Source: Corallococcus exiguus (GTDB taxonomy: Bacteria > Myxococcota > Myxococcia > Myxococcales > Myxococcaceae). Taken from it: DNA of 64,000 nt. The stretch spans positions 157,827 to 221,826 of the forward strand of contig NZ_JAAAPK010000002.1 of assembly GCF_009909105.1 (NCBI RefSeq). Direction: 5' to 3'. The stretch's first letter is position 1, and each line of letters opens with the position of its first letter. Positions 1 to 64,000 of the stretch are shown here, one piece after another. Made by a program: the position numbers and the translations under genes. The notes under the pieces were generated by a model. The model searched no databases. It had not been told where the DNA came from and worked only from the letters and a program-made list of their open reading frames with translations.

Positions 1-267
1 CGCGACCTTCTTTCCCCGGCGAATCACCCACGCGATCCCCAGCGTGAAGCCCACCAGGAGCAGCAGCGCCAGCACATACCCCGCCCCCATGCCCACCAGG
101 AGCAGCAGCGCGGAGGCGGCTTCCGCCAGGATCAACGTGGCCGCCAGCGGCGCCCCAGCCAGGGCGCGCGGAAGACCAAAGCTCTTGAGTGTCTGGATGA
201 AATCTTCAAAAGGTTTGCGTCCGCGCGCCTTTCCCAACGCGGCGAGCGCGAACACCATGGCCAGCAT
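1..267 (-). CDS. Partial CDS (N-terminal ~89 aa; gene runs off window start): DoxX/MauE-like polytopic membrane protein
   Basis: Own translation of the reverse strand from ATG at 267-265 with an in-frame TAG just upstream: MLAMVFALAALGKARGRKPFEDFIQTLKSFGLPRALAGAPLAATLILAEAASALLLLVGMGAGYVLALLLLVGFTLGIAWVIRRGKKVA. It is open to position 1, and two hydrophobic helices with a central loop resemble the DoxX family. It is absent from the ORF track because there is no stop in the window. Confidence 0.4.
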   Translation of the reverse strand, partial: MLAMVFALAALGKARGRKPFEDFIQTLKSFGLPRALAGAPLAATLILAEAASALLLLVGMGAGYVLALLLLVGFTLGIAWVIRRGKKVA

Positions 268-366
268 CAGTCGACAGCCTAGATTGACCGCGTTCAACGG
301 AAGCCCTCGCGAAAACCACGGCTGGACGTGAATGGCTCACGTCCAGCCGCGGCCGTGAATCAGGAA

Positions 367-522
367 TCAGCAGACAGTGGACTTGACGCAGGGCCCGGTG
401 CAGCTGTGGGACATCCGCTTGGCGGAACAGCACTCGCCGTGGTTCGGAACACAGGCACCTGCGGGAAGCTCGGACAGGAACAACTTCAGGAAGCGGTCAC
501 TCAACGCCTTGAGGATCTTCAT
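367..522 (-). CDS. 51-aa leader-plus-Cys-rich-core peptide (candidate bacteriocin/RiPP-like precursor)
   Basis: Internal ATG of track ORF 367..819(-). Translation is MKILKALSDRFLKLFLSELPAGA|CVPNHGECCSAKRMSHSCTGPCVKSTVC. GGAGA sits 5 nt upstream of the ATG. Codon third positions are strongly G/C, consistent with real coding. The N-terminal amphipathic segment has an LSxEL...GA double-glycine-leader-like ending and is followed by a 28-aa core with 6 Cys. It lies 100 bp upstream, on the same strand, of the DoxX-like gene. Confidence 0.45.
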   Translation of the reverse strand: MKILKALSDRFLKLFLSELPAGACVPNHGECCSAKRMSHSCTGPCVKSTVC

Positions 523-812
523 GGTGTCTCCCTTTCGGTCTGCGTCGAGGGGAGTCGTTCCCTCGGCGCGACATTCGGGTAGGAGGAGGGCCAGGTGGGC
601 GCGGACGGAGCCTCGGCTGCAAACGAGGCCCCGTCCGCTGTGCCTCGGCGGCTGCACGTTTATTTCTCCGGCGCGGACCGCGCGGCCGCGTTGCACGCGA
701 GGGTGAGTGCGGCTTCGGATGGGAACGTGACCGTCACCCTCCAGCCGGGGCAGGCCAGCTACACGGACACCACGCGCAGGCGGACAGGGATTGCCTCCGG
801 GGAATTCGGGTT

Positions 813-1925
813 GTGGCAACTCCGGTCACATTTCGTCCCGCTTTGCGAGAGGATGTTCTTGGGAGGTCTACGACACCTTGTTCGTGTTCCGGAGTCCATG
901 TGACAGTCTCCGCGCGGCGGCTCACGCCGCTGAACCCAAACCATGGAGCTTTGGACATGCGTCTCCCCAGTGCAACGCCTGAGGTGAAGTCCAAGCAGAA
1001 CGGGACCGATCTTCTGCGGCGACTCATCGCCGGGGAGCCGGTGCCGGACGTCTACCCCCTGGGAAGCCTTCGGCACGGCGGCCACAACCTCTTCGTCAAG
1101 AAGGAGAAGACGGAGGAGGAGCTCGCCAAGGAGAAGCTGGCGAAGGAGAAGAGGGAGGCGGAGGCCGCGGCGCTCGAGTTGGCGAAGGCGAAGCTCAAGC
1201 AGGGCCTCATCGCGCAGGGGACACAGCAGGTCCAGGGGTTCGTCGCGGCGTTCCTGCAGAAGCTGGCGGGGCCGCGGCTGGCGGTGTTTCGCGAGGGCAC
1301 AAAGGATGGCCACAAGCACGAGCGGGGGTACCAGAGCTGGGGCAGCGGCACCTCCAGCCTGGGGAGCGTCTATGAGTTCACCTCCGCCGCGAAACCGCTC
1401 GAGGACTACTTCCGCAAGGTCTTCATTGCGATGAAGAACTCCCTGGAGGGGGCCCAGGGGCTCCCGTACCCGTTCCAGATCCGGCTGAGCAAGTATGACA
1501 CCCAGCACGCGCACCTCTTCTACAACCCGGTGCTCGACGAGATGGGTCTCATCTTCCACTCCAAGGAGTATCCGAAGGACATCCCGAGCCTGAGCGACCC
1601 GGGCAAGGCAGGGGACACCTACAACGACTGCGAGGTGCGGGATTCCACCAAACAGCGGTATGCGGAGACCTTCTACGGCCGCAACCTGCTCTGGCTCCAC
1701 AGCACCCAGTCCCTCTACATGCTGGACGGAGCGCCAGACAGCAGCATCTTCAAGGACCTGATCTGGGTCGGCTGGATCGCCGACATGTTCCTCGAGGACG
1801 GTATCCGTGACAGTGACCAGCTCTTCGGCCAGTTCGCCTACAAGGTTGACCAGAGCCTGTTTGGCGTGACGTGGCTCCATATCAACTTCTTTGACTACAA
1901 CATGTTCGTGGGCGTCGCGGCGTAA
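813..1925 (+). CDS. Hypothetical protein with Lys/Glu-rich coiled-coil N-region (alternative start ATG 957)
   Basis: Track ORF of 370 aa containing a KEKLAKEKREAEAAALELAKAKLK repeat segment. No recognisable catalytic motif. Local GC is somewhat lower than the flanks. It is divergent from the Cys-peptide gene. Confidence 0.5.
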   Translation: MATPVTFRPALREDVLGRSTTPCSCSGVHVTVSARRLTPLNPNHGALDMRLPSATPEVKSKQNGTDLLRRLIAGEPVPDVYPLGSLRHGGHNLFVKKEKTEEELAKEKLAKEKREAEAAALELAKAKLKQGLIAQGTQQVQGFVAAFLQKLAGPRLAVFREGTKDGHKHERGYQSWGSGTSSLGSVYEFTSAAKPLEDYFRKVFIAMKNSLEGAQGLPYPFQIRLSKYDTQHAHLFYNPVLDEMGLIFHSKEYPKDIPSLSDPGKAGDTYNDCEVRDSTKQRYAETFYGRNLLWLHSTQSLYMLDGAPDSSIFKDLIWVGWIADMFLEDGIRDSDQLFGQFAYKVDQSLFGVTWLHINFFDYNMFVGVAA

Positions 1926-2274
1926 CCGGGTGCCGCCAAGCGGCGACCCGCCAACGACTGTTGCTTGCGCGTGGGGTCGTCGCTCGTCCCGAGGTGGGTC
2001 ACGCAGACCTTGTCGCTCTGGGAACCCGCTGGAAGGCCCAGAGCCTGAACATACGCACACAATGGGCGCGCGGCCTGGGGTGGCGTGTAACCCAACGGGG
2101 CTCCAGTGACCTGTCCACCGGCCGGGAGCATTGCTTGGGCGGTCCCTCCGCACCCTCCTTCCTCTTCAACAGGGCCCTGTCCCTTTTGTGCGTTTCACGG
2201 GAAGTGGGGCATTGTGACTGACTGAAACAAGCCAGTGGGGGGCGCGGCGACAGCCTCCATTCAATGGGAAATTC

Positions 2275-5200
2275 ATGCACGCAATGAGAGCCAGCAGGGT
2301 TCTGCTGTTGGGATTGGTATGTGTTGCCTTGAGCTGTAGCAGCAAGGCGCCGGAAGACAAGCCGTTGGCCCGCAGTGCTTCTCCATTGGTGGAGGAGTGG
2401 ACGGCCACCGGCACCATGGCTGAGTCGCGCAAGTACCACGCAGGCGTGGTGCTGCCGACGGGCAAGGTGCTGGTGATGGGCGGCTACAACGTCAGCGGCT
2501 ACTTGTCCTCCTCCACCGTTTATGACCCTGCGACAGGCACCTGGACGGCCGCCGCCCCCATGCCGGCGCCTCGGCAGGTGCTCACCGCCACGCTGTTGAG
2601 TTCAGGCAAGGTGCTCGTGGCGGGCGGCGAGAACGCGACGGGCCGCCTGGCTTCCACGGCGGTCTATGACCCCGCCACCAACACGTGGGCTTCCGCAGGG
2701 AGTCTTGCCTCGGGTGTGGCTCGCGATTCCCTGACGGCGACGCTGCTGCCTTCGGGCAAGGTGCTGGTCGCGGGCGGAGGCAACACCAGCGGCGCCAAGG
2801 TCAATGTGGATGTGTATGACCCGGTGGCGGGAACCTGGAGCGTGGGCCCGAATCTGGGAACGGCGCGGCGCAATCACACGGCAACGCTGCTGACGACGGG
2901 GCAGGTGTTGGTGGTGGGAGGCGTCGTGAGCGCGAGTCTGGCGACGGCGGAGGTGTATGACCCGACGAGCAATGCCTGGGCGGCGACGGGAGCGCTGGCG
3001 ACGGCGCGCTACAACCATACGGCGACGCGGTTGCCCTCGGGCAAGGTGCTGGTGGTGGGCGGGCGTGGCAGCGGTGTGGGGGTGGTGGGGACGGCGGAGC
3101 TCTACGACCCGAGCGCGGGGACGTGGAGCGCGACGGGCGCGCTGGGGAGTGCGCGGGAGCTGCACACGGCGACGCTGCTGAGCACGGGGAAGGTGCTGGT
3201 GGCGGGAGGTCAGAATGGGAGCGCGTTGAGCAGCGCGGAGCTGTACGACGAGGCCAGCGGGACGTGGAGCGCGACGACGCCGATGGGAGGCGCGAGGTAC
3301 GTGCACGTGGCGGCACCGCTGGAGGGGAAGATTTTGGTGGTGGGAGGAACCGGGAGCGCGAGCCTGGCGACGGCGGAGGTGTATGGGTATGACGCATGCG
3401 CCGGGGTGATCTGCAACAGCGCGCCGGGGTCGTGCCACGAGGCAGCGGGCACGTGTAGCAATGGGGTGTGCAGCTACGCACCGAAGGCTTCGGGCGCGGC
3501 CTGTGATGACGGGAATGCCTGTACCGGAACGGACGCGTGCAACGGCGCGGGTGTTTGCGCGGGAAGCGCCACCCACTGCGACAGCCCGCCCGGGCAGTGC
3601 TACGAGGCGGCGGGCGCATGCAGCAACGGGACGTGCTCCTACACGTACAAGGCGGCCGGCGCGGGGTGTGATGACGGGGATGCATGCACGGTGGGTGAGA
3701 CGTGTAACGGGAACGGAGGGTGCGCGGGGACGCCGGTGAGCTGCACCAGTCCGCCCGGGCAGTGCTACGAGGCGGCTGGCACGTGCAGCGCTGGAGCGTG
3801 CACCTATGCGCCGAAGGCCGCGGGCACCGCCTGCAATGATGGCAACGGGGGGACCCTCAACGACGTGTGCAGCGGGACGGGGGCGTGCGCGGGAGTGCCG
3901 GCGTGCACGACGCCTCCGAGCGCATGCCATGACTCCCCGGGCACCTACGCCAACGGGGCCTGTACGTACCCGGTGAAGGCGGCTGGGACGGCATGCGGCG
4001 CCGGTCAGGTGTGCAACACGACGGGACAGTGCCTGAGCGGGTGCTGGATTGGAGGGGCGTACTACGCGGCGGGGACCACCCACCCCAGCGTGGCCTGCCA
4101 GGAGTGCAACCCGGGCATGACGACGAGCGGTTGGAGCAACAAGGCCGTGGGAAGCACGTGCGCTGCCCCCGCGTACGGAAACTGGGGGAGCTGCGATGGA
4201 TTCAGTGACACGTGCGATGAGTCGGGGAGCCAGTCGCGCACGGTGACGGCGTCTGCCTGCACCAGCAGTGGGGCATGCGCGGGCACGGGCTCGAGCGAGA
4301 CGCAGGCGTGCACGCGAAGCACGGGAGGCACGGCGTGCGGTACGAGCTACGGAGGCTGGGGAAGCTGCGAAGGCTTCAGTGACTTCTGCGACACGACGGG
4401 GACGCAGTCGAGGACGGTGACGGCTTCGACGTGTGGCTCCGGGACGTGCAATGCGTCGAGCAGCAGCACGGAGACGCAGTCGTGTACACGGGCGGCCCCC
4501 AACACGAACTGCGCGGCGCCCAGCTACGGGGCGTGGGGCGCGTGCAGCTTCAGCGATGCCTGTGCGCAGACGGGGACGCAGTCAAGGACGGTGACGAGCT
4601 ACGGCTACAGCTGCGCCAGTGGGCAGTGCGTGGCGTCCACGAGTACGGAGACGCAGGCGTGCTCGCGCAACACGAATGGCGCCAGCTGCGGTGCTCCCAG
4701 CTACGGAAGCTGGGAAAGCTGTGGTGGCTATAGCGATACCTGCGACCAGACGGGAACGCAGTCACGCTCCGTCACTTCGTACACCTGCTCCAACGGGACG
4801 TGCGGTTCCTCCTCTAACTCGGAGTCGCAGGCATGCTCGCGAAACACGGAGGGTACGTATTGCGGTACCACCGCCGGCGGTTGGGGAAGCTGCGGAGGAT
4901 TCAGTGACTACTGCGACGCGTCAGGGTCACAGTCGAGGACCGTGACGGACTACGCGTGCGGAGGTGGATCGTGCAACCCTTCGAGTAGCAACCCTGAGTC
5001 GCGGACGTGCACACGGACGGCACCCGGTCCACAGTCCTGCCAGGCTGGCTCCGAGAGTTGGGGCAGCTGCGGCGGGTTCAGCGACTTCTGCGATTCGACG
5101 GGTACCCGTTCGCACACCGTGACCAGCTATAGCTACAGCTGTTCCACCGGACAGTGTGTGTCCTCGACCTCGACGGGTTCGGAGTCGTGCTCGCGGACTG

Positions 5201-5706
5201 CCCCCGGTCCCCAGCCGTGCCCTTCGAGCTATGGGAGCTGGAGCGCCTGTGGTGGATTCAGCAGTGCATGCGACGCGACGGGCACGCAGTCTCGCCAGGT
5301 GACTCACTACACCTATAACTGCTCGACGGGACAGTGTACGCCAACCTCCAGCAGCTCGGAGACCCAGGCGTGTACGCGGAATCCCGGTCCGGATGCGTGC
5401 GGGGCGCCAGTCGTCGGGCCGTGGGGCACGTGCAACATGGTCACCCCCTGTGGGCAGGGGCTCCAGACAAGGAATGTGACGAGTTACAGCTGCTCAAGTG
5501 ATGCATGCGTGTCGTCCACGACCACGCAGACGCAGGACTGTTCAGTCCCCGCGATTCCGGGTTGGACGCTGTGCGGCGATGGCTCGTGCTCGACCCTGGA
5601 GAACAACAACAATAATTGTGGCGCTTGTGGGAATGCCTGTACGGGCCCCAAGTACAATGTGTGCATGGGCGGGGCCTGCTGCAATTCGCCGACCAATTGT
5701 TTGTAG
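2275..5706 (+). CDS. Large secreted lipoprotein: Kelch beta-propeller, 4 Cys-rich repeats and 8 thrombospondin-type-1-like repeats
   Basis: Track ORF of 1143 aa. The N-terminus MHAMRASRVLLLGLVCVALSC has a lipobox (LSC). Seven Kelch motifs are present (GKVLVxGG ... VYDPxxxTW ... R..HTATLL). Four ~53-aa repeats follow (C..PPGQCYEAAGxCSxGxCxYxxKAAGxxCxDGxxCT...C.G.G.CAG). Eight ~59-aa repeats follow (C.APSYGxWGxCxGFSDxCDxTGTQSRTVTSY.C..G.C..S...ETQxC.R). The C-terminus has a poly-N/Cys-rich tail. Confidence 0.85.
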   Translation: MHAMRASRVLLLGLVCVALSCSSKAPEDKPLARSASPLVEEWTATGTMAESRKYHAGVVLPTGKVLVMGGYNVSGYLSSSTVYDPATGTWTAAAPMPAPRQVLTATLLSSGKVLVAGGENATGRLASTAVYDPATNTWASAGSLASGVARDSLTATLLPSGKVLVAGGGNTSGAKVNVDVYDPVAGTWSVGPNLGTARRNHTATLLTTGQVLVVGGVVSASLATAEVYDPTSNAWAATGALATARYNHTATRLPSGKVLVVGGRGSGVGVVGTAELYDPSAGTWSATGALGSARELHTATLLSTGKVLVAGGQNGSALSSAELYDEASGTWSATTPMGGARYVHVAAPLEGKILVVGGTGSASLATAEVYGYDACAGVICNSAPGSCHEAAGTCSNGVCSYAPKASGAACDDGNACTGTDACNGAGVCAGSATHCDSPPGQCYEAAGACSNGTCSYTYKAAGAGCDDGDACTVGETCNGNGGCAGTPVSCTSPPGQCYEAAGTCSAGACTYAPKAAGTACNDGNGGTLNDVCSGTGACAGVPACTTPPSACHDSPGTYANGACTYPVKAAGTACGAGQVCNTTGQCLSGCWIGGAYYAAGTTHPSVACQECNPGMTTSGWSNKAVGSTCAAPAYGNWGSCDGFSDTCDESGSQSRTVTASACTSSGACAGTGSSETQACTRSTGGTACGTSYGGWGSCEGFSDFCDTTGTQSRTVTASTCGSGTCNASSSSTETQSCTRAAPNTNCAAPSYGAWGACSFSDACAQTGTQSRTVTSYGYSCASGQCVASTSTETQACSRNTNGASCGAPSYGSWESCGGYSDTCDQTGTQSRSVTSYTCSNGTCGSSSNSESQACSRNTEGTYCGTTAGGWGSCGGFSDYCDASGSQSRTVTDYACGGGSCNPSSSNPESRTCTRTAPGPQSCQAGSESWGSCGGFSDFCDSTGTRSHTVTSYSYSCSTGQCVSSTSTGSESCSRTAPGPQPCPSSYGSWSACGGFSSACDATGTQSRQVTHYTYNCSTGQCTPTSSSSETQACTRNPGPDACGAPVVGPWGTCNMVTPCGQGLQTRNVTSYSCSSDACVSSTTTQTQDCSVPAIPGWTLCGDGSCSTLENNNNNCGACGNACTGPKYNVCMGGACCNSPTNCL
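4158..5574 (+). repeat. Eight tandem ~177-bp coding repeats (TSP1-like modules) inside the Kelch lipoprotein gene
   Basis: The ~59-aa unit recurs 8 times in the translated protein with conserved W, C, C, GTQSRTVT, C and ETQxCxR positions. The periodicity is also present at the DNA level. Confidence 0.6.
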
Positions 5707-5747
5707 GTCCGCTCTCTTCAGCATGAGGAGCGGTGGCTGTCGGTGAA

Positions 5748-5784
5748 CCCACGCGGAGAGACTTCACCCGTCTCTCCGCGTGGG
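5748..5784. terminator. Bidirectional terminator hairpin between convergent genes
   Basis: Perfect inverted repeat CCCACGCGGAGAGAC-ttcaccc-GTCTCTCCGCGTGGG (15-bp stem). It lies between the stop of the Kelch gene (5706) and the stop of the minus-strand lipoprotein gene (5809). Confidence 0.5.
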
Positions 5785-5808
5785 AGCCCGCGGCCTGATG
5801 CGGCGCGG

Positions 5809-6201
5809 CTAGTAATTGAGCCAGCGGTAGCCCGTGGTCGCCGAGCCCGAGCACAGCAGGGAGTTCGGCTTCTGGGTCGTGGCGTTGCAGCAGTCCTTCG
5901 TGGCGTTCGGGGTCGTGCACCGCTGGTTCACGTACTGGCTGCATGACGGCAGCCCGCTGCACGATGCCGGACACGCGGTCGACACGCCGTCGCACGTCAC
6001 GCCCTGGTTGTTCGTCGACGTGCAGGTGGTCCCCGTACAGGAAACCGACGTTCCCCCAGCGCAAGTCGCCGTACAGGTGGCGAACTGAGACACCGTCCGC
6101 GCTTCAGCCTCGGGGGCCATCGTGTCTTCGAGGGCCGGGCCGCCGCAGCCCAGGAGGGAAAGGCCAACCCACGTCGCCATCGCTGCAAGAGAGATCTTCA
6201 T
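5809..6201 (-). CDS. Small Cys/Thr-rich secreted lipoprotein (130 aa, 16 Cys)
   Basis: Internal ATG (6201) of track ORF 5809..6264. The N-terminus MKISLAAMATWVGLSLLGCGG has a lipobox (LLGC). The mature part is rich in Cys, Thr and Gly (…CTATCAGGTSVSCTGTTCTSTNNQGVTCDGVSTACPASCSGLPSC…) and ends RWLNY. Confidence 0.55.
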   Translation of the reverse strand: MKISLAAMATWVGLSLLGCGGPALEDTMAPEAEARTVSQFATCTATCAGGTSVSCTGTTCTSTNNQGVTCDGVSTACPASCSGLPSCSQYVNQRCTTPNATKDCCNATTQKPNSLLCSGSATTGYRWLNY

Positions 6202-6496
6202 GAGAAGCCCCTGGAGGTCCTTCGAGTGAGCCTCAAACGCTATCATGGAGACTGCGGAGTCCACCTTGAACCGCGACTGTCAACCATTTCCACGTGCGGC
6301 TCTCATGAGCCTTGCAAGACGATTCTCTGGGAACGCATATCCGCCGACGTAGGCATCTGCTCGTCAAAGGCGTTCATCACCCAGAAGACCTTGTTGAGGT
6401 GGAATGGGGGGCGTCACAGCACGAGCTGTAGTCGAAAGCGCAACCGCCCGGATGACGAGTTGTGGGGACGCTTCGGCCTGTCGGCGCTTCCAGCTG

Positions 6497-6520
6497 TGGA
6501 GGTGGCGGGACTTGAACCCG
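6497..6520 (-). other. tRNA 3'-half-like fragment (T-arm plus acceptor 3' strand); possible relic integrase attachment site
   Basis: The reverse strand reads GCGGG-TTCAAGT-CCCGC-CACCTCC-A. This is a canonical T-stem/T-loop (TTCAAGT) followed by a 7-nt acceptor 3' strand and a discriminator. No complementary 5' acceptor (GGAGGTG) is found within 120 nt. It sits about 5 nt beyond the kinase stop codon. Confidence 0.4.
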
Positions 6521-6524
6521 CTGC

Positions 6525-8255
6525 CTACTCGAACACGCCGATGCCCGGGTCGCTGCCGCCGGGCTTCGTGGGCTTCGTGGGCCGGGGCGTCGGAGCGGCA
6601 CGCACCGGCTCCAACCGCACGCTCACGCGCTGCTCCGCCATGTCCGCGAGCCGGCTGTAGTCCAGGGTCTTCTCCTGGTCCTGATGCCCGGAGAGCTTGA
6701 AGCGCAGCTCGGTGACCTTGGAGCGCGGCATGCGCAGCTTGGTGGGCGTGGTGCCGATCTGCGCATCACCATCGAAGATGGCCGCGCCGGACGGCGAGGA
6801 GGTGAACTCCACCGTCACGTCCTGCGGCAAGGCCGCCGGAGGAGGCGTCGCCGGCGGATCCTGCACCCGCGTGGACGGCGGCGCTTCCACAGGCGCCTTC
6901 GGAGGCGTCATCGCCACGGGGGCCTGCGGCGTCTCACCACCCCCGCGCGCCATCACCACCGCCACGCCCGCGCCAATCAGCAGCAGCGGTACGCCGATGA
7001 TGGCCGCCTTCACACCTCCGGACATGCCCTTGGGCGGCGGCGGAAGCTCCGGCTCCACGTGGCGGGGGGCAGGGGGACGCGGTCTGCTCGAGGCCACCGG
7101 CGCCGGGCTGTTCCCATTGGACGTCGCTCTTGGAGCCGCTGCCTGCGCTCCCGCCGACGTGCCGCCCCGAGGCGGAGCCATGCCCACTCGCGACCCCGTC
7201 TTGCCCGTGGCCGGAGCACGGCCCGCGCGGCTGCCGGAACCCAACCGGCTGCCAGAACCCGCGCGGCTGCGGCTGCCCGTTCCTCGCTCGGCGCCGGGCG
7301 TGCCGCCCGTGGGGTGCGCGTCCAGCTCCTCGGGGGACAGGCCCTCCACCGCGTCCAGCAGCGAGTCGATGAACTCCTGCGCGTTCTGGTGCCGGTCCTC
7401 CTTCTCCGGCGCGAGCGCCTTGGTGAAGAAGGCGTCCAGCTCCGGCGGCACCGGCGCGCCCTGGCGCTTGCTGTTCACCGGGGGCACGGGCTGCGTCAGC
7501 GACGCCGTCAGCGCCTTGCGCACCGTGTTCGCGCCGTAGGGCGAGCTGCCCGTGAGGCAGAAATAGAGCACGCCCGCCATCGAGTAGAGGTCGGAGCGCT
7601 GGTCCACGGACTCGCCGCCGGCCTGCTCGGGCGGCATGTACTGCGGGGTGCCCAGCACCTGGCCGGTGGAGGTGAGCTGCTCCTCCTCGTCCTGCTCCAG
7701 GGCCTTCACCAGACCGAAGTCCAGCACCTTGACGAAGTCCTTCCCGTCGAGCGCCTGGACCATGATGTTGTGCGGCTTCAGGTCGCGGTGGACGCAGCCC
7801 TCGTCGTGCGCGTGCGCCAGTCCCAGCGTGGCCTGCTCCAGCAGGTTCACCGCGCGGCGCAGCGTCATGGGCCCTTCGCGCTTCACCAGCTCCTTGAGGC
7901 TCTCCCCCTTGAGGAGCTCCATCACGTAGTAGCAGGTGCCGTCCGCGGCCCGGCCGAAGTCGAAGATGGTGATGACGTTCGGGTGGCGCAGGCGGCTGGC
8001 GATCTCCGCCTCGCGGCGGAAGCGCTCGAAGAACTGGGGCGCCGCGGCGAGCGACGGGTTGAGCGTCTTCACGGCTACAGGCCGCTGCACGGACGTCTGC
8101 GTGGCGCGGAACACCATGCCCATGCCGCCCTGGCCCAGGACGCTTTCAATCTTGTAGCGGCCGTCCAGCACCTGGCCCAGGAGCTGGAGGCTCTGCGCTG
8201 AGCACAGGTGATCTTGACCTTCGGTACTACCGCAGTGGGGACAGGGGGCGGCCAT
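6525..8255 (-). CDS. Eukaryotic-like Ser/Thr protein kinase with N-terminal Zn-ribbon, Pro-rich linker, TM segment and extracytoplasmic C-terminal domain
   Basis: Track ORF 6525..8294 (the 8294 start is TTG; ATG at 8255 gives MAAPCPHCG). Kinase subdomains are present: GQGGMGMVFRA ... AVK, HRDLKPHNIMV, DFGLVK, and GTPQYMPPE. A hydrophobic helix AAIIGVPLLLIGAGVAVVM is also present. Confidence 0.9.
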   Translation of the reverse strand: MAAPCPHCGSTEGQDHLCSAQSLQLLGQVLDGRYKIESVLGQGGMGMVFRATQTSVQRPVAVKTLNPSLAAAPQFFERFRREAEIASRLRHPNVITIFDFGRAADGTCYYVMELLKGESLKELVKREGPMTLRRAVNLLEQATLGLAHAHDEGCVHRDLKPHNIMVQALDGKDFVKVLDFGLVKALEQDEEEQLTSTGQVLGTPQYMPPEQAGGESVDQRSDLYSMAGVLYFCLTGSSPYGANTVRKALTASLTQPVPPVNSKRQGAPVPPELDAFFTKALAPEKEDRHQNAQEFIDSLLDAVEGLSPEELDAHPTGGTPGAERGTGSRSRAGSGSRLGSGSRAGRAPATGKTGSRVGMAPPRGGTSAGAQAAAPRATSNGNSPAPVASSRPRPPAPRHVEPELPPPPKGMSGGVKAAIIGVPLLLIGAGVAVVMARGGGETPQAPVAMTPPKAPVEAPPSTRVQDPPATPPPAALPQDVTVEFTSSPSGAAIFDGDAQIGTTPTKLRMPRSKVTELRFKLSGHQDQEKTLDYSRLADMAEQRVSVRLEPVRAAPTPRPTKPTKPGGSDPGIGVFE

Positions 8256-8379
8256 GGGTGCCGGGAGTATAGGCAAGCCCCGCCTTCCGCCCAACCGGGG
8301 AGATGTGCCCCCTGGGCAGTCAAGCAGGCATCAGAACCGTTCCCGAAGGGCTTGCGGGCTGTTATCTCCCCCCTCCGCC

Positions 8380-10341
8380 ATGAGCCTCGTCATCGCCCAG
8401 GACATCAGCCTCGCCTACGGAAAGAAGGTCCTCTTCGACGAGGACAATTTCACCCTCGGTCCCAGGGACCGGGTGGGCCTGGTGGGGGCCAACGGGACGG
8501 GAAAGTCGTCCCTCATGAAAATCATCGCCGGGGCGAGCCTGCCGGACGGGGGCACCGTCCAGTACAGCCGCCGGGCCCGGGCGGGCTACCTCCCCCAGGA
8601 AATCGCCGGCCTGCCGGAGGGCACGGTGGTGGAGGCGGTCATGAGCACCGTCCCCGGCCGGGACTCCCTGGAGGTCCGGCTGAAGGACACGGAGGCGGCG
8701 CTCGCCGGCAGCTCGGACGAGGAGGAGCAGCTGGAGCTGGCCCAGACGCTGGCGGACCTCCACGCGGAGCTGGACGACTTCGAGAACCGCTACGGCCGGC
8801 ACCACGCCGAGCGCATCCTCAAGGGCCTGGGCTTCAAGGACGCGGACCTGTCCAAGCCCACCCAGGCGCTGTCCGGCGGCTGGCGCATGCGCGCGGCGCT
8901 GGCGGGACTGCTCCTCCAGGACCCGGACCTGCTGCTGTTGGACGAGCCCACGAACCACCTGGACGTGCCCACGCTCGCGTGGTTCGACGGGTTCCTGCGC
9001 CGCTCCAACAAGGCGATGGTGCTCATCTCCCACGACCGCGACTTCCTCAACCGGCAGATCAACCGGGTGGTGTCCCTGGAGATGGAGGGCGTGCGCGAGT
9101 ACGCCGGCAACTACGAGGACTACAAGCGCCAGCGCGCGGAGGAGATGGTCCTCCTGCAGGCGCGGGCGGAGAAGGTGGAGCAGCGCCGCGCGGAGCTGCA
9201 GGGCTTCATCGACCGGTTCGGTGCGAAGGCCACCAAGGCGAAGCAGGCGCAGAGCCGCGCGAAGATGCTGGCGAAGCTGGAGAAGGTCCAGGTCCTGGAA
9301 GAGCGCCAGACGATGAAGTTCCGCTTCCCGGAAGTGGAGCGCAGCGGCCGGGACGTGGTGTTGATGGAGGACATCACCAAGCGCTACGGCGCGCTCACCG
9401 TCTACGACGGGCTGAACGCGCGGCTGGAGCGCGGCCAGCGCATCGCCGTGGTGGGCGCGAACGGCGCGGGCAAGACGACCCTGCTCAAGATGGTGGCGGG
9501 GGAGCTGGCGCCGGACAGCGGCAAGGTGACGGTGGGGCACAACGTGGTGGTGGGCTATTACGCGCAGCACCACGCGGACAAGCTGGACCGCCGCAACACC
9601 ATCATCGAGGAGGTGCGGCCCCTGGCCGAGGACAAGCCGGAGAGTTACGTGCGCGGCGTGCTGGGCGCGTTCCTCTTCAGCGGCGACGACGTGGACAAGC
9701 CCATCGGCGTGCTGAGCGGTGGCGAGCGCGCCCGCGTGGCGCTGGCGAAGCTGCTGCTGGTGCCGTCCAACTTCCTCCTGATGGACGAGCCGACGAACCA
9801 CCTGGACCTGGACTCGTCGGAGATGCTGATTGAGGCGCTGAAGCTGTACGGCGGCACGCTGCTGTTCGTCAGCCACAACCGCAGCTTCATCAACAACCTG
9901 TGCACGCACGTCTGGGAGGTGGCGGACGGCAAGCTCACGTCGCACGCGGGCAACCTGGACGAGTACCTCTACCACCAGGAGCAGCTGCGCCTGACGGCGG
10001 AGGGCGCGGACACGGGCTCGCCGAGCGGGAAGGGCGGGGCGCCGGGTGCGGGTCCGGTGTCGGAGAAGGACCGCAAGCGCCTGGAGGCGGAGGCCCGTCA
10101 GCGGCGCTCCGTGGTTGAGGGCCCCATCAAGAAGGAGATCGCGAAGCTGGAGGAGCGCATCGCGAAGGTGGAGGCCGAGCAGAAGGAGCGCGAGGGCCAG
10201 CTGGCGGACCCGGTCCTCTACAACGACTTCGCCCGGGCGAAGCCGCTCATGGACGCGCACCGGACGGGCAAGGAGGAGCTGGAGGACCTCTATGCCCGCT
10301 GGGAGGCCGCGCAGGAGAAGCTGGCGGCGGCGCAGGCCTGA
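8380..10341 (+). CDS. ABC-F family ATPase (two ABC cassettes, no TM; EttA/Uup/YheS-like translation factor)
   Basis: Two Walker A motifs (GANGTGKSS and GANGAGKTT), two ABC signatures (LSGGWRMR and LSGGERARV), and two Walker B motifs (LLLLDEPTNHLD and FLLMDEPTNHLD). The C-terminus is a coiled coil. ATG at 8380 gives MSLVIAQDISLAYG. Confidence 0.9.
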   Translation: MSLVIAQDISLAYGKKVLFDEDNFTLGPRDRVGLVGANGTGKSSLMKIIAGASLPDGGTVQYSRRARAGYLPQEIAGLPEGTVVEAVMSTVPGRDSLEVRLKDTEAALAGSSDEEEQLELAQTLADLHAELDDFENRYGRHHAERILKGLGFKDADLSKPTQALSGGWRMRAALAGLLLQDPDLLLLDEPTNHLDVPTLAWFDGFLRRSNKAMVLISHDRDFLNRQINRVVSLEMEGVREYAGNYEDYKRQRAEEMVLLQARAEKVEQRRAELQGFIDRFGAKATKAKQAQSRAKMLAKLEKVQVLEERQTMKFRFPEVERSGRDVVLMEDITKRYGALTVYDGLNARLERGQRIAVVGANGAGKTTLLKMVAGELAPDSGKVTVGHNVVVGYYAQHHADKLDRRNTIIEEVRPLAEDKPESYVRGVLGAFLFSGDDVDKPIGVLSGGERARVALAKLLLVPSNFLLMDEPTNHLDLDSSEMLIEALKLYGGTLLFVSHNRSFINNLCTHVWEVADGKLTSHAGNLDEYLYHQEQLRLTAEGADTGSPSGKGGAPGAGPVSEKDRKRLEAEARQRRSVVEGPIKKEIAKLEERIAKVEAEQKEREGQLADPVLYNDFARAKPLMDAHRTGKEELEDLYARWEAAQEKLAAAQA

Positions 10342-10409
10342 CGCGGGAGGGCTGGACAGGGGAGGGGCCTTGGAATCCAATCCAAGGCCGCCCGAAGTCC
10401 GGAGCCTCC

Positions 10410-11147
10410 ATGTTCTTTGGCCGTTCCAACGAAAACCCGACGTTCATTCCACACAGCAAGATTTCAGCGGCGGTCCAGGACCTGATTGAAGGTGCCAAGC
10501 GCGAGCTGACGCTGGTGACACCCTATTTCAAGCCCTGGAATCACTTGCAGAATGCCATCCGTGGCCGGCTGAAGGAGCATGTCGCGGTCACGTTGGTCAT
10601 CCGGGCGGATGAGCTCACCAAGACCTCGGCGCACCTCCAGCCGTTTGCTGCGGAGGGGGCCCGGATCATGAGTCTGGATCGACTGCATGCGAAGCTCTAC
10701 ATGAGCGAGAGGTGCGCCGTCCTGACATCCATGAATCTCCTTGAGACGTCCGCACTGAACAGCTGGGAATGTGCGTTGCAGATCTCAGCCGAGGACTCGC
10801 CCACGCTGTTCAAGCAGTTCGCGGAGCAGGTACTTGCTATTCGCAATGCCGCGAACCTTGTGCCGTCTTCGGCGCTCACCGGGACGCCTTCCCCGGCTCC
10901 TGCGTCGCAGCCTGCTGCGAAACAAGAGCCCAACCTCATCCAGCACTTCGGCATCTGGAAGACCGACCTGAAGCCCGAGATGATTGAGGCGCGTCGTACC
11001 TATCCGCGTGCCTATGAGGGGTGGTCAGACGAGGAGTTGGGTGTCGTGAAGCTGCTCGGGCAGCGCGGAGAAGATGCCGAAACCATCGCCAAGCGATTGG
11101 GCCGCCAACCCAGCTCTATTGAGCGGAAACTGAAGGAACTGCTTTAG
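10410..11147 (+). CDS. PLD-superfamily (single HKD-like motif) putative nuclease/phosphodiesterase with C-terminal helical tail
   Basis: IEGAKRELTLVTPYF at the start of the domain. The HxK motif LHAKLYMSE-x6-LTSMNL has H and K conserved, the acidic position is E, and TSxN is present. Local GC is about 58% against about 70% in the flanks. Confidence 0.6.
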   Translation: MFFGRSNENPTFIPHSKISAAVQDLIEGAKRELTLVTPYFKPWNHLQNAIRGRLKEHVAVTLVIRADELTKTSAHLQPFAAEGARIMSLDRLHAKLYMSERCAVLTSMNLLETSALNSWECALQISAEDSPTLFKQFAEQVLAIRNAANLVPSSALTGTPSPAPASQPAAKQEPNLIQHFGIWKTDLKPEMIEARRTYPRAYEGWSDEELGVVKLLGQRGEDAETIAKRLGRQPSSIERKLKELL

Positions 11148-11154
11148 ACCTGCC

Positions 11155-11673
11155 ATGGCCCACATCTCCAAAGAGGTTGCGTACAACCTCATCGTCGAGT
11201 TGGGGCTGCCTCAGGTCATCCTGGACATCTTCGAGGGCAATCCACCGGAGGACTGCAGCTACCGGTACGGCCGTCCGGATGAGTACTACCGGATGACCGA
11301 AGAGCATCAGGCGAACTACGGCGCGGACGCCGTGGTGCCATTCATGGACAACAGCAACTTCGACGTTCTGTTCGCCTATGATCGACAGCGGCATGCATAT
11401 CTTCGCTTCTACGTGGAAGCGCCAACGGAGGGCCTCGCCCAGCCCTTCTGCTCATGGCAGCAGCTCATGGCTCAAGAGTTCATCCGTCACTACGAAGATG
11501 AAATGGACAACGCCCTCCTTCGTGATTTCGCGAAGCGGTTCGACTTCCATTTCGTAGAGGAGTTGATCGAACTGGGAGAGCGGAACTGCCGGGAGGACGA
11601 CGAGAGGTGGCTCCCGGAGTGCGAAAAGTTCGTCGCCTGGGTTGGCGAACGAGGGGACAAGGCACTGCCGTAG
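11155..11673 (+). CDS. Hypothetical acidic protein (172 aa), partner of the PLD-like gene (8-bp intergenic gap)
   Basis: Track ORF with no recognised motif. It is rich in aromatic and acidic residues, in the size range of immunity-type proteins. It shares the same low-GC patch as the PLD-like gene. Confidence 0.5.
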   Translation: MAHISKEVAYNLIVELGLPQVILDIFEGNPPEDCSYRYGRPDEYYRMTEEHQANYGADAVVPFMDNSNFDVLFAYDRQRHAYLRFYVEAPTEGLAQPFCSWQQLMAQEFIRHYEDEMDNALLRDFAKRFDFHFVEELIELGERNCREDDERWLPECEKFVAWVGERGDKALP

Positions 11674-11678
11674 GCGGG

Positions 11679-12554
11679 TTATTGAACATCGAAGACCTTC
11701 CGGACCGGGGCGCCGCCGCGCTCAATCTGGAGTTCGATGCGCCGGGCGTCCCGTAGCTTCGTGAAGGCCTCCAGCGCCTTGTCGGGGCTGTCCAGGTCCA
11801 GGCCGTTGATGCGCTGGAGCACGTCTCCGTTGCGCAGCCCCATCCGTGAGTAGAACGACTCCTCGCGGATGGAGAACAGCTTGAAGCCCACGGGGCGGCC
11901 GTCCTTGAAGGCGGGCACCACCCGGGCCTGCATCGACAGCTCGGGCAGGTGCGTGAGTGCTTCGGTGACGTCCTCGCGCGGCACCGCGTAGGTGTCTGGC
12001 CCCGTCTCCCGGATGCCGCGGCCCAGGCCTGAGCCTCCGGGCTGCGCGGCCCCCGGATGGGCGTTCACCGCGACGGGCGGCACGCTCCCGAATCCGTCGA
12101 CGTACTCGAGCCGCCCGTCCACCAGCAGCAGGATGCGCTCCCGCTCGATGGCGAAGACCCTCGCCCCTTGGATGAGGTCGCTGACCATCAGGCTGTGCGC
12201 GCTGCCGGCCGGCAGCTCGTGGATGGAGGCCATGGACCACCGGGGATCCTGCGCCACCAGGGTGCCCAGCAGCCGGATGGCCAGCGTGCTCCGGCGCAGG
12301 TCCTGCTCTGGCGCTGGAGCCACCTCCACGTGGGGAGCGGATGAGAGCCCCGTCAGCTGCGCCAGTCGCGTCCCATCCAGCGCCGTCGAGGGAGGGACGT
12401 TCGATGGCACAGAGGCCGCGGCCCAGGTGTCGCGGATGCCTGGCAGCACGAAGGCGCTGGTCACCTGATTCGCGATCAGCGCGGCTGTCAGGGCACACGA
12501 AAAGACAAGCAGGACGAACAGGCCCTGAACGGGCCGCTGCATTCCATCATTCAT
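11679..12554 (-). CDS. GspC-like protein (N-terminal TM anchor plus C-terminal PDZ domain)
   Basis: The N-terminal hydrophobic segment is GLFVLLVFSCALTAALIA. A C-terminal PDZ-like block is present (…GFKLFSIREESFYSRMGLRNGDVLQRINGLDLDSPDKALEAF…). No other T2SS genes are adjacent. Confidence 0.55.
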   Translation of the reverse strand: MNDGMQRPVQGLFVLLVFSCALTAALIANQVTSAFVLPGIRDTWAAASVPSNVPPSTALDGTRLAQLTGLSSAPHVEVAPAPEQDLRRSTLAIRLLGTLVAQDPRWSMASIHELPAGSAHSLMVSDLIQGARVFAIERERILLLVDGRLEYVDGFGSVPPVAVNAHPGAAQPGGSGLGRGIRETGPDTYAVPREDVTEALTHLPELSMQARVVPAFKDGRPVGFKLFSIREESFYSRMGLRNGDVLQRINGLDLDSPDKALEAFTKLRDARRIELQIERGGAPVRKVFDVQ

Positions 12555-12716
12555 GACAAAGGCCTCCCTGTTTGGAACAGGGAGGCCTTGAGCAAACCAG
12601 GGGCCAGCGGCTCCCCAGAGGGAGCGCGGTGGGCGCTGAAGCCCGGTCAGGGACCTCGTGTCAGGAATCGCGGTGCCAGCAATGACAACCCGTCATGACA
12701 CGGTGTCCGTCATCCC

Positions 12717-14246
12717 TCAGTGGCCGTAATAGAAGGACGAGCCCCAGAGGTAGGCGGTCCGGCTGGCGGGAGCCGTGCCCACCAGGCAGTGCGCGCCGTC
12801 ATAACCGCCGATGACGCAGTGGGGAGTCGGCGTGATGTAGAGGTTGTTCGCCCACTTGAACGGCGTCGAACCCCAGGGCAGCGGCATGACGAAGCAGTTG
12901 GCCCCGTCGAACGTCGACGGCGCGGGGCACGCGTTGCCGGGGCCGGGCGTCAGGTAGAGGTTCCCGGACCAGACGAAGTAGCTGGTGCTCCAGGAGGGGT
13001 AGGGGAGGATGTAGCAGTTCGCCGTGTCCCAGCCGGAGGGCGCCGGGCAGTAGGTGCCGGGCAGCGCGTTGACGTAGTAGGCGTTGTTGTGGACGAACGC
13101 CGTCAGCCCGGAGGGCACGTTCATCACGTGGCAGTTCGCCCCGTCCCAGCTCGCGGTGAGGGGCGCGCCCGTGTGCGACGTGACCTTCGGCGCGCAGGGG
13201 TTGTAGGGGTTGTAGGGCGTGGCCGCTGAGAAGAACGCGTACGAGTCCGCGTTGCGGATGGCGCTGCTGGGATCGCTGCTCGCGAGCACCAGGTTGGCGG
13301 AGTAGCCGTACTGGACGTCATCCGTCTTCGCCACGACCCGGAAGTGGCTGACTTCATGAATCAGGGTGTCTGCCTTGGAGCCCGCCCCCGTCATGGGCGC
13401 GGGCCAGAATCCGGAGCACAGGTGGATCTTGTATTCCTTCCGGGGCTTGACGTAGGCGTAGGCGTTGCTCTGGTTGCAATCGCAGTAGAACTTGAACGTC
13501 TCGTTGTCCACGGCGTTCCGAATCTTCCGGAAGTTCTCACGGACGGTGCTGTAACGAGAGCTGTCGTAGGCGCCGAACCATTGGGTGTAGCGAGTCACCG
13601 GGTTCCCCGCCACCAGGTAGTCATAGGAGTCGTTCGCGTAGTTGAGGGCGTGCTGCCGGGCGTCGATCAGCGCGTTCTTCTGCGAGCTGCTGCACTGCTT
13701 CCACTTCTCGTTGCTGCCACTGACGATCTTGGTCTGCGGCTCGTCGTCGTCCAGGTCGTCCGGATCCAGGGGCGGCTCGCGACCCTCGATGTCGAGGAAG
13801 ACGACGTTGGAGACCGCCGTCCCCCGGCCCATCCTCGCGTCCAGGAGCTCGGTCTTGAACTGGACCGCGTAGGTCCCCGAGACGGAGAGGTCGTAGTTGT
13901 CCCAGAGCGAGGCGATGCCCGAGATGCTCTCTCCCGGCTTCAGCGTGAGGTAATCGCTGTCCGAGGGCGCGTCGCGCCGGTAGAGCCGGCCGATGTAGTC
14001 CACCGGCTTGCGCTCCAGGGCGACGGTGAAGATGTCCGCCTGGATGCCATCCACGACAGGCGTCTGGTAGCCGAGGATCCGCACCGGCTCCTTCGATACG
14101 TTCGTGAACGTGACCGCGAGGTCCACGGGCGCGTCCGCCGGAAACTTCGCCACCTTGGACGTGAGCTTGATGTCGATGGCCTCCCCGGCGCTTGCGTGTA
14201 ATGGGATTGAAACGAGCGCGGCCACGATGAGACAGATCAATTTCAT
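12717..14246 (-). CDS. Secreted M35/aspzincin-type (peptidyl-Lys) metalloendopeptidase with four C-terminal Cys-containing repeats
   Basis: Signal peptide MKLICLIVAALVSIPLHASA (ATG at 14246, internal to track ORF 12717..14282). HEVSHF (HExxH) is followed by AKTDDVQYGYSA (the GTxDxxYG aspzincin motif). The C-terminus has 4 repeats of ~40 aa (C.AP...DGANC.V.P). Confidence 0.7.
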   Translation of the reverse strand: MKLICLIVAALVSIPLHASAGEAIDIKLTSKVAKFPADAPVDLAVTFTNVSKEPVRILGYQTPVVDGIQADIFTVALERKPVDYIGRLYRRDAPSDSDYLTLKPGESISGIASLWDNYDLSVSGTYAVQFKTELLDARMGRGTAVSNVVFLDIEGREPPLDPDDLDDDEPQTKIVSGSNEKWKQCSSSQKNALIDARQHALNYANDSYDYLVAGNPVTRYTQWFGAYDSSRYSTVRENFRKIRNAVDNETFKFYCDCNQSNAYAYVKPRKEYKIHLCSGFWPAPMTGAGSKADTLIHEVSHFRVVAKTDDVQYGYSANLVLASSDPSSAIRNADSYAFFSAATPYNPYNPCAPKVTSHTGAPLTASWDGANCHVMNVPSGLTAFVHNNAYYVNALPGTYCPAPSGWDTANCYILPYPSWSTSYFVWSGNLYLTPGPGNACPAPSTFDGANCFVMPLPWGSTPFKWANNLYITPTPHCVIGGYDGAHCLVGTAPASRTAYLWGSSFYYGH

Positions 14247-14336
14247 CCAGACAGGGTGCAATATCCTGGGTGAAATTTTCAACGTGACAAATGCGTCGTG
14301 CGAGACGCTGATTTGTAACCTGAATTGCTACAGCGG

Positions 14337-15038
14337 CTATTTGAAGATCTTCGACAGGAGCCACACGACGGCGGATTCGGCGGCGCTGTTGTTCAGGTGC
14401 CGGGCCCGGCGGCCGTAGGTTTCGCTGGGCTGGGCCTTGGTCAGCTCGTCCGTATACGGCGCGGAACCGTCCGGCGCGCAGCTTCCACAGTACAGCCGCT
14501 CCTCCCAGACGAATCCGTAGCGCACGTCCATCCTCCGGCCACACGTCACGCAGGCCGGCTCGTCACCCACGCGCACCTTGGGCAACAGGCTCAGGCTTCG
14601 CTTGGGGTCGTACTCGTGCTCGAAGTCAGCGGCGATGGGCTGTGGCTCATGGCGGGCTTCCGGCTCCGCGGTCTTCTGGAGCCGGGCCAGCTCCTCCGCG
14701 TTCAGGGCCACACCCCGGCACTTCGTGCAGACGTCCACCGCCACGTCCCGCAGCTCCACCATGGACAGTGGCGCGCTGCCGCACGTGGGGCAGGTGGGCG
14801 CCTGGCGCCCGCAGGACGGACAGCCCGGGACGTACTGGAGCGAGGCCTCACAGCCCTTGCAGCGCCCGGGTTTGCCCTTCGCCTGTTCGAAGACGGCCGT
14901 CAGCGTGGGCGCGCCGACGACGCGCGCCAGCATCTCCTCCTCGAACCAGGCGGCCCCGCAGGCTCCGCACTCGTCGCGCACCAGCCCCCGGGCGTAGGTG
15001 TTGCGCATCGTCGTCTGGCAGAAGGGGCACGCCTGCAT
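14337..15038 (-). CDS. Protein with three TFIIB-type zinc-ribbon modules
   Basis: The pattern CP.C....(12-16)..C..C.G.W/AL..EEL recurs three times (CPFCQ…ECGACGAAWFEEEM; CPTCG…VCTKCRGVALNAEEL; CVTCG…YCGSC). Confidence 0.6.
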   Translation of the reverse strand: MQACPFCQTTMRNTYARGLVRDECGACGAAWFEEEMLARVVGAPTLTAVFEQAKGKPGRCKGCEASLQYVPGCPSCGRQAPTCPTCGSAPLSMVELRDVAVDVCTKCRGVALNAEELARLQKTAEPEARHEPQPIAADFEHEYDPKRSLSLLPKVRVGDEPACVTCGRRMDVRYGFVWEERLYCGSCAPDGSAPYTDELTKAQPSETYGRRARHLNNSAAESAVVWLLSKIFK

Positions 15039-15087
15039 GGCGCCCTCAGCCTACCGGGTCTTTCCCGGAAACGGGATGCCGCGGGAC

Positions 15088-17331
15088 TCACCCCGTGCGG
15101 CGGCGCTTCTCCTTCTTCGGCTTGGGCTCGGGCGTCTTCGGGGCCGGCGCGGGTTCGCGCAGCTCCTCCGGGACGGGGAGGGCGGGCTGGGAGGGACGCG
15201 TGGGCGGCGCGGGGGTGCCGTCCGGCAGCGCGCCCTCCACCTGCTCGGAGGGCAGGGCCGGCAGGCGGATGATGAACGTGGTGCCTTCGCCCGACTTGCT
15301 CAGCACGCTGATGCTGCCGCCATGGTTCTTCACGATGCGCTGGCTGATGGCGAGCCCCAGGCCCGTGCCCTTCTGCTTCGTCGTGAAGAAGGGCACGAAG
15401 ATGTGCGGCTGTTGATCCGCCGGGATGCCCGGGCCGGTGTCGGAAACGCGCACCTCCACGAACTCGCCGCCCGCGCTGCGCAGGTCGCCGAAGCGCTCCG
15501 GCTTCTCCGTGCGCACCGTGATGCGGCCCGGCTGCGGCCCCATCGCCTGCACCGCGTTCTGCACCAGGTTGATCAGCACCTGCTTGAGCTGCTCCGCGTC
15601 GCCTTCCGCGCGCGGAAGGCGCAGGTCCAGCTCCACCGCCAGCTCCGCCGTGGGCGGCATGTCGTTCTGGATGAGCCGCATCGTGCGCGTCACCACCTCG
15701 TTGAGGTCGGTGGGTCCGAAGTTCTGCTTCAGCGGGCGCGAGTAATCCAGGAACGCCGTCACCACGCCGTTGAGGCGGTTGACCTCCTCCACGATGACGT
15801 CCAGGAACTCGCCGTCCTCGCCCGGCAGCTTCCGAGGGTCCAGGCACTGCGCCGCGCCCTTGATGGCGCCCAGCGGGTTGCGGATTTCATGCGCCAGGCC
15901 CGCCGCCATCTCACCCAGCGCCGCCAGGCGGTCCCGCTCGCGGATCTTCTCGTACAGCTTGGAGTTCTCCAGCACCGTCGCCATCCGCTCGGAGACCTCC
16001 AGGATGAGCGCGATTTCATCCGACGCGTACGCCTCTGGCACCCGTTCGTCCCACAGGTTCAGGAAGCCGATGACGCGGTCATTGCCCATCAGCGGCACGC
16101 TGATGCCGGCCTTCATCTGGAGCAGCGCGGCGCGCGTGTCGTTGAGCCGCTTCAGTTCGTCGCGGAAGCGCTTGCCCTCCACCGCCTGCACCCGCATCAC
16201 GGAGATGCGCCGCTCGATGTTCTCCAGCAGCACCGCCTTCTGCCCGCTGGCCACCGCGAAGAGCACGCCGCGCGCGGCCGCCGTGTCCAGCAGCGCCACC
16301 GGCAGCGGGCCTCGCGAGTCCAGGAGCCGGTAGCCCGGCCGGTCCTCCGCCATCAGGTACACCGACGCGTGCGTCACGCGCCCCGTCTCGTGCAGCGCGT
16401 CCAGCACCACGCGCGCCAGTTCTGAAATCTCGATGACGGACGCCATGCGCACGCGCAGGGTGCTCAGCGTGCCCAGCAGCGCGAAGCGCTCGCGGAAGAA
16501 GATGCGCACCACCATCTCCTCCACCTTGGTGCGCAGCGGATCCAACAGGATGAGGATGACGAACGCGGCCACCACCGTGTTGAAGACGAAGAGCGACGTG
16601 TTCTCGTCCACCCACGCCGTCAGCACCGTGAACACCGACGCCAGGATGACCGCCAGCACCGTCTGCGAGGCGATCTTCCCCAAGAGCTCGTGCAGGTCCA
16701 TCAGCCGCAGCCGCAACAGCGTCTGCGCGAGGAAGAACAGGTAGAGCGTCGCGAAGACCGGGCCCAGCGTGGGGAACGGGATGTCGTTGCGCGACAGGAA
16801 GTCCAGCCCGTTGAACAGCACCGCCGCGCCCGCGCCAATGGCCAGGTACGCCAGCCGGAACTGCTCGATGCGCGACTCCGTCGTGCGCACCCGGTGCACC
16901 AGCAAGGACACGGAAGTGAACAGCGTGCCCAGCACCCAGGCGCCCAGCGCCAGCCGGGCCCACCCATTGTCCGCCAGGGGTGTAACGGCGACGGTCAAGC
17001 CCAGCACGCCGGACAGGAGGGCGAGCCGCCGGCCGACCTGGTGGGCTCCCTTGCTGACCCCCAGGAACTCGAGGAAGAAGGCGACCGCCGCCCCGGGCAC
17101 CAGGGAGACGACGAGCACCGTCGCCCCGAGGGCGATGCGGGACACCCAGGGGTAGTCCTGCGAGGGAAAGATGCTGTGGAAGAAGAGGCTGAGGTAGTAC
17201 CCGGCGACCGTCAGGGTGAAGACGGAGTAGAGCGTGAGGACCCGGGGTCGTCCGGGGCGCAACAACATGGACACGCCCAGCGCCAGACCGATGATGGAAG
17301 CAAGCAGTGCGCTCTGGGTGCGGATATCCAT
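15088..17331 (-). CDS. Sensor histidine kinase: multi-TM N-terminal domain, GAF, HisKA/HATPase_c, Pro-rich C-terminal tail
   Basis: About 7 N-terminal hydrophobic helices. A GAF-like region is present. The H-box is LAHEIRNPLGAIKGAAQCL. The N, G1 and G2 boxes are present (LINLVQNAVQAM, DTGPGI, GTGLGLAIS). Confidence 0.85.
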   Translation of the reverse strand: MDIRTQSALLASIIGLALGVSMLLRPGRPRVLTLYSVFTLTVAGYYLSLFFHSIFPSQDYPWVSRIALGATVLVVSLVPGAAVAFFLEFLGVSKGAHQVGRRLALLSGVLGLTVAVTPLADNGWARLALGAWVLGTLFTSVSLLVHRVRTTESRIEQFRLAYLAIGAGAAVLFNGLDFLSRNDIPFPTLGPVFATLYLFFLAQTLLRLRLMDLHELLGKIASQTVLAVILASVFTVLTAWVDENTSLFVFNTVVAAFVILILLDPLRTKVEEMVVRIFFRERFALLGTLSTLRVRMASVIEISELARVVLDALHETGRVTHASVYLMAEDRPGYRLLDSRGPLPVALLDTAAARGVLFAVASGQKAVLLENIERRISVMRVQAVEGKRFRDELKRLNDTRAALLQMKAGISVPLMGNDRVIGFLNLWDERVPEAYASDEIALILEVSERMATVLENSKLYEKIRERDRLAALGEMAAGLAHEIRNPLGAIKGAAQCLDPRKLPGEDGEFLDVIVEEVNRLNGVVTAFLDYSRPLKQNFGPTDLNEVVTRTMRLIQNDMPPTAELAVELDLRLPRAEGDAEQLKQVLINLVQNAVQAMGPQPGRITVRTEKPERFGDLRSAGGEFVEVRVSDTGPGIPADQQPHIFVPFFTTKQKGTGLGLAISQRIVKNHGGSISVLSKSGEGTTFIIRLPALPSEQVEGALPDGTPAPPTRPSQPALPVPEELREPAPAPKTPEPKPKKEKRRRTG

Positions 17332-17441
17332 GTGCAGGCGGACAGTCTAACCTCTGTCAGGGGCTGGAAATTTTCCAACCACCCCCAGTTGTCCTCGGGC
17401 GTGCCCGAGCGCATCTCCCAGGGTCCCCGAGGCCCCCGCGA

Positions 17442-19874
17442 ATGAAAGTGTCCCTCCAGCATCTCGCCCTCCTCGCCTCCGCGGCCCTGTTGTCCGCGCA
17501 GGCTCCCGCCCCCTCGGTCCCCAGCACCGCCCCGGTGGCTCCGGCCGCCACGGCCCCGGCTCCCAGCGACGACACGGATCAGGCCCCCACGACGCGCACG
17601 GACAACGCGCCGTCGGAGGCGCAGCTGACGCCGCCGCCGGACGCGGACAAGGCGCCGTTGCCGGTGGGCTACGTGCAGGTGTTCAACCCGGCCTTCCCGG
17701 GGATCGTGCCGCCCACGCCAGTGGTGCACCGCGGGCGCCGCTACGGGCTGGAGGACCTGACGCCGTACTTCGCCGACGGCAAGAAGCGGGACGCGAAGGA
17801 CGCCTTCGACAAGGGCCAGTACACCAAGGCGCGCGCGCTGCTGGAGGGTGAAGGGGACAGCCCGCCGGTGCGCTACCTGCGCGCGCTGTCCGCGGTGCGG
17901 GCCGGGGACGACAAGTCGGCGGCGACGGAGATGGCGGCGCTCGCCAACGACTACCCGGCGCTGAAGGACCGCTGCCTCACGCACGCGGGCGTGGCGCTGG
18001 AGTCCCAGGGCCGGCTGGACGACGCGGCGGCCAGCTTCAAGCAGGTGCCGGAGGGCTCGCGCATGTACGTGGACGCGCGCCTGGGCCTGGCGCGCGTGCT
18101 GCGCAAGAAGAAGGACTACGACGGCGCCATGGAGGCGCTGACGCCGCTCACCCAGCGCATGATGACGGGCTGGGGCCGCAACGTGGGCGCGGAGGCGCTC
18201 ATCGCCACGGCGGACCTGGCGGTGGAGAAGAAGGACAAGGCGGCGGAGAAGGCCGCGCTGTGGAAGCTGTGGGCAGCCCAGCCCCTGTCGCCCATCGTCA
18301 AGCAGGTGGAGAAGCGCCTCAAGGGGCAGACGCCGCCCCTGGACGCCAAGGTGGGCCGCGCGGAGGCGCTCATCGAAGCGCACCGCAACAAGCAGGGCAT
18401 GGCCATCCTGGAGCCGATGCTCAAGACGATGAAGCTGCCGGACACGCTCGCGTGCCGCGCGCACTTCGCGTTCGGCAAGGGTCAGCGCAAGGAGCGCCAG
18501 CACACGGCCGCCATCCAGATCCTCACGCCGGTGGTGGAGCAGTGCAATGACCGCGACCTGCTGGCCCGCGCGCTGTACGTGCTGGGCTCGTCGCGCTCCA
18601 TCGTGGATCAGCAGCACGGCCCGGACACCTACGAGCGGCTGGCGAAGGAGTTCCCGGACCACTCGTTCGCGGACGACGCGCTCTTCTACGCGGCCGACCT
18701 GTACGTGAAGACGAACCGCCCCAAGGAGGCCATGGCGCGCCTGGACGAAGTCGCGCGCCTGTACCCCAAGGGCGACTTCCTGGGCGAGGCGCTCTTCAAG
18801 GCCTTCTGGGTGGCGCGCACGTCGAAGGTGGAGGACGGGGGCTTCTCCTTCCTGGACCGCATCGAGGCGCAGTTCGCCAACGCGGACGAGTCCTACGACG
18901 TGGAGCGCGCGCAGTACTGGCGGGCTCGCACGCTGGAGGAGCGCGGAAACATCCAGGGCGCCGCGGAGCTGATGGAGAAGCTCGCAGTGGAGCACCCGGC
19001 GACGTACTACGGCCTGATGGCGCGCTCGAAGCTGGGCGAGCTGGACCCCAAGCGGCTGGAGGCCGTGTCGTCGTCCATCTTCGACGTGCCGGAGGCCGCC
19101 AGCCCCTGGCCGATGTTCGCGGGCCCCATGGGGGACGACCCCCACTTCCGCGCGGGCGTGGAGCTCTTGCGCCTGGGCTTCGCGGACTCCGTGTCGTCGG
19201 AGCTGATGCTGGTGAACCGCGCCAACCAGCCGCCGGAGTCCATGCGGCTGCTGGTGATGGTGCTGTCGCAGTCCGGCGACGCGCGGTCGGCGCACGCCAT
19301 CGCGCGGCTCGCGCTGCGCAAGGACCTGAGCGGGCGCATCACCGCGCAGACGCGGCCCGTGTGGGAGGTGGCCTATCCCAACGCGTTCCGCGATCTGATT
19401 GAGAAGCACACCGTGCCCGCGGGCGTGGAGCCGGACCTGCTCCAGGCGCTGATGCGCGAGGAGAGCGCGTTGGACCCCAAGGCCCTGTCCTGGGCCGGCG
19501 CGCTGGGCCTCACGCAGCTGATGCCCTCCACGGCGAAGGGCGTGGCGCGCGAGCTCAAGGTGAAGCACTTCACCGTGGACTCGCTGCTCCAGCCGGAGCT
19601 GAACATCCGCTTCGGCGCGCACTACCTGGGCGGCCTCATCAAGCAGTTCAAGGGCCACACGCCCTACGCGGTGGGCAGCTACAACGCGGGCTCCGGCGCG
19701 GTGAACCGCTGGCGCGCGGCCAGGCCGGACCTGGCGCTGGATGCGTGGGTGGAGGAGATCCCCATCGCGGAGACGCGCGGCTACATCAAGCGCGTGCTGC
19801 GCTCCTACAACACCTACCAGCTGCTCTACGGCCGCGTGCCGAAGGTGCCGGTGATGCCCAGTGCATCGCGTTAG
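17442..19874 (+). CDS. slt: Soluble lytic murein transglycosylase (Slt70-like: superhelical N-domain plus SLT catalytic domain)
   Basis: Signal peptide MKVSLQHLALLASAALLSAQA. The C-terminal SLT domain contains ESALDPKALSWAGALGLTQLMPSTAKG and YNAG. Confidence 0.85.
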   Translation: MKVSLQHLALLASAALLSAQAPAPSVPSTAPVAPAATAPAPSDDTDQAPTTRTDNAPSEAQLTPPPDADKAPLPVGYVQVFNPAFPGIVPPTPVVHRGRRYGLEDLTPYFADGKKRDAKDAFDKGQYTKARALLEGEGDSPPVRYLRALSAVRAGDDKSAATEMAALANDYPALKDRCLTHAGVALESQGRLDDAAASFKQVPEGSRMYVDARLGLARVLRKKKDYDGAMEALTPLTQRMMTGWGRNVGAEALIATADLAVEKKDKAAEKAALWKLWAAQPLSPIVKQVEKRLKGQTPPLDAKVGRAEALIEAHRNKQGMAILEPMLKTMKLPDTLACRAHFAFGKGQRKERQHTAAIQILTPVVEQCNDRDLLARALYVLGSSRSIVDQQHGPDTYERLAKEFPDHSFADDALFYAADLYVKTNRPKEAMARLDEVARLYPKGDFLGEALFKAFWVARTSKVEDGGFSFLDRIEAQFANADESYDVERAQYWRARTLEERGNIQGAAELMEKLAVEHPATYYGLMARSKLGELDPKRLEAVSSSIFDVPEAASPWPMFAGPMGDDPHFRAGVELLRLGFADSVSSELMLVNRANQPPESMRLLVMVLSQSGDARSAHAIARLALRKDLSGRITAQTRPVWEVAYPNAFRDLIEKHTVPAGVEPDLLQALMREESALDPKALSWAGALGLTQLMPSTAKGVARELKVKHFTVDSLLQPELNIRFGAHYLGGLIKQFKGHTPYAVGSYNAGSGAVNRWRAARPDLALDAWVEEIPIAETRGYIKRVLRSYNTYQLLYGRVPKVPVMPSASR

Positions 19875-19952
19875 TGCGTAATCCTGGCTGAAGCCTGAAT
19901 TCGAGTTTTCTTTGTGGAGGGGGAAGGGCGGGCCGTGATTTCGTCGGCCGCC

Positions 19953-21398
19953 ATGCTCCCCCTCCGAATGAGAATCGCTCCCCTCGCCGTCGCTGTCTTC
20001 ACCCTGGTGGCTTTGTGTCTTCCGGCTGAAGCCGAGGCGCAGGCCTGGTCGCTGACGAACGCGCAGCGGCAGGCGTTCCTGCGCTACTACGCGCCGGTCA
20101 TCTTCAAGCGCGCGAACGCGAACGACAACAAGCACGGCTACGACTGGCTGACGAACTTCGACTTCGACCAGGACGGGGACTTCTCCAACAACAAGCTGCA
20201 CTGGAAGCAGATCAACCAGTACGTGGACGCGTCGCGCGTGGGCCCCAGCGCGTTCGACAAGTGGCGCATCCGGCCGACGCTCTACACGTCACTGATTGAG
20301 TACATGGACGGGGGGAAGAACCTCACCCTCGTGTATCACCTGTATCACGCGCTGGATAAGAACGCGGCGGGCAACTGGCAGCTGCACGACTGGGAGCGCG
20401 TCGAGCTCCAGGTTCGCAACGTGGTGGGCAACCCGGGCAGCGGCGAGACCGTGGCGTACGCGGTGGTGACGCAGCACAAGCGCAACGTCGTGCGCCGGGC
20501 GGGCAGCGGCGACCTCCAGTTCATGCAGACGGGCACCGGCAGCCACCTGCTCATCTGGCAGGCGGAGTGGTCCGACAAGCTGCTGGCGCCGCACGGGCAG
20601 GAGCTGCGCTTCGTGACGGATTCGTACTCGTTCTTCGCGGGCCGGATGGCGTCTGGCGGGAAGGCGGAGGCGGACGTGAACAACGACGACGGGCGCAAGA
20701 AGCTGCACTTCGTCTTCGTGCCGGAGGACGACGGGGCGGCGGTGACGGCGTTCAACGCGCAGCCGGTGCGGTACTCGACGGCGGACGCCCAGGCCAGCCG
20801 CTATGACAACGGGTCTTCGGCCAATTGGCCCGCGGTGAAGCGCGTCACGTACGAGCTGCAGGACCTGGCGGACATCCTCCCCACGCACTGGGAGCACGGG
20901 GGCTATGCGACGCACTGGCTGCCGGACGCGCCGCAGTTCTTCTTCCTGGAGAGCCCGGTGGTGAACGAGGCGGGGCAGGCGGAGGTGAGCGTGGGGATGC
21001 AGCGCTTCTTCTCCAAGACGCGCGACGTGGAGGGGCAGGACGACCGCGAGGGCTACCCGTCGAAGAAGTGGCTCTTCGGCACGTTCGAGCTGAACGACAA
21101 GGCGTCGGACACGGGCGGTGGCGGGTCCAGCGAGTTCCACGACAAGTCGTGGGCGGGCACGGTGGCGGACTCGCGGGGGCAGACGCGCATGAGCGCCAGC
21201 GGCTACCCGGCGTCGGTGAATTCGTACTGGTGGCAGCACGACTACTTCGTGCACTCGGGCGTGACGGACGACACCGACGGGCGAGAGCAGGGCTTCTGGC
21301 TGCAGGGCGGGTGGTACCTGCCGCAGAACGGCGGTTTCGACGGACGCTGGGTGCAGCTCTTCGACGACCGGCCGGGCAAGGAGTCCGGCGAGTACTGA
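19953..21398 (+). CDS. Secreted protein with NLP/NPP1-like core motif (…YHxYHAxD…NWQLHDWERVELQV…)
   Basis: Signal peptide MLPLRMRIAPLAVAVFTLVALCLPAEA. LHDWE matches the NLP heptapeptide GHRHDWE at HDWE, with the upstream Y..Y...D spacing preserved. The protein (481 aa from ATG 19953) is much longer than canonical NLPs. Confidence 0.5.
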   Translation: MLPLRMRIAPLAVAVFTLVALCLPAEAEAQAWSLTNAQRQAFLRYYAPVIFKRANANDNKHGYDWLTNFDFDQDGDFSNNKLHWKQINQYVDASRVGPSAFDKWRIRPTLYTSLIEYMDGGKNLTLVYHLYHALDKNAAGNWQLHDWERVELQVRNVVGNPGSGETVAYAVVTQHKRNVVRRAGSGDLQFMQTGTGSHLLIWQAEWSDKLLAPHGQELRFVTDSYSFFAGRMASGGKAEADVNNDDGRKKLHFVFVPEDDGAAVTAFNAQPVRYSTADAQASRYDNGSSANWPAVKRVTYELQDLADILPTHWEHGGYATHWLPDAPQFFFLESPVVNEAGQAEVSVGMQRFFSKTRDVEGQDDREGYPSKKWLFGTFELNDKASDTGGGGSSEFHDKSWAGTVADSRGQTRMSASGYPASVNSYWWQHDYFVHSGVTDDTDGREQGFWLQGGWYLPQNGGFDGRWVQLFDDRPGKESGEY

Positions 21399-21546
21399 AT
21401 TGGTCCTGATTGCCGGGGGGTGGCAGAGCGAGAAGCGGCGCTCATGTCCCCCCGTGCAGGAGCACTGGAAGAATCTCGGGATCGGAGTGGGACTGGTAGG
21501 ATTGAGGGGCAGTCCCACCCCCTCGTTTGCGTGAAGGAAACACGCC

Positions 21547-22695
21547 ATGAGTCAGCCCAGCGCCCCCAGCCCTCAACAGATAGACCTCAACCGCACCGCC
21601 GTGGAAATCGCCCCGGAGACCTTCTGGGTCGGGAAGCGCGAGCCCGGCGGCATCTTCTTCGCCAACCCGTACCTGCGCCGCTTTCGGGGCACGGACACCC
21701 GGACGAAGAAACCCTCTGAGTTCAACCTCCTCATCGACCCCGGGTCGAGCAGCGACTTCTCCACCATCCACACGAAGGTGGTGTCGCTGATTGGGGGGAT
21801 GGACCGGCTGTCGGCGCTCTTCATCAACCACCAGGATCCGGACGTGGGCTCGTCCGCGAACATCATCTCGGCGCGCTACTCGCCGCGCGCGAGCATCCTG
21901 TGCTCCGAGGACACCTGGCGGCTCATCGTCCACTTCAACCTGCCGCGCAACCGCTTCATCCCGACGGAGAAGTTCTCGCAGGGGTTGAGCGTGCCCACGG
22001 GCCACAAGCTGCTGCCGGTGCCGTCGCCGTTCTGCCACTTCCGGGGCGCGGTGATGCTCTACGACCCGCAGACGCGGGTGCTCTTCACGGGCGACCTCTT
22101 CGGCGGCCTCACGGACAGCAAGGCGCAGGGCCTGTGGGCGGAGGAGTCCGACTGGACGGGTATCCGGGCGTTCCATCAAATCTACATGCCGGTGAACTCG
22201 GCGCTGGTGCGCGCGGTGGCGGCCATCCGGAAGCTCACGCCCGCGGTGGAGATGATCGCCCCGCAGCACGGCCGCGTCATCCGGGGCAAGCTGGTGCAGC
22301 AGTTCCTGGAGCGCATGGAGCGCCTCCAGGTGGGCCTGGACATCATCGACGAGGCGCAGGACCGCACGCACCTGCAGGCCTGGAGCGCGGTGATTGATCG
22401 GGTGCTGAACCTGGCGCGCGGCTACCTGGGGGATTCGGTGGAGGCCAAGCTCACCGCGAGCGATCAGCTGGCGGACACGGCGAAGTTCAACGGCAAGCAG
22501 CTGGAGGTGAGCCGCATGGGCAAGTGGACGCTGGAGCACGTGGTGGAGGTGCTCTGCCAGGGCGAGCCCACGGAGATTTCCGGCCCCATCATGGTGGAGG
22601 CCACCATCGCCGCCGCTGAATACAACCTGCCCACGCCCCACCTGGACATCGAAGGCGCAGGCGCGCCGGCCCCCGTCTCGCTGCTGGAGTCGTGA
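21547..22695 (+). CDS. Metallo-beta-lactamase-fold protein with degenerate metal motif (HQDPD in place of HxHxDH)
   Basis: The segment FNLLIDPGSSSD…ALFINHQDPDVGSSANI resembles an MBL / flavodiiron-type beta-lactamase-like core. The downstream stretch TGDLFGG fits the fold. Confidence 0.55.
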   Translation: MSQPSAPSPQQIDLNRTAVEIAPETFWVGKREPGGIFFANPYLRRFRGTDTRTKKPSEFNLLIDPGSSSDFSTIHTKVVSLIGGMDRLSALFINHQDPDVGSSANIISARYSPRASILCSEDTWRLIVHFNLPRNRFIPTEKFSQGLSVPTGHKLLPVPSPFCHFRGAVMLYDPQTRVLFTGDLFGGLTDSKAQGLWAEESDWTGIRAFHQIYMPVNSALVRAVAAIRKLTPAVEMIAPQHGRVIRGKLVQQFLERMERLQVGLDIIDEAQDRTHLQAWSAVIDRVLNLARGYLGDSVEAKLTASDQLADTAKFNGKQLEVSRMGKWTLEHVVEVLCQGEPTEISGPIMVEATIAAAEYNLPTPHLDIEGAGAPAPVSLLES

Positions 22696-22708
22696 GAGGG
22701 GAGGGCGG

Positions 22709-23743
22709 GTGCATTCCAAGGACCGTGACAGCGGAGGGTTGACCTACCTGGGCCCGGAGGCGCTGAACGCGCGGCCGGGCAACGCCGTGGCAGAGGACGG
22801 CTCGGAGCCGACGCTGCCGCAGGTGCGGACGCCCGTGTCTCCGGGCGGCACGTTGATCCAGGGCGCGGTGACGCCGCAGCCCCTGGTGCCCACCAGCCAG
22901 GGCCTTGTCCCCGGGCAGGTGGTGGCGGGGCGCTACCGGGTGGAGAAGTGGCTGGGGGTGGGTGGGACGTCGGCGGTGTATCAGGCGCTGGATGTGAAGA
23001 AGCACCAGCGCGTGGCGCTCAAGGTGTTGGCGGTGCCGTACGCCGACGAGGCGATGGTGACGCGCTTCCGCCAGGAGGTGGACCACGCCCGGGCGCTGGA
23101 GCACGTGAACATCCTGCATGTGTTTGACGTGGGCTCGGATGGGGACCGGCACTACCTGACGGTGGAGCTGCTGGAGGGAAGGGACCTGCGTCAGGTGATG
23201 ATGGAGGGCCGACCTACGTTGGCCAATGCCTTGCGGTGGCTGACGCACGCCACGGTGGCGCTGGAGCACGCGCACGCGCAAGGGGTGCTGCACCGGGACG
23301 TGAAGCCCGGGAACCTGTTCATCACGCGCACGGGCGTGCTGAAGCTGATGGATTTCGGGCTCGCCAAGAGCGCGCATGTGATGGGCAACACGGCGCAGGG
23401 CGCGACGCTGGGGACACCGGAGTACATGGCTCCGGAGCAAGTGACAGGTGTGCCCGTGTCGCCGGCCACGGACCTGTATGCCCTGGGTGTGGTGGCGTAC
23501 GAGATGATCACCGGGCAGCTGCCGTTCCGGCATGCGCAGCCTGTCCCGCTGATGCTGATGCACGTGCAGGAGACGCCTGTGCCTCCGAGGAAGCGGTGTC
23601 CAGAGCTGCCGGAAGCCTTCGAGAAGGTCGTCCTCACGCTGATGCGGAAGCGACCCGAGGAGCGTTACGCCAGTGCAACGGTGCTGCGCGCTGAACTGGC
23701 GAAGCTGTGGCCGCTGGCACTCCAGCACGGGCGCGCGTTATAG
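22709..23743 (+). CDS. Ser/Thr protein kinase (cytoplasmic, 344 aa)
   Basis: Kinase subdomains are present: GVGGTSAVYQA…ALKVL, HRDVKPGNLFI, DFGLAK, and GTPEYMAPE. Confidence 0.85.
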   Translation: MHSKDRDSGGLTYLGPEALNARPGNAVAEDGSEPTLPQVRTPVSPGGTLIQGAVTPQPLVPTSQGLVPGQVVAGRYRVEKWLGVGGTSAVYQALDVKKHQRVALKVLAVPYADEAMVTRFRQEVDHARALEHVNILHVFDVGSDGDRHYLTVELLEGRDLRQVMMEGRPTLANALRWLTHATVALEHAHAQGVLHRDVKPGNLFITRTGVLKLMDFGLAKSAHVMGNTAQGATLGTPEYMAPEQVTGVPVSPATDLYALGVVAYEMITGQLPFRHAQPVPLMLMHVQETPVPPRKRCPELPEAFEKVVLTLMRKRPEERYASATVLRAELAKLWPLALQHGRAL

Positions 23744-23769
23744 GAGGGCTCATCCGCAGGGGGGCCTCC

Positions 23770-24150
23770 ATGTCTGTCAAATTCAATCACACGATCATCG
23801 CCGCGAAGGACAAGGTCGCGTCCGCGCAATTCCTCGCGGAGTTGCTCGGGCTTCCGGAGCCCAAGCCCTTCGGTCACTTCCAGGTGGTGAAACTGACGGA
23901 CGGCGCGTCGCTCGACTACGTCACCACTCAGGACGCGATCCACGGGCAGCACTACGCGTTCCTGGTGACGGAGGAGGTCTTCGATTCGCTGATCGCGAAG
24001 ATCCGCGACCGGAAGATCCAGCATTGGGCCGACCCGCGCGGCCAGCATGAGAATCAAATCAACACCCATGACGGAGGCCGCGGGGTCTACTTCCAGGATC
24101 CCAGCGGCCATTTCATGGAGGCCATCACCGTGCCCTACGGCGGTTGGTGA
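23770..24150 (+). CDS. VOC/glyoxalase-bleomycin-resistance-fold protein
   Basis: About 126 aa with paired βαβββ-type segments (HFQVVKLTDG…HYAFLVTEE…GVYFQDPSGHFMEAIT). Metal-ligand His and Glu positions are present. Confidence 0.65.
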   Translation: MSVKFNHTIIAAKDKVASAQFLAELLGLPEPKPFGHFQVVKLTDGASLDYVTTQDAIHGQHYAFLVTEEVFDSLIAKIRDRKIQHWADPRGQHENQINTHDGGRGVYFQDPSGHFMEAITVPYGGW

Positions 24151-24163
24151 GCCTCGTGCCTAG

Positions 24164-24412
24164 ATGGAAAGTGGCCTGGGCGTTCATCCAGGGCCGGTTC
24201 CGGGCATCAAGGTTCCAGCGTTTGGCAGAAGCCGCCTTAAGGTCCATGCGCAACCTGATCCAGATGCGCAGCTTCGCCTTCTGGACCTGAGCGCCCTCTC
24301 CAGCAAGCAGCTCGATGCCATCGCGCACGAACTTAACGGGCGCCCACGTCAAACGCTTGCATGGCGAACGCCTGCCGAAGTATTCGCGTCAGCTGTTGCG
24401 ACGACTGCTTGA
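24164..24412 (+). mobile_element. IS30-family transposase C-terminal fragment (pseudogene remnant)
   Basis: The translation …LDLSALSSKQLDAIAHELNGRPRQTLAWRTPAEVFASAVA matches the conserved extreme C-terminus of IS30 transposases (…ELxxIAxxLNxRPRKxLxxxTPxEVF). No N-terminal DDE region is present, and no inverted repeats are seen. Confidence 0.6.
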
Positions 24413-24663
24413 GAGCGCCGACTTTAGCTCAGCCGTTTTCGATGTCAGCTTGCTCGCAGGGGAAACCGAGGCGCTTCTCATGTGCCGATGCGGAATTTCC
24501 TGCAGGGGCAGTTCCTCAGTACACTCGCTCCTATCGAATTAGGCTCTTGCGGAGGGAGGAGCCTGTTCGTGTGTTCAGTTGTCCTTGCCAGGTTTTTGGA
24601 GCACCTGCTTGGTCGACTATAATGGATGAATTACCGATCTGTCTGCGCGCCCACGAGCATTGA

Positions 24664-25791
24664 ATGTCTTCTAAGTCCCCAAATGCTGTCACTCCGGAAC
24701 CGGTGTTCATTAGCCATTCCTCTGTCGACGGAGCCATGGCTAACTATTTTGTTGAGCAGCTTCTCGTGGCTGGAGCCGGACTCTCGGCGTCACAAATATT
24801 CTGCACTTCGGCAGCAAGTAGCCCAATTTCTGCCGGCACAAACTTTAATCCGAGAATCCGACAGGCAATTTCGCACAGTAGAATTGTCATCGCTCTTGTT
24901 TCCCGGAATTATTACAGAAGCCCCTTTTGCATGAGCGAACTGGGGGCTGCATGGGCTGCAGAAAAACTCCTCCCTATACTGGTTCCGCCGGTTGATTTTG
25001 GAGATCTGGAAGGGGTCCTCCATGGAGTGCACTGTCTCAGGTTGGAGGATGAGAGGAAAATTTTTGAGATCTACGATCGCTTGCGTGAAGCCAACTGGCA
25101 TCGACCAAACCCTGCTGGGGTTTACGCAGCGAAAGTCAAGGAGTTCTTGGCTGGCTTAGGTGGCCAACTCGCGAAGTTGCCTTCTCCTGATGTCGTGGAC
25201 CGCTCTGAATATAAAAAGCTCGAGAATCAAGTGGAAGAGCTTACTTCGAAACTAAAAGCCAGCATTGTCTCGGCTGAGGGTTTGCGTGCGGCGGCAAAGC
25301 CCGCTGTGCTCGAGTTGGCCAGGAAAGTCATATTCTCAGTTCCGCCAATTGCGGCCAATGGAACCACTACTGGAGCCGTAAAGCCCTCTGGCGGGGATAC
25401 TGAATTTAGCGATTTGGTTGAGCGAGTAAGTCGAATTGGAAAGACTGTGCCTAGCGTTATTTTCCGTATGGTCTATGCAAGAGCTGTTGGCAGCGAAGCG
25501 CATTTTCGGGTGTTTGAATCCGAGGCCGCTGACTGGGAAGCCGCTGTTGATCAGGGGTTGGTGAGACCTTATGACGATGGCGAGTTCTATTTGAACTTTC
25601 AGAGCGCAAGAGTTTCTCAGTTGCATGAGGCACTGCGGGCTGTTGATGATTTTTGGGCTGCCGTGGATGTTGAGTATCGGCTTGACTATGAAGTGTCGTG
25701 CCGCCATATCCCGTCTATTCGCGAAATTGATTTTTCGAGAAAGTGGTTCGGGTTTTGGTGGGAGGAAGATCCGGAGGATATTCCGTTTTAA
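24664..25791 (+). CDS. TIR-domain protein (N-terminal TIR with catalytic-Glu motif, coiled coil, ~180-aa unknown C-terminal domain)
   Basis: VFISHSSVDGAMANYFVEQLL … RIVIALVSRNYYRSPFCMSELGAAW shows the bacterial TIR hallmarks (FISHS start, second-strand IxxVS.NY, and the CxxEL glutamate). The region 24150-25850 has clearly lower GC than the flanks. Confidence 0.8.
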   Translation: MSSKSPNAVTPEPVFISHSSVDGAMANYFVEQLLVAGAGLSASQIFCTSAASSPISAGTNFNPRIRQAISHSRIVIALVSRNYYRSPFCMSELGAAWAAEKLLPILVPPVDFGDLEGVLHGVHCLRLEDERKIFEIYDRLREANWHRPNPAGVYAAKVKEFLAGLGGQLAKLPSPDVVDRSEYKKLENQVEELTSKLKASIVSAEGLRAAAKPAVLELARKVIFSVPPIAANGTTTGAVKPSGGDTEFSDLVERVSRIGKTVPSVIFRMVYARAVGSEAHFRVFESEAADWEAAVDQGLVRPYDDGEFYLNFQSARVSQLHEALRAVDDFWAAVDVEYRLDYEVSCRHIPSIREIDFSRKWFGFWWEEDPEDIPF

Positions 25792-25902
25792 TCGGACGGC
25801 ATGAAGTAATGAGGCTGGAGCACGCAAAAAGGGGGAGCCAAGTTCCAGCACGCATAGAACGAGGCTGGAGAACAGCTGACAGGTCTTGAGTCGAGTAGAG
25901 TC

Positions 25903-27300
25903 TTGACTATGGACGTGAGGATCTCACTAGACGCAAAGAACGCACTGCTGCGCGGCCTTCCGTCCATCGAACAACTCCTGCGGCGGCCGTCGCTGGAGTT
26001 CCGGCTCGCGAACCTTCCCCACGCCCGCGCGGTCGCGGCGCTGCGGCTCGCTGTTGAACGCGTGCGTGCCCGGCTCCTCGCCGGTGACCTGCGTCCCTTC
26101 GAAGACGCGGACGTGGAAGCGGCGCTCGCGTCCCTCTCCACGCCAAACCTCCGGCGAGTGATCAACGCCACCGGCGTCGTGCTCCACACGAACCTCGGCC
26201 GCGCACCGCTAGCTCCAGAAGCCGTGGAACGAGTCGTCGCCGTGGCCCGGGGCTACTCCAACCTGGAATACGACCTGGACGAAGGCGAACGGGGCAGCCG
26301 CTACGCCCCGCTCATCGGCCACCTGCGCACGCTTACCGGCGCGGAGGACGCCATCGTCGTCAACAACTGCGCGGGCGCAGTGCTGCTCGTCCTCGCCGCG
26401 CTCGCCTCCGGCCGCGAATGCATCGTCTCCCGCGGCGAGCTCGTCGAAATCGGCGGAGGCTTCCGCATCCCCGACGTCATGCGCCAGTCCGGCGCGAAGC
26501 TCGTCGAAGTGGGCACCACCAACCGCACCCGCCGCGCGGACTACGCCAACGCCCTGAGTCCAGACACCGGCCTCATCGTGAAGGTCCACCGCTCCAACTT
26601 CGCGCTCGTCGGCTTCACGGAAGAGGCGTCCCTCGCGGAGCTCACCGAACTGGGACGCTCCCGTGACGTGCCCGTGTTCCAGGACCTGGGCTCCGGCGCA
26701 CTCATTCCGCTGTCCGGCCCGGGCCTCACCCCGGAGCCCACCGTGGGCCAGGCCATCCGGGACGGCGCGGACGTCGTCGCCTTCTCCGGCGACAAGCTCC
26801 TCGGCGGTCCCCAGGCGGGCGTCATCGTCGGCCGCGCGGACCTGCTCCAGCGCATCAAATCCCACCCGCTCACACGTGCGCTGCGTGTCGACAAGATGAC
26901 GGTCGCGGCCCTGGAGGCGACGCTGGAGCTGTACCGGGATGGCCGCGCGGACGCGGTCCCCACCCAAAGCCTGCTCACCCAGCAACCGGCTTTGTTGCAA
27001 TCCCGTGCCGAACGCCTGGCGGCCTTGCTCGCGGCGCTGGGCGTGGAGGGCCGTGTCGTGTCCGTGGATGGACAGGTGGGTGGAGGTGCCATGCCTCTGT
27101 CCCGGTTGCCTTCCTACGCTTGCAGCCTCACCGTAGAAGCGCCGAAAGTATTCCTGGAACGTCTGCGCGAAGCCGAGGTGCCGGTTATTGGCAGGATTGC
27201 GGATGACGAGGTCGTTCTCGACGTCCGGTGTCTCTCAGAGGAGGACCTGGGGCAGGTCGCGCAGGCTGTGGCGGCCGCCCGTTCGGGAAGCCAGCCATGA
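25903..27300 (+). CDS. selA: L-seryl-tRNA(Sec) selenium transferase
   Basis: VINATGVVLHTNLGRAPL is present, and the PLP-lysine motif FSGDKLLGGPQAG is present. Length is 465 aa. Confidence 0.9.
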   Translation: MTMDVRISLDAKNALLRGLPSIEQLLRRPSLEFRLANLPHARAVAALRLAVERVRARLLAGDLRPFEDADVEAALASLSTPNLRRVINATGVVLHTNLGRAPLAPEAVERVVAVARGYSNLEYDLDEGERGSRYAPLIGHLRTLTGAEDAIVVNNCAGAVLLVLAALASGRECIVSRGELVEIGGGFRIPDVMRQSGAKLVEVGTTNRTRRADYANALSPDTGLIVKVHRSNFALVGFTEEASLAELTELGRSRDVPVFQDLGSGALIPLSGPGLTPEPTVGQAIRDGADVVAFSGDKLLGGPQAGVIVGRADLLQRIKSHPLTRALRVDKMTVAALEATLELYRDGRADAVPTQSLLTQQPALLQSRAERLAALLAALGVEGRVVSVDGQVGGGAMPLSRLPSYACSLTVEAPKVFLERLREAEVPVIGRIADDEVVLDVRCLSEEDLGQVAQAVAAARSGSQP

Positions 27301-27890
27301 TCAACAGCGCCGTGCTCGTTTTAAACCGGTACTACCAACCGGTTCACGTGACGTCAGTCAAACGGGCCTTTTCCCTGCTGTATCAGGGCGTCGCCAAAGC
27401 CATCGACGAACAGTACCGGCTGTATGAGTTCGAGGACTGGGCCGCCCTCAGCGCCACCCAGGACAGCATCACCACCATCGACCGCACCATCCGCGTGCCG
27501 CGCGTCCTCGTGCTCGGCGCGTATGACCACCTGCCTCGCGCCAAGGTGCGCTTCTCGCGCCTCAACATCTACGCGCGCGACAACGACACCTGCCAGTACT
27601 GCGCGAAGCAACTGCCCCGCAGCGAGCTCAACCTGGACCACGTCAGCCCGCGCACCCAGGGCGGCAAGACGACGTGGGAGAACGTCGTGTGCTCCTGCGT
27701 GCCCTGCAACCTGAAGAAGGGCGGGCGCACGCCGGAACAGGCCGGGATGCGGCTGCTCAAGAAACCCGTGCGCCCGCGCTGGACGCCGCTGTTTCGCGGC
27801 GCCATCCGCAAGATCACCTACCGGGAGTGGCTGCCGTTCCTCCACCTCGCGGACGTGTCGTACTGGAACGTCGAGCTGCTCGACGAGTGA
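27297..27890 (+). CDS. HNH endonuclease-domain protein
   Basis: ATG at 27297 overlaps the selA stop (ATGA). HNH elements: CQYC…LNLDHVSPRTQGGKTTWENVVCSCVPCNLKK. Confidence 0.75.
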   Translation: MINSAVLVLNRYYQPVHVTSVKRAFSLLYQGVAKAIDEQYRLYEFEDWAALSATQDSITTIDRTIRVPRVLVLGAYDHLPRAKVRFSRLNIYARDNDTCQYCAKQLPRSELNLDHVSPRTQGGKTTWENVVCSCVPCNLKKGGRTPEQAGMRLLKKPVRPRWTPLFRGAIRKITYREWLPFLHLADVSYWNVELLDE

Positions 27891-27982
27891 CAGCGAACGG
27901 CTCCCCGGCCGCCTGCTCCCCGAGCCTCCTGGCTCCGGGGCGCGGGCTCCGGGCGCTACAGGGTCGGCCGTGAAATGGCGGG

Positions 27983-29059
27983 GTGTCGACTCGGGCGGTA
28001 GGACGGGCTTTGATGCGAGCCTTCGTGAAGCCCGCCCCCTTGCCTCCATCCGCTCCCGCCCCCCTGGCTGGCACTTCGCCGCGTGCAGGCAATGACGCAT
28101 CGCCCTCGGGTCCAGCGGGACTCGCGCGGCGCGCCCGCGCGCGGCGGATCATCGCGGTGGGTGGCGGCAAGGGCGGCATCGGCAAGTCGATGGTGTCCGC
28201 GAACCTGGGCGTCGCGCTCGCGCAGGCAGGCCAGAAGGTGCTGCTCGTGGACGCGGACCTGGGCGGCGCCAACCTGCACACGTGCCTGGGCGTGGGCCCT
28301 CCGGAGTCCACGCTGTCGGACTTCCTCCGCCGTGGGAAGGCGAACCTCGAAGAGGTGATGGTCTCCACCGGCGTGCCGGGACTGTCGCTGATCGCCGGCG
28401 CGCAGGACTCGCTGGACGCGGCGAACCTCAAGTACGCGCAGAAGCAGAAGCTCTTGCGCACGCTGCTGTCCCAGACGACGGCGGACTACCTCATCCTGGA
28501 CCTGGGCGCGGGCACCAGCTTCAACACGCTCGACTTCTTCCTCATCGCGGACCACGGCCTGCTCGTCGTGCTGCCGGAGCCCACGTCCGTGGAGAACGCG
28601 TACCGCTTCGTCAAGGCGGCCTTCTTCCGCAAGCTCCAGCAGACGGAGGCGCGCTACGGCATCCAGGACATGGTCGAGGGCGCGCTGTCCACCCGTGAGG
28701 GCGCCCTGCGGACGCTGCACGACATCGTCGCGCAGGTGCGGCGCAAGGCCCCTTCGGACGCGGAGCGGCTGGAGCGCGAGCTGGCGGCGTTCCACGTGCG
28801 GCTCGTCGTGAACCAGGCGCGCACGGACGCGGATGAGAAGGTCGGCGCCGCGATGGTGTCCGCGTGGAAGAAGTTCTTCGGTATCGACATGGATGACCTG
28901 GGCGCCCTGCGCCACGACGATGAAGCGTGGCGCGCGGTGCGCAAGCGCAAGCCGGTGCTCCTCGAGCGGCCCGATTCGCCCGTATCCCAGGGACTCCAGC
29001 GCATCGCCGCGCGTATCCTGACGCTCGACGGCATTTCCCCCGAGTCCGCCATCCCATGA
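27983..29059 (+). CDS. ParA/MinD-family P-loop ATPase with ~60-aa basic N-terminal extension
   Basis: Deviant Walker A GGGKGGIGKS. LLVDADLGGANLH is present. ILDLGAGTS is present. Confidence 0.85.
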   Translation: MSTRAVGRALMRAFVKPAPLPPSAPAPLAGTSPRAGNDASPSGPAGLARRARARRIIAVGGGKGGIGKSMVSANLGVALAQAGQKVLLVDADLGGANLHTCLGVGPPESTLSDFLRRGKANLEEVMVSTGVPGLSLIAGAQDSLDAANLKYAQKQKLLRTLLSQTTADYLILDLGAGTSFNTLDFFLIADHGLLVVLPEPTSVENAYRFVKAAFFRKLQQTEARYGIQDMVEGALSTREGALRTLHDIVAQVRRKAPSDAERLERELAAFHVRLVVNQARTDADEKVGAAMVSAWKKFFGIDMDDLGALRHDDEAWRAVRKRKPVLLERPDSPVSQGLQRIAARILTLDGISPESAIP

Positions 29060-30834
29060 AGCCCTTCGCGCAGCAGACCTATTACGAGATCCTGGAGGTG
29101 CCGCCCACGGCGAGCGACGCGGACATCCGCGCGGCCCACCAGCGCCTGATGGAGCTGTATTCGCCGGATTCCATCGCGGTGTACGCGCTGGGGGATCCGG
29201 ATCAGGTGGAAGCGCTACGTGACCGGATGAACGAGGCGATGGAGATGCTCACCGACGCGGACCTGCGCGTCGAGTATGACCGCTCCATCGGGCTGACCAC
29301 GGAGCGGCTGGCGAAGGCCGCCGCGACGGCGGAGGCCGCGGGTGCGGTGGACTCGGCCGCGCGTGTCGCGGAGGCCCTGGCCACCGCGGCGGCGGCGCTG
29401 GCGAAGGCCGCGGGCGCGGTGGATGCCGAAAGGCTGGAGGCGGAGTCGCGACTGAAGGCCGCGACGTCCGTGAACGACGATGAAGGGGAGGCGGCTCGCG
29501 CGAGCGGGACGCCTGGAAAGAGCGAGGAGCGGATGCGGGGTGAGGAGTCGAAGCGGCAGGAGTCCTCGGGGATGGACGCGCCCGGCGTGCCCTCCGAGCC
29601 GGTGATGGTGGGAGGCGTGGCGGTGGTGGAGGCCTTCCGTGCCTCGTTCACCCGGAGCCTGTCGTTCGTCTACGTTCCCGCGAGTCCGCTGCGCGGCCAG
29701 GGCAGGGGAGTCATCGAAGCGCCGGCCCCCGCCGTGGACGCGAAGTCCTCCATCGCCGAGAACGCGCCGGCTGCCTCGGCACCCAAGGACGAGGCACCTG
29801 CCCCGGCCGAGACCCCTGCCAATGCGGTCGCGTCCCCTTCGGAAGCCGAGCCTCCGGCTGGATCCGTTTCCGCGCCCGCGAGCTCCTCCGTCGAGCCCCC
29901 GGAAGCCGCGGATCCTTCCGCAGCGGTCGCGCCAGACCGCGTGGAGGCCCTCGATGCGCCTGTTGTCTCCGAGGCAACAGAGGTCCCGGCTCCCCAGCCC
30001 GTGACGGACCCCCATCCCGTGGCCGCGTCGCCCGTGGCCGAGGTCAGCGCCACGCCCGCCGCGCCGCTCACGCCGGAAGAGAGCGCCACGCCCTCCGCGC
30101 CAGTTGCCGAGCCTCACGTGCCTGAAGCGGGCGCCGCGCCGGAAGCCAGCGCCACGCCTGTCGCCGAGCCCCAGGTCCCGGAGGCCGGATCCGTGGCCAC
30201 CAGCCCCGCGCCCGCCTCGGACGCGGCCGCGGTGACGACCACCCAGGGCGAGTCGGATCCGAACCCCGCCCCGGGCACTCCGACCCTGGACTCCAGTACC
30301 ACCGCGCTGGCCCGGATCCCGGCCACCGGGGCCTCCCGCGCCGCCGTTCGACCCCTGACGTCGTCTCGCCCCATCGACTCGCGTTCGCCGCAGAAGGGCC
30401 CCACGGGGCCGGGCACCGTGAAGAGCCCCACGGTGAAGGGCCCCACGGTCCGCAAGCTCGGGGACGCCCAGGTCCTGGCTCAGGATTCCGCCATCGCGAC
30501 CGCTGAGTCCGCGCTGGCCCAGGTGGCCGCCAAGGTCCGCGAGGCCCGCCCCCGGGGCGTGGACATCCCCTCGGACGCCGAGTTCAACGGCGAACTGCTC
30601 CGCCGCGTCCGCGAGGCCCGGGGCCTCTCCATCCAGCAGCTGGCCGACCGCACCCGCATCTCCGTGCGTCACCTGGAGAACGTGGAGGCGGACCGCTACA
30701 CCGCGCTCCCCACCACCGTGTACCTGCGCGGCATCCTCATGAACCTCGCCCGCGAGCTGGGTCTGGACCCCCTGCGAGTGTCCAAGAGCTACCTCGCGCT
30801 GTTCTCCGAGAAACCCGCCAAGTCGGGCCGTTGA
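29056..30834 (+). CDS. J-domain-like N-terminus / long Ala-Pro-Glu-rich linker / C-terminal HTH_XRE protein
   Basis: ATG at 29056 overlaps the ParA stop (ATGA). The N-terminus QTYYEILEVPPTASDADIRAAHQRLMELYSPD is J-like but lacks a canonical HPD. The C-terminus LLRRVREARGLSIQQLADRTRISVRHLENVEAD is a Cro/C1-type HTH. Confidence 0.6.
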   Translation: MKPFAQQTYYEILEVPPTASDADIRAAHQRLMELYSPDSIAVYALGDPDQVEALRDRMNEAMEMLTDADLRVEYDRSIGLTTERLAKAAATAEAAGAVDSAARVAEALATAAAALAKAAGAVDAERLEAESRLKAATSVNDDEGEAARASGTPGKSEERMRGEESKRQESSGMDAPGVPSEPVMVGGVAVVEAFRASFTRSLSFVYVPASPLRGQGRGVIEAPAPAVDAKSSIAENAPAASAPKDEAPAPAETPANAVASPSEAEPPAGSVSAPASSSVEPPEAADPSAAVAPDRVEALDAPVVSEATEVPAPQPVTDPHPVAASPVAEVSATPAAPLTPEESATPSAPVAEPHVPEAGAAPEASATPVAEPQVPEAGSVATSPAPASDAAAVTTTQGESDPNPAPGTPTLDSSTTALARIPATGASRAAVRPLTSSRPIDSRSPQKGPTGPGTVKSPTVKGPTVRKLGDAQVLAQDSAIATAESALAQVAAKVREARPRGVDIPSDAEFNGELLRRVREARGLSIQQLADRTRISVRHLENVEADRYTALPTTVYLRGILMNLARELGLDPLRVSKSYLALFSEKPAKSGR

Positions 30835-30911
30835 CCGGGAGTCGGCCGGGCCCCCTGCCATGCGACGGGAAAAGTTGACTCGCACGGGGTGGGTGCCTAA
30901 GTAGTGGCACG

Positions 30912-31175
30912 ATGACGGAAGAGGAAAAGGTCAAGGCGATGCGACTCGCTCGCGCGATCGCCTCCGATATCTCGCTCTACAACGAGCAGAAGATCATCAA
31001 GGGCATCGAGCAGGACAACCTTTTCGAGGTCCTCAAGGAGGAACTGGAAGAGGGGCGCGCGCTCTACAAGAGCCGCGTGAGCGTGGAAATCAGCACCCAG
31101 GCGAACTTCTTCGAGCGCGCCATCAACGACATCGTGTTGCGCTCCAAGGCGCACGTGAAGTCGAAGATCTGGTAG
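30912..31175 (+). CDS. Small conserved hypothetical protein (87 aa)
   Basis: Track ORF with regular codon usage, lying between two same-strand genes. Confidence 0.45.
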   Translation: MTEEEKVKAMRLARAIASDISLYNEQKIIKGIEQDNLFEVLKEELEEGRALYKSRVSVEISTQANFFERAINDIVLRSKAHVKSKIW

Positions 31176-31186
31176 CGCCCTCCGCC

Positions 31187-32212
31187 GTGGCCGCACCCGA
31201 CACGCGCGAGCACCGTGCCCTCCCCGAAGCCCGGGGTGAGCGGCTGGATGCGTACCTGGCCCGCGCGTTCCCGGGCCTCACGCGCTCCCGCCTCCAGGGC
31301 CTCATCGCCGACGGCCACGTGCTGTCGGACGGCAAGCCCGCCAAGGCCGCGCAGCGTCTGCGCGGAGGGGAGCTGCTGTCCCTCCACATCCCCGCGCCCG
31401 TCGCGGCCATCCCGCAGGCGGAAGCCCTGCCCGTGTCCGTGCTGCACGAGGACCGCGACCTCGTCGTCGTGGACAAGGCCGCCGGCATGGTGGTGCACCC
31501 GGGCGCGGGCCACGCGTCCGGCACGCTGGTCAACGCGCTGCTGCACCGCGTGAAGGACCTGGCCGGCGTGGGCGGCGAGCTGCGCCCCGGCATCGTCCAC
31601 CGCCTGGACAAGGACACCACCGGCTGCCTCGTCGTCGCCAAGCACGAGCAGGCGCTGGTGGCGCTCCAGAAGGCCTTCAAGACGCGCGAGGTCCAGAAGA
31701 CGTACCTGGCCCTGGTGCACGGCGTGCCGCCCGCGGAAGGGCGCATCGAGACGCTCTACGGCCGCCACCCCATCCACCGGCAGAAGTTCACCGGCAAGGT
31801 GAAGGAGGGCAAGACCGCCATCACCCTGTTCCGCGTGCGCGAGGCCTTCGACGGCGCCGCGCTGGTGGAGGTGGACCTGCTCACCGGCCGCACGCACCAG
31901 ATCCGCGTCCACCTGGCGGAAGCCGGACACCCGCTCTTGTGCGACGCGCTCTACGGCGCCGGCCGCAAGGCGAAGGGCGCGGTAGCGGACGCGCAGGAGG
32001 CGGTGGGCCGCCAGGCGCTGCACGCGTGGCGCCTGGCCTTCGAACACCCGCGCACCCACAAGGCGCTGGACCTGGAAGCCCCCCTCCCGGAGGACTTCCA
32101 GAAGGCGCTCACGCGCTTGCGCGAGGCGAGCGTCCCCGCGGGCCCGCCCACGAAGGCGAAGCCCGCGGCGAAGAAGCCGGCGGCGAAGAAGGCTACAGGC
32201 CGGAAACGCTGA
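31187..32212 (+). CDS. rluD: 23S rRNA pseudouridine synthase, RluA family (RluD-type with S4 domain)
   Basis: The N-terminal S4-like segment is RLDAYLARAF…GHVLSDGK. The catalytic motif is HRLDKDTTGCLVVAK. The C-terminal tail is Lys/Ala-rich. Confidence 0.8.
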   Translation: MAAPDTREHRALPEARGERLDAYLARAFPGLTRSRLQGLIADGHVLSDGKPAKAAQRLRGGELLSLHIPAPVAAIPQAEALPVSVLHEDRDLVVVDKAAGMVVHPGAGHASGTLVNALLHRVKDLAGVGGELRPGIVHRLDKDTTGCLVVAKHEQALVALQKAFKTREVQKTYLALVHGVPPAEGRIETLYGRHPIHRQKFTGKVKEGKTAITLFRVREAFDGAALVEVDLLTGRTHQIRVHLAEAGHPLLCDALYGAGRKAKGAVADAQEAVGRQALHAWRLAFEHPRTHKALDLEAPLPEDFQKALTRLREASVPAGPPTKAKPAAKKPAAKKATGRKR

Positions 32213-33503
32213 TCTGCTGCTGGCGGCGGGAGAGGACCTTGATGGGCTGGATGGCCATCACCCGCATGAAGACGGACAGCAGCTCCGGGTCGAACTTCTG
32301 GCGCATCTCCGTCCACATCAGCATCAGCGCCACCTCCGGGCCGTACGCGTCCCGGTAGGGCCTGCGGGAGGTGAGCGCGTCGTACGCGTCGCAGATGGCG
32401 ATGATCTTCGCGTACACCCCCAGGTTCGTCTTGGGGATGATCATCTGGATGTTGCCGCGCGCGTCCCGCACGGCGGTGCCGTAGTCCGTCTTGTGCTCGA
32501 ACGTCGTCACCACGCGCAGGAGCGTGGAGCGGCTGAAGCCCTTCTCCATCAGGATGTTGCGCACGCTGATGAGCGGCGCGCGGGCCACCGTCGTCTTTTC
32601 GTCCGCGGTGAGCGCGCCGCGCTTGGTGGCCAGCTCCTCCGGCAGCGTCGTCATGCCCGCGTCGTGGAAGAGCGCGATGTAGCCCAGGTCGCGCAGCTGC
32701 GGCTTGGTGAGGCCCAGCTCCGCGCCGAACACGATGCACATCAGCGCCACGTTCACCTGGTGGTAGACGAGGTAGTCCTCCTCGCGCTTCTGCGTCGTCA
32801 TGCCCAGGAAGTGGGTGCGCTGATCGTAGGAGATGTCCACGAAGTCCTGCACCAGGCGCAGCGCCCGCGAGGAGCCGATGGGCTTCCCCGCGCGCACGGA
32901 CTCCAGGTACTTCTGCAGGAAGAACACCGCGCGGGCGTACACGGTCATCGCGTACTTCTTGCGGTCGACCTTCTGGTCGCCCGGCGTGTCCATGTCCTTG
33001 TTCATCTTCTCCTTGAGCTTGGAGAACTTGGCCACGCGCATGTTGAGGAGCTTGCGCCCCTGCAGGCCGTCCTCCTCCGCGGTGGAGGACTGCTCCTTGC
33101 TGAAGATCCAGACGAAGTTCTTCAGCTCCTGCACCGTGACGGGCTTGGTCAGCGTGATGCCGCCCACGTCCTTGGCGCGCATCTCCGACAGCAGGTAGCG
33201 CTGGTTCTCGATGGAGTTCAGGTCCACCTTCACCAGCATGCCGTTCAGGTAGTACGAGTCCTTGACGCCCGTCAGCTCCAGCCGGCCTTCCTTGCCGATG
33301 ATCTGGTTGATGATGTCCTGGAGCTGGTGGAGCGGCTTTTCGAAAACGGCGTTCTCCGGGTCATACATCTTCACCGAGCGCACCAGCATGTAGAGGCCGG
33401 CGAGCATGGAGCGCGACAGGTTCTGGAGCTTCTCGTTGTGCTCTCGACCGTACTCGCCCAGGTTTTCCTCCTGGGTCTGATTGATCTTCAGATTGTCGGC
33501 CAT
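32193..33503 (-). CDS. HD-domain protein (HD-GYP-like, GYP motif degenerate)
   Basis: The HD motif is YIALFHDAGMT. The position expected for HHExxDGSGYP reads FEHKTDYGTA. The metal-binding Asp in ICDAYDALTS is retained. Confidence 0.7.
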   Translation of the reverse strand: MADNLKINQTQEENLGEYGREHNEKLQNLSRSMLAGLYMLVRSVKMYDPENAVFEKPLHQLQDIINQIIGKEGRLELTGVKDSYYLNGMLVKVDLNSIENQRYLLSEMRAKDVGGITLTKPVTVQELKNFVWIFSKEQSSTAEEDGLQGRKLLNMRVAKFSKLKEKMNKDMDTPGDQKVDRKKYAMTVYARAVFFLQKYLESVRAGKPIGSSRALRLVQDFVDISYDQRTHFLGMTTQKREEDYLVYHQVNVALMCIVFGAELGLTKPQLRDLGYIALFHDAGMTTLPEELATKRGALTADEKTTVARAPLISVRNILMEKGFSRSTLLRVVTTFEHKTDYGTAVRDARGNIQMIIPKTNLGVYAKIIAICDAYDALTSRRPYRDAYGPEVALMLMWTEMRQKFDPELLSVFMRVMAIQPIKVLSRRQQQISVSGL

Positions 33504-33507
33504 GGTG

Positions 33508-35274
33508 TCAGCTCGCCTCTTCCGGCAGCGCCGAGTCCCCGAACAGGGCCTTGCGCGTCTGGTACATCGCCTTGCGGGCCGCGGTGAGGACGTCCAAGGG
33601 CTGCGCCTTGTCCTCCAACACGCCCTGCAACATCTTGTAGGACTGGATGGAGCCCGCGCCGCCCAGGCCCATGATCGCCAGCAGCTTGTCCTCCATCACG
33701 CGCCGCTTGTTCAGCAGTGACGGCTTCACCGTCAGCAACTGCTGCATCATGGACAGCGCGGCGGGCAGGTTGGTGGCCCCGATGGCGGAGTAGAAAGCGG
33801 ACTTCTCGTCCGTCGTCTTCTTGTCCCAGCCCGGCTCGCGCACCTGCCGCACCAGGTCCGTGAAGGCCCGCTCGCGGTCGAACTCCGGCAGCAGCTTCGC
33901 GGCCAGCATGCGCACCTGGGAGACGCCGTCGGTGAGCGCATCCTGGATGATGCGCCGGGCCTCCGCCGTGCGGCCCCGCCCGATGATCTGCATGACCTCC
34001 AGCTTCACCACCAGGTTGGGGCTCTTCATCACCTGGCCGAACATCTTCACCCGCTCCGGGTGGTTGCTCTTCTCCAGGATGTAGACCATGTCGCGCACCG
34101 TCTGCGGCCGGTCCGACAAGAGGCGCGCGACGAAGGGCTCCGGCAGGTCGCGCGCGAACGTGGCCAGCACGTCGCCAATGAGCAGGCGGTTCTCCGGCAG
34201 CTCAATCGTCTCCAGCACGCTAAGCAGCGGCAGCACCGAGTCCACGCCCAGCGCCTGCAGGTAGCGCGTCACGTCCTGCGGCTGCCGCGTGCGCGTCGTC
34301 TTCAGCGACTCGCCCAGCCGCGTGAGGCGCTGCTCCTCGCCCATCTTGTGGAGGAAGTTGTTGAGCATGCGCCCCAGGTCCTCGCCGCCTTCGCGCTGGG
34401 AGAGCGCGCGCAGCTTGAGGACGATCTGGTTCACCGTGGCGAAGTCGTCCTGGAGCAGCAGCATGTCCAGCAGCTGCAGGAAGATTTCCTCCAGCAGCGC
34501 CGCGTCATCCACGCCGCCTTCCACCACCTGGAACACCGCGCCCACCAGCTTGGGGAAGAGGCGCGCGTTCTCCTCTTCGGTGATGTCGCGCTGGATGCGG
34601 GCCTTCAGGTCGTCCGAGGCGTGCCGGCCGCCCACGACGAGGCCGCGGATCTGCTCCACGCCGTCCAGCTTCGCGTCCAGGTCCTCCGCGGACACGCGCG
34701 CGAAGCGCAGGAAGTCGTCCGAGTTCGTCTGGAGGCGGGAGTAGAGGTAGCCCACCACCTTGTCCACCTCCACCTGGACCTCGTCCTCGGAGGCGCCCTC
34801 CATGGAGAAGCCCTCCACCACCACGTACTCCACCTGCTGCATGCCCGCGCGCCACAGCTGCGCGAGCACGTCGTCCGCGCCGCGCTCCGGCTCCGACAGC
34901 GCGATGAGCGTGAGGGTGACCAGCTCCTCCAGCGGCAGCCCCGGCCGGAAGATGAGCTGGCGGATGCCGTCGCGGAAGAACTTGTAGGGGAGCGGCGACT
35001 CTTCGGAGAAGAGCGGCTCGCCATGCAGCATGAAGTTCTGCTGTTCCACCTTCAGCGAGAGCGGTCCGAACTTCTCCGTGTACGTGGAGATGGCCTCCTG
35101 CGCCTTGGAGAGGAACTCCGGGAAGCGCGCCTCGTTGTGGCGGTACATGCCAATCTGCTTGATGCCCTTGAGCAGGTGGAACGCGAACGTCTTCGCCAGC
35201 TCCACCTTCTCGCGGACCTCCGGTGACTGCTCCGGCTCCGCGGTCGCGTCCGTGACTTTCTGGGGCTGTGCCAT
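33508..35274 (-). CDS. Hypothetical cytoplasmic helical-repeat protein (588 aa from ATG 35274)
   Basis: Track ORF 33508..35406 with internal start MAQPQKVTD. HEAT/ARM-like helical content is present. No catalytic motif is seen. Confidence 0.55.
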   Translation of the reverse strand: MAQPQKVTDATAEPEQSPEVREKVELAKTFAFHLLKGIKQIGMYRHNEARFPEFLSKAQEAISTYTEKFGPLSLKVEQQNFMLHGEPLFSEESPLPYKFFRDGIRQLIFRPGLPLEELVTLTLIALSEPERGADDVLAQLWRAGMQQVEYVVVEGFSMEGASEDEVQVEVDKVVGYLYSRLQTNSDDFLRFARVSAEDLDAKLDGVEQIRGLVVGGRHASDDLKARIQRDITEEENARLFPKLVGAVFQVVEGGVDDAALLEEIFLQLLDMLLLQDDFATVNQIVLKLRALSQREGGEDLGRMLNNFLHKMGEEQRLTRLGESLKTTRTRQPQDVTRYLQALGVDSVLPLLSVLETIELPENRLLIGDVLATFARDLPEPFVARLLSDRPQTVRDMVYILEKSNHPERVKMFGQVMKSPNLVVKLEVMQIIGRGRTAEARRIIQDALTDGVSQVRMLAAKLLPEFDRERAFTDLVRQVREPGWDKKTTDEKSAFYSAIGATNLPAALSMMQQLLTVKPSLLNKRRVMEDKLLAIMGLGGAGSIQSYKMLQGVLEDKAQPLDVLTAARKAMYQTRKALFGDSALPEEAS

Positions 35275-35474
35275 GAATCCTGGAAGAATCCGGAGGGGGT
35301 GGAAGGCCCCGGTGGGGGGAGCCTGGAGTGTACTCCCGTCCAGGTCCGGCTCCCAATTCGACAATTGCCCAGAATCCAGGGGGTTGGCGTGACACCTGGG
35401 CAACATGGGGCGGACTGGCGGTGAAGCCCCGGTGTGTTACGCAAGGAGTCCCTTTGCAGCCTGGAGTCCCGTCC

Positions 35475-35807
35475 ATGAAGCGACTGGCCGCGTCCGCCCT
35501 GGTCCTGGCGTCCCTCACGGGCTGCTTCCGCATGAGCGTGCGCAGTCCGGCGCCGCGCGATGGCGCACCGGAGGCCCAGACGGGTGTGAGCCTGGTGGAG
35601 GGGCTGACGACGTCCAACGTGGCCGCGGCGGAGTGCCGGCATGGCCTGTCCCGGGTGGACGTGTACTGGCCGTGGTGGAGCCCGTTCGTCTACGCCTTCA
35701 CCTTCGGCATCGTGACGCCGCTGCGCGCGGAGTACGTCTGCGCGAAGGGGTCCGCGGACGCTGCCGGCGGCGACACGGAGGTGCCGCCGTCGGTGCCTGG
35801 GCTGTGA
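35475..35807 (+). CDS. Small lipoprotein (Bor-like)
   Basis: MKRLAASALVLASLTGC has a lipobox. The mature part is about 90 aa. Confidence 0.55.
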   Translation: MKRLAASALVLASLTGCFRMSVRSPAPRDGAPEAQTGVSLVEGLTTSNVAAAECRHGLSRVDVYWPWWSPFVYAFTFGIVTPLRAEYVCAKGSADAAGGDTEVPPSVPGL

Positions 35808-35853
35808 CGTAAACCTCCCCGCGAGCACGAAGCGGGGAGGGTGCTTCAAGCCG

Positions 35854-38319
35854 TCAGTGCGACGGCGGCGGGGCTTCCGCGCCGCTCTGGCCCTTGACGG
35901 CCGAGCGGAACAGGACCGCGGTGAGGACGGCGAAGAACGCCAGGCCCCAGACGTTGGACCACGTCGGGTGCGCCAGCTCGCTCTCGCCCACGGCGTTGAG
36001 GAAGGAGCCCACCGCGCCTTCATGCCCGAAGAGGGCGGGCAGGTTGATGGCGCGCGTCCAGGCCCCGTCGCTGGCGATTTCCAGGAACGCGATGAGCACG
36101 CCCGCGATGGAGCCGCCCGCGATGTAGCCGGACGACATCAGCGTGCCGGGGGAGAACTCGGACTCCGCCGCGCTGCCACCGCGCAGCTTGTCCACGAAGT
36201 GGCGCACCATGCCGCCCACGAAGATGGGGGCGCTGCTGCTGATGGGCAGGTACACGCCCACCGCGAAGGGCAGCGAGGACACGCCGCACAGCTCCAGCAT
36301 CAGCGCGATGAAGACGCCCAGCAGCACCAGGTCCCACGGCAGCCGCTGCGTGAGGATGCCGTCGATGATGAGCGCGAACAGCTGCGCCTTGGGCGCGGAG
36401 TAGCGGGTGAGCGTCTGGCCCTCGTACTCGCTGATGCGGCCGCCGATGCCCGGGTCCACCACGTACTGGATGGCGCCCTGGTCATCCACCAGGTAGCGGC
36501 CGGCGGGCACGGGCGTGTCCGCGCCGCGCACGAAGCCTTCCTTGTAGACGCGGTCCGGACCGGCGGTGATGGCGCCCGCGTCCGACAGCTTCAGTGACGG
36601 GCCGTTGGCCGGCGTCAGCGTGAGGCCGGACAGCTGCTCGGGCGGCATCGGGCGCCAGCTGCGCAGCTCCAGCGCTCCGTCCACCGGCGTCGCGTCCAGG
36701 CGCTCCGCCCACAGCGAGCGCTTGAGCTTTTCGGGCGTCATGCCGCGCTGGGTGAGCGCGTCCTGGGACACCGACCAGCGGTAGGTGTGCTGGGTGCGCG
36801 TCTCCTGCGTCAGCTCCGTCACCTGCACACCCGGGTGCGCCTCCGGGATGACCGCAGTGGCGCCCTGGTTGAGCAGCACCAGCACCAGGCCGATGAACAT
36901 GGCGCTGGTGAGCACGCCGACGAAGAGGGCGATCTGCTGCTTCTTGGGCGTGCCGCCCACGAGGAACGCCGTCTTCAGGTCCTGCGCGGTGGTGCCGCCG
37001 TTGGACGCGGCGATGCCCACGATGGCCGCCGTGGTGAGCGCCATGAAGCGGTCCGGCGACGACGTCCACCCGAACAGCAGGTACACGAGGCAGGTGACGA
37101 GCAGCGTGGCCACCACCATGCCGGAGATGGGGTTGGATGAGGAGCCAATCTCACCGGTGATGCGCGCGCTCACCGTCACGAAGAAGAAGCCGAAGATGAC
37201 GATGAGGATGGCGGAGATGAAGTTCACGTGCAGCGGCGGCGCCAGCCAGATGGCGAGGATGAGCAGCGCGCTTCCCACCAGCACCACCGTGATGGGCAGG
37301 TCCTGATCCGTGCGCAGCACCGTGGGCAGGGCGCCCTGCGTGCGCGACTGGCGCAGCGTCTCCACGCTGCGCTTGAAGGCGCCCACGATGGTGGGCAGGG
37401 AGCGGATGAGGCTGATGAGGCCGCCCGTCGCCACCGCGCCCGCGCCGATGTAGAGCACGTACGCGTTGCGGATCTGATCCGGCGACATGTCCTTGATCAG
37501 CATCCCGTTGTGCACCAGCAGCGGCGTCTCCATGCCGCTGCCGAAGAAGGAGATCATCGGGATGAGGATGAGGTAGCTGAGCACGCCGCCGGCGAAGGTG
37601 ATGCCCGCCACGCGAGGCCCGATGATGTAGCCCACGCCCAACAGCTCCGGGGACACCTCCGTGGAGAGCGTCGCGGCCTTGAGCCCCTTGATGGGCGTGC
37701 CGATGGCCTCCTTGAAGAGCTTCATCCCGGAGTAGGCGAACTTGTAGACGCCACCGATGATGAAACCCAGGATGACCGTGCGGGCGTTGGTGCCGCCCTG
37801 CTCTCCGACGATGAGCACGTCCGCGCTGGCGGTGCCCTCCGGGTAGGTGAGCTTGCCGTGCTCCTGGACGATGAGGCCCTGGCGCAGCGGAATCATCATC
37901 AGCACGCCCAGCACGCCTCCCAGCGCGGCGGTGAGGAACGCGTGCGTGAGGCTGATGTCGTAGCCCAGGATGAGCAGCGCGGGCAGCGCCGCCGCCACGC
38001 CGAACGCGAGCGACTCACCCGCGGAGCCCGTCGTCTGGACGATGGTGTTCTCCAGGATGCTGGAGCGTCCCAGGGCCCGGAAGATGGCGATGGAGAGCAC
38101 CGCCACCGGGATGGACGCGGACACCGTGAGGCCGACCTTGATGGCCAGGTACACGGACGACGCCGCGAACACGATGCCCAGCACCGACCCGAGCACCAGA
38201 CCGCGGATGGTCAGCTCCGTGGGCGACTGCTCGGGGGGCACATAGGGTTTGTGCGGGGCACCATGCGCCTCCGCGAGGGGGACGCGATCATCGACGACCG
38301 GCGGGGAACCGTGGGACAA
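35854..38319 (-). CDS. OPT-family oligopeptide transporter (with large periplasmic insert)
   Basis: The N-terminal pattern PELTIRGLVLGSVLGIVFAASSVYLAIKVGLTVSASIPVAVLS is typical of bacterial OPT transporters. More than 12 hydrophobic helices are present. Confidence 0.85.
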   Translation of the reverse strand: MSHGSPPVVDDRVPLAEAHGAPHKPYVPPEQSPTELTIRGLVLGSVLGIVFAASSVYLAIKVGLTVSASIPVAVLSIAIFRALGRSSILENTIVQTTGSAGESLAFGVAAALPALLILGYDISLTHAFLTAALGGVLGVLMMIPLRQGLIVQEHGKLTYPEGTASADVLIVGEQGGTNARTVILGFIIGGVYKFAYSGMKLFKEAIGTPIKGLKAATLSTEVSPELLGVGYIIGPRVAGITFAGGVLSYLILIPMISFFGSGMETPLLVHNGMLIKDMSPDQIRNAYVLYIGAGAVATGGLISLIRSLPTIVGAFKRSVETLRQSRTQGALPTVLRTDQDLPITVVLVGSALLILAIWLAPPLHVNFISAILIVIFGFFFVTVSARITGEIGSSSNPISGMVVATLLVTCLVYLLFGWTSSPDRFMALTTAAIVGIAASNGGTTAQDLKTAFLVGGTPKKQQIALFVGVLTSAMFIGLVLVLLNQGATAVIPEAHPGVQVTELTQETRTQHTYRWSVSQDALTQRGMTPEKLKRSLWAERLDATPVDGALELRSWRPMPPEQLSGLTLTPANGPSLKLSDAGAITAGPDRVYKEGFVRGADTPVPAGRYLVDDQGAIQYVVDPGIGGRISEYEGQTLTRYSAPKAQLFALIIDGILTQRLPWDLVLLGVFIALMLELCGVSSLPFAVGVYLPISSSAPIFVGGMVRHFVDKLRGGSAAESEFSPGTLMSSGYIAGGSIAGVLIAFLEIASDGAWTRAINLPALFGHEGAVGSFLNAVGESELAHPTWSNVWGLAFFAVLTAVLFRSAVKGQSGAEAPPPSH

Positions 38320-38389
38320 GCAGGCACTCCTGACAGGAAATCAGGGGGCCCGTTCTAGCAGGGTCTCCGCCGGGGCGCGAAAACAGCCC

Positions 38390-39292
<903 letters not shown>

Positions 39293-39695
39293 ATCGGGCC
39301 TCCTGCCGCGGCGGAGGCGCTTGAAAGGTGCTCTGGGTTCAAGTCCTACAACTTGACGTGTCTGCCCTGAGCAACCGGGATGCCAACCAGGGTTGGATGT
39401 ATTCGCGTGTGTCTCCGAGGGGTTGGAAGGCGCAGATGGGCGTCCCCTGGCAACGGTCTGTAACCGTTACCCGTGGCCGGTAGGAAAACCGCGGGTCTGC
39501 GAGGGGAGAAAATGCACGGCGCGGTGCCCTCGAGCGCACGTCGCCATGACGTTCGCGAATGGGGTTTCGTGAAACGCTTAATGGCGACGGGTGGCGGCTG
39601 TGGAGACATTTCTCCACCTCGGCCGGGCGTTCCTGGGGAGGGCGAGCGACCGGCGACGGAAGCCCGCTTCCCTCCAGAGGGCACTTCTCTTCCGC

Positions 39696-41816
39696 TCAGG
39701 AGGCGCGGGCGGTAGGGCCCGCCTGTCCGGCCGGCTTTACTGCTCGACGGGAGGCTTCCGCATCCAGCGCGCGGCGCAAGGTGGCGAGCAGGTGCTCGGC
39801 CTCTCCCTCGCGCAGGGCACGGCCGCCGAAGCGGGCCTCCAGGTAGCGGCGGGTGAGGGGCGTCAGCGCCAGCGCCAGCGGATGGCCTTCACGCGCCAGG
39901 CGCGTGGTCAGGTCCTCCAGCGTCTCGTGTTCAAAGCGCGGCACATGGGCCTTCTGGAGCGCCGTGTCCACCCGGTCGAGGAAGCGCGTGGCCTCCAGCA
40001 CCGGGGCGCGGCCCGTCCAGCGGGAGACGAAGCGGCCCGCGCGCCAGATGACGAAGGCCACGACGGCGGCCGTCACCCACGCGCGGGGCGGGGGCAGGCG
40101 GCTGGGGCCTTCGTTGGCGGGGGCGCCGGGCGCACGGCGCGGCGGGCGGACCAGGGCGCTCGCCAGCTCGAACTGGTCGCGGAAGGAGTAGTCGACGACG
40201 GAGTTGCGCCAGCGCGACTCCACCGCTTCATAGAGCGCGAGCACCTTCTCCAGCAGCACGGAGCCCTGGCTCGTGCGGTTCGACGGGGGCGTCGCGTCCA
40301 CGGTGACGAAGCCCCGCCCCGGGACGAGCACGTGCGTCCAGGCGTGCGCGTCGCCCGCGCGCACCAGGTAGCCGCCGTCCATGCGCGCGCCGCCATAGAA
40401 GCCCGTGGCGAGCCGCGCCCCGATGCCCTGTGTGCGCAGCATCAGCGTGAGCGCGGTGGCGAAGTGCTCGCAGTGGCCCGCCTTGCGCACGAAGAGGAAC
40501 TCCGCCAGCGGATCCTCCGGCGTGCCTGCCTGCTCCAGCGTGTACCCGTAGTCGCGCTGCAGGAAGGTGGCGAGCTTGCGCGCGGCGGCCAGCGGCTCCT
40601 TCTCTCCCTGGAGCACCTGCGCCGCGAGCTGCGCGACGCGCGCGTCCAGGTGCTCGGGCAGCGCCAGGAGCTGGTCGCGCTCCGCCTGGACCAGGCCGTC
40701 GGACATGCCCTTCTTCGCGTCCGGCGGCAGGCTGTAGGCCTCGTAGGTGTACGAGGGCGCGGTGACGGTGAAGCGCACCTCGCCCCCGCCCTGGAGCTGC
40801 ACCGGGCTGTTCCGGGTGCCGGTGGGCGTGTGCGCCATGGCGTTGCCCAGGCGCGAGGGCGTCTCCAGGGCAATCAGCGTGCGGGCGCCGTACGCGGGCA
40901 GCAGCTCGATGCGCTGGTGGAGGAGCGTGTCGCTGGCGGGGCGCAGGGTGATCTGCCGCTCCGTCTGCTGCGCGCCGACGACGTTCGTCCACTCCATGCC
41001 GTCGAAGGTGTCGTAGGTGCGGCCCACCCAGTAGGCGTCCAGCGCTTCGCGGCCCGGATCCGGCGTGAGCGTGGCGCGCAGCACCACGCGCGGGTTTCCC
41101 TTGATGGTGCCCGCGCCGCCCAGCCGCACCGTGTTGGAGTAGCCCGCGCTGCTCACCGCGCCGAAGCCCGGCGCCGAACGGGGCCCCACCATGGCCCAGT
41201 TGAGGCGGGGGAAGAGGACGAAGAAGGCCACCGCGCCAGCCACCGCGAACATCACGCCCACGGACAGTGGCCGCAGCACCGCGCGCACCGGCACGGGCTC
41301 GCCGTCCGGCACCGCCGCCTCCACCACGCCCAGCGCCAGCGCCAGGCTGGCCAGCACCCCGAAGGCGATGAGGCACAGCGCGTACGTCATGTCGCCCGAC
41401 AGCGCCGCGCCACCAGCCACCATCAAGAGGCCCGTCAGGTGCGTCTGTCCCTCCGCCGCGGCGTCCGGCGTGGACAGCATCCGCTGCGCGGCGATGAGGC
41501 TCGCGAAGGCGCACGCCGCCACCACCGCGTTCATCGCGCCGGCCGTCAGCTGGAGGCCCAGGAGCACCGCCGCGACCAGCAGCCCCAGCGCGGACAGGCG
41601 GGAGAAGCGCGCGACGAGCCGCACGTCGCACAGCGCCAGCACCAGCGCTCCGATGAAGACGCCCAGCACCCACACGGGCAGCTGGCCGGACATGGCCATC
41701 GCGGCGAAGGCGAAGCCCACCGCCAGGTCGCGCAGAGCGAGCCGCAGCCTCAAGGGGCGCTTCACGCCGCCTCCCGGGAGTCCGTCCCTGCGTCCACGCC
41801 CTCGAAGCCCACCCAC
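39696..41816 (-). CDS. Transglutaminase-like protein with N-terminal multi-TM domain (TgpA-like)
   Basis: The transglutaminase core Cys is RKAGHCEHFATALTLMLR. About 6 N-terminal TM helices are present. Confidence 0.8.
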   Translation of the reverse strand: MGGLRGRGRRDGLPGGGVKRPLRLRLALRDLAVGFAFAAMAMSGQLPVWVLGVFIGALVLALCDVRLVARFSRLSALGLLVAAVLLGLQLTAGAMNAVVAACAFASLIAAQRMLSTPDAAAEGQTHLTGLLMVAGGAALSGDMTYALCLIAFGVLASLALALGVVEAAVPDGEPVPVRAVLRPLSVGVMFAVAGAVAFFVLFPRLNWAMVGPRSAPGFGAVSSAGYSNTVRLGGAGTIKGNPRVVLRATLTPDPGREALDAYWVGRTYDTFDGMEWTNVVGAQQTERQITLRPASDTLLHQRIELLPAYGARTLIALETPSRLGNAMAHTPTGTRNSPVQLQGGGEVRFTVTAPSYTYEAYSLPPDAKKGMSDGLVQAERDQLLALPEHLDARVAQLAAQVLQGEKEPLAAARKLATFLQRDYGYTLEQAGTPEDPLAEFLFVRKAGHCEHFATALTLMLRTQGIGARLATGFYGGARMDGGYLVRAGDAHAWTHVLVPGRGFVTVDATPPSNRTSQGSVLLEKVLALYEAVESRWRNSVVDYSFRDQFELASALVRPPRRAPGAPANEGPSRLPPPRAWVTAAVVAFVIWRAGRFVSRWTGRAPVLEATRFLDRVDTALQKAHVPRFEHETLEDLTTRLAREGHPLALALTPLTRRYLEARFGGRALREGEAEHLLATLRRALDAEASRRAVKPAGQAGPTARAS

Positions 41817-42742
41817 GCGAGCGCCTGGAGGATGCGCCGCTCCTGCGAAGCCCCCGCCGCCGGCCGCAGCGCGCGCTCCGGCAACTGGAGGCCGACCTCA
41901 TGTCCCGCGTCCAGCAACTGGTGCGCCTGGGCGGCGACCTCTTCACAGCGGCGCTCCAGCGCGTCACCCGTGAGGCCCGTCTCCAGCGCGAGCTTCCAGA
42001 TGCGGCGCTCCTCGCGCTCGCGCTCCACCTTCAGGAGTCGCCCCGCCGCGGCGCTCTTCAGCCAGTGGATGCGGCGCGCGTCCTCGTTCGGGGCAAGCTC
42101 GCGCAGGCCCGCCACATCGCCGGTGCCGTCCAGGTGGCGCGGGCTGCCTGACTCGCCCCGGGGGCCCTTCTCCGCGGGCCCCGGTTCCTTGCAGGCGTAG
42201 CCGCGGCGCGGATACACGAGCAGCGTTCCCTCCAGGGAGAACACGCGCGTCTTGGCGAACAGGCCCAGGGGCCACGTGGTGGTGACGCGCACGCCGGACA
42301 GGCGCACGGGGCCCCGGTGCGGCGCGGCCAGGTCCGCCCGGACGATGTGCTCCTTGCCCGCGGACAGGTGCCCCAGCTTCCCGGTGCCGGTGAGCGGGGA
42401 GAGGTCCTCGGAGAACGTCAGCGCGAAGCCGTGCCCCTTCTTGCGCGACACCGCCCAGCGGTAGGCGAAGGGCTCGCGCGCGAAGGCCGCGTCCGCGCCC
42501 ACCCGGCGCACCGTCAGGTCGCGCAGGCAGCGCTCCGACAGCACGCCGGACACCACCACCATGCTGAGCAGCAGGCCCAGCAGCAGGTAGAGCAGGTTGT
42601 TGCCCGTGTTGAGCGCGCCCAGCCCCACGCCGAACGTCACCACCAGGTACGTGCGGCCCGTCTTCGTCACCGACAGCGTGCGCGGCGGACGAAGGAGGGC
42701 GCGCAGCCGCGCCTTGAGTGGGGGGCGGGCAGGGGCCTTCAC
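41762..42742 (-). CDS. DUF58-family protein (vWA-like, MoxR partner)
   Basis: The N-terminal TM pair plus GRTYLVVTFGVGLGALNTGNNLLYLL is typical of DUF58. It overlaps the genes on both sides. Confidence 0.75.
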   Translation of the reverse strand: MKAPARPPLKARLRALLRPPRTLSVTKTGRTYLVVTFGVGLGALNTGNNLLYLLLGLLLSMVVVSGVLSERCLRDLTVRRVGADAAFAREPFAYRWAVSRKKGHGFALTFSEDLSPLTGTGKLGHLSAGKEHIVRADLAAPHRGPVRLSGVRVTTTWPLGLFAKTRVFSLEGTLLVYPRRGYACKEPGPAEKGPRGESGSPRHLDGTGDVAGLRELAPNEDARRIHWLKSAAAGRLLKVEREREERRIWKLALETGLTGDALERRCEEVAAQAHQLLDAGHEVGLQLPERALRPAAGASQERRILQALAWVGFEGVDAGTDSREAA

Positions 42743-43719
42743 CGGGGCGCCGCCACCTTGCGGGCGATCTCCTCCACCAGGTGCGCTGCCTCGTCCCGCG
42801 CGGACACGCCCTGCACGGCGCTCCTCAAGAGCACGCGGTGCGCCCAGCAGGGCACCATCATGGCGCGCACGTCACCGGGGGTGACGAAGTCGCGCCCTTC
42901 CCACAAAGCCTGCGCCCGGGCCGCGGACCCGAGCGCCAGCACCGCGCGGGTGGACGCGCCGCGCTCCAGGTCGCCGTGCTCGCGCGTGGCCCGAGCCAGC
43001 CGCACCACGTAGTCCGCCACCGTCGCGTCCAGCTTCACGTCCTGGGTGAACTCACGCAGCGACGCCAGCTCCTCCGGCCCCGTCACCGCCTCCACCGACG
43101 GCAGCGGGGACGCCGCGCCGCGCGTGGTGAGCAGGCGCGCCTCCACGTCCGGCGCCGGGTGGCCCAGGGACAGGCGCACGAGGAAGCGATCCAGCTGCGA
43201 GTCCGGCAGCGGATAGGTGCCGGAGAAGTCCACCGGGTTCTGGGTGGCCACCACCGTGAAGGGCGAGGGCAGCGCGTGGGTCTGCCCGTCCAGCGACACC
43301 TGGCCCTGGGCCATGCCCTCCAGGAGCGCGGACTGGGTGCGCGGGGGCGCGCGGTTGAGCTCGTCCGCCAGCACCAGCTGCCGGAACAGCGGCCCGGGCC
43401 GGAAGGAGAAGGTGGCCGTCTGCGCGTGGAACACCTGCGCGCCCAGGATGTCCGCCGGCAGCAGGTCCGCGGTGAACTGGATGCGGGCGAAGGACAGGGC
43501 GCACGCTCGGGCCAGGGCCTCCGCCAGCGTCGTCTTGCCCACGCCGGGCATGTCCTCCAGGAGCAGGTGCCCGCCGGCCACCACGCAGGTGACGACGCGC
43601 CGCACCTCCTCCGGTTTTCCCTGCACGGCGCGGCCAAGCTGGGCGGCGAGCCGCTCCATCACCGCGCGCGCGGAAGCAGGGGAGGGAACTGGACCGAGGA
43701 CGCGAGCGGGCTGGGTCAT
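42739..43719 (-). CDS. MoxR-family AAA+ ATPase
   Basis: Walker A LLEDMPGVGKTTLAEALA is present. Walker B LVLADELNRAPP is present. Confidence 0.9.
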   Translation of the reverse strand: MTQPARVLGPVPSPASARAVMERLAAQLGRAVQGKPEEVRRVVTCVVAGGHLLLEDMPGVGKTTLAEALARACALSFARIQFTADLLPADILGAQVFHAQTATFSFRPGPLFRQLVLADELNRAPPRTQSALLEGMAQGQVSLDGQTHALPSPFTVVATQNPVDFSGTYPLPDSQLDRFLVRLSLGHPAPDVEARLLTTRGAASPLPSVEAVTGPEELASLREFTQDVKLDATVADYVVRLARATREHGDLERGASTRAVLALGSAARAQALWEGRDFVTPGDVRAMMVPCWAHRVLLRSAVQGVSARDEAAHLVEEIARKVAAPR

Positions 43720-43855
43720 CTGGGCGCGGACTCTAGCCCAGGCAAACGCCCGCCGGCACCCCTCCAGGCCGCCCGTGTTCCACGCCGGATGCCCGCTTGC
43801 CTTGGAGGCGCGGGCACTTGCCGGGGATGCACACGGCCCGGAGGGCCCTTCATCC

Positions 43856-44182
43856 TCAGACGGAGAGGATGTCCTCGGGCGTGTAGTACGCCCGGTGCGT
43901 CGTCGGCGAGGCCAGCACGCCGAAGTAGCGGAACATCCGCTCGTGGTGCGTCGCCAGCCCGCGCAGCTGCACGGCGCCGTCCTTCAGGCCGTGGGTCAGG
44001 ATGCCCACCGCGCTGTCCTTGAACTCACGCAGGTGCGCGAAGTCCAGGACCACCTCGCTCTGGCCCAGCGCCTGGAGCGAGTTGCGCAGCTCCTGGGCCG
44101 TACGGCCGTCCAACGTTCCTTCCAGGCGAAGCGTGATCCGACCCGCCGCCTCCTCCTCCCGATGAATCTGAAGCCCCGTCAT
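43856..44182 (-). CDS. STAS-domain protein (anti-sigma-factor antagonist-like)
   Basis: Internal ATG (44182) of the track ORF. The motif is ITLRLEGTLDGRTAQELRNSL…VVLDFAHLREFKDSAVGIL. Confidence 0.6.
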   Translation of the reverse strand: MTGLQIHREEEAAGRITLRLEGTLDGRTAQELRNSLQALGQSEVVLDFAHLREFKDSAVGILTHGLKDGAVQLRGLATHHERMFRYFGVLASPTTHRAYYTPEDILSV

Positions 44183-44403
44183 GATCCGCGCTCCCGCTAA
44201 GGTGTGCACGTGTGTGCCGCCCCGCGATGTGATGGCGGCTGCCGCACGTTTCCGGACCACAGGAGTGGTCCGGGTTCCCACCGTGGGGTGGGGGTGCACA
44301 GCCGGAGCCGGACATTGCACCTTCACCTGCGATCAGGTCAGTGCCGGGCATGCAACTTCGGCTGGAGTGTTGGCGACCGGGCGGAGTTCATGTCACGCAG
44401 CGG

Positions 44404-45189
44404 TCAACCCTTGCGGTCGGCTGTCGGCTGCTCGGCACGCAGGCTGATGGCGCGCTCCTGCTGGGCCTTCAGCTTGCGGAACTCCTTCACGACCTTGGCG
44501 GGGTAACCGGCCATGAACTTCACCCGGTTTTCCTTCTTGGCCAGGATGCGCTTGGCCAGCCCCGGGCCTGCGTTGTAGGCGACGAGCGCGCCCTCCACGG
44601 AGCCGAAGCGGCTGATGAGGTCCGCCAGGTACGCGGTGCCCAGGTTCACGTTCGTCTCGAAGTCGAACAGGTTGGTGTGGCGGCCCAGCCGCCAGCCGGA
44701 CTTCTCCGCCAGGTACTTGCCCGTGTCCGGCATCACCTGCATGAGGCCCATGGCGCCCACGCCGGACACCGCGTAGTTGTTGAAGGACGACTCGCAGCGG
44801 ATCAGCGCCACCACCAGCAGCGGATCCAGGTTGTTGCGCTCCGCCTCGCGGACGATGGAGACCGCCAGCCGGCGCTGCTGCCGCTCCGGGAGCCCGGAGG
44901 CGCGCACGGCCTCGGCCACGCCCATCTGCTCCGCGCGGAGGTAGTCCGCCTCGTCCTCATAGTGCTGCAACCGGGCCAGGGCGGCCTTGAGCTGTGCGTC
45001 CTTCTCCGCCAGCTGCGCCCTCAGGGCCGCGACGTCCGGCGCTTCCCCCTGCGCACCCACCGGAACCTGCACCGGGAACGCCACCGCGTTCGTCCCCATC
45101 AGCACCACCGCCGCCGCCATCGCCACCGTCCAACCCCTCATCACGCCCTCCCCTGGCGCCCGACCACACGCGCCCGCTGACTCGCCCAC
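44404..45189 (-). CDS. Lytic transglycosylase (SLT domain, MltE-like) with N-terminal coiled coil
   Basis: Signal peptide. EQMGVAE…GAMGLMQVMPDTGKY…AYNAG is present. Confidence 0.8.
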   Translation of the reverse strand: MGESAGACGRAPGEGVMRGWTVAMAAAVVLMGTNAVAFPVQVPVGAQGEAPDVAALRAQLAEKDAQLKAALARLQHYEDEADYLRAEQMGVAEAVRASGLPERQQRRLAVSIVREAERNNLDPLLVVALIRCESSFNNYAVSGVGAMGLMQVMPDTGKYLAEKSGWRLGRHTNLFDFETNVNLGTAYLADLISRFGSVEGALVAYNAGPGLAKRILAKKENRVKFMAGYPAKVVKEFRKLKAQQERAISLRAEQPTADRKG

Positions 45190-45433
45190 ACCCAGCGGCT
45201 AAGCAGGCAACGTGCCAGCGTACGTAGCGTGCGCCAGCTGCCTCACGGATCCTTAAGAGAGGGGCTGAAACAGGGCCGGCATGGCCCTCGGCGTCCGGAA
45301 AAAATGCCCGGCCTGGGAAGTTTGTTTCCCAACCTGACCCTGCAGAAAGCTCCACCTGTTGCCGCGCTGCCTCCGCGTTCCTAGCTTGCGCCCGGTCTGA
45401 TTATCCGAGGCCCTGTGTGGCGGGAGGCGTGGC

Positions 45434-45592
45434 GTGTACTGGACCATGGGCATCATCTTGATGGTGTTGTGGGTGATGGGGCTGATCACCGGTTCAACGG
45501 AGGGGCAGTGGGTGCACCTGCTCCTGGTGTTCTCGCTCATCGCGTTCGTGCTGGCCGTCGCGTCGCTGGGGCGCCGGCGGGGGCTGGCATGA
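45434..45592 (+). CDS. lmo0937-family small membrane protein (52 aa; not in ORF track)
   Basis: Own reading: GTG at 45434 (or ATG at 45446) to TGA at 45592. The translation is (M)YWTMGIILMVLWVMGLITGSTEGQWVHLLLVFSLIAFVLAVASLGRRRGLA. This matches the conserved ~48-aa two-helix family (MLWTIxxILLVLWLLGxIGG…HLLLVIALIxLIxxLxxGRR). Confidence 0.55.
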   Translation: MYWTMGIILMVLWVMGLITGSTEGQWVHLLLVFSLIAFVLAVASLGRRRGLA

Positions 45593-46158
45593 ACCTGCCG
45601 GAGCTGGACATGGCGTGGCTGGAGCTGCCGCGGGACAAGGCGGGCTTCGTGCGGCGCGAATGTCCCCGCTGCCAGCGCTCCTTCAAGACGCGGCCCAGCC
45701 GCCACGACGCGGGGATGCTGCAGCGGCTGCTCGCGGGCTACTTCCCCTTCGAAAACCTCCACGAGGCGTACACGCCCGAGGAGCTGCCCGCGTGGCACTG
45801 CCTGTACTGCGGCCACCGCGCGCTGCCGGACGCGTGGCTCACGCCGGATCAGTCCGCGCACGTGGAGCAGATGGCACGCGCGTGGGCGAACCACGTGCGG
45901 TACGAGCAGCTGGCGTACGTGCAGCGCACGCTGTCCCAGAACCCGCGGCCCACCTTCATCTCCGTGGCGCCGGAGCCGCTGCCCCGGCCGCTGCCTCCGG
46001 ACGAGGAGATGCTGCGCACGCTCCCCATGGTCTGCTGCGGGGACGAGGTGCAGGCCCAGTGGGAATGGGATCTGCCGATGGTCTGTCCGCGCTGCGGCGC
46101 GCACCACGGCGGGCTTTCGGGCCGCCACCAGGTGCAGCTGGAGTTCGTGCACGAGTAG
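45589..46158 (+). CDS. Hypothetical Cys-cluster (zinc-ribbon-like) protein
   Basis: ATG at 45589 overlaps the stop of the micro-gene (ATGA). CPRCQ…CLYCGH…CCGD…CPRCGAHHG is present. Confidence 0.5.
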   Translation: MNLPELDMAWLELPRDKAGFVRRECPRCQRSFKTRPSRHDAGMLQRLLAGYFPFENLHEAYTPEELPAWHCLYCGHRALPDAWLTPDQSAHVEQMARAWANHVRYEQLAYVQRTLSQNPRPTFISVAPEPLPRPLPPDEEMLRTLPMVCCGDEVQAQWEWDLPMVCPRCGAHHGGLSGRHQVQLEFVHE

Positions 46159-46198
46159 TGGACGGGCAGGGCGCGCGGAGGGCAGGCTCCTTCGCGCG

Positions 46199-46852
46199 AT
46201 GAAGCCGTTCCCCCCGGTCCGGGTGGTGTTGCTGGCCCTGCTCCTGCTGGGCCCGGCCGCCGCCCATGCCCACGAAATAGAGGTCGCGCCCGGAGCGGTG
46301 GACGGCTTCGCCGGCTGGGTGGGCGAGGGCATCCGCCACATCCTGGCGGGGGCGGATCATCTCCTGTTCCTCCTGGCGGTACTGCTGGTGGGCGGCTCGT
46401 TCCGGCGGATCCTCTTGTTGGTGACGTCCTTCACGCTGGCGCACTCGCTGACGCTCGGGCTCACGGCCCTGGGCGTGGTGACGCTGGGCGCGCGGGGCAC
46501 GCGGTGGGCCGAGGCCGCGATCGCCGCTTCCATCCTCTACATGGCGCTGGAGAACCTGCTCTTGCGCCGGCACGGGCACCGCGCGGGGCTGACCTTCCTG
46601 TTCGGCCTGGTGCATGGGCTGGGCTTCGCGAGCGTGCTCGGTGGCTACGGGTTGGGGACGGACGCGGTGCCGGCGCTCGTGGGCTTCAACCTGGGGGTGG
46701 AGATGGGGCAGGCGGTGGTGGTGGCCTTCCTGGTTCCCGTGCTGCGAATCGTTCAGCGCAGGCCCCGTCTGCACTCGAAGGTTGTGTGCCTGTCGTCCAT
46801 TGGCCTCGCGGGAGTGGGGCTTTATTGGATGCTTGCCCGCGCGGTCGGTTGA
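46199..46852 (+). CDS. HupE/UreJ-family membrane protein (Ni/Co uptake accessory)
   Basis: A signal peptide is followed by HEIEV, then GIRHILAGADHLLFLLAVLLVG, then FTLAHSLTLGL and GLVHGLGFAS. Confidence 0.8.
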   Translation: MKPFPPVRVVLLALLLLGPAAAHAHEIEVAPGAVDGFAGWVGEGIRHILAGADHLLFLLAVLLVGGSFRRILLLVTSFTLAHSLTLGLTALGVVTLGARGTRWAEAAIAASILYMALENLLLRRHGHRAGLTFLFGLVHGLGFASVLGGYGLGTDAVPALVGFNLGVEMGQAVVVAFLVPVLRIVQRRPRLHSKVVCLSSIGLAGVGLYWMLARAVG

Positions 46853-46907
46853 ATTGCACCAACAGCGTTCCTAGCTTGCGTCTCACGAGGGTGGGGGAGG
46901 GACGCTG

Positions 46908-47381
46908 ATGGGAGCGAGGCATACCCGGCTGGCAGCCGCATTGGCCGCCGCGTGGGAAGCAGAAGTGGTGTCGGCCCGTCGCATGACGGGGCTGGCGGAG
47001 CGCATGAACGACGCGCGGGTCCGGGCGCGCCTGATGGTGCTGGCCGCCTTCTGCCGCGCCCATGCATCACGGCTCCTGGCCCGCCTGGCGGCGCTGGGAC
47101 GAGGGCCGCTGCCGGTGCCCCCAGAGGAAATCGATCTGGATCCGGACACGGTGCTGGAGCTGCGCCGGGAGGGGGCCTTCGCTCGCGCGTCGGCCGCGCG
47201 CTACGAGACAACCGCGGAGATGGCGCGCCAGCACGCGGACCTGTCCTCCGCCTGGGTGTGCGAGCTGAACCGGACCGAGGAGCAGGATCGGGCCCGGGAG
47301 CTGCTCGCCCTGGCGGAAGGGGCCCTGGCGGCGGTGCGGCGGGGCGAGTCCCAGGCCGTCGCGGCTCCCGCGGATTCCTGA
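46908..47381 (+). CDS. Hypothetical Ala/Arg-rich helical protein
   Basis: Track ORF with no motif. Its upstream region shares a 16-nt motif with the 45375 region. Confidence 0.4.
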   Translation: MGARHTRLAAALAAAWEAEVVSARRMTGLAERMNDARVRARLMVLAAFCRAHASRLLARLAALGRGPLPVPPEEIDLDPDTVLELRREGAFARASAARYETTAEMARQHADLSSAWVCELNRTEEQDRARELLALAEGALAAVRRGESQAVAAPADS

Positions 47382-47446
47382 GGGAGCAAAGAGGGCCGGG
47401 CGCGGGGAATGCGCTCGGCCGGTGACAGTCCTGGCGTCTTGGGCGT

Positions 47447-48229
47447 ATGAATCCGCCCATGGCGAAGGAGAGCTACAACGATCTCATCTTCCAGCTCGGC
47501 GACCTGGCCCGGGACGTCCTCCCGGGCAAGCCGAACTGCCCCCGCTCCATGGAACGCGTCTACCGCGCCGAAGAGGTGCTGGAGGCGCGCCGGGACGAGC
47601 TGGCGGCGCTGGAAGCGGAGATGAACGACGAGGACGTGGCCTATCAGGACTTCCTGGCGCAGCATGAGGACGACTGCGGCGCCCAGAAGGAGATCACCGG
47701 CCGTTTCCAGAAGGCCGTGACGGCGGTGGAAGGCAAGGTGAAGGGTCTTCGCAAGACGCTGGCCACCCGCCGCGCCGACCTGCGCTACGCCATCGTGGGC
47801 CTGAAGAAGCTGGAGGCGAAGCTCGCGGACCTGGAGATGACCACCCAGGATCCGGTGAAGCTGGACGCCGCCAAGCAGAACCTCAAGAAGAACCGCATCG
47901 CCCAGATGCGCCTGGCGCGCGAAGTGGAGGACTGGGAGGCCCAGCTGGCGGCCTCCCTCACGCCCACCCCCGGCCAGCCCGGCGCGGCCGGCATCCTGGC
48001 GCACAAGCGCCTGATCGAGCTGGAGGACGCCGCGGAAGAGCAGAAGACGCAGCACGACGCCCGGATGGCGGAGCTCGACCAGGCCATCGCCACCAAGGAG
48101 GAGGAGATCAAGGGCGCGGAAGATTATCTGGATCAGGCCCTGTTCCTCCTCGGCGAAGAGGTGTATGCCCAGCGCATCGCGGACGGGCAGCTCAACCCCT
48201 TCTACAAGCGGTTGGACGTTGCGCAGTGA
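47447..48229 (+). CDS. Hypothetical coiled-coil protein
   Basis: Long heptad-rich segments (…LEAKLADLEMTTQDPVKLDAAKQNLKKNRIAQMRLAREVEDWEAQL…). Confidence 0.55.
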   Translation: MNPPMAKESYNDLIFQLGDLARDVLPGKPNCPRSMERVYRAEEVLEARRDELAALEAEMNDEDVAYQDFLAQHEDDCGAQKEITGRFQKAVTAVEGKVKGLRKTLATRRADLRYAIVGLKKLEAKLADLEMTTQDPVKLDAAKQNLKKNRIAQMRLAREVEDWEAQLAASLTPTPGQPGAAGILAHKRLIELEDAAEEQKTQHDARMAELDQAIATKEEEIKGAEDYLDQALFLLGEEVYAQRIADGQLNPFYKRLDVAQ

Positions 48230-48372
48230 GGGGTACGCCCACCCTTGGTGCTTGACGTTGAGGACGTGTTTGCTATCTTGCGCCGCTTCCTGGCGGCCGC
48301 AGGTACGCGTGTAGGCCAGTTCATTGAATTCATTGGGCTTTCAGCGCCACGGGCGCTCGCTGTGAGGACGAC

Positions 48373-49041
48373 GTGAAGGGTCTGATTGGCAAGAAGATCG
48401 GCATGACCCAGGTGTTCAACGACGAGGGCAACCTCGTTCCGGTGACGGTCATCGACGTCAACACCTGTCTGGTGGTCGGCAAGCGCACCCCGGAGAAGGA
48501 TGAGTACTCCGCGGTGACCGTGGGCTTCGGCGAGATCCGCGAGAAGCTCTTGAACAAGCCGCAGCTCGGCTTCTTCAAGAAGGCCAGCGCCACGCCGCGC
48601 CGTCACCTGCGCGAGTTCCGCGTCACGGCCGAGGAGGCCGCGGGCTTCAACGTGGGCGACGCCGTCAAGGCGGACATGTTCACCAAGGGCGAGCTGGTGG
48701 ACGTCACCGGCGTGACCAAGGGTCGCGGCTTCTCCGGCGTCATGCGCCGCTGGAGCTTCAAGGGTTCGCAGACCAAGACCCACGGTACGCACGAGTATCA
48801 GCGTCACCCGGGCGCCATCGGTCAGCGTAAGACGCCGGGCCGTACGTACCCGAACAAGAAGATGCCGGGTCACTACGGCGTCGACCGCGTCACCACGCAG
48901 AACCTGACCGTGGTGGACGTGGACGTGGAGAAGGGCCTCGTGCTCGTGAAGGGCGCGGTCGCCGGCCACAACGACGGCATCGTCATCGTGCGCCCCTCCA
49001 TCAAGGTGGCCATGCGCGCGCAGCACAAGGCCGCGCGCTGA
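48373..49041 (+). CDS. rplC: 50S ribosomal protein L3
   Basis: MKGLIGKKIGMTQVFNDEGNLVPVTVI… and …FKGSQTKTHGTHEYQRHPGAIGQRKTPGRTYPNKKMPGHYG are present. It is full length at 222 aa. No flanking rpsJ or rplD is present. Confidence 0.95.
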   Translation: MKGLIGKKIGMTQVFNDEGNLVPVTVIDVNTCLVVGKRTPEKDEYSAVTVGFGEIREKLLNKPQLGFFKKASATPRRHLREFRVTAEEAAGFNVGDAVKADMFTKGELVDVTGVTKGRGFSGVMRRWSFKGSQTKTHGTHEYQRHPGAIGQRKTPGRTYPNKKMPGHYGVDRVTTQNLTVVDVDVEKGLVLVKGAVAGHNDGIVIVRPSIKVAMRAQHKAAR

Positions 49042-49056
49042 TTCGCAGCCACTGAC

Positions 49057-49082
49057 GCCGGGGCGCTTCACCGCGCCCCGTC
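49057..49082 (+). terminator. Putative rplC terminator hairpin
   Basis: CCGGGGCGC-ttcacc-GCGCCCCG forms a GC-rich stem 16 nt after the stop. No U-tract is present. Confidence 0.35.
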
Positions 49083-49371
49083 AGACGCCCCGCTTCCAGC
49101 ACCTTCGGGTTGCTGGGCGGGGCGTTCGTCGTTTCCGGGTGCGGTGTCCGCGCGTGCGTGCGGGGCCTGAGGCCGCGTATCCCCGTGGAAACGTTGAGTG
49201 CTGGTCGCCCTGGGGACAAAGGGCGAAAACTTTACCGACTGCCGCTGGGATCCGCTTGCGGTGAATGGGCGCCGTGCTCACATCGCTGTCCCACGCCGGA
49301 GCCTCGCCGTCCAAGCAGACGGGTTGCCATCCGGATCACCCAACGGCCCACCCCCGGGCCGGGCAGGAGAT

Positions 49372-50190
49372 ATGAACGCACGCACGCTTCGCGTCTTCGC
49401 CGCGCTGAGCCTCTCGCTGACGGCTCTCGGCGCCGCCGCACAGGAAGACGGCGTCCTGGACTCGGCGGTCGTCCGCAACCGGCTCTACAAGCCCGCGGGC
49501 CATCCGGAGCTGTCCCTGTCCGTGGGCCTGCCAGTGCAGACGCACCTGACGGCGCACTACTTTTTCGACGTTGGGCTGGCCTACAACCTGTTCGACACGT
49601 TCGCGCTGGAGGCGCGCGCGGGCTACGCCGTCAGCCGCCACACGGGCCTGGCGCGCTCCATCTCCGAGTCCTTCCTGGACCGCGAGGACAAGCGCGTCAC
49701 GGACGAGTTGGAGGACATGTGGCGGATGGGCCTGCACGGCGTCATCGGCGCGCGGTGGGCTCCCATCTACGGGAAGATCAGCCTCGTCGCGGACATCCCG
49801 GTGCACTTCCAGACGTACCTCTGGGCGGGCGGTGGCCTCACCAACCTGAAGCGCCAGTCCGTCATCCAGTGCTCCCAGGTGGTGGACCGGGCCGCGGGCG
49901 TCTGTGACAACCGCACGGCCGTGGATGACCGGGGCAGCGCCACGGAGAACTACTGGGTGAAGGAGTCGCGCGTGGCGCCGGTGGTGTCCGCCGCGCTGGG
50001 CTTCCGCTTCTTCATCAAGGAGCAGCACGGCATCCGGCTGGAGCTGCGCGACTGGATCTTCAAGGACAGCTACCGCGTGAACCTGCTGCGCGACGACTGG
50101 GAGGCCGGCAATCCCACCGGCGAGCCCGCCGGCAGCCCGGGCCTCACGCACCTGGTGCAGTTCGACCTCGGCTACACCTTCTCGTTCTGA
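49372..50190 (+). CDS. nfsA: Outer-membrane beta-barrel protein, NfsA/GltA-like
   Basis: GGAGA lies before the ATG. Signal peptide MNARTLRVFAALSLSLTALGAAAQ. The C-terminus is …LGYTFSF (aromatic terminal). It is paralogous to the next gene (HGIRLELRDWIF versus HYALRLEVRDLIY). Confidence 0.6.
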   Translation: MNARTLRVFAALSLSLTALGAAAQEDGVLDSAVVRNRLYKPAGHPELSLSVGLPVQTHLTAHYFFDVGLAYNLFDTFALEARAGYAVSRHTGLARSISESFLDREDKRVTDELEDMWRMGLHGVIGARWAPIYGKISLVADIPVHFQTYLWAGGGLTNLKRQSVIQCSQVVDRAAGVCDNRTAVDDRGSATENYWVKESRVAPVVSAALGFRFFIKEQHGIRLELRDWIFKDSYRVNLLRDDWEAGNPTGEPAGSPGLTHLVQFDLGYTFSF

Positions 50191-50199
50191 CCCATTCCT

Positions 50200-51411
50200 A
50201 TGCGACCCTTCCGTTCCATCGCGCTCCTCGTCGCCGCGGTGCCTGCCCTCGCGTTCGCGCAAGGCGCCTCCCCGGCGCAGCCGCCGGCCGCTCCGGGTCC
50301 GGATGCGACCGCGCCGGCCTCTCCTTCACCGGCTGAACCGCCGGAGCGCCAGCGCACCGAGCGCGACGCGCCGGCAGTGCCCCAGTCCATTCCTGAAGCC
50401 GCGCCGGCCATGCCGTCCGCGCCCGCCGTCACCGGTGAGGACGACGCGGACAGCGCGCCGTCCTCCGAGCCGCCCACGGCCCAGGCTCCAGCGGCCACTC
50501 CGACCACGGACGCGCCGGTGCTGGACACCGGTGAAGCGCCGCGCACCACGGACGCGCAGCAGCAGCGGCTGGTGAATGGCGCGCCGCTCTACAACCCGAA
50601 CGTCAACGTCCACATCGTCCAGAAGAAGCGCTTCGCGGACGAAGGCAAGCACGAGCTGGTGCTGTACCCCGGCGTCGTGCAGGTGAACGGCAAGTTCACC
50701 AACCACGTGGGCACCGGGCTGAACTACGTCTACCACCTGCAGGAGAACTTCGCCCTCCAGGTGGGCGGTCAGTACAACTGGTACTCCGACGAGAGCGACT
50801 TCAACCTGGAGCTCATCGACAAGGTGCGCGAGCAGGCCCAGGCCGCGTCGTCACTGCTGCTCCAGTGGGGCGCGTACGCGGGCGTCGAAGTCACGCCGCT
50901 CTACGGCAAGTTCGCCTTCTTCAACAACTCGCTGGCGCAGTTCAGCGTGGTGCTCAGCGGCGGCGCGGGCATCGGCAAGACGCGCCACCTCATCCGCCCG
51001 GAAGTGGCGAACGAGGTGGAGGGGCAGACGTTCCAGGTGCCCGCGCGCTTCGGCGACACGGGCAACAAGTTCCTGGGTGAGGTGGGCGGCGGCTTCCGCG
51101 TGCAGTTCGGTGAGCACTACGCCCTCCGCCTGGAGGTGCGCGACCTCATCTACACCGCGCGCGTGGACAAGGTGGATGGCTGCAACCTGGCGGACTTCGA
51201 GGCGCTGGAGGCCGCGCGTGCCGCCAACCAGCCCTTCGACGGTCTCAGCCTGAGCGGCAGCTGCAAGGTGGCGAAGTTCGACGGCGTGGACCCGAAGACG
51301 AAGAAGAACTACCGCGAGGACATCATCCTCGGGAGGGACCTCGTCGCCGAGCCTTCGTCGGACGTCCTCAACAACGTCAGCTTCTACGCTGGCTTCTCGG
51401 TGCTCTTCTAA
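50200..51411 (+). CDS. nfsB: Outer-membrane beta-barrel protein with Pro/Ala-rich N-terminal extension, NfsB/GltB-like
   Basis: Signal peptide. The C-terminus is …FYAGFSVLF. It is a paralogue of the preceding gene. Confidence 0.6.
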   Translation: MRPFRSIALLVAAVPALAFAQGASPAQPPAAPGPDATAPASPSPAEPPERQRTERDAPAVPQSIPEAAPAMPSAPAVTGEDDADSAPSSEPPTAQAPAATPTTDAPVLDTGEAPRTTDAQQQRLVNGAPLYNPNVNVHIVQKKRFADEGKHELVLYPGVVQVNGKFTNHVGTGLNYVYHLQENFALQVGGQYNWYSDESDFNLELIDKVREQAQAASSLLLQWGAYAGVEVTPLYGKFAFFNNSLAQFSVVLSGGAGIGKTRHLIRPEVANEVEGQTFQVPARFGDTGNKFLGEVGGGFRVQFGEHYALRLEVRDLIYTARVDKVDGCNLADFEALEAARAANQPFDGLSLSGSCKVAKFDGVDPKTKKNYREDIILGRDLVAEPSSDVLNNVSFYAGFSVLF

Positions 51412-51413
51412 CC

Positions 51414-52952
51414 ATGTCCCGACTGCTCCGACTCCTCGTCGTCCTCGGGCCCCTCGCCGTGTCCCCGGTGGCCCTCGCCCAGCAGGACGTGGGCACCTAC
51501 AACCGCGCGCTCTCCGCCTTCAACGAAGGCAAGCTCGACACCGCGGCCCCTCTCTTCGCGCGGCTGGCGGAAGGGGAGGACGCGGACCTGAAGGGCAAGG
51601 CCGAGTTCTACCTGGCGCAGACCTTCGCCAAGAAGGACCTGCCCGTCGCGGCCTTCATCTCCTACGCGGCCATCGTCAACGCTGGCCCCACGCACCCCTC
51701 GTACCTCAAGGCCATCGAGGGGCTGGTGGACATGCAGCAGCGGCTGGATGAGCAGAACCTCATCCCCAGCATCCTCAACCAGGCCTACACCGACGAGGTG
51801 CGCGACCGCTGGGTCACGCTGCCCAAGGAGGTGCTGGCGCGCATCAACTACCTGGTCGGCACCGCCAGCCAGCGCCGCATGCGCTTCGAGGAGTCCCGCT
51901 CGCTCCTGGAGGCCGTGCCCGCGGACAGCCGCGTCTACGCGAAGGCCCGCTACCTGCTGGGCACCGTGCTCGCCGACCCGCGCTTCCCGGGGCGTCCCGG
52001 GGAAGGGGAGACGCTGGACAAGGAGGCCATCGCCGCGTTCCAGGCCGTGCTCAACACCCGGGAGCCGCAGGTGGAGCTGCCGGAGACGCGCGAGCTGGCG
52101 CTGCTGGCGCTGGGCCGCGTGCACTACCGCCGGGGCGAGTACGCGGACGCGGTGAAGGCGTACGAAGGCGTGCCCCGCTATGCGCGCTTCTGGGACCAGG
52201 CCCTGTTCGAGAACGGCTTCGCCCGCTTCCAGAACGAGGACTTCGGCGGCGCGCTGGGCAGTCTCCAGGCGCTGCACGCGCCGCAGTTCGAGGGCGCCTT
52301 CCAGCCCGAGTCGTGGATCCTCAAGGCGACCGTCTATTACTACTCGTGCCTCTACGACGAGGTGAAGACGACGCTCGCCGCGTTCGACGAGCGCTATGGC
52401 CCCATGGCGAAGCAGCTGGAGCCCTTCACCGGCGAGGACGTGGCGCCCATCCAGGCCTTCAACCTGGTGGCCTCCGAGAACCGCCGCCTGCCGCGCGCCG
52501 TCTACCTGTGGATCCGCAACAACGAGCGCATCCGTGAAGTGATGCGGACCCTGTCGCGCGTGGACCAGGAGAAGCGCGCCATCAGCGAGGGCCCGTGGCG
52601 CGGGACGCCGTTCGCCGCGCAGACGGTGGCGTCGCTCGAGGACATCCGCACCACGCTGCTCCAGGTGGGCGGCACGCTGGCGAAGAACCGCATCAAGGAG
52701 GCCGCGGACAACCTCCGCACCTTCTCCGACCAGGCGGAGATCATCCGCGTGCAGACCGCGCTGGATGAGAAGGACCTCTTCTCCGAGGGCGTGGACCAGA
52801 AGGCGCTGCTCACCCGCCAGACGCTCTACCGCCCGAAGATGCCCGGCGCGGCGTGGAACTACTGGCGCTTCCAGGGCGAGTTCTGGATCGACGAGATCGG
52901 CTACTACCAGTACACGCTCAAGCGGGGCTGCCCCGCACGGCAGGAGAAGTAG
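51414..52952 (+). CDS. nfsC: Periplasmic TPR-repeat protein, NfsC/GltC-like
   Basis: Signal peptide MSRLLRLLVVLGPLAVSPVALAQ. TPR-like helical pairs are present. It starts 3 nt after the upstream stop. Confidence 0.6.
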   Translation: MSRLLRLLVVLGPLAVSPVALAQQDVGTYNRALSAFNEGKLDTAAPLFARLAEGEDADLKGKAEFYLAQTFAKKDLPVAAFISYAAIVNAGPTHPSYLKAIEGLVDMQQRLDEQNLIPSILNQAYTDEVRDRWVTLPKEVLARINYLVGTASQRRMRFEESRSLLEAVPADSRVYAKARYLLGTVLADPRFPGRPGEGETLDKEAIAAFQAVLNTREPQVELPETRELALLALGRVHYRRGEYADAVKAYEGVPRYARFWDQALFENGFARFQNEDFGGALGSLQALHAPQFEGAFQPESWILKATVYYYSCLYDEVKTTLAAFDERYGPMAKQLEPFTGEDVAPIQAFNLVASENRRLPRAVYLWIRNNERIREVMRTLSRVDQEKRAISEGPWRGTPFAAQTVASLEDIRTTLLQVGGTLAKNRIKEAADNLRTFSDQAEIIRVQTALDEKDLFSEGVDQKALLTRQTLYRPKMPGAAWNYWRFQGEFWIDEIGYYQYTLKRGCPARQEK

Positions 52953-53211
52953 GCAAGTAGGAGCCGGGCACACCCGGCCGCCAGGAGCAGCACCCAAGAG
53001 GCCCCGCCACCGTGCGTTTGTCACGGGGGACGGGGCCTCTTCGCGTGATGTTGAGTCCTGGAAGGTGGCTCGGCGTGATCGCGTACGCCGGGGCACAAGG
53101 CACGTTCCGGGCCACTTCTCAATCTGGGTACCCGCGTCTACTTTCCGTCGTCCCTCCCAATTGGGCAGAAGTTTTCCCAGGCAGGCGAGGCGCGGTTCTC
53201 CAGGAGCTCGC

Positions 53212-56200
53212 ATGAAGGTGGTTCTTCGGTTCGGTGCACTGGCGGTGGGCGTCGCGCTCGCGGCTGGTGGGGTGGGGGAGGCGGCGGAGGAGACGGCACC
53301 GCCGCGGAAGGTGGCGACGAAGAAGTCCTCTTCGAAGGCAGCGGCCAGGAAGGCCGAGGCCGCGAGCAAGAAGGACAAGGAGGAGGCGAAGAAGGCGGAG
53401 CTGCCACCCGGCGTGGCGCCCCAGGACATGCGCAAGGGCCCGGCGCGGGTGAAGCCCGCCACGGCCAAGTTCGCGGACATGCCGCGCATCGCGGACTCCA
53501 AGAAGGACGCGCTCGCGGACAAGAAGCGCGACGAGGCCATTGAAGGCTTCAAGCGCCTCATCCCCAAGCTGCAGGAGACCTCCACGCAGAAGGCGGAGAT
53601 GCAGTACCGCCTGTCGGAGCTCTACTGGGAGAAGTCCAAGTACCTCTACCAGCTGGAGATGGAGAAGTTCCTCACGGCGGAGAAGGCCTACGACGCCGCC
53701 GTGGCGCGCGGTGAGAAGGCCACCGCGCCGGAGCAGGACCACCGCGACTCCGAGCGCTACCGCGCGGAGACGATGCGCATCTACGAGGCCATCCTCAGCG
53801 AGTACCCGGACTATCCGGCCCGCGACGAGGTCCTCTTCTCCCTGGGCTACAACCTCTACGAGCTCAACCGCCGCGCGGACGCGGTGGCGCGCTACGAGGA
53901 GCTGATCCGCGACTTCCCGAAGTCGCAGTTCGTCCCGGACGCGTACATCCAGCTGGGCAACCACTACTTCGAGAACAACAAGCTCGCGCCCGCGAAGGAG
54001 AACTACGAGAAGGCGCGCGCCTCTGGCGTGCCCAAAATCTACGCCTACGCCACCTACAAGCTGTCCTGGTGTGACTTCAACGCGGGCGACCTGGACGCGG
54101 GCCTGAAGAAGCTCCACGAGGTGGTGGACTACGCCAGCCAGCGTGGCGAGGAGCTGGGCGACCTGCGCACGGAGGCCCTCAACGACCTCACCGTCTTCTA
54201 CGTCCAGCTGGATCAGCCGAAGGAGGCGCTCGCCTACTTCAAGCAGAAGGCTCCGGCCAAGCGTCAAGGCCGGCTGCTCGCGAAGACGGCGGCGGGCCTG
54301 GTGGACGCGGGCCACTTCGACAGCGCCATCCTGGTGTACCGCACGCTCATCGACGACTCGCCCATGGGCGCGAACGCGCCGGAGTACCAGCAGGCGGTGG
54401 TGCGTGCGTTCGAAGGCCTGCGCCAGCGCCAGCAGGTCCGCAAGGAGATGAAGCGGATGGTGGACCTCTACCGCCCGGGTGGCGAGTGGTGGACCGCCAA
54501 CGCCAGCAACGCGGGCGTGCTGCGCAACGCCTTCAGCGTCACCGAAGAGGCCATGCGCGTGATGGTCACCGAGTACCACCAGGAGGCGCAGAAGACGCGC
54601 CAGGTGGAGACCTACCGGCTCGCGCGCGACATCTACAAGCAGTACGTGGACGCGTTCGCCTCCAGCGACAACCCGGAGTTCGTGGCGGACTCCGCCTTCA
54701 ACATCCGCTTCTTCTACGCGGAAATCCTCTGGGCCCTGGAGGAGTGGGAGGCCGCCGCCGGTGAGTACGACGCCGTGGTGGCGTTCAAGATTCCGGACCG
54801 CGACTCCGCGAAGGAGGTCTCCAACGAGGCCTACCGCAAGAGCGCCTCGTACAACGCGGTGCTCGCGTACGACAAGCTGGTCAAGATTGAACGCGGCCAG
54901 CTCTCCAAGAGCGACCTGAAGGACGGCCAGAAGGTCGACGAGAAGAAGGACAAGGGCGACGTCGCCAAGCAGAAGCTGGTGAAGCGCGACGCCAAGGAGC
55001 AGGCCGAGCAGTCGCTCACGAAGTTCGAGGACCGGCTGGTCGCCGCGTGCGACACGTACAACAACCTCTACCCGGGCAACCAGGATGAGATCGACCTGCG
55101 CTACCAGGCCGCCGTCATCCTCTACGACCGCGCGCACTTCGTGGACGCGGCCCGCCGCTTCGGGGAGATCATCGAGAAGTTCCCGGAGGAGCGCCGCTCG
55201 CGCGACGCCGCGGACCTGACCATGTACGTGCTGGAGAGCCGCGAGGAGTGGCAGGAGCTCAACACGCTCTCGCGCAAGTTCCTGGGCAACAAGAAGCTGT
55301 CCAAGCCCGGTTCGGACTTCGCCCTGCGCGTGTCCCGCGTGGTGGAGGGCAGCCAGTACAAGTACGTGGATGAGGTCGTCTACAAGAAGGAGAAGAACCC
55401 GGCGAAGGCCGCCGAGGAGTTCCTCACCTTCGTGACGGAGTTCCCCAAGTCGGAGAACGCGGACCGCGCGCTCACCTACGCGATGGTCATCGCGCAGGAG
55501 GCCGGTGAAGTCGACAAGGGCATCATCGCTGGCGAGCGCGTCCTCAAGGAGTACCCGAACAGCAGCTTCGAGCTGAAGACGCGCTACACGCTGTCCGGCC
55601 TCTACGAGAAGGTCGCCGAGTTCAAGAAGGCCGCGGCCATGTCCGAGTCCTTCGTGGCCGAGTACGACGCGGCGGTGAAGGCCCGCGAGACTCAGTCGAA
55701 GAAGGCCAAGGACAAGAAGGCCAAGGCCACCACGGTCGCGAAGAAGGACGACACGCCGGGCGCCGTGGAGGACGTGGAGTCCAAGCGCGCGCAGAAGGCC
55801 GCCGAGCTCAAGGCGCAGGTGGACGCGGCGGGCGAGTGGGTGGCGGACGCGCTCTTCAACGCGGGCGTCTGGTACGACGGCCTGGGCGAGTCCCAGAAGG
55901 CCGTCACCGCCTGGAACAACTACCTGGCGCGCTTCAAGGACCGCAAGGACGTGCCGCAGGTGGCCTTCTCCATCGGCCTCGTCTGGGAGAAGGAGAAGAA
56001 GTGGGGCGACGCGGCCCGCGCCTTCAACCGGTTCGTGGAGGACTACGGCCGCGACTCGCGCACCGCCGCGGGGCAGGCGTACCTGGCGCGGTACCACGAG
56101 CTGCTCTCGTACCAGAAGCTGAAGGACGTGCGCGGCCAGGAGAAGGCGCAGGACGAGCTGGTGCGCGGCTGGAACAAGCTCGCGGAGGGCGTGCGCAAGG

Positions 56201-56868
56201 ACACCGCGGTGCTCAACGCGTACGGCCACGCGCGCTTCCTGGCGCTGGAGCCCACGTGGAAGCGCTTCTCGGACATCAAGTTCACGCGCGTTTCCACCAT
56301 CCGCCGCGACCTGACGAACAAGCAGAAGGAGATGCAGCGCGTGGAGAAGGAGTACGCGGCGGTGCTCGCCACGGGCTCCGGCGAGTGGGGCATCGCGGCG
56401 CTGACCCGCATCGGCCTCGCGTACGCGGACTTCGCTCGCAACATCATGGACTCGCCGGACCCCTCCGGTCTGGATGAAGAGCAGCTCAGCATGTACCGCG
56501 GCGAGCTGGAGAACCTGGCGCTTCCGCTGGAGGACAAGTCCAGCGAGGCCCTGGAGAAGGGTCTCCAGAAGGCCTACGAGCTGGGCATCTACAGCGAGTG
56601 GACCCTGGCCGCGCAGGATCAGATCAACCGCCTGCGCCCGGGTGCCTACGCCCAGGTGAAGCCGGTGACGTACCGGGGCAGCAGTGATTCGCGCATCGCC
56701 TCGGGCGTGCTGAAGGACCTCAACGGCCCCATCAGCGCCTCCGCGGAGCCGAAGCCCGCCGCGCCGGAAGCGGTGCCCGCCGAGGGCGCGAAGCCCGCCG
56801 CCACGCCGGAGGGCTCGGAGCCCGCGAAGTCCGAGCCCACCGCGTCGCTCGAGGGGGTGCGGCCGTGA
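53212..56868 (+). CDS. nfsD: Large TPR-repeat protein (1218 aa), NfsD/GltD(AgmU)-like
   Basis: AGGAG lies before ATG 53212, which is internal to track ORF 52765..56868. A signal peptide and a Lys-rich region are followed by many TPR repeats. Confidence 0.6.
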   Translation: MKVVLRFGALAVGVALAAGGVGEAAEETAPPRKVATKKSSSKAAARKAEAASKKDKEEAKKAELPPGVAPQDMRKGPARVKPATAKFADMPRIADSKKDALADKKRDEAIEGFKRLIPKLQETSTQKAEMQYRLSELYWEKSKYLYQLEMEKFLTAEKAYDAAVARGEKATAPEQDHRDSERYRAETMRIYEAILSEYPDYPARDEVLFSLGYNLYELNRRADAVARYEELIRDFPKSQFVPDAYIQLGNHYFENNKLAPAKENYEKARASGVPKIYAYATYKLSWCDFNAGDLDAGLKKLHEVVDYASQRGEELGDLRTEALNDLTVFYVQLDQPKEALAYFKQKAPAKRQGRLLAKTAAGLVDAGHFDSAILVYRTLIDDSPMGANAPEYQQAVVRAFEGLRQRQQVRKEMKRMVDLYRPGGEWWTANASNAGVLRNAFSVTEEAMRVMVTEYHQEAQKTRQVETYRLARDIYKQYVDAFASSDNPEFVADSAFNIRFFYAEILWALEEWEAAAGEYDAVVAFKIPDRDSAKEVSNEAYRKSASYNAVLAYDKLVKIERGQLSKSDLKDGQKVDEKKDKGDVAKQKLVKRDAKEQAEQSLTKFEDRLVAACDTYNNLYPGNQDEIDLRYQAAVILYDRAHFVDAARRFGEIIEKFPEERRSRDAADLTMYVLESREEWQELNTLSRKFLGNKKLSKPGSDFALRVSRVVEGSQYKYVDEVVYKKEKNPAKAAEEFLTFVTEFPKSENADRALTYAMVIAQEAGEVDKGIIAGERVLKEYPNSSFELKTRYTLSGLYEKVAEFKKAAAMSESFVAEYDAAVKARETQSKKAKDKKAKATTVAKKDDTPGAVEDVESKRAQKAAELKAQVDAAGEWVADALFNAGVWYDGLGESQKAVTAWNNYLARFKDRKDVPQVAFSIGLVWEKEKKWGDAARAFNRFVEDYGRDSRTAAGQAYLARYHELLSYQKLKDVRGQEKAQDELVRGWNKLAEGVRKDTAVLNAYGHARFLALEPTWKRFSDIKFTRVSTIRRDLTNKQKEMQRVEKEYAAVLATGSGEWGIAALTRIGLAYADFARNIMDSPDPSGLDEEQLSMYRGELENLALPLEDKSSEALEKGLQKAYELGIYSEWTLAAQDQINRLRPGAYAQVKPVTYRGSSDSRIASGVLKDLNGPISASAEPKPAAPEAVPAEGAKPAATPEGSEPAKSEPTASLEGVRP

Positions 56869-58328
56869 AGACGAACCACAGCATCGACATCAGCAGCCAG
56901 TTGAAGGGGATGGGGACGACGGGGATGAACGGCTTTCGCACCAAGCGCATGTTCCTGGCGGGGGCCTTCGCCTTCGCCTTCACCACGGCCTGCGCCACGG
57001 GCCCCAGGCCCACGCCCGTCGCGATGAACGCGGTGGAGAAGCCCGCCGTCACGGTCCCCGCCGCCGCGCCCCCTCCCGCTCCGGCGGACAAGGGCGACGC
57101 GGACGGCCAGTTCGCGCAGGCCCTGAAGGCCTACGAGGCCGGGGACCTGGACGCCGCTCGCAAGGGCTTCGAGGCCGTCGTCTCCCACGAGCCCAAGGCG
57201 CTCAACGCGCGCTTCAACCTGGGCGTCATCGCGGAGAAGCAGGGCCGCCCCGCCGACGCCCGCGTGGCGTACGAGCAGGTGCTCGCCCTGAACCCGGCGC
57301 ACACGCCGTCCGTGATGAACCTGGGGCTGATGCACCGGCACGCGGGCCAGCTGGACGAGGCCCTGTCGCTGTACATGAAGGCGCTCCAGACGCCGGGCCA
57401 TGAACACGATGAGCCCGTGCTCAACGCGCTGGCCGCGACGTACCGGCTGGCGGGCAAGCTGGACGAGGCGGAGGCCACCGGCCGGCGCGTGCTCGCGCGC
57501 AGCAAGGACAACCCGGAGGCGTACAAGACGCTGGCGCTGGTGGCGTACGACCGGGGCCAGTACCGGCTGGCGGAGCTGCTGGTCATCAACGCGCGCAAGG
57601 TGGCGCAGGACGACCCGGCCATCTCCAACACGCTGGGGATGATCTACCTGAAGATGGACGACCGCCCGCGCGCCCTGGCCCAGTTCCAGAAGGCCGTGTC
57701 GCTGGATGACACCTTCGCGCCCGGCCACCTCAACCTGGGCGCCCTGGCGCTGAGCTACCGCGACTACGTGGGCGCGGAGAAGGCCTTCACCAAGGCCCTG
57801 TCCCTGGAGCCGGACGGCCTGGAGGGCCAGCTGTACCTGGCGTACGCGCTGGACGGGCAGAAGGGCCTGGATCCGAAGAAGGGCGTCGCCGCGGGCGAGG
57901 CGTTCGAGAAGGTGCTCGCGCGCTCCGCGGACAAGCCGGAGGCGGTGTGCGGCGCGGGCTGGGCGTACGCGACCGAGCGCGGGGCCTTCGAGAAGGCCAT
58001 CGCATTCCTGGACCGCTGCAAGGAGCTGTCGTCCACGACGGATCAGGACAAGCAGCTCATCACCGCCAAGGTCAACGGCCTGCAGAACATGCTCAAGAAC
58101 CCGCCGCCCGCGCCGGCTCCGGCCGCCACCGCGGAGGCCGAGGGCGAGGGCGAGGAGAAGAAGGACGCCGCCGCTAGCGGGGGCGCGGGCTCGTCCGTGA
58201 TGAACCAGCTGCCCCAGGACACCAGCGCTCCCGAGCAGGAGGCTCCGGCGGAAGAGCCGGCTGCCCCCGCGTCCGACGATGCGTCCGGCAATGGACAGAC
58301 GGCCCCGACGCCTGCTCCGACGCCCTGA
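56865..58328 (+). CDS. nfsE: TPR-repeat lipoprotein, NfsE/GltE(AglT)-like
   Basis: A GTG start overlaps the upstream stop (GTGA). AFAFAFTTAC has a lipobox. Several TPR repeats follow. The tail is Ala/Pro/Glu-rich. Confidence 0.55.
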   Translation: MKTNHSIDISSQLKGMGTTGMNGFRTKRMFLAGAFAFAFTTACATGPRPTPVAMNAVEKPAVTVPAAAPPPAPADKGDADGQFAQALKAYEAGDLDAARKGFEAVVSHEPKALNARFNLGVIAEKQGRPADARVAYEQVLALNPAHTPSVMNLGLMHRHAGQLDEALSLYMKALQTPGHEHDEPVLNALAATYRLAGKLDEAEATGRRVLARSKDNPEAYKTLALVAYDRGQYRLAELLVINARKVAQDDPAISNTLGMIYLKMDDRPRALAQFQKAVSLDDTFAPGHLNLGALALSYRDYVGAEKAFTKALSLEPDGLEGQLYLAYALDGQKGLDPKKGVAAGEAFEKVLARSADKPEAVCGAGWAYATERGAFEKAIAFLDRCKELSSTTDQDKQLITAKVNGLQNMLKNPPPAPAPAATAEAEGEGEEKKDAAASGGAGSSVMNQLPQDTSAPEQEAPAEEPAAPASDDASGNGQTAPTPAPTP

Positions 58329-58487
58329 AGAAACAACAGTCGTCCCGGCGGGAGGGATGAGAACTTTCTTCCCGCCTTTAGCCGCCCAGGTGCAAGCGAC
58401 CGGGCGGCTCCCTTAGAATCCAGGGACTTGGAGTTGGTGCGAGCCCTGCAATGGAATTCGCGAAGCGGGCCTCGGCGGAGACATCAC

Positions 58488-58772
58488 ATGAAACGACTGC
58501 TGGCAGCGATGGTGATGGTGGGGGGGCTGGGGGTGGCGGCTCCCGCCCTGGCGCAGGACAGCAAGGACTCGGTGAAGATCATCCAGGAGGAGGATCGCAC
58601 CGTGTACCGCAAGAAGACGGTGATTGATTTCACGGATGTGGCGGTGGAGGGCGAGCTCACCAAGCCGGAGGGCTCCTACGTCCTCAACCGCAAGAAGACG
58701 GATTTCCAAAGCCTCATCAAGGTCCGGGAGAACTTCGACCCGGAGCTTCAGAAGTCGGCGGACAATCTCTAG
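58488..58772 (+). CDS. nfsF: Small secreted protein (94 aa), NfsF/GltF-like
   Basis: Signal peptide MKRLLAAMVMVGGLGVAAPALAQ. Confidence 0.5.
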   Translation: MKRLLAAMVMVGGLGVAAPALAQDSKDSVKIIQEEDRTVYRKKTVIDFTDVAVEGELTKPEGSYVLNRKKTDFQSLIKVRENFDPELQKSADNL

Positions 58773-58828
58773 ACGACACAGGTGGCGTTGAACGTTTTCG
58801 GGACGGGAAGGGAAGAAGGAAGAACTTC

Positions 58829-60892
58829 ATGGCGGCGGCGAGAAAAAACGGTTTGACGCTTCGGATCACCACCCCGGACGGCTCCATCCAGGAGACGGTT
58901 TCGGAGGCGGAGAGTGTCATCGTGGGGTCGGGCGCCCAGGCGGCGGTGAAGATTCAGGATCCGCGCGTGTCCAACCTCCACGTGATGCTGAAGGTGGACA
59001 ACGATGGCTCCGTGACGGCCATCGACCTGGGCAGTGAAGGCGGCACCCAGGTGTCCGGGCAGAAGCTCATCATCCCCACGGCGCTCAAGCCCGGGGACGT
59101 GCTCACGGTGGGCACATCAAAGGTGGAGGTGCTCTTCGGTGAGGTGCCCCGGCCGGTGGCTCCGGCGGCGGCGGTGGCGCAGCCCGGCGTGTTCCAGCAG
59201 CGCCCGGTGATGCCCCCGGCGGCTCCGGCGGCGCCTCCGGTGGCCCACTCGGCTCCGGTGCCTCCCAACATGCGGCAGGCTCCGCCTCAGCGGCCCGCGA
59301 TGAACGCGGCGCCCACGAACGTGGTGGGCACGGTGAGCACGCCGCGCTCCGCTCCGGCGGGCGCGCTGGGCACGCAGGTGTCCCAGAACGTGACGTCCAC
59401 CCCGGTGTTCGGCCCTCCGCCGCCTCCGGTGGCGGCGCGCAAGGCCACGCCTCCCCAGGTGGCCGCGGCCCGCAAGCCGCAGCCTCCGCCGCACCTGCAG
59501 GAGCCGCTGCCCCGGGACGCGCAGCCCACGCCGGACGCGAAGGTGCTCCAGGTGTCCATGCTCTGGGGCGACCAGATGCTGGAGGTCCAGCACTTCAAGG
59601 ACGGCGCGCCGGTCACCATTGGCGAGGGCGCGAAGAACACCTTCACCGTCTTCTCTCCGCAGGTGGGCAAGCGCCACGTGCTCGCGGTGAGCAAGGGCGA
59701 CAAGCTGGAGCTGCGCGCTCCGGCGGGCTCTGGCGTCTTCGTCACCAACAACGGCGATGTCCGCACGAAGGACGCGCTACGCGCCGCGGGCCAGCTCAAC
59801 AACGCCGCGTCGGAGCAGGAGCAGCTCTTCACCCTGGGCCTGCATGACCGTGCGGAGGTGTCGCTGGGCACGGTGGCGTTCGTGATGCGCTACGTGAAGC
59901 CGTCGCCGGCCATCCTGGCGACGTCGCTTTCGGACCGCGACTTCGGCTTCTTCAAGATCGCCGCCATCTGCATCCTCGCGGCGGCGGCGTTCGTCACCGC
60001 CATGCTGCTGACGCCGCACACGGAGACGAAGTCCGCGGACGACGTCTTCGAGTCCCAGCAGCGCGTGGCCAAGTTCCTCATCACCCCGGAGAAGAAGGTG
60101 GAGGCGAAGAAGCTCCAGCTCTCCGGCGTGGAGGAGGGGGCCAAGGCCAAGGACGAAGAGGGCAAGTTCGGCAAGGAGGAGGCGAAGCAGGAAGAGGCCG
60201 CGCCCTCCAAGCCGGGCACCCAGGTGGTGGACAAGTCCAAGAAGGAGAAGGACCGCCAGGTGGTGGGCAAGGTGGGCCTCCTCGGCGCGCTCAAGGGCAT
60301 GAAGGGTGGCGCTTCCGACGTGTTCGGTCCGGGCGGCATCGGCACGGGCATCAACAACTCGCTGGGCGGCCTCAAGGGCGGCGCGGCCATGGGTGACGCG
60401 CACGGCGTGGGCGGCATGGGTTCGCGCGGCACGGGCAACGGCGGTGGCGGTACGGCGCTGGGCATCGGCGGCCTGGGCACCCAGGGCAATGGCCGGGGCA
60501 CGGGCGGATCCGGCGGCATCGACCTGGGCGGCCGTGGCAAGTCCGTCACCAAGGTCATCCCCGGCAAGACGACGGTGATTGGCGGCCTGGACAAGGACGT
60601 CATCGCCAAGGTCATCCGGCGGCACCAGAATGAGATCAAGTACTGCTACGAGTCGGAGCTGAACAAGAACCCGTCGCTGGCCGGCAAGGTCGCGGTGGCC
60701 TTCACCATCGACCCGGCGGGCGCGGTGGCGGACGCCAGCGTGTCCGAGTCCACGCTGGGCAGCTCTCCCGCGGAGCAGTGCATGATCTCCCGCATCCGCC
60801 GCTGGAAGTTCCCGGAGCCCAAGGGCGGCGGCGTGGTGAACGTGACGTACCCCTGGCTGTTCTCGCCCTCGGGTGCGGACGCCGCTGAGTAG
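58829..60892 (+). CDS. nfsG: FHA domain / single TM / Gly-rich / TonB-C-like protein, NfsG/GltG(PglI)-like
   Basis: An N-terminal FHA domain is present (VIVGSGAQAAVKIQDPRVSNLHVMLKVDNDGSVTAIDLGSEGGTQVSGQKL). A TM helix FFKIAAICILAAAAFVTAMLL is present. Gly-rich repeats follow. The C-terminus is TonB_C-like (VAFTIDPAGAV…ISRIRRWKFPEP). Confidence 0.65.
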   Translation: MAAARKNGLTLRITTPDGSIQETVSEAESVIVGSGAQAAVKIQDPRVSNLHVMLKVDNDGSVTAIDLGSEGGTQVSGQKLIIPTALKPGDVLTVGTSKVEVLFGEVPRPVAPAAAVAQPGVFQQRPVMPPAAPAAPPVAHSAPVPPNMRQAPPQRPAMNAAPTNVVGTVSTPRSAPAGALGTQVSQNVTSTPVFGPPPPPVAARKATPPQVAAARKPQPPPHLQEPLPRDAQPTPDAKVLQVSMLWGDQMLEVQHFKDGAPVTIGEGAKNTFTVFSPQVGKRHVLAVSKGDKLELRAPAGSGVFVTNNGDVRTKDALRAAGQLNNAASEQEQLFTLGLHDRAEVSLGTVAFVMRYVKPSPAILATSLSDRDFGFFKIAAICILAAAAFVTAMLLTPHTETKSADDVFESQQRVAKFLITPEKKVEAKKLQLSGVEEGAKAKDEEGKFGKEEAKQEEAAPSKPGTQVVDKSKKEKDRQVVGKVGLLGALKGMKGGASDVFGPGGIGTGINNSLGGLKGGAAMGDAHGVGGMGSRGTGNGGGGTALGIGGLGTQGNGRGTGGSGGIDLGGRGKSVTKVIPGKTTVIGGLDKDVIAKVIRRHQNEIKYCYESELNKNPSLAGKVAVAFTIDPAGAVADASVSESTLGSSPAEQCMISRIRRWKFPEPKGGGVVNVTYPWLFSPSGADAAE

Positions 60893-61041
60893 TCCGGGGC
60901 GCACTTCGTAGACTGGAAGACCGAAATGGCGTGGACGAAACGGTCCACGCCATTTTCGTTTTTCCCCGCTGCCGTTTCGTGCCGGGCGTCACTACTGTCC
61001 GTGCCACTGCTGCCAGGCGTGCGAGGGAGCAGGAGGACAAC

Positions 61042-61656
61042 GTGACGGGAGGAGTCGTGAGGAAGTCGCTGCTGTTGGCCGCGCTCGCGCTGGCGACGCC
61101 GGCCCTGGGGGCCACGCCGCCGGAGGGCGTACCGTTCGAGCCGCGCCGGGGGTTCTTCACCGAGACCGACGTCGGGGTGTTCTTCACGGTGGGCGGCGAG
61201 AACAGCTACTCCAACGCGCAGTCGTACGTGCAGTTGGGCATTGGCTATGACTTGACGGAGCGGCTGTCGCTGGGCGCCCACTTCGCGCTGGGCTCCTCCG
61301 CGCAGAACTGCTTCGCGGGCTACCTGCCGGACTCCAACGTCTGCGCCCTGTCCGACAACTTCACCGTGGCCTTCGGCGACCTGACGGCCGCGTACCACGT
61401 GCGGCTGGCCAACCGCTTCTACCTGACGCCCAAGGTGGCGGCGGGCTACACGCGGTTGGATCCCACGCCGGTGGATCCGGACCAGGGCGACCCGGGCCGC
61501 TCCATCAACGCCTTCAACGCGGGCCTGGGCGTGGGCGTGGAGTACGCCACGTCCTTCGACCACTTCTCCGTGGGCGCGGATCTGCTCGGGCGCTACATCT
61601 TCGGGCCCAACATCATGACGTTCGCGGTGTTCCCGCGCGTGAAGTACACGTTCTAG
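61042..61656 (+). CDS. nfsH: Small outer-membrane beta-barrel-like protein, NfsH/GltH-like
   Basis: AGGAGG lies 6 nt before GTG 61042, which is internal to track ORF 60931..61656. Signal peptide RKSLLLAALALATPALGA. Amphipathic β-strand patterning is present. The C-terminus is …VKYTF. Confidence 0.5.
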   Translation: MTGGVVRKSLLLAALALATPALGATPPEGVPFEPRRGFFTETDVGVFFTVGGENSYSNAQSYVQLGIGYDLTERLSLGAHFALGSSAQNCFAGYLPDSNVCALSDNFTVAFGDLTAAYHVRLANRFYLTPKVAAGYTRLDPTPVDPDQGDPGRSINAFNAGLGVGVEYATSFDHFSVGADLLGRYIFGPNIMTFAVFPRVKYTF

Positions 61657-62468
61657 CGCGCCACCTGCCGGGCGTATCCGGCGGGTGTGCAGCCCACGAT
61701 GCGCCGGAAGTCGCGGATGAAGTGCGCCTGATCGAAGTAGCCCAGTTCCAGCGCCAGCCGAGCCAGCTCCGGAGGTGGCGTTTCGCGCAGCCGCTCCGCG
61801 GCTTCATGCAGGCGGTAGCGCTGGATGACCCACTTGGGATTCACGCCCACGTAGCGGTTGAACAGCCGCTGCAGCGTGCGCAGGCCCGGGCCTCCGGGCG
61901 TGAGCAGGTCCTCCACCTTCGTCACCGCGCGGTCCTCCAGGATGCGCGTGACGAGCCCCTGCACGAGCGCCACGTTCGGATCCGGCGCGGGCATGCGGGC
62001 CCGCAGGAAGGCCTCCGCCAGGGCGATGCGTTCGCGGTCCGCGTCTCGCGCGACGTCGGTGGTGAGGATGGCCGCCTCCAGCTCCAGCGCCTCCGGGCCC
62101 AGCAACGCACCGGGTGAAGCGGTTCGTCGCGTGAGGGCGGACACGGGCGTCCCCACGAAGGGGAAGAAGCCACCGGGCCGGAACTTGATGCTGAACACGC
62201 CGCCCAGCCCCTCCAGCGTGATGGAGAAGCGGCCCGGGTGCGGGCCACCCACGCGCGACGTGCCGTCCTGGAAGGCCCAGTGCACGGAGGGGTGGCTGAG
62301 GCTCTGCTGGAGGTAGGGCGGCTGTCCGCGCAGGTCCCATCGCACGGCCCAGAAGTGTTCGACCCACGGGCGCAGGTCCTCCGCGGGCAGGACGCGGACG
62401 TGCTCGAAGTGCCGGGGATCCGGGCGGGGATACAGCAGGCCCCGAGGCTTGCCCGCGTTCGACTCCAC
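61653..62468 (-). CDS. AraC-family transcriptional regulator
   Basis: The C-terminal double HTH is …LQRLFNRYVGVNPKWVIQRYRLHEAAERL…ELGYFDQAHFIRDFRRIVGCTPAGY. Its stop overlaps the nfsH-like stop. Confidence 0.85.
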   Translation of the reverse strand: MESNAGKPRGLLYPRPDPRHFEHVRVLPAEDLRPWVEHFWAVRWDLRGQPPYLQQSLSHPSVHWAFQDGTSRVGGPHPGRFSITLEGLGGVFSIKFRPGGFFPFVGTPVSALTRRTASPGALLGPEALELEAAILTTDVARDADRERIALAEAFLRARMPAPDPNVALVQGLVTRILEDRAVTKVEDLLTPGGPGLRTLQRLFNRYVGVNPKWVIQRYRLHEAAERLRETPPPELARLALELGYFDQAHFIRDFRRIVGCTPAGYARQVAR

Positions 62469-62627
62469 CCGCCTTGCCGCCTCCTTCAGGACGTCCGTGT
62501 CCTGGCGCGCTTCTACTACCGCTTCGACTGACGCCGGACAGGTGCCCCGGCCCGGCGGGCGGATTCAGCTCCGTCGCTCGTGTGCTCACCCTGAAAGTCA
62601 CCCTCGCGGTTCTTTCCAGGTAATCAC

Positions 62628-63434
62628 ATGACCCCCGTTCTCCGTTCCCATGCGCGTGTGTGGGTGCTGGTGCTGTCGTTGCTGTCCGTCCCCGCGCTCG
62701 CGCAGGGCATCCCGAACCTGCCGTCCGCGGAGGAGTGCTGGGGCCAGTCGCCGGACGCGGACCACGACGGCGTGAGCGACAGCTGCGAGCTCCAGGTGGC
62801 CGCGGCCTTCATGCCCACGCTGTGGATTGCCCAGGGGGAGAAGGGCGTGGCGCGCCGGCCGTACTTCGCGGCGCGGCCGTTGAACTCCGCCCTGCGCACG
62901 CTGCGCATCTTCTACCTGGCCGCGTACTCCGAGGACCACGGCATCCCCAGCCTGGGCATCTTCAACGTCTTCGCCCACGACGGGGACTCCGAGTTCCAGG
63001 TGCTGGACGTGCACTACGCCGACGGCCGCTGGTACCTGGACCAGGCCTTCCTGTCCGCGCACCTGGAGACGGCGTGCGACGCGTCGGGCTGGTACGGCTA
63101 CGCGCAGCTCGAGTACGCGGGGGCGTACCGGGGCGCGCCGCGCATCTACGTGGCTGGGAACAAGCACGGCTCCTACAACTCGAAGGCCACTTGCGACCGG
63201 GGCTGCTACTTCACCGACAGCTGCTCCCAGGGCCGGCAGGAGTTGTTGGATCCCGGCAACCGGCTCGCGGGCCGCAACGTGGGCTCCATCAGCCTCCCGT
63301 TGATCAACGCCGTCACCGTCAATGGACAGACGGAGCGGCTTTGGGACGACGTGGAGTTCAAGGGCTGGGACGACCAGGGGAACCGGAGCAACTCCACGCC
63401 GTACCGCGCGCGGCTCGTCCGCTTCGGCTTCTGA
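62628..63434 (+). CDS. Hypothetical secreted protein
   Basis: Signal peptide MTPVLRSHARVWVLVLSLLSVPALAQG. No motif is recognised. Confidence 0.5.
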   Translation: MTPVLRSHARVWVLVLSLLSVPALAQGIPNLPSAEECWGQSPDADHDGVSDSCELQVAAAFMPTLWIAQGEKGVARRPYFAARPLNSALRTLRIFYLAAYSEDHGIPSLGIFNVFAHDGDSEFQVLDVHYADGRWYLDQAFLSAHLETACDASGWYGYAQLEYAGAYRGAPRIYVAGNKHGSYNSKATCDRGCYFTDSCSQGRQELLDPGNRLAGRNVGSISLPLINAVTVNGQTERLWDDVEFKGWDDQGNRSNSTPYRARLVRFGF

Positions 63435-63513
63435 CGCCGGAACGAAGAAGGGGCCGCCACCCGCGTGTGCGCAGGTGACGGCCCCTGGAAGCTTCAGGCG
63501 CTCAGCGGAAAGA

Positions 63514-64000
63514 CTACTCCCCGTCGGCGCGCTCTTCGCGCTTGCGCTCGCGCTCGGCGCGGTAGCGCTCGCCCACGGCCAGCGCCTTCTTGCGCATGCG
63601 GATGGACTTGGGCGTCACCTCGACGAGCTCGTCGTCGGCAATCCACTCCAGGGCCTTCTCCAGCCCCATCTCGCGCGGCGGGACGAGGATGACGTTCTCG
63701 TCGCGGCCGGCGGCGCGGATGTTGGTGAGCTTCTTCTCGCGGCAGCAGTTGACGTTGAGCTCGGACGGGTGCGCGTTCTCGCCGATGATCATCCCCTCGT
63801 ACACGGTGGTGCCCGCGCCGATGAAGAGCTGGCCGCGCTCCTGGATGCTGAACAGTGCGTACGGCACCGTGTCGCCCAGGCGGTCGGAGACCATGGCGCC
63901 GTTGGCGCGCTTCGGGATGTAGCCGAACCACGGCTCGAAGCCGTCGAACTGGCTGCTCATGATGCCCTCACCGCGCGTGATGGTGAGGAACTCCGAGCGG
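63514..64000 (-). CDS. typA: Translational GTPase TypA/BipA, C-terminal part (gene continues beyond window end)
   Basis: …FIGAGTTVYEGMIIGE…NIRAAGRDENVILVPP…DELVEVTPKSIRMRKK matches the BipA C-terminal domain. The frame is open to position 64000. Confidence 0.85.
   Translation of the reverse strand, partial: RSEFLTITRGEGIMSSQFDGFEPWFGYIPKRANGAMVSDRLGDTVPYALFSIQERGQLFIGAGTTVYEGMIIGENAHPSELNVNCCREKKLTNIRAAGRDENVILVPPREMGLEKALEWIADDELVEVTPKSIRMRKKALAVGERYRAERERKREERADGE

What the first reader, a model, noticed from the sequence alone, without database searches (positions are those of the whole stretch)
367..522. Unannotated 51-aa leader-plus-Cys-rich-core peptide upstream of a DoxX-like membrane protein
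Inside the shadow ORF 367..819(-) there is an ATG with GGAGA 5 nt upstream. It encodes MKILKALSDRFLKLFLSELPAGA-CVPNHGECCSAKRMSHSCTGPCVKSTVC. The N-terminal half is an amphipathic helix ending in an LSxEL…GA element reminiscent of double-glycine-type leaders. The C-terminal 28 aa has 6 Cys. Codon third positions are GC-rich, as expected for a real gene. About 100 bp downstream on the same strand starts a DoxX/MauE-like membrane protein (1..267, partial). DoxX/MauE proteins belong to a family linked to thiol/disulfide chemistry, so the pairing suggests a disulfide-rich or otherwise Cys-modified secreted peptide (bacteriocin/RiPP-like or signalling). It is absent from a standard ≥60-aa ORF call.
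Basis: partly seen in the sequence, partly recalled or inferred. Interest (0 to 1): 0.6.

Follow-up and report, generated by a model that had tools for sequence, protein, structure and literature searches.

The report
Leader-plus-six-cysteine secreted peptide gene
The 51-codon gene is real and encodes the precursor of a small disulfide-rich secreted peptide, the first gene of a conserved five-gene operon (peptide, MauE, thioredoxin-like protein, ABC exporter, small signal-peptidase-like protease); the family is widespread in myxobacteria and actinomycetes and has never been characterised.

Summary
Window 522..367(-) is a genuine 51-aa gene: RBS GGGAGA, GC3 0.83, 11 close homologues, leader dN/dS 0.19 against core 0.59.

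The window starts inside the next gene. An identical public contig (0 mismatches over 3082 nt) and related loci show a conserved operon: precursor(s), MauE, a membrane-anchored CxxC thioredoxin-fold protein, an ABC exporter without a C39 peptidase domain, and a small S26 signal-peptidase-I-like protease. The same operon occurs in Corallococcus, Vitiosangium, Nocardioides and a Streptosporangiaceae MAG, with unrelated flanks.

A profile search finds 108 clusters (50% identity). They share the leader ...DRLLxLFLPxVEAGA, the junction CVPxxGxxC, and a hypervariable core with mostly 6 or 8 Cys.

My reading is that the invariant A-G-A before Cys+1 is an A-x-A site cut by the operon's S26 protease, not a double-glycine site. 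MauE and the thioredoxin-like protein would form three disulfides, and the ABC protein would export the peptide. The likely product is a 28-aa antagonistic, bacteriocin-like peptide.

No Pfam or NCBIfam model covers the family and no paper found here characterises it. decRiPPter (2020) listed MauE-linked Streptomyces precursors with a homologous leader as a candidate RiPP class. All function is inferred.

The parts
367..522 (-). Precursor peptide gene: 51 codons plus stop at 367-369. Leader is codons 1-23 (454..522). Core is codons 24-51 (370..453), with Cys framework C-x6-CC-x8-C-x3-C-x5-C.
   Evidence: Sequence and ORF. Homologues and alignment. dN/dS leader 0.19, core 0.59. GC3 0.83. Profile search finds 108 clusters. 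AF2 gives core pLDDT 81-92 and leader 55-57.
527..532 (-). Shine-Dalgarno GGGAGA, 4 nt before the ATG.
   Evidence: Sequence. The AAAGG part of the block CCGAAAGG(G/A)(A/C)(G/A/C)ACACCATG is invariant and the following three bases vary among the five loci.
523..555 (-). Conserved 5' untranslated leader (ACTCCCCTCGACGCAGACCGAAAGGGAGACACC). Conservation among loci stops upstream of it.
   Evidence: DNA alignment A3. No sigma-70-like promoter found by the simple scan.
314..354 (-). Strong stem-loop directly after the stop codon (18-bp stem), followed by UUUU in this window. Proposed attenuator or transcript-stabilising hairpin that separates the precursor gene from the machinery genes.
   Evidence: MFE -51.2 kcal/mol for 262..372, z = -4.1, 0 of 200 shuffles as stable. 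Present after every precursor copy in 5 loci, including both tandem copies in L003, with 3 pairs kept through double changes. It is not called by the simple terminator scan, which needs 5 T, and the U-tract is not conserved.
1..297 (-). 5' part (99 codons) of the MauE/DoxX-family membrane protein gene. Start is probably TTG 297..295 (alternative ATG 267..265). The gene runs off the window start; full length is 183 aa, with a CxC motif (VACRCFG) seen on the extending contig.
   Evidence: Pfam MauE E 7.7e-12 on the window fragment and 2.4e-23 on the full-length L004 copy. L001 is identical to the window over 3082 nt and extends 1901 nt further.

Best explanation
Window 522..367(-) encodes the precursor of a small, exported, disulfide-rich peptide and is the first gene of a self-contained five-gene maturation and export operon.

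Proposed mechanism:
1. The 23-residue amphipathic leader (MKxLKALSDRFLKLFLSEVPAGA) is the recognition handle for the operon's machinery.
2. The operon's own minimal S26 (signal peptidase I type, Ser/Lys) protease cuts after the invariant A-G-A. This releases a 28-residue core that begins with Cys.
3. The membrane-anchored CxxC thioredoxin-fold protein, together with the MauE membrane protein (CxC motif), oxidises or shuffles the six Cys into three disulfides. This is the same pairing as MauE/MauD in maturation of the methylamine dehydrogenase small subunit.
4. The ABC half-transporter, which has no C39 domain, moves the peptide across the inner membrane.
5. A conserved hairpin after the precursor gene probably gives more precursor transcript than machinery transcript.

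The hypervariable, mildly cationic core on a fixed Cys scaffold, the tandem paralogues and the mobile, patchy distribution make an antagonistic (bacteriocin- or toxin-like) role the most likely function.

Shown: the gene is real and conserved; the operon composition; the leader/core selection asymmetry; the motif statistics; intact catalytic motifs.

Inferred: the cleavage site and the protease responsible; disulfide formation; the order of steps and the side of the membrane on which they occur; the biological activity.
For: Gene reality.

Operon: precursor, MauE, 173-aa CxxC protein, ABC of about 620 aa, S26 of 145-159 aa. It is seen in L002 (Corallococcus macrosporus), L003 (Corallococcus sp. 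M7, two tandem precursors), L004, L005, L010 (Vitiosangium), L006 (Streptosporangiaceae MAG) and L007 (Nocardioides), with unrelated flanking genes. L001 is identical to the window (0 mismatches in 3082 nt) and carries MauE, the CxxC protein and the start of the ABC gene.

Domain checks: MauE 2.4e-23. S26 matches TIGR02227 at 68 bits against a cutoff of 47. The ABC lacks C39. The CxxC protein profile hits thioredoxins, DsbF and Mpt53 in the PDB down to E 4e-6, with invariant CxxC and cis-Pro. The S26 Ser (SMxP), Lys (VKR) and GDN..S.DSR boxes are invariant.

Family statistics: -1 is A in 117/117, -2 is G in 115/117, -3 is A in 111/117, +1 is C in 117/117. Core Cys number is 6 (61 members) or 8 (34 members), and even in 104 of 117, which points to pairwise bonding.

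Core dN/dS is 0.59 pooled and 1.06 between the tandem paralogues, against 0.19 for the leader. The hairpin is conserved with compensatory changes.

Precedents: a role for MauE in disulfide formation in methylamine dehydrogenase has been speculated, while MauD's function remains unclear, as cited in PMC7794033. DoxX plus thioredoxin genes occur in disulfide-containing class I lasso peptide clusters (PMC9266682).
Against: There is no expression, mass-spectrometry or activity data.

The S26 gene is not seen for this exact strain, because contig L001 ends inside the ABC gene.

No immunity gene and no membrane-fusion or outer-membrane component is conserved next to the operon in the diderm myxobacteria. 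How the peptide would leave the periplasm, and how the producer protects itself, is therefore open.

A crude positive-inside analysis places the MauE CxC loop, the thioredoxin domain and the S26 domain on the Arg/Lys-rich, presumably cytoplasmic, side. That does not fit the simple 'export first, then cleave and oxidise outside' picture.

One variant lacks MauE (L011/L012), and one member appears orphaned (L008/L009).

A thioredoxin-fold protein could act reductively.

The AF2 model gave no coordinates to me and no structural neighbour, so the disulfide connectivity is unknown.
Confidence: 0.65

Rival explanations
1. Same operon logic, but the product is a signalling peptide (intercellular or developmental) rather than an antagonistic one.
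For: It is a small, exported, leader-processed peptide with its own ABC exporter. No immunity gene is conserved next to the operon.
Against: No receptor kinase or regulator is conserved beside the operon in the myxobacterial loci. The core is hypervariable, with dN/dS near 1 between tandem copies. Distribution is patchy and partly on mobile DNA: next to a TrwC relaxase and integrase in L007 and on an Embleya plasmid. This pattern fits antagonism better than a conserved signal-receptor pair.
Confidence: 0.12
2. The Cys-rich peptide is a metal-binding (for example copper) or redox-buffering peptide. MauE and the thioredoxin-like protein keep or set its thiol state rather than forming structural disulfides.
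For: The peptide is Cys-rich. MauE gives a weak sub-threshold match (E 1.2e-4, 22 bits against a cutoff of 80) to the DoxX-like HvfX 'Cu-binding RiPP maturation protein' family. DoxX proteins accompany copper-binding RiPPs (my own knowledge of bufferins).
Against: No MNIO/DUF692-type enzyme and no metal transporter or regulator is conserved in the operon. The non-Cys core residues are hypervariable and Cys numbers change in steps of two, which is typical of disulfide scaffolds. A thioredoxin-fold CxxC protein with homology to DsbF/Mpt53 points to disulfide chemistry.
Confidence: 0.1
3. The invariant A-G-A-C is a lipobox. The peptide would be a tiny lipoprotein processed by Lgt and LspA, with Cys+1 acylated.
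For: Cys is invariant at +1 and is preceded by small residues, which loosely resembles [LVI][ASTVI][GAS]C.
Against: Position -3 is Ala in 111/117 members, not Leu/Val/Ile. The leader carries conserved Asp-Arg at -15/-14 and acidic residues at -4/-6, so it has no uninterrupted hydrophobic core. The operon supplies an S26 (type I) peptidase, not a type II one, and its own ABC exporter. The family also occurs in actinomycetes with the same operon.
Confidence: 0.03
4. It is not a gene but a chance ORF inside the 150-aa GC-rich shadow ORF 367..819(-), or the real gene is one of the overlapping plus-strand ORFs.
For: In 68% GC DNA long spurious ORFs are common, and several overlap here.
Against: Conservation stops about 33 nt upstream of the ATG, while the 51 codons are conserved with mostly synonymous change in the leader. 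GC3 is 0.83 inside the gene against 0.66 upstream in the same frame. There are 108 clusters of homologues, all with the same leader/core architecture and the same neighbouring genes.
Confidence: 0.01

Closest known systems
MauE-associated candidate RiPP families of Streptomyces found by decRiPPter (Kloosterman et al. 2020, PMC7794033)
   Same: These are short precursors with a homologous leader and Cys-rich cores next to mauE (one family also has mauD). Example: MSRALESLSSRLLGLFVPKVEAAASAQAC... The leader matches this family's profile by hhalign at 94.9% probability, E 4.6e-8, over 33 leader columns. They are likewise uncharacterised.
   Different: The Streptomyces precursors have a different junction (AAA/ASA rather than AGA-CVPxxG) and different Cys frameworks. 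That paper, in the passages I read, does not describe the S26 protease or ABC as part of a conserved operon, nor the myxobacterial branch.
Sublancin 168 operon of Bacillus subtilis (sunA-sunT-bdbA-sunS-bdbB)
   Same: A leader-bearing bacteriocin precursor is encoded together with an ABC exporter and a dedicated thioredoxin-like protein plus a membrane thiol-disulfide oxidoreductase that make its disulfides (my own knowledge, not tested here).
   Different: Sublancin has a double-glycine leader cut by the C39 domain of SunT. It uses a DsbB-type (BdbB) rather than MauE-type membrane partner, and it is S-glycosylated. Here there is no C39, no glycosyltransferase, and an S26 protease instead.
Class I lasso peptide clusters (sviceucin, siamycin, humidimycin) with SviE (DoxX) and SviF (thioredoxin, CxxC)
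   Same: A DoxX/MauE-superfamily membrane protein plus a CxxC thioredoxin-domain protein sit in a peptide gene cluster whose product has disulfides, together with ABC transporters (PMC9266682).
   Different: There are no lasso cyclase or B-protease genes here, and the peptides are unrelated. In sviceucin, SviF was dispensable for disulfide formation, so the role of such pairs is not settled.
MauE/MauD of the methylamine dehydrogenase (mau) cluster
   Same: A MauE-family membrane protein sits next to a thioredoxin-like CxxC protein, and the substrate is a small Cys-rich polypeptide. For the MADH small subunit, the source I read says a role for MauE in disulfide formation has been speculated and that MauD's function remains unclear.
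   Different: No mauA, mauB or mauG genes are nearby. The CxxC protein does not reach any NCBIfam MauD model. The substrate is a 28-aa leader-processed peptide.
Operon-encoded dedicated S26 proteases: SipW (tapA-sipW-tasA) and SodX (Ni-SOD maturation protease)
   Same: A small S26 Ser/Lys protease is encoded beside its specific substrate and removes an N-terminal extension (my own knowledge). The S26 here gives a secondary match to the SodX family (E 1.4e-7).
   Different: The substrates are unrelated. SipW substrates have true Sec signal peptides. None of these systems includes an ABC exporter or disulfide machinery.

Membership tests
Double-glycine-leader bacteriocins exported by C39-peptidase ABC transporters | ABC transporter carries an N-terminal C39 cysteine-peptidase domain | tested here: not met
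   The operon's ABC protein is 618-622 aa. Pfam finds only ABC_tran (and ABC_membrane). It aligns to TIGR03796 (peptidase/permease/ATPase) only from model position 160.
Double-glycine-leader bacteriocins exported by C39-peptidase ABC transporters | Leader ends in GG/GA/GS with hydrophobic residues at -4, -7, -12 and Glu at -8 | tested here: not met
   The leader ends in G-A, but -4 is E/D/P/T/K, -6 is E/R/D and -7 is P/G/S in the family logo. The spacing of the LSxE element is shifted by 2 relative to the consensus, which I recalled from memory.
Sec-type signal peptide cleaved by signal peptidase I | Small residues at -3 and -1 (A-x-A) | tested here: met
   A at -3 in 111/117 members and A at -1 in 117/117.
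Sec-type signal peptide cleaved by signal peptidase I | Uninterrupted hydrophobic h-region after a positively charged n-region | tested here: not met
   Conserved D(-15) R(-14) and acidic residues at -4/-6 interrupt the hydrophobic stretch. A dedicated ABC exporter is present instead.
S26 signal peptidase I family (the operon's last gene) | Match above the curated threshold, with intact Ser/Lys dyad boxes | tested here: met
   TIGR02227 scores 68.2 bits (cutoff 47) and Pfam Peptidase_S26 gives E 6e-18. SMxP, VKR and GD..S.DSR are invariant in 6 operon copies. The gene is seen in related loci, not on this strain's short contig.
MauE/DoxX redox-associated membrane proteins | Pfam MauE match above gathering score | tested here: met
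   46.1 bits on the window fragment and 83.3 bits on the full-length protein, against a cutoff of 27.
Methylamine dehydrogenase (mau) maturation system | Co-occurrence with mauA/mauB/mauG, and a MauD-family partner | tested here: not met
   No such genes in 10-kb flanks of L002-L004. The CxxC partner matches only generic thioredoxins.
Thioredoxin-fold thiol-disulfide oxidoreductases (the 173-aa protein) | CxxC active site plus cis-Pro, and profile similarity across the whole fold | tested here: met
   C87, C90 and P151 are invariant in 8 copies. The profile matches thioredoxins, DsbF and Mpt53 over positions about 51-156, with E down to 4e-6. The single-sequence Pfam hit is below threshold.
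RiPPs in the strict sense (core modified by a class-defining enzyme: rSAM, LanM/KC, YcaO, lasso cyclase, MNIO and others) | A class-defining modifying enzyme in the conserved cluster | tested here: not met
   Only MauE, the thioredoxin-like protein, ABC and S26 are conserved; the flanks differ between loci.
Inhibitor cystine knot (knottin) peptides | C-C-CC-C-C framework with knotted 1-4, 2-5, 3-6 connectivity | tested here: inconclusive
decRiPPter 'MauE' candidate RiPP families | Homologous precursor leader next to a mauE gene | tested here: met
   hhalign 94.9% probability, E 4.6e-8, over the leader. mauE is adjacent.

The most novel reading that the evidence does not exclude
This family would be an unrecognised, widespread class of bacterial disulfide-rich mini-proteins. 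Maturation would use (i) a minimal S26 'signal peptidase' re-purposed as a dedicated leader peptidase and (ii) a MauE plus thioredoxin pair acting as a third, substrate-dedicated disulfide-forming system alongside DsbA/DsbB and VKOR. By charge bias, both would work on the cytoplasmic face of the membrane before ABC export. If so, the operon would be a simple genetic handle on the decades-old question of what MauE and MauD actually do.
Probability: 0.25. Interest if true: 0.75.

Novelty: new variant of a known kind. Interest (0 to 1): 0.55.

Why it matters
If the model is right, this operon defines a compact, portable five-gene cassette that makes and exports small, hypervariable peptides with three or four disulfides. 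Both major soil producer phyla carry it (Myxococcota and Actinomycetota), and at least 108 sequence clusters exist, none of them characterised or covered by Pfam or NCBIfam. That would add a source of stable, toxin-like scaffolds for antibiotic or predation research. It would also add a leader-peptidase type (S26, A-x-A) that current RiPP and bacteriocin mining rules do not look for. Finally, it would provide a tractable substrate for working out the biochemistry of MauE/DoxX-type membrane proteins. For annotation, it shows that a 51-codon gene missed by a 60-aa cut-off is the substrate gene of the adjacent operon.

Tried and rejected
- Pfam and NCBIfam gave no hit for the window peptide or for any of 115 family members. 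The only matches were insignificant toxin-like hits at E >= 0.014.
- A sequence search of the PDB with the family profile found nothing at E <= 10.
- Rfam found nothing on 1..1200 at E <= 1.
- The simple promoter and terminator scan found nothing. The hairpin fails its 5-T rule, so I call it terminator-like or stabilising, not a proven terminator.
- The GTDB genome scan with peptide patterns returned only 2 confirmed loci. This method is limited for 51-aa queries, so I used exact-protein look-ups instead.
- The double-glycine/C39 reading is rejected. The lipoprotein reading is considered unlikely. The 150-aa shadow ORF and the plus-strand ORFs are rejected.
- Literature searches for MauE with RiPP, bacteriocin, precursor or BGC terms, for signal peptidase plus thioredoxin plus RiPP, and for the motif string AGACVP found no characterisation.
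- The topology analysis is a home-made hydropathy and charge count.

Full report

Yes. On the minus strand an ATG at 522..520 opens a 51-codon ORF that ends at TGA 369..367. It encodes MKILKALSDRFLKLFLSELPAGACVPNHGECCSAKRMSHSCTGPCVKSTVC.

GC by codon position is 0.46/0.50/0.83. The remainder of the 150-aa ORF 367..819, read in the same frame, gives 0.81/0.60/0.66. Only the last 51 codons therefore look coding.

The downstream gene is MauE/DoxX-like (Pfam MauE 7.7e-12). It probably starts at TTG 297..295, because DNA conservation and the public gene call both begin there.

**2. Is it a gene?**

A word-indexed search of 5.8 billion proteins returned 11 relatives at 52-96% identity, from Corallococcus and Myxococcus genomes and from metagenomes. 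In the alignment the first 23 residues are almost invariant. The last 28 vary, apart from a fixed framework C-x6-CC-x8-C-x3-C-x5-C.

Codon comparison of six distinct gene copies gave these pooled values:

| Region | pN/pS |
|---|---|
| Leader | 0.19 |
| Core | 0.59 |
| Core, two tandem copies in Corallococcus sp. M7 | 1.06 |

DNA conservation between loci starts only about 33 nt upstream of the ATG. This rules out the longer shadow ORF and the overlapping plus-strand ORFs.

**3. What lies around it?**

The window begins inside MauE, so the context had to come from elsewhere. Logan contig L001 overlaps the window over 3082 nt with no mismatch and extends 1901 nt further. It carries, in order:

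- the precursor gene
- the hairpin
- MauE (183 aa, with a VACRCFG motif)
- a 173-aa protein with one N-terminal hydrophobic helix and a GCRPC motif
- the start of an ABC transporter gene

Exact-protein look-ups of homologues gave long contigs. L002 (C. macrosporus), L003 (Corallococcus sp. M7), L004 and L010 (Vitiosangium) were read from gene calls; L005 was read from ORF motifs. All five have the same five genes: precursor(s), MauE, the 172-173-aa CxxC protein, an ABC protein of about 620 aa, and a 145-159-aa Peptidase_S26. The flanking genes differ in every case, so the five genes behave as a module.

The same order is found in actinomycetes. It occurs in a Streptosporangiaceae MAG (L006) and in a Nocardioides-like contig (L007). 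In L007 the S26 gene is an uncalled ORF at 9235..9654, and the cassette sits beside a TrwC relaxase and an integrase.

A Micromonosporaceae variant has precursor, Trx, ABC and S26 without MauE, behind a SARP-type regulator (L011/L012). One member (L008/L009) is not followed by the machinery.

**4. Identity of the parts**

- **MauE.** Pfam E 2.4e-23.
- **The 173-aa protein.** It gives only a sub-threshold thioredoxin hit on its own. A profile of eight copies matches thioredoxins, M. tuberculosis DsbF and Mpt53 over the whole fold (E down to 4e-6). The CxxC and the cis-proline are invariant.
- **The ABC protein.** It is a TMD-NBD half transporter. It aligns with the peptidase-containing NHLM exporter model only from position 160, so it has no C39 domain.
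- **The last protein.** It passes the curated signal-peptidase-I threshold (TIGR02227, 68 bits against 47). It keeps the catalytic Ser box (SMxP), the Lys box (VKR) and the GD..S.DSR box in all six copies aligned. It is a minimal S26 enzyme that lacks the large insertion of housekeeping enzymes.

**5. The family**

A filter-free HMM search of 1.84 billion cluster representatives with the 11-sequence profile found 108 clusters at E <= 1e-3.

Named members come from Streptomyces, Embleya (one on a plasmid), Micromonospora, Hamadaea, Nocardioides, Micromonosporaceae, Vitiosangium and Corallococcus. All are labelled 'hypothetical protein'.

The family logo is ...[GS]-D-R-L-L-x-L-F-L-P-x-V-E-A-G-A | C-V-P-E-x-G-x-x-C...

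| Position | Residue | Count |
|---|---|---|
| -1 | A | 117/117 |
| -2 | G | 115/117 |
| -3 | A | 111/117 |
| +1 | C | 117/117 |

The rest of the core is hypervariable in length and sequence. Core Cys numbers are 6 in 61 members and 8 in 34 members, and they are even in 104 of 117. Cysteines being gained and lost in pairs is what is expected if they are all pair-bonded.

None of 115 members matches any Pfam (2025) or NCBIfam (June 2026) model, and none matches any PDB sequence.

**6. How it most likely works**

The invariant A-G-A before Cys+1 is the classical -3/-1 rule of S26 signal peptidases, and the operon supplies its own S26 enzyme. The exporter has no C39 domain, and the leader lacks the double-glycine hydrophobic register. 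The leader is also not a Sec signal peptide, because conserved Asp-Arg and acidic residues break the hydrophobic stretch.

I therefore infer that the leader is a recognition handle for the operon's own machinery and that the S26 enzyme is the leader peptidase.

The MauE plus CxxC-thioredoxin pair mirrors MauE/MauD. A role for MauE in forming the disulfides of the methylamine dehydrogenase small subunit has been speculated, while MauD's function remains unclear (cited in PMC7794033). It also mirrors the DoxX plus thioredoxin genes of disulfide-containing class I lasso peptides (PMC9266682).

From this I infer formation of three disulfides. The predicted mature mass is 2917.17 Da monoisotopic, with pI 8.35 and net charge +2.

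The ABC protein would export the peptide.

The 18-bp hairpin right after the stop codon scores -51 kcal/mol with z = -4.1. It recurs after every precursor copy, with three compensatory pairs. It probably raises the precursor:machinery transcript ratio, as is usual for bacteriocin structural genes (my inference). Its U-tract is not conserved, and the simple scan does not call it a terminator.

**7. An unresolved point**

In all copies, the thioredoxin-like protein and the S26 protease have no positive charge before their single hydrophobic helix and have two to four Arg after it. In MauE, the Arg/Lys-rich loops include the one carrying the CxC motif.

By the positive-inside rule, all three active sites would face the cytoplasm. 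Cleavage and oxidation would then occur at the inner face, and the folded peptide would be exported afterwards. That order is the one lasso peptides follow.

This rests on a crude calculation and needs reporter-fusion tests. It changes the order of steps but not the parts list.

Also open are how the peptide crosses the outer membrane in myxobacteria and how the producer is protected. No MFP, OMF or immunity gene is conserved nearby.

**8. Function**

Several features fit an antagonistic peptide best (bacteriocin or predation toxin):

- a hypervariable, mildly cationic core on a fixed disulfide scaffold
- tandem diverging paralogues
- a patchy distribution across two phyla
- association with mobile DNA

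Signalling and metal or redox roles are possible but less well supported (see the rival explanations).

**9. Comparison with what is known**

The nearest described thing is bioinformatic only. decRiPPter (2020) listed three MauE-associated candidate RiPP families in Streptomyces. Their precursors, given in its supplement, have a leader homologous to this family (hhalign 94.9%, E 4.6e-8).

Functionally similar systems are:

- the sublancin operon (dedicated Bdb oxidoreductases plus an ABC exporter)
- class I lasso peptide clusters
- MauE/MauD
- operon-encoded S26 proteases (SipW, SodX)

It fails the membership tests for double-glycine/C39 systems, Sec signal peptides, the mau pathway and enzyme-defined RiPP classes.

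No paper in the searchable library characterises it or prints its junction motif.

**10. Verdict**

The finding is real and its core interpretation is right: a disulfide-rich, leader-processed, exported peptide linked to MauE. The leader type and the expected partners need correcting.

It is a member of a large, uncharacterised family that combines known modules in a new way, with an S26 leader peptidase, MauE/Trx and a C39-less ABC exporter. I rate it a new variant of a known kind, of moderate-to-good interest.

Noticed in passing
L003 10001-10156 and 10354-10512: Corallococcus sp. M7 carries two tandem precursor genes (P0005, P0008) ahead of one set of machinery genes. Each is followed by its own copy of the hairpin. 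Their cores differ with dN/dS about 1.06, while the leaders are nearly identical.
   Followed up: partly
L007 1-5646 and 9645-12216; Embleya plasmid copy: In a Nocardioides-like contig the cassette lies next to a TrwC relaxase, an HTH regulator and a phage-type integrase, and is followed by a 912-aa FtsX-domain protein. One Embleya homologue is plasmid-borne. This suggests horizontal mobility and, in actinomycetes, a possible MacB-like immunity pump.
   Followed up: no
L004 6441-6959 and 8824-9264; L001 2786-3337 (equivalent to window 1-297 for MauE): The thioredoxin-like protein and the S26 protease show an inverted charge bias: no K/R before the single TM helix and 2-4 Arg after it. The MauE CxC motif sits in an Arg/Lys-rich loop. 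All three active sites are therefore predicted to face the cytoplasm, opposite to housekeeping signal peptidase I.
   Followed up: partly
window 813-1925 (+) (public call equals 322 aa from about 960): A divergently oriented ORF of 322-370 aa has no Pfam or NCBIfam match at E <= 1. It is not conserved next to the cassette in other genomes, so it is probably unrelated.
   Followed up: partly
window 2275-5706 (+): A 1143-aa ORF has an N-terminal lipoprotein-like signal (…VALSCSS). It continues with a run of Kelch-like repeats (…GKVLVxGG…YDP…W) and then many Cys-rich repeats (…CxxPPGxCxEAAGxCSNGxCxY… and …GxWGSCxGFSDxCDxxGxQSRxVT…). It looks like a large secreted or surface repeat protein.
   Followed up: no
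L011/L012 4125-9099: A Micromonosporaceae variant of the cassette lacks MauE (precursor, Trx, ABC, S26 only). It is preceded by a SARP/BTAD-NB-ARC regulator, which is typical of actinomycete secondary-metabolite clusters.
   Followed up: partly
L010 9615-11754: In Vitiosangium the cassette is followed by DUF5953 and Imm11 genes, which are families linked to polymorphic-toxin immunity. Whether this is coincidence or an antagonism island is unknown.
   Followed up: no

Follow-up and report, generated by a model that had tools for sequence, protein, structure and literature searches.

The window, i.e. the whole 64-kb stretch of Corallococcus exiguus DNA analysed here, carries a short low-GC cassette between a glyoxalase/VOC-family gene and selA, and the one intact gene of this cassette encodes a TIR-domain protein. 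The features of the locus, in window coordinates, are:

23770..24150, + strand, conserved glyoxalase/VOC-family gene in chromosomal synteny, forming the left flank (Pfam Glyoxalase)
24151..25935, no strand, variable low-GC cassette (GC 0.53), from the glyoxalase/VOC stop codon to about codon 11 of selA (delimited by blastn)
24281..24412, + strand, 3′ remnant of an IS30-family transposase gene, last 43 codons and stop (tblastn)
24664..25791, + strand, intact TIR gene, 375-aa product with TIR domain, helical linker and acidic C-terminal domain
24703..25173, + strand, SpbK-type TIR domain, residues 14–170, including extra helices past the core fold
24937..24939, + strand, codon (GAA) of E92, the putative catalytic glutamate in the CMSELGAAW motif (aligned to SpbK E192)
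25201..25338, + strand, single long helix, residues 180–225 (AF2 model)
25393..25788, + strand, acidic C-terminal domain, folded core at residues 244–366 followed by a short tail
25903..27300, + strand, selA, encoding L-seryl-tRNA(Sec) selenium transferase, forming the right flank (TIGR00474, E=5e-171)

The TIR gene is present as a 375-aa ORF where a preliminary description of this DNA had placed it, and its product is 100% identical to NCBI WP_139917818.1, a ‘TIR domain-containing protein’ of C. exiguus; the identical protein appears under three GenBank protein accessions and on three contigs. Family HMMs built for this work match this single ORF of the window, with E-values of 9e-59 for the TIR domain and 2e-36 for the C-terminal domain, and comparison with the family shows the ORF to be full-length, with the conserved catalytic and structural residues all kept. 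The low GC content previously remarked upon for this segment is borne out by sliding windows, in which GC falls to 0.49–0.55 in the islet compared to 0.63–0.73 in the flanks, giving 0.531 for the cassette and 0.508 for the TIR coding sequence. GC3 of the TIR gene is 0.495, against 0.82–0.94 in five neighbouring genes, and the cassette is the sole strong compositional outlier within the 64 kb. Promoter and terminator scans of the cassette revealed no convincing promoter upstream of the TIR gene.

The limits of the cassette come from blastn, in which homology to seven Corallococcus/Myxococcaceae loci stops at about 24143–24150 and restarts at 25935–25936 (25893 for locus L001). On the left, the glyoxalase/VOC protein, whose start follows that of the 126-aa gene called in L001, is 76–86% identical across six related loci, with a Pfam Glyoxalase match just under the cut-off (E=9e-4) and weak Fos-family matches. 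On the right, SelA is 89–97% identical within Corallococcus, although the selA upstream region and the first ~10 codons lie within the variable cassette, with homology restarting only at 25936. The islet had been suspected of being an indel, and synteny agrees: the glyoxalase|selA gap is empty, at 62–213 bp, in three other Corallococcus species (L003, L005 and L006), whereas in the window, L001, L002 and L007 it contains low-GC cargo of 1.3–1.9 kb, that of the C. coralloides junction (L002) being a DRT6/DRT4 reverse transcriptase instead (PADLOC E=3e-165). The opposing possibility, that relatives hold the same gene at uniform GC as a conserved core gene, fails on Corallococcus sp. CP114039, where a TIR gene of about 0.50 GC occupies the same slot and its protein is 59–61% identical to that of the window, compared to 84–100% for the flanking proteins. 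Between these two TIR alleles dS is saturated, at 2.7 or more, versus 0.13–0.25 for ODP, Pkinase, SelA and ParA. A radical-SAM gene at L004 was also considered as a viperin, from a weak pVip match, and was rejected because the match is confined to the generic radical-SAM core.

Synteny identifies the glyoxalase|selA junction as a defence-gene hotspot in Corallococcus, and the cassette has been horizontally acquired. Like other defence hotspots and islands, the junction is fixed in the chromosome and either holds alternative low-GC defence cargos, viz. two TIR alleles and a DRT6/DRT4 reverse transcriptase, or stands empty in sister species. Unlike these, the cassette is a single-gene unit of ~1.8 kb with no integrase, tRNA or flanking repeats, from which exchange would probably proceed by homologous recombination of the flanks. 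No tRNA was found anywhere in the 64-kb window, searches of the cassette for repeats and inverted repeats gave only short chance-level pairs, and Rfam, even at permissive E-values, had no match in it.

The preliminary description had envisaged insertion followed by decay. Insertion stands, while decay is limited to an IS30 fragment and the TIR gene is intact, such that cassette turnover at a hotspot describes the history of this gene better. The fragment itself is a C-terminal transposase remnant that lacks the N-terminus, as had been stated, but its length is 43 codons rather than about 80: the 82-aa ORF at 24164..24412 is IS30-like over its last 43 residues only. In tblastn, residues 344–386 of a 386-aa IS30 transposase align to 24281–24409 of the window with 56% identity (E=2.8e-12), the same transposase has no second match in the window, and 24151–24280 matches it in no frame. 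A total of 504 plasmid records match the IS30 tail and, where annotated, are IS30. There is no sign of a functional IS30 element, with no DDE (rve) domain, N-terminus, Pfam match or matching inverted repeats.

The N-terminal domain has the flavodoxin-like TIR fold and passes the curated gathering thresholds of Pfam for both PF13676 TIR_2 (52.5 bits, cut-off 28) and PF01582 TIR (28.9 bits, cut-off 21.3). Its best PDB match, by sequence and by structure, is 9phb, i.e. SpbK, and the structural match upholds the TIR assignment made earlier from the letters of the sequence. The PADLOC spbK profile matches the window protein with E=7.5e-23, over the TIR half alone. The glutamate of the C..EL motif, already singled out in that assignment, is E92 of CMSELGAAW, which aligns to the glutamate of CLNEMGATW in SpbK, E192 after subtraction of a 24-residue construct offset. 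Other SpbK residues also have counterparts in the window protein: S121/S122 correspond to S19/S20, T148 to T48, I155 to I55, G194 to G94 and W197 to W97. These SpbK residues have been implicated in NAD+ binding or assembly, and G194 and W197 were mutated in the SpbK study (PMC12847820). All 25 family members compared retain E92 and G94, and W97 is nearly invariant. From these alignments the domain is a putative NAD+ glycohydrolase, for which NADase activity is probable.

The remainder of the protein had been described as a coiled coil followed by an unassigned C-terminal domain of ~180 aa, and proves to be organised differently, with a helix at residues 180–225, a disordered segment at 229–241 (pLDDT below 50 in AF2) and a domain of ~125 aa at 244–366. 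The AF2 helix has mean pLDDT values of 83–95 per 10-residue block, dropping to 66 at its C-terminal end, and in relatives this region gives weak coiled-coil Pfam matches, e.g. to ZapB and XLF_CC. It probably forms a coiled coil or serves as a dimerisation stalk; one sub-clade has a Pro/Ala/Ser/Lys-rich linker in its place. The C-terminal domain is compact (pLDDT 80–97 over 244–366), with elements in the order three helices, beta-hairpin, three helices, and has a net charge of -13 compared to a family median of -12. Its conserved residues, F248, P263 and F357, are all hydrophobic, and hence it bears no catalytic signature. It also evolves faster than the TIR domain (dN 0.34 versus 0.20).

No relative of this domain was recognised. 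Pfam families were absent over it in all 25 members, PHROGs likewise gave nothing significant, and a search of its profile against PDB sequences gave nothing significant, with only FEN1 at E=0.029. Foldseek of the whole first model, in which the TIR domain was poorly folded, found no PDB match at E <= 1e-3, and against BFVD, using whole-protein models, the C-terminal domain had no match. The helix-helix-helix-hairpin order invited a winged-helix DNA-binding reading, which was ruled out as the domain is strongly acidic family-wide. SAVED, STING and cNMP-binding sensor domains are not present, the sole match being SAVED_TIR at E=0.037 through the TIR part alone. As no fold relative is recognisable, a sensor function has to be argued from architecture, and on that basis the acidic domain is probably the infection sensor.

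The preliminary description spoke of an orphan, which holds for the locus, where there is no partner gene, but not for the protein. Judged by its sequence, the window protein is a member of a widespread, unnamed family, defined here as an N-terminal SpbK-type TIR domain and this C-terminal domain in one polypeptide of ~340–380 aa, and it has both parts in a single chain. A search of 1.84 billion proteins with the C-terminal-domain profile returned 41 cluster representatives, with the domain C-terminal in nearly all, and 259 metagenome relatives were found. The TIR and C-terminal domains are joined in one ORF of ~345 aa at 73 of 85 related loci. In a rare variant, P0033, the same stalk and C-terminal domain sit on a Pycsar-like class III cyclase head (Pfam Guanylate_cyc, 1e-5; PADLOC PycC, 5e-10), while the cyclase head of P0034 is apparent from a sequence motif only, without Pfam confirmation. 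These cyclase-headed relatives suggest that the tail acts as a sensing module that can be exchanged between heads. None of the PADLOC models represents the family and the spbK model covers the TIR half alone, so standard defence finders would probably miss it.

All-vs-all clustering of 942 neighbour ORFs revealed no conserved partner gene across 60 non-redundant groups, with the biggest neighbour cluster reaching 2 of the 60. At the window locus, no partner was visible to begin with and none has emerged, the neighbours being ODP, Ser/Thr kinase, glyoxalase, SelA and HNH genes, all of them syntenic core genes. The family is mobile. Full-length relatives, with 91–99% of the query aligned, are found on plasmids of Mesorhizobium, Agrobacterium, Bacillus and Rhodococcus; in the last three of these, the C-terminal HMM detected the domain in the Bacillus and Rhodococcus proteins but not in that of Agrobacterium. 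The three plasmid contexts examined are each unlike the others. Members are also found on phage contigs, and one of these is encoded by a low-GC moron (0.53 versus 0.70) on a 35.7-kb phage contig, between the terminase genes and the genes for a sigma factor and a primase-helicase. Neighbours of 27 family loci, counted without a background control, match GajA/GajB, DrmA, IetA and MzaC, and also a type IIG restriction-modification enzyme, RTasHel, PDC-S19 and PDC-S59. The recurrent architecture (73 of 85), the absence of a conserved neighbour in 60 groups and the known defence genes nearby support the earlier proposal of a single-gene TIR defence with a novel C-terminal domain. Its alternative, the surviving half of a degraded system, finds no support, as no neighbour is conserved across the 60 loci.

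Among characterised systems, SpbK (YddK of Bacillus subtilis ICEBs1, PDB 9phb), which acts by abortive infection, is the closest comparison. Both are single proteins on mobile DNA with one non-TIR domain free for sensing, and the equivalents of the catalytic Glu, G194 and W197 are conserved. The domain order is reversed, however, with the TIR domain C-terminal in SpbK and N-terminal in the window protein, which also lacks the N-terminal four-helix-bundle sensor of SpbK (residues 1–94) and has in its place the long helix together with an acidic, unrelated ~125-aa domain. Consistent with this, positions 1–148 of the PADLOC spbK profile are unmatched in 10 of 10 family members tested, the window protein included. 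Thoeris (ThsB with ThsA) shares a TIR domain with a conserved catalytic Glu, and there are weak ThsB profile matches (E=0.003–0.04), but neither ThsA nor another effector is found in the cassette or conserved in the family, and the window protein bears its own extra domain. The E. coli systems TIR-II, V, VI and IX of Wang et al. 2024 (PMC11350192) are similar in that one TIR-containing protein forms the whole system; a single protein suffices for defence, which is lost in TIR active-site mutants (PMC11350192). By description, these are TIR-TPR or short TIR-only proteins, unlike the one described here. To look for a link to TIR-I to TIR-IX, two family genes were compared by blastn with 5,426 E. 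coli genomes; this DNA-level search, of limited sensitivity, found no relatives. Pycsar is connected through P0033, whose PycC-like class III cyclase head is carried on the same stalk and C-terminal domain, whereas the head of the window protein is a TIR and no Pycsar effector is present.

The reading we favour, with some reservation, is that the cassette lies in a defence hotspot and that the only intact gene in it codes for a stand-alone anti-phage NADase of the abortive-infection type with a sensing tail. Direct observation covers the TIR fold nearest to SpbK, its conserved residues at the catalytic site and the interface, the architecture that recurs across the family, the mobility of the gene, its location in a hotspot and in defence islands, and the absence of a conserved partner. 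NADase activity, a defence phenotype, a sensor role for the C-terminal domain and activation by clustering are inferred from these. On such a scheme, the TIR domain would be an NAD+ glycohydrolase that is inactive when dispersed or held as a dimer, with the long helix joining two or more chains. The acidic C-terminal domain would recognise a cue of infection, the likeliest being a phage protein that is basic or multimeric, and cue binding would lead to head-to-tail TIR clustering and formation of composite active sites around E92. Breakdown of NAD+ would then yield ADPR, either alone or along with cADPR, and phage growth would no longer be supported in the infected cell. A precedent is provided by SpbK, a single-protein TIR NADase in which the non-TIR domain docks on a phage portal, YonE of SPbeta, leading to TIR clustering (PMC12847820).

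A rather unlikely rival is that the protein follows ThsB-like logic and produces a signal, whereby a cADPR-type nucleotide would activate an effector encoded elsewhere in the genome, with no killing by NAD+ depletion. The closest TIR, that of SpbK, produces N1-cADPR, with signalling via an unlinked receptor treated as an open possibility by the SpbK authors, and canonical cADPR is used by some reported Thoeris types. A Pycsar-like cyclase head, for which the only known mode of action is via a separate effector, is also found on this stalk and C-terminal domain; this argues that the tail can drive a signal-producing head, which would require an effector, and the TIR version could also be a signal producer. 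Against this, there is no conserved neighbour in the 60 non-redundant loci, the three plasmids or the phage; in described Thoeris and Pycsar systems the effector shares the operon, and a gene that travels by itself between phyla, on phages and plasmids, could not depend on a host receptor.

It is very unlikely that the gene is a decaying remnant, i.e. the non-functional surviving half of a multi-gene system or of an IS30-borne insertion. The adjoining truncated IS30 gene, the lack of a partner gene in the cassette and the lack of a clear promoter would fit such an origin, but the ORF is full-length compared to a family that is single-gene everywhere, it retains every conserved catalytic and structural residue, and the same protein recurs unchanged on three contigs under three accessions. 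Myxobacteria are predators with many polymorphic toxins, and coiled-coil bacterial TIR proteins include Tcp virulence factors, from which a non-immune role might be imagined, either as a TIR NADase toxin in predation or kin discrimination or as a host-mimicking Tcp-like TIR adaptor. This appears highly improbable, since the TIR domain begins at residue 14 with no signal peptide or secretion-associated N-terminal domain, no immunity gene is adjacent, family members occur amid defence genes and, in soil bacteria that are unrelated, on phages and plasmids, and the nearest TIR is that of an anti-phage protein.

Single-protein TIR NADases are already recognised as one class of bacterial immunity, and phage recognition by them has been worked out in very few cases, the SpbK-portal pair being the example. 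The locus offers a compact candidate of 1.1 kb that represents an uncharacterised family with a few hundred members, with a head comparable to the structurally solved SpbK and a presumed sensor that is entirely different and at the opposite end of the protein, so that comparison with SpbK would test clustering by a non-TIR domain as a general rule of activation. The junction itself, a precise defence hotspot in Corallococcus, a genus little studied for phage defence, is useful for the mining of cargo genes. A bolder and doubtful extension is that the stalk and C-terminal domain form an unrecognised portable phage-sensing module driving at least two nucleotide-processing immune heads, the SpbK-type TIR NADase and the Pycsar-type cyclase, in which the acidic, fast-evolving surface may imitate nucleic acid or serve as a decoy, binding a basic phage protein, either structural or DNA-binding, and thereby clustering the heads. 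Were this the case, the family would represent both a new sensor class and a new single-gene defence system, extending from Myxococcota to Bacillota and Actinomycetota.

The TIR gene of the window sits in a cleanly defined hotspot and represents a single-gene TIR family that is moderately widespread, has yet to be characterised and carries a putative sensor domain of a new kind. The gene and its immediate flanks are:

23770-24150, glyoxalase/VOC-family gene, upstream flank
24664..25791, + strand, TIR gene, a 375-aa ORF
start at 25903/25909, selA, downstream flank (TIGR00474, E=5e-171)

The 375-aa product is 100% identical to C. exiguus WP_139917818.1, which is named by NCBI only as a 'toll/interleukin-1 receptor domain-containing protein' and is represented by three GenBank protein accessions on three contigs. 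The preliminary description of a low-GC islet between these housekeeping flanks is borne out, as GC is 0.49-0.55 across the islet against 0.63-0.73 in the flanks, and GC3 of the TIR coding sequence is 0.495 against 0.82-0.94 in five neighbouring genes. The IS30 transposase remnant is real, but about half of the ~80 aa first proposed, since the ORF at 24164..24412 resembles IS30-family transposases over its final 43 residues only (window 24281-24409; aa 344-386 of 386, E=2.8e-12) and no frame with IS30 similarity was found further upstream. The spacer between the TIR gene and selA, a stretch found in this genome alone, has two direct copies of (A)A(T/C)GAGGCTGGAG(C/A)AC, at 25808-25823 and 25858-25873, 50 nt apart; the repetition may be chance. 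The islet is the sole strong compositional outlier of the 64-kb window; the only other GC dip (0.58), at 10410-11673, spans two ORFs. The first encodes a PLD-like (HKD) protein of 245 aa that ends in an HTH (Pfam PLDc_2, E=1e-8) and the second an acidic product of 172 aa that Pfam does not recognise; together they may form a further small pair of accessory or defence-like genes.

The N-terminal half of the protein is recognised by Pfam TIR_2 (52.5 bits, cut-off 28). Its top match in the defence libraries is PADLOC spbK (E=7.5e-23), covering only positions 149-255 of the 308-position profile, i.e. the TIR half, and its top PDB sequence match is SpbK 9phb (E=8.4e-11). Residues were mapped using the 9phb alignment and the SpbK residue list of PMC12847820, corrected for a 24-residue construct offset, and an AlphaFold2 model was built with a 25-sequence family alignment (mean pLDDT 86.5). 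In this mapping SpbK S121/S122, T148 and I155 correspond to S19/S20, T48 and I55, and SpbK E192, G194 and W197 to E92, G94 and W97. E92 and G94 are invariant in the 25 family members and W97 nearly so; at the level of sequence and model, therefore, the glutamate of the C..EL motif was correctly picked out as the putative catalytic residue.

In the model, the TIR domain is followed by a stalk predicted as a single long helix (residues 180-225), a stretch predicted to be disordered (229-241) and a compact C-terminal domain (244-366, pLDDT ~80-97) with a predicted order of three helices, a beta-hairpin and three further helices, so that the unassigned domain would be ~125 aa rather than the ~180 aa originally estimated. 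Pfam, PHROG, NCBIfam and PADLOC searches gave nothing for this domain, either in the window protein or in its relatives; a PDB sequence search gave no match, nor did Foldseek against PDB and BFVD with whole-protein models as query. Net charge is -13 in the window protein, with a median of -12 and a pI of 4.6 over 67 members, and this consistently strong acidity argues against the DNA-binding winged helix that the topology suggested. The conserved residues are hydrophobic only, viz. F248, P263 and F357 (the last in a terminal 'RxFW'-type motif), and nothing points to another catalytic site in the domain.

The protein had been considered an orphan, which no longer holds. A word-indexed search recovered three full-length relatives only. 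When 1.84 billion proteins were searched exhaustively with a profile of the C-terminal domain, 41 cluster representatives emerged, almost all of them proteins of ~340 aa that end in this domain, and a metagenome scan yielded 259 relatives. TIR and C-terminal domain are encoded in one ORF at 73 of the 85 loci analysed, and the spbK model matched over the TIR half only in all ten members tested. Plasmids from Mesorhizobium, Agrobacterium, Bacillus cereus and Rhodococcus fascians encode full-length relatives (91-99% of the query aligned), annotated merely as generic TIR proteins; with the C-terminal-domain HMM, the domain is confirmed for Bacillus and Rhodococcus, whereas the protein from Agrobacterium gave no hit. 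Four IMG/VR viral contigs also carry members. On one of these (UViG_2911316793_000001, 35.7 kb; L087:7965-8996) a high-GC phage or prophage carries the gene as a low-GC moron (0.53 versus 0.70), with the genes for both terminase subunits, small and large, on one side and the sigma-factor/primase-helicase genes on the other.

Clustering of 942 neighbour ORFs from family loci, in which flanks exceeded 2 kb on a given side in 28-29 of 60 non-redundant groups, gave no neighbour cluster present in more than two groups. The only recurrent neighbour (2/60) is a conserved ~357-aa ORF directly downstream of the family gene on two related IMG/VR contigs (L089:5476-6549 and L090:9310-10380), with no Pfam or PADLOC match. 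Three plasmid neighbourhoods all differ, and the window neighbours (ODP, Ser/Thr kinase, glyoxalase, SelA, HNH and ParA) keep their order in other Corallococcus, at 84-100% identity, so the suggestion that the gene is the surviving half of a degraded system is not supported. Among 111 non-overlapping neighbour ORFs at 27 non-redundant family loci, compared with PADLOC at E<=1e-10, the strong hits included GajA/GajB (down to 1e-243), DrmA (9e-293), IetA, MzaC, RTasHel, PDC-S19, PDC-S59 and a restriction-modification enzyme of type IIG, which lends only qualitative support to a possible defence-island association.

The most likely mechanism is one modelled on SpbK, whose non-TIR domain binds a phage protein in its assembled state; this gathers TIR dimers into strands, arranged head to tail, in which the active sites take shape (PMC12847820). 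By analogy, the acidic C-terminal domain would sense an infection-specific phage component, probably basic or multimeric, the long helix would provide pre-dimerisation, and the clustered TIRs would cleave NAD+ around E92, leading to abortive infection. The main rival, in which the TIR would produce a nucleotide signal read by an effector encoded at an unlinked site, draws some weight from relatives headed by a cyclase: P0033 (L085:456-1697), a rare member, shares the stalk, probably a coiled coil, and the acidic C-terminal domain, but its head is a Pycsar-like cyclase of class III and no TIR (Pfam Guanylate_cyc, 1e-5; PADLOC PycC, 5e-10), on a contig of only 1,967 bp, too short to show an effector, and P0034 appears from sequence motifs, without Pfam confirmation, to carry the same head. 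Against this rival speak the absence of any linked effector and the fact that the family gene travels alone on phages and plasmids.

The window protein probably works like SpbK yet falls outside the SpbK family, because the defining N-terminal four-helix sensor is absent and the domain order differs. Lacking an effector, it is not Thoeris, and it belongs to none of the SAVED-, STING- or cNMP-gated TIRs. The architecture is undescribed in the open-access text of the SpbK papers and of studies of E. coli TIR systems (PMC11350192) and TIR signalling systems (bioRxiv 10.64898/2025.12.03.692087). The protein lends itself well to experiments and offers an instructive comparison with SpbK, although one more TIR architecture would be a small step unless its tail turns out to represent a portable type of sensor not seen before.

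Similarity to seven related loci ends around the glyoxalase stop (24143-24150) and restarts at 25935-25936, within the first selA codons. Between these points the relatives contain:

C. exercitus (L003): empty, 108 bp
Corallococcus sp. RDP092CA (L005): empty, 213 bp
C. sicarius (L006): empty, 62 bp
C. coralloides KYC2213 (L002, NZ_CP172866.1): 1.9 kb, GC 0.51, Drt6/Drt4-class defence reverse transcriptase
the L002 reverse transcriptase: 4235-5926, - strand, 563 aa (PADLOC Drt6 E=3e-165, Drt4 E=6e-155)
MAG PMG_225 (L007): 4661-6001, 1.3 kb, GC 0.52, small ORFs only, including a ~126-aa hydrophobic ORF
C. carmarthensis (L004): rearranged, with a radical-SAM gene and, adjoining selA, pieces of IS4/IS5-family transposase genes
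Corallococcus sp. CP114039 (L001): second TIR-family allele, GC ~0.50

The islet is therefore an indel, as first proposed, with the slot empty in three relatives and filled by other cargo in L002, whose product matches both Drt6 and Drt4 and is thus a predicted single-gene DRT defence system. The ORFs in the L007 gap gave no Pfam or PADLOC match. Judged by gene content, the glyoxalase–selA junction is a defence hotspot.

The two TIR alleles share 59-61% protein identity, with saturated dS (at least 2.7) and a third-position identity of 0.42, against flanking dS of 0.13-0.25 for ODP, Pkinase, SelA and ParA and 0.59 (dN 0.077) for the glyoxalase gene (23770-24150 versus L001:9229-9609). By these distances the alleles are much older than the species split, and they arrived or were exchanged separately rather than evolving rapidly in place. 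The excess divergence of the glyoxalase gene over the other flanks fits recombination tracts reaching out from the hotspot. No integrase, tRNA or flanking repeat was found at the cassette, and we infer recombination in the conserved flanks as the simplest mechanism of exchange.

The variable cassette takes in the first ~10 selA codons together with all the DNA preceding them (window 25893-25936), so that with each cargo variant the N-terminus of SelA and the region upstream of its gene change, and the cassette may influence how selA is expressed. In C. carmarthensis the kinase and glyoxalase genes are reduced to fragments (L004:1-6000), and the long ORF abutting the site appears NRPS-like from its sequence only; the radical-SAM gene follows it, with a small upstream ORF. 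A second variable junction lies one gene leftward, between the Ser/Thr kinase and glyoxalase genes (L003:2267-3576 and L006:2276-5562), where C. exercitus has a gene for a 410-aa membrane protein and C. sicarius ~3.3 kb with three large ORFs.
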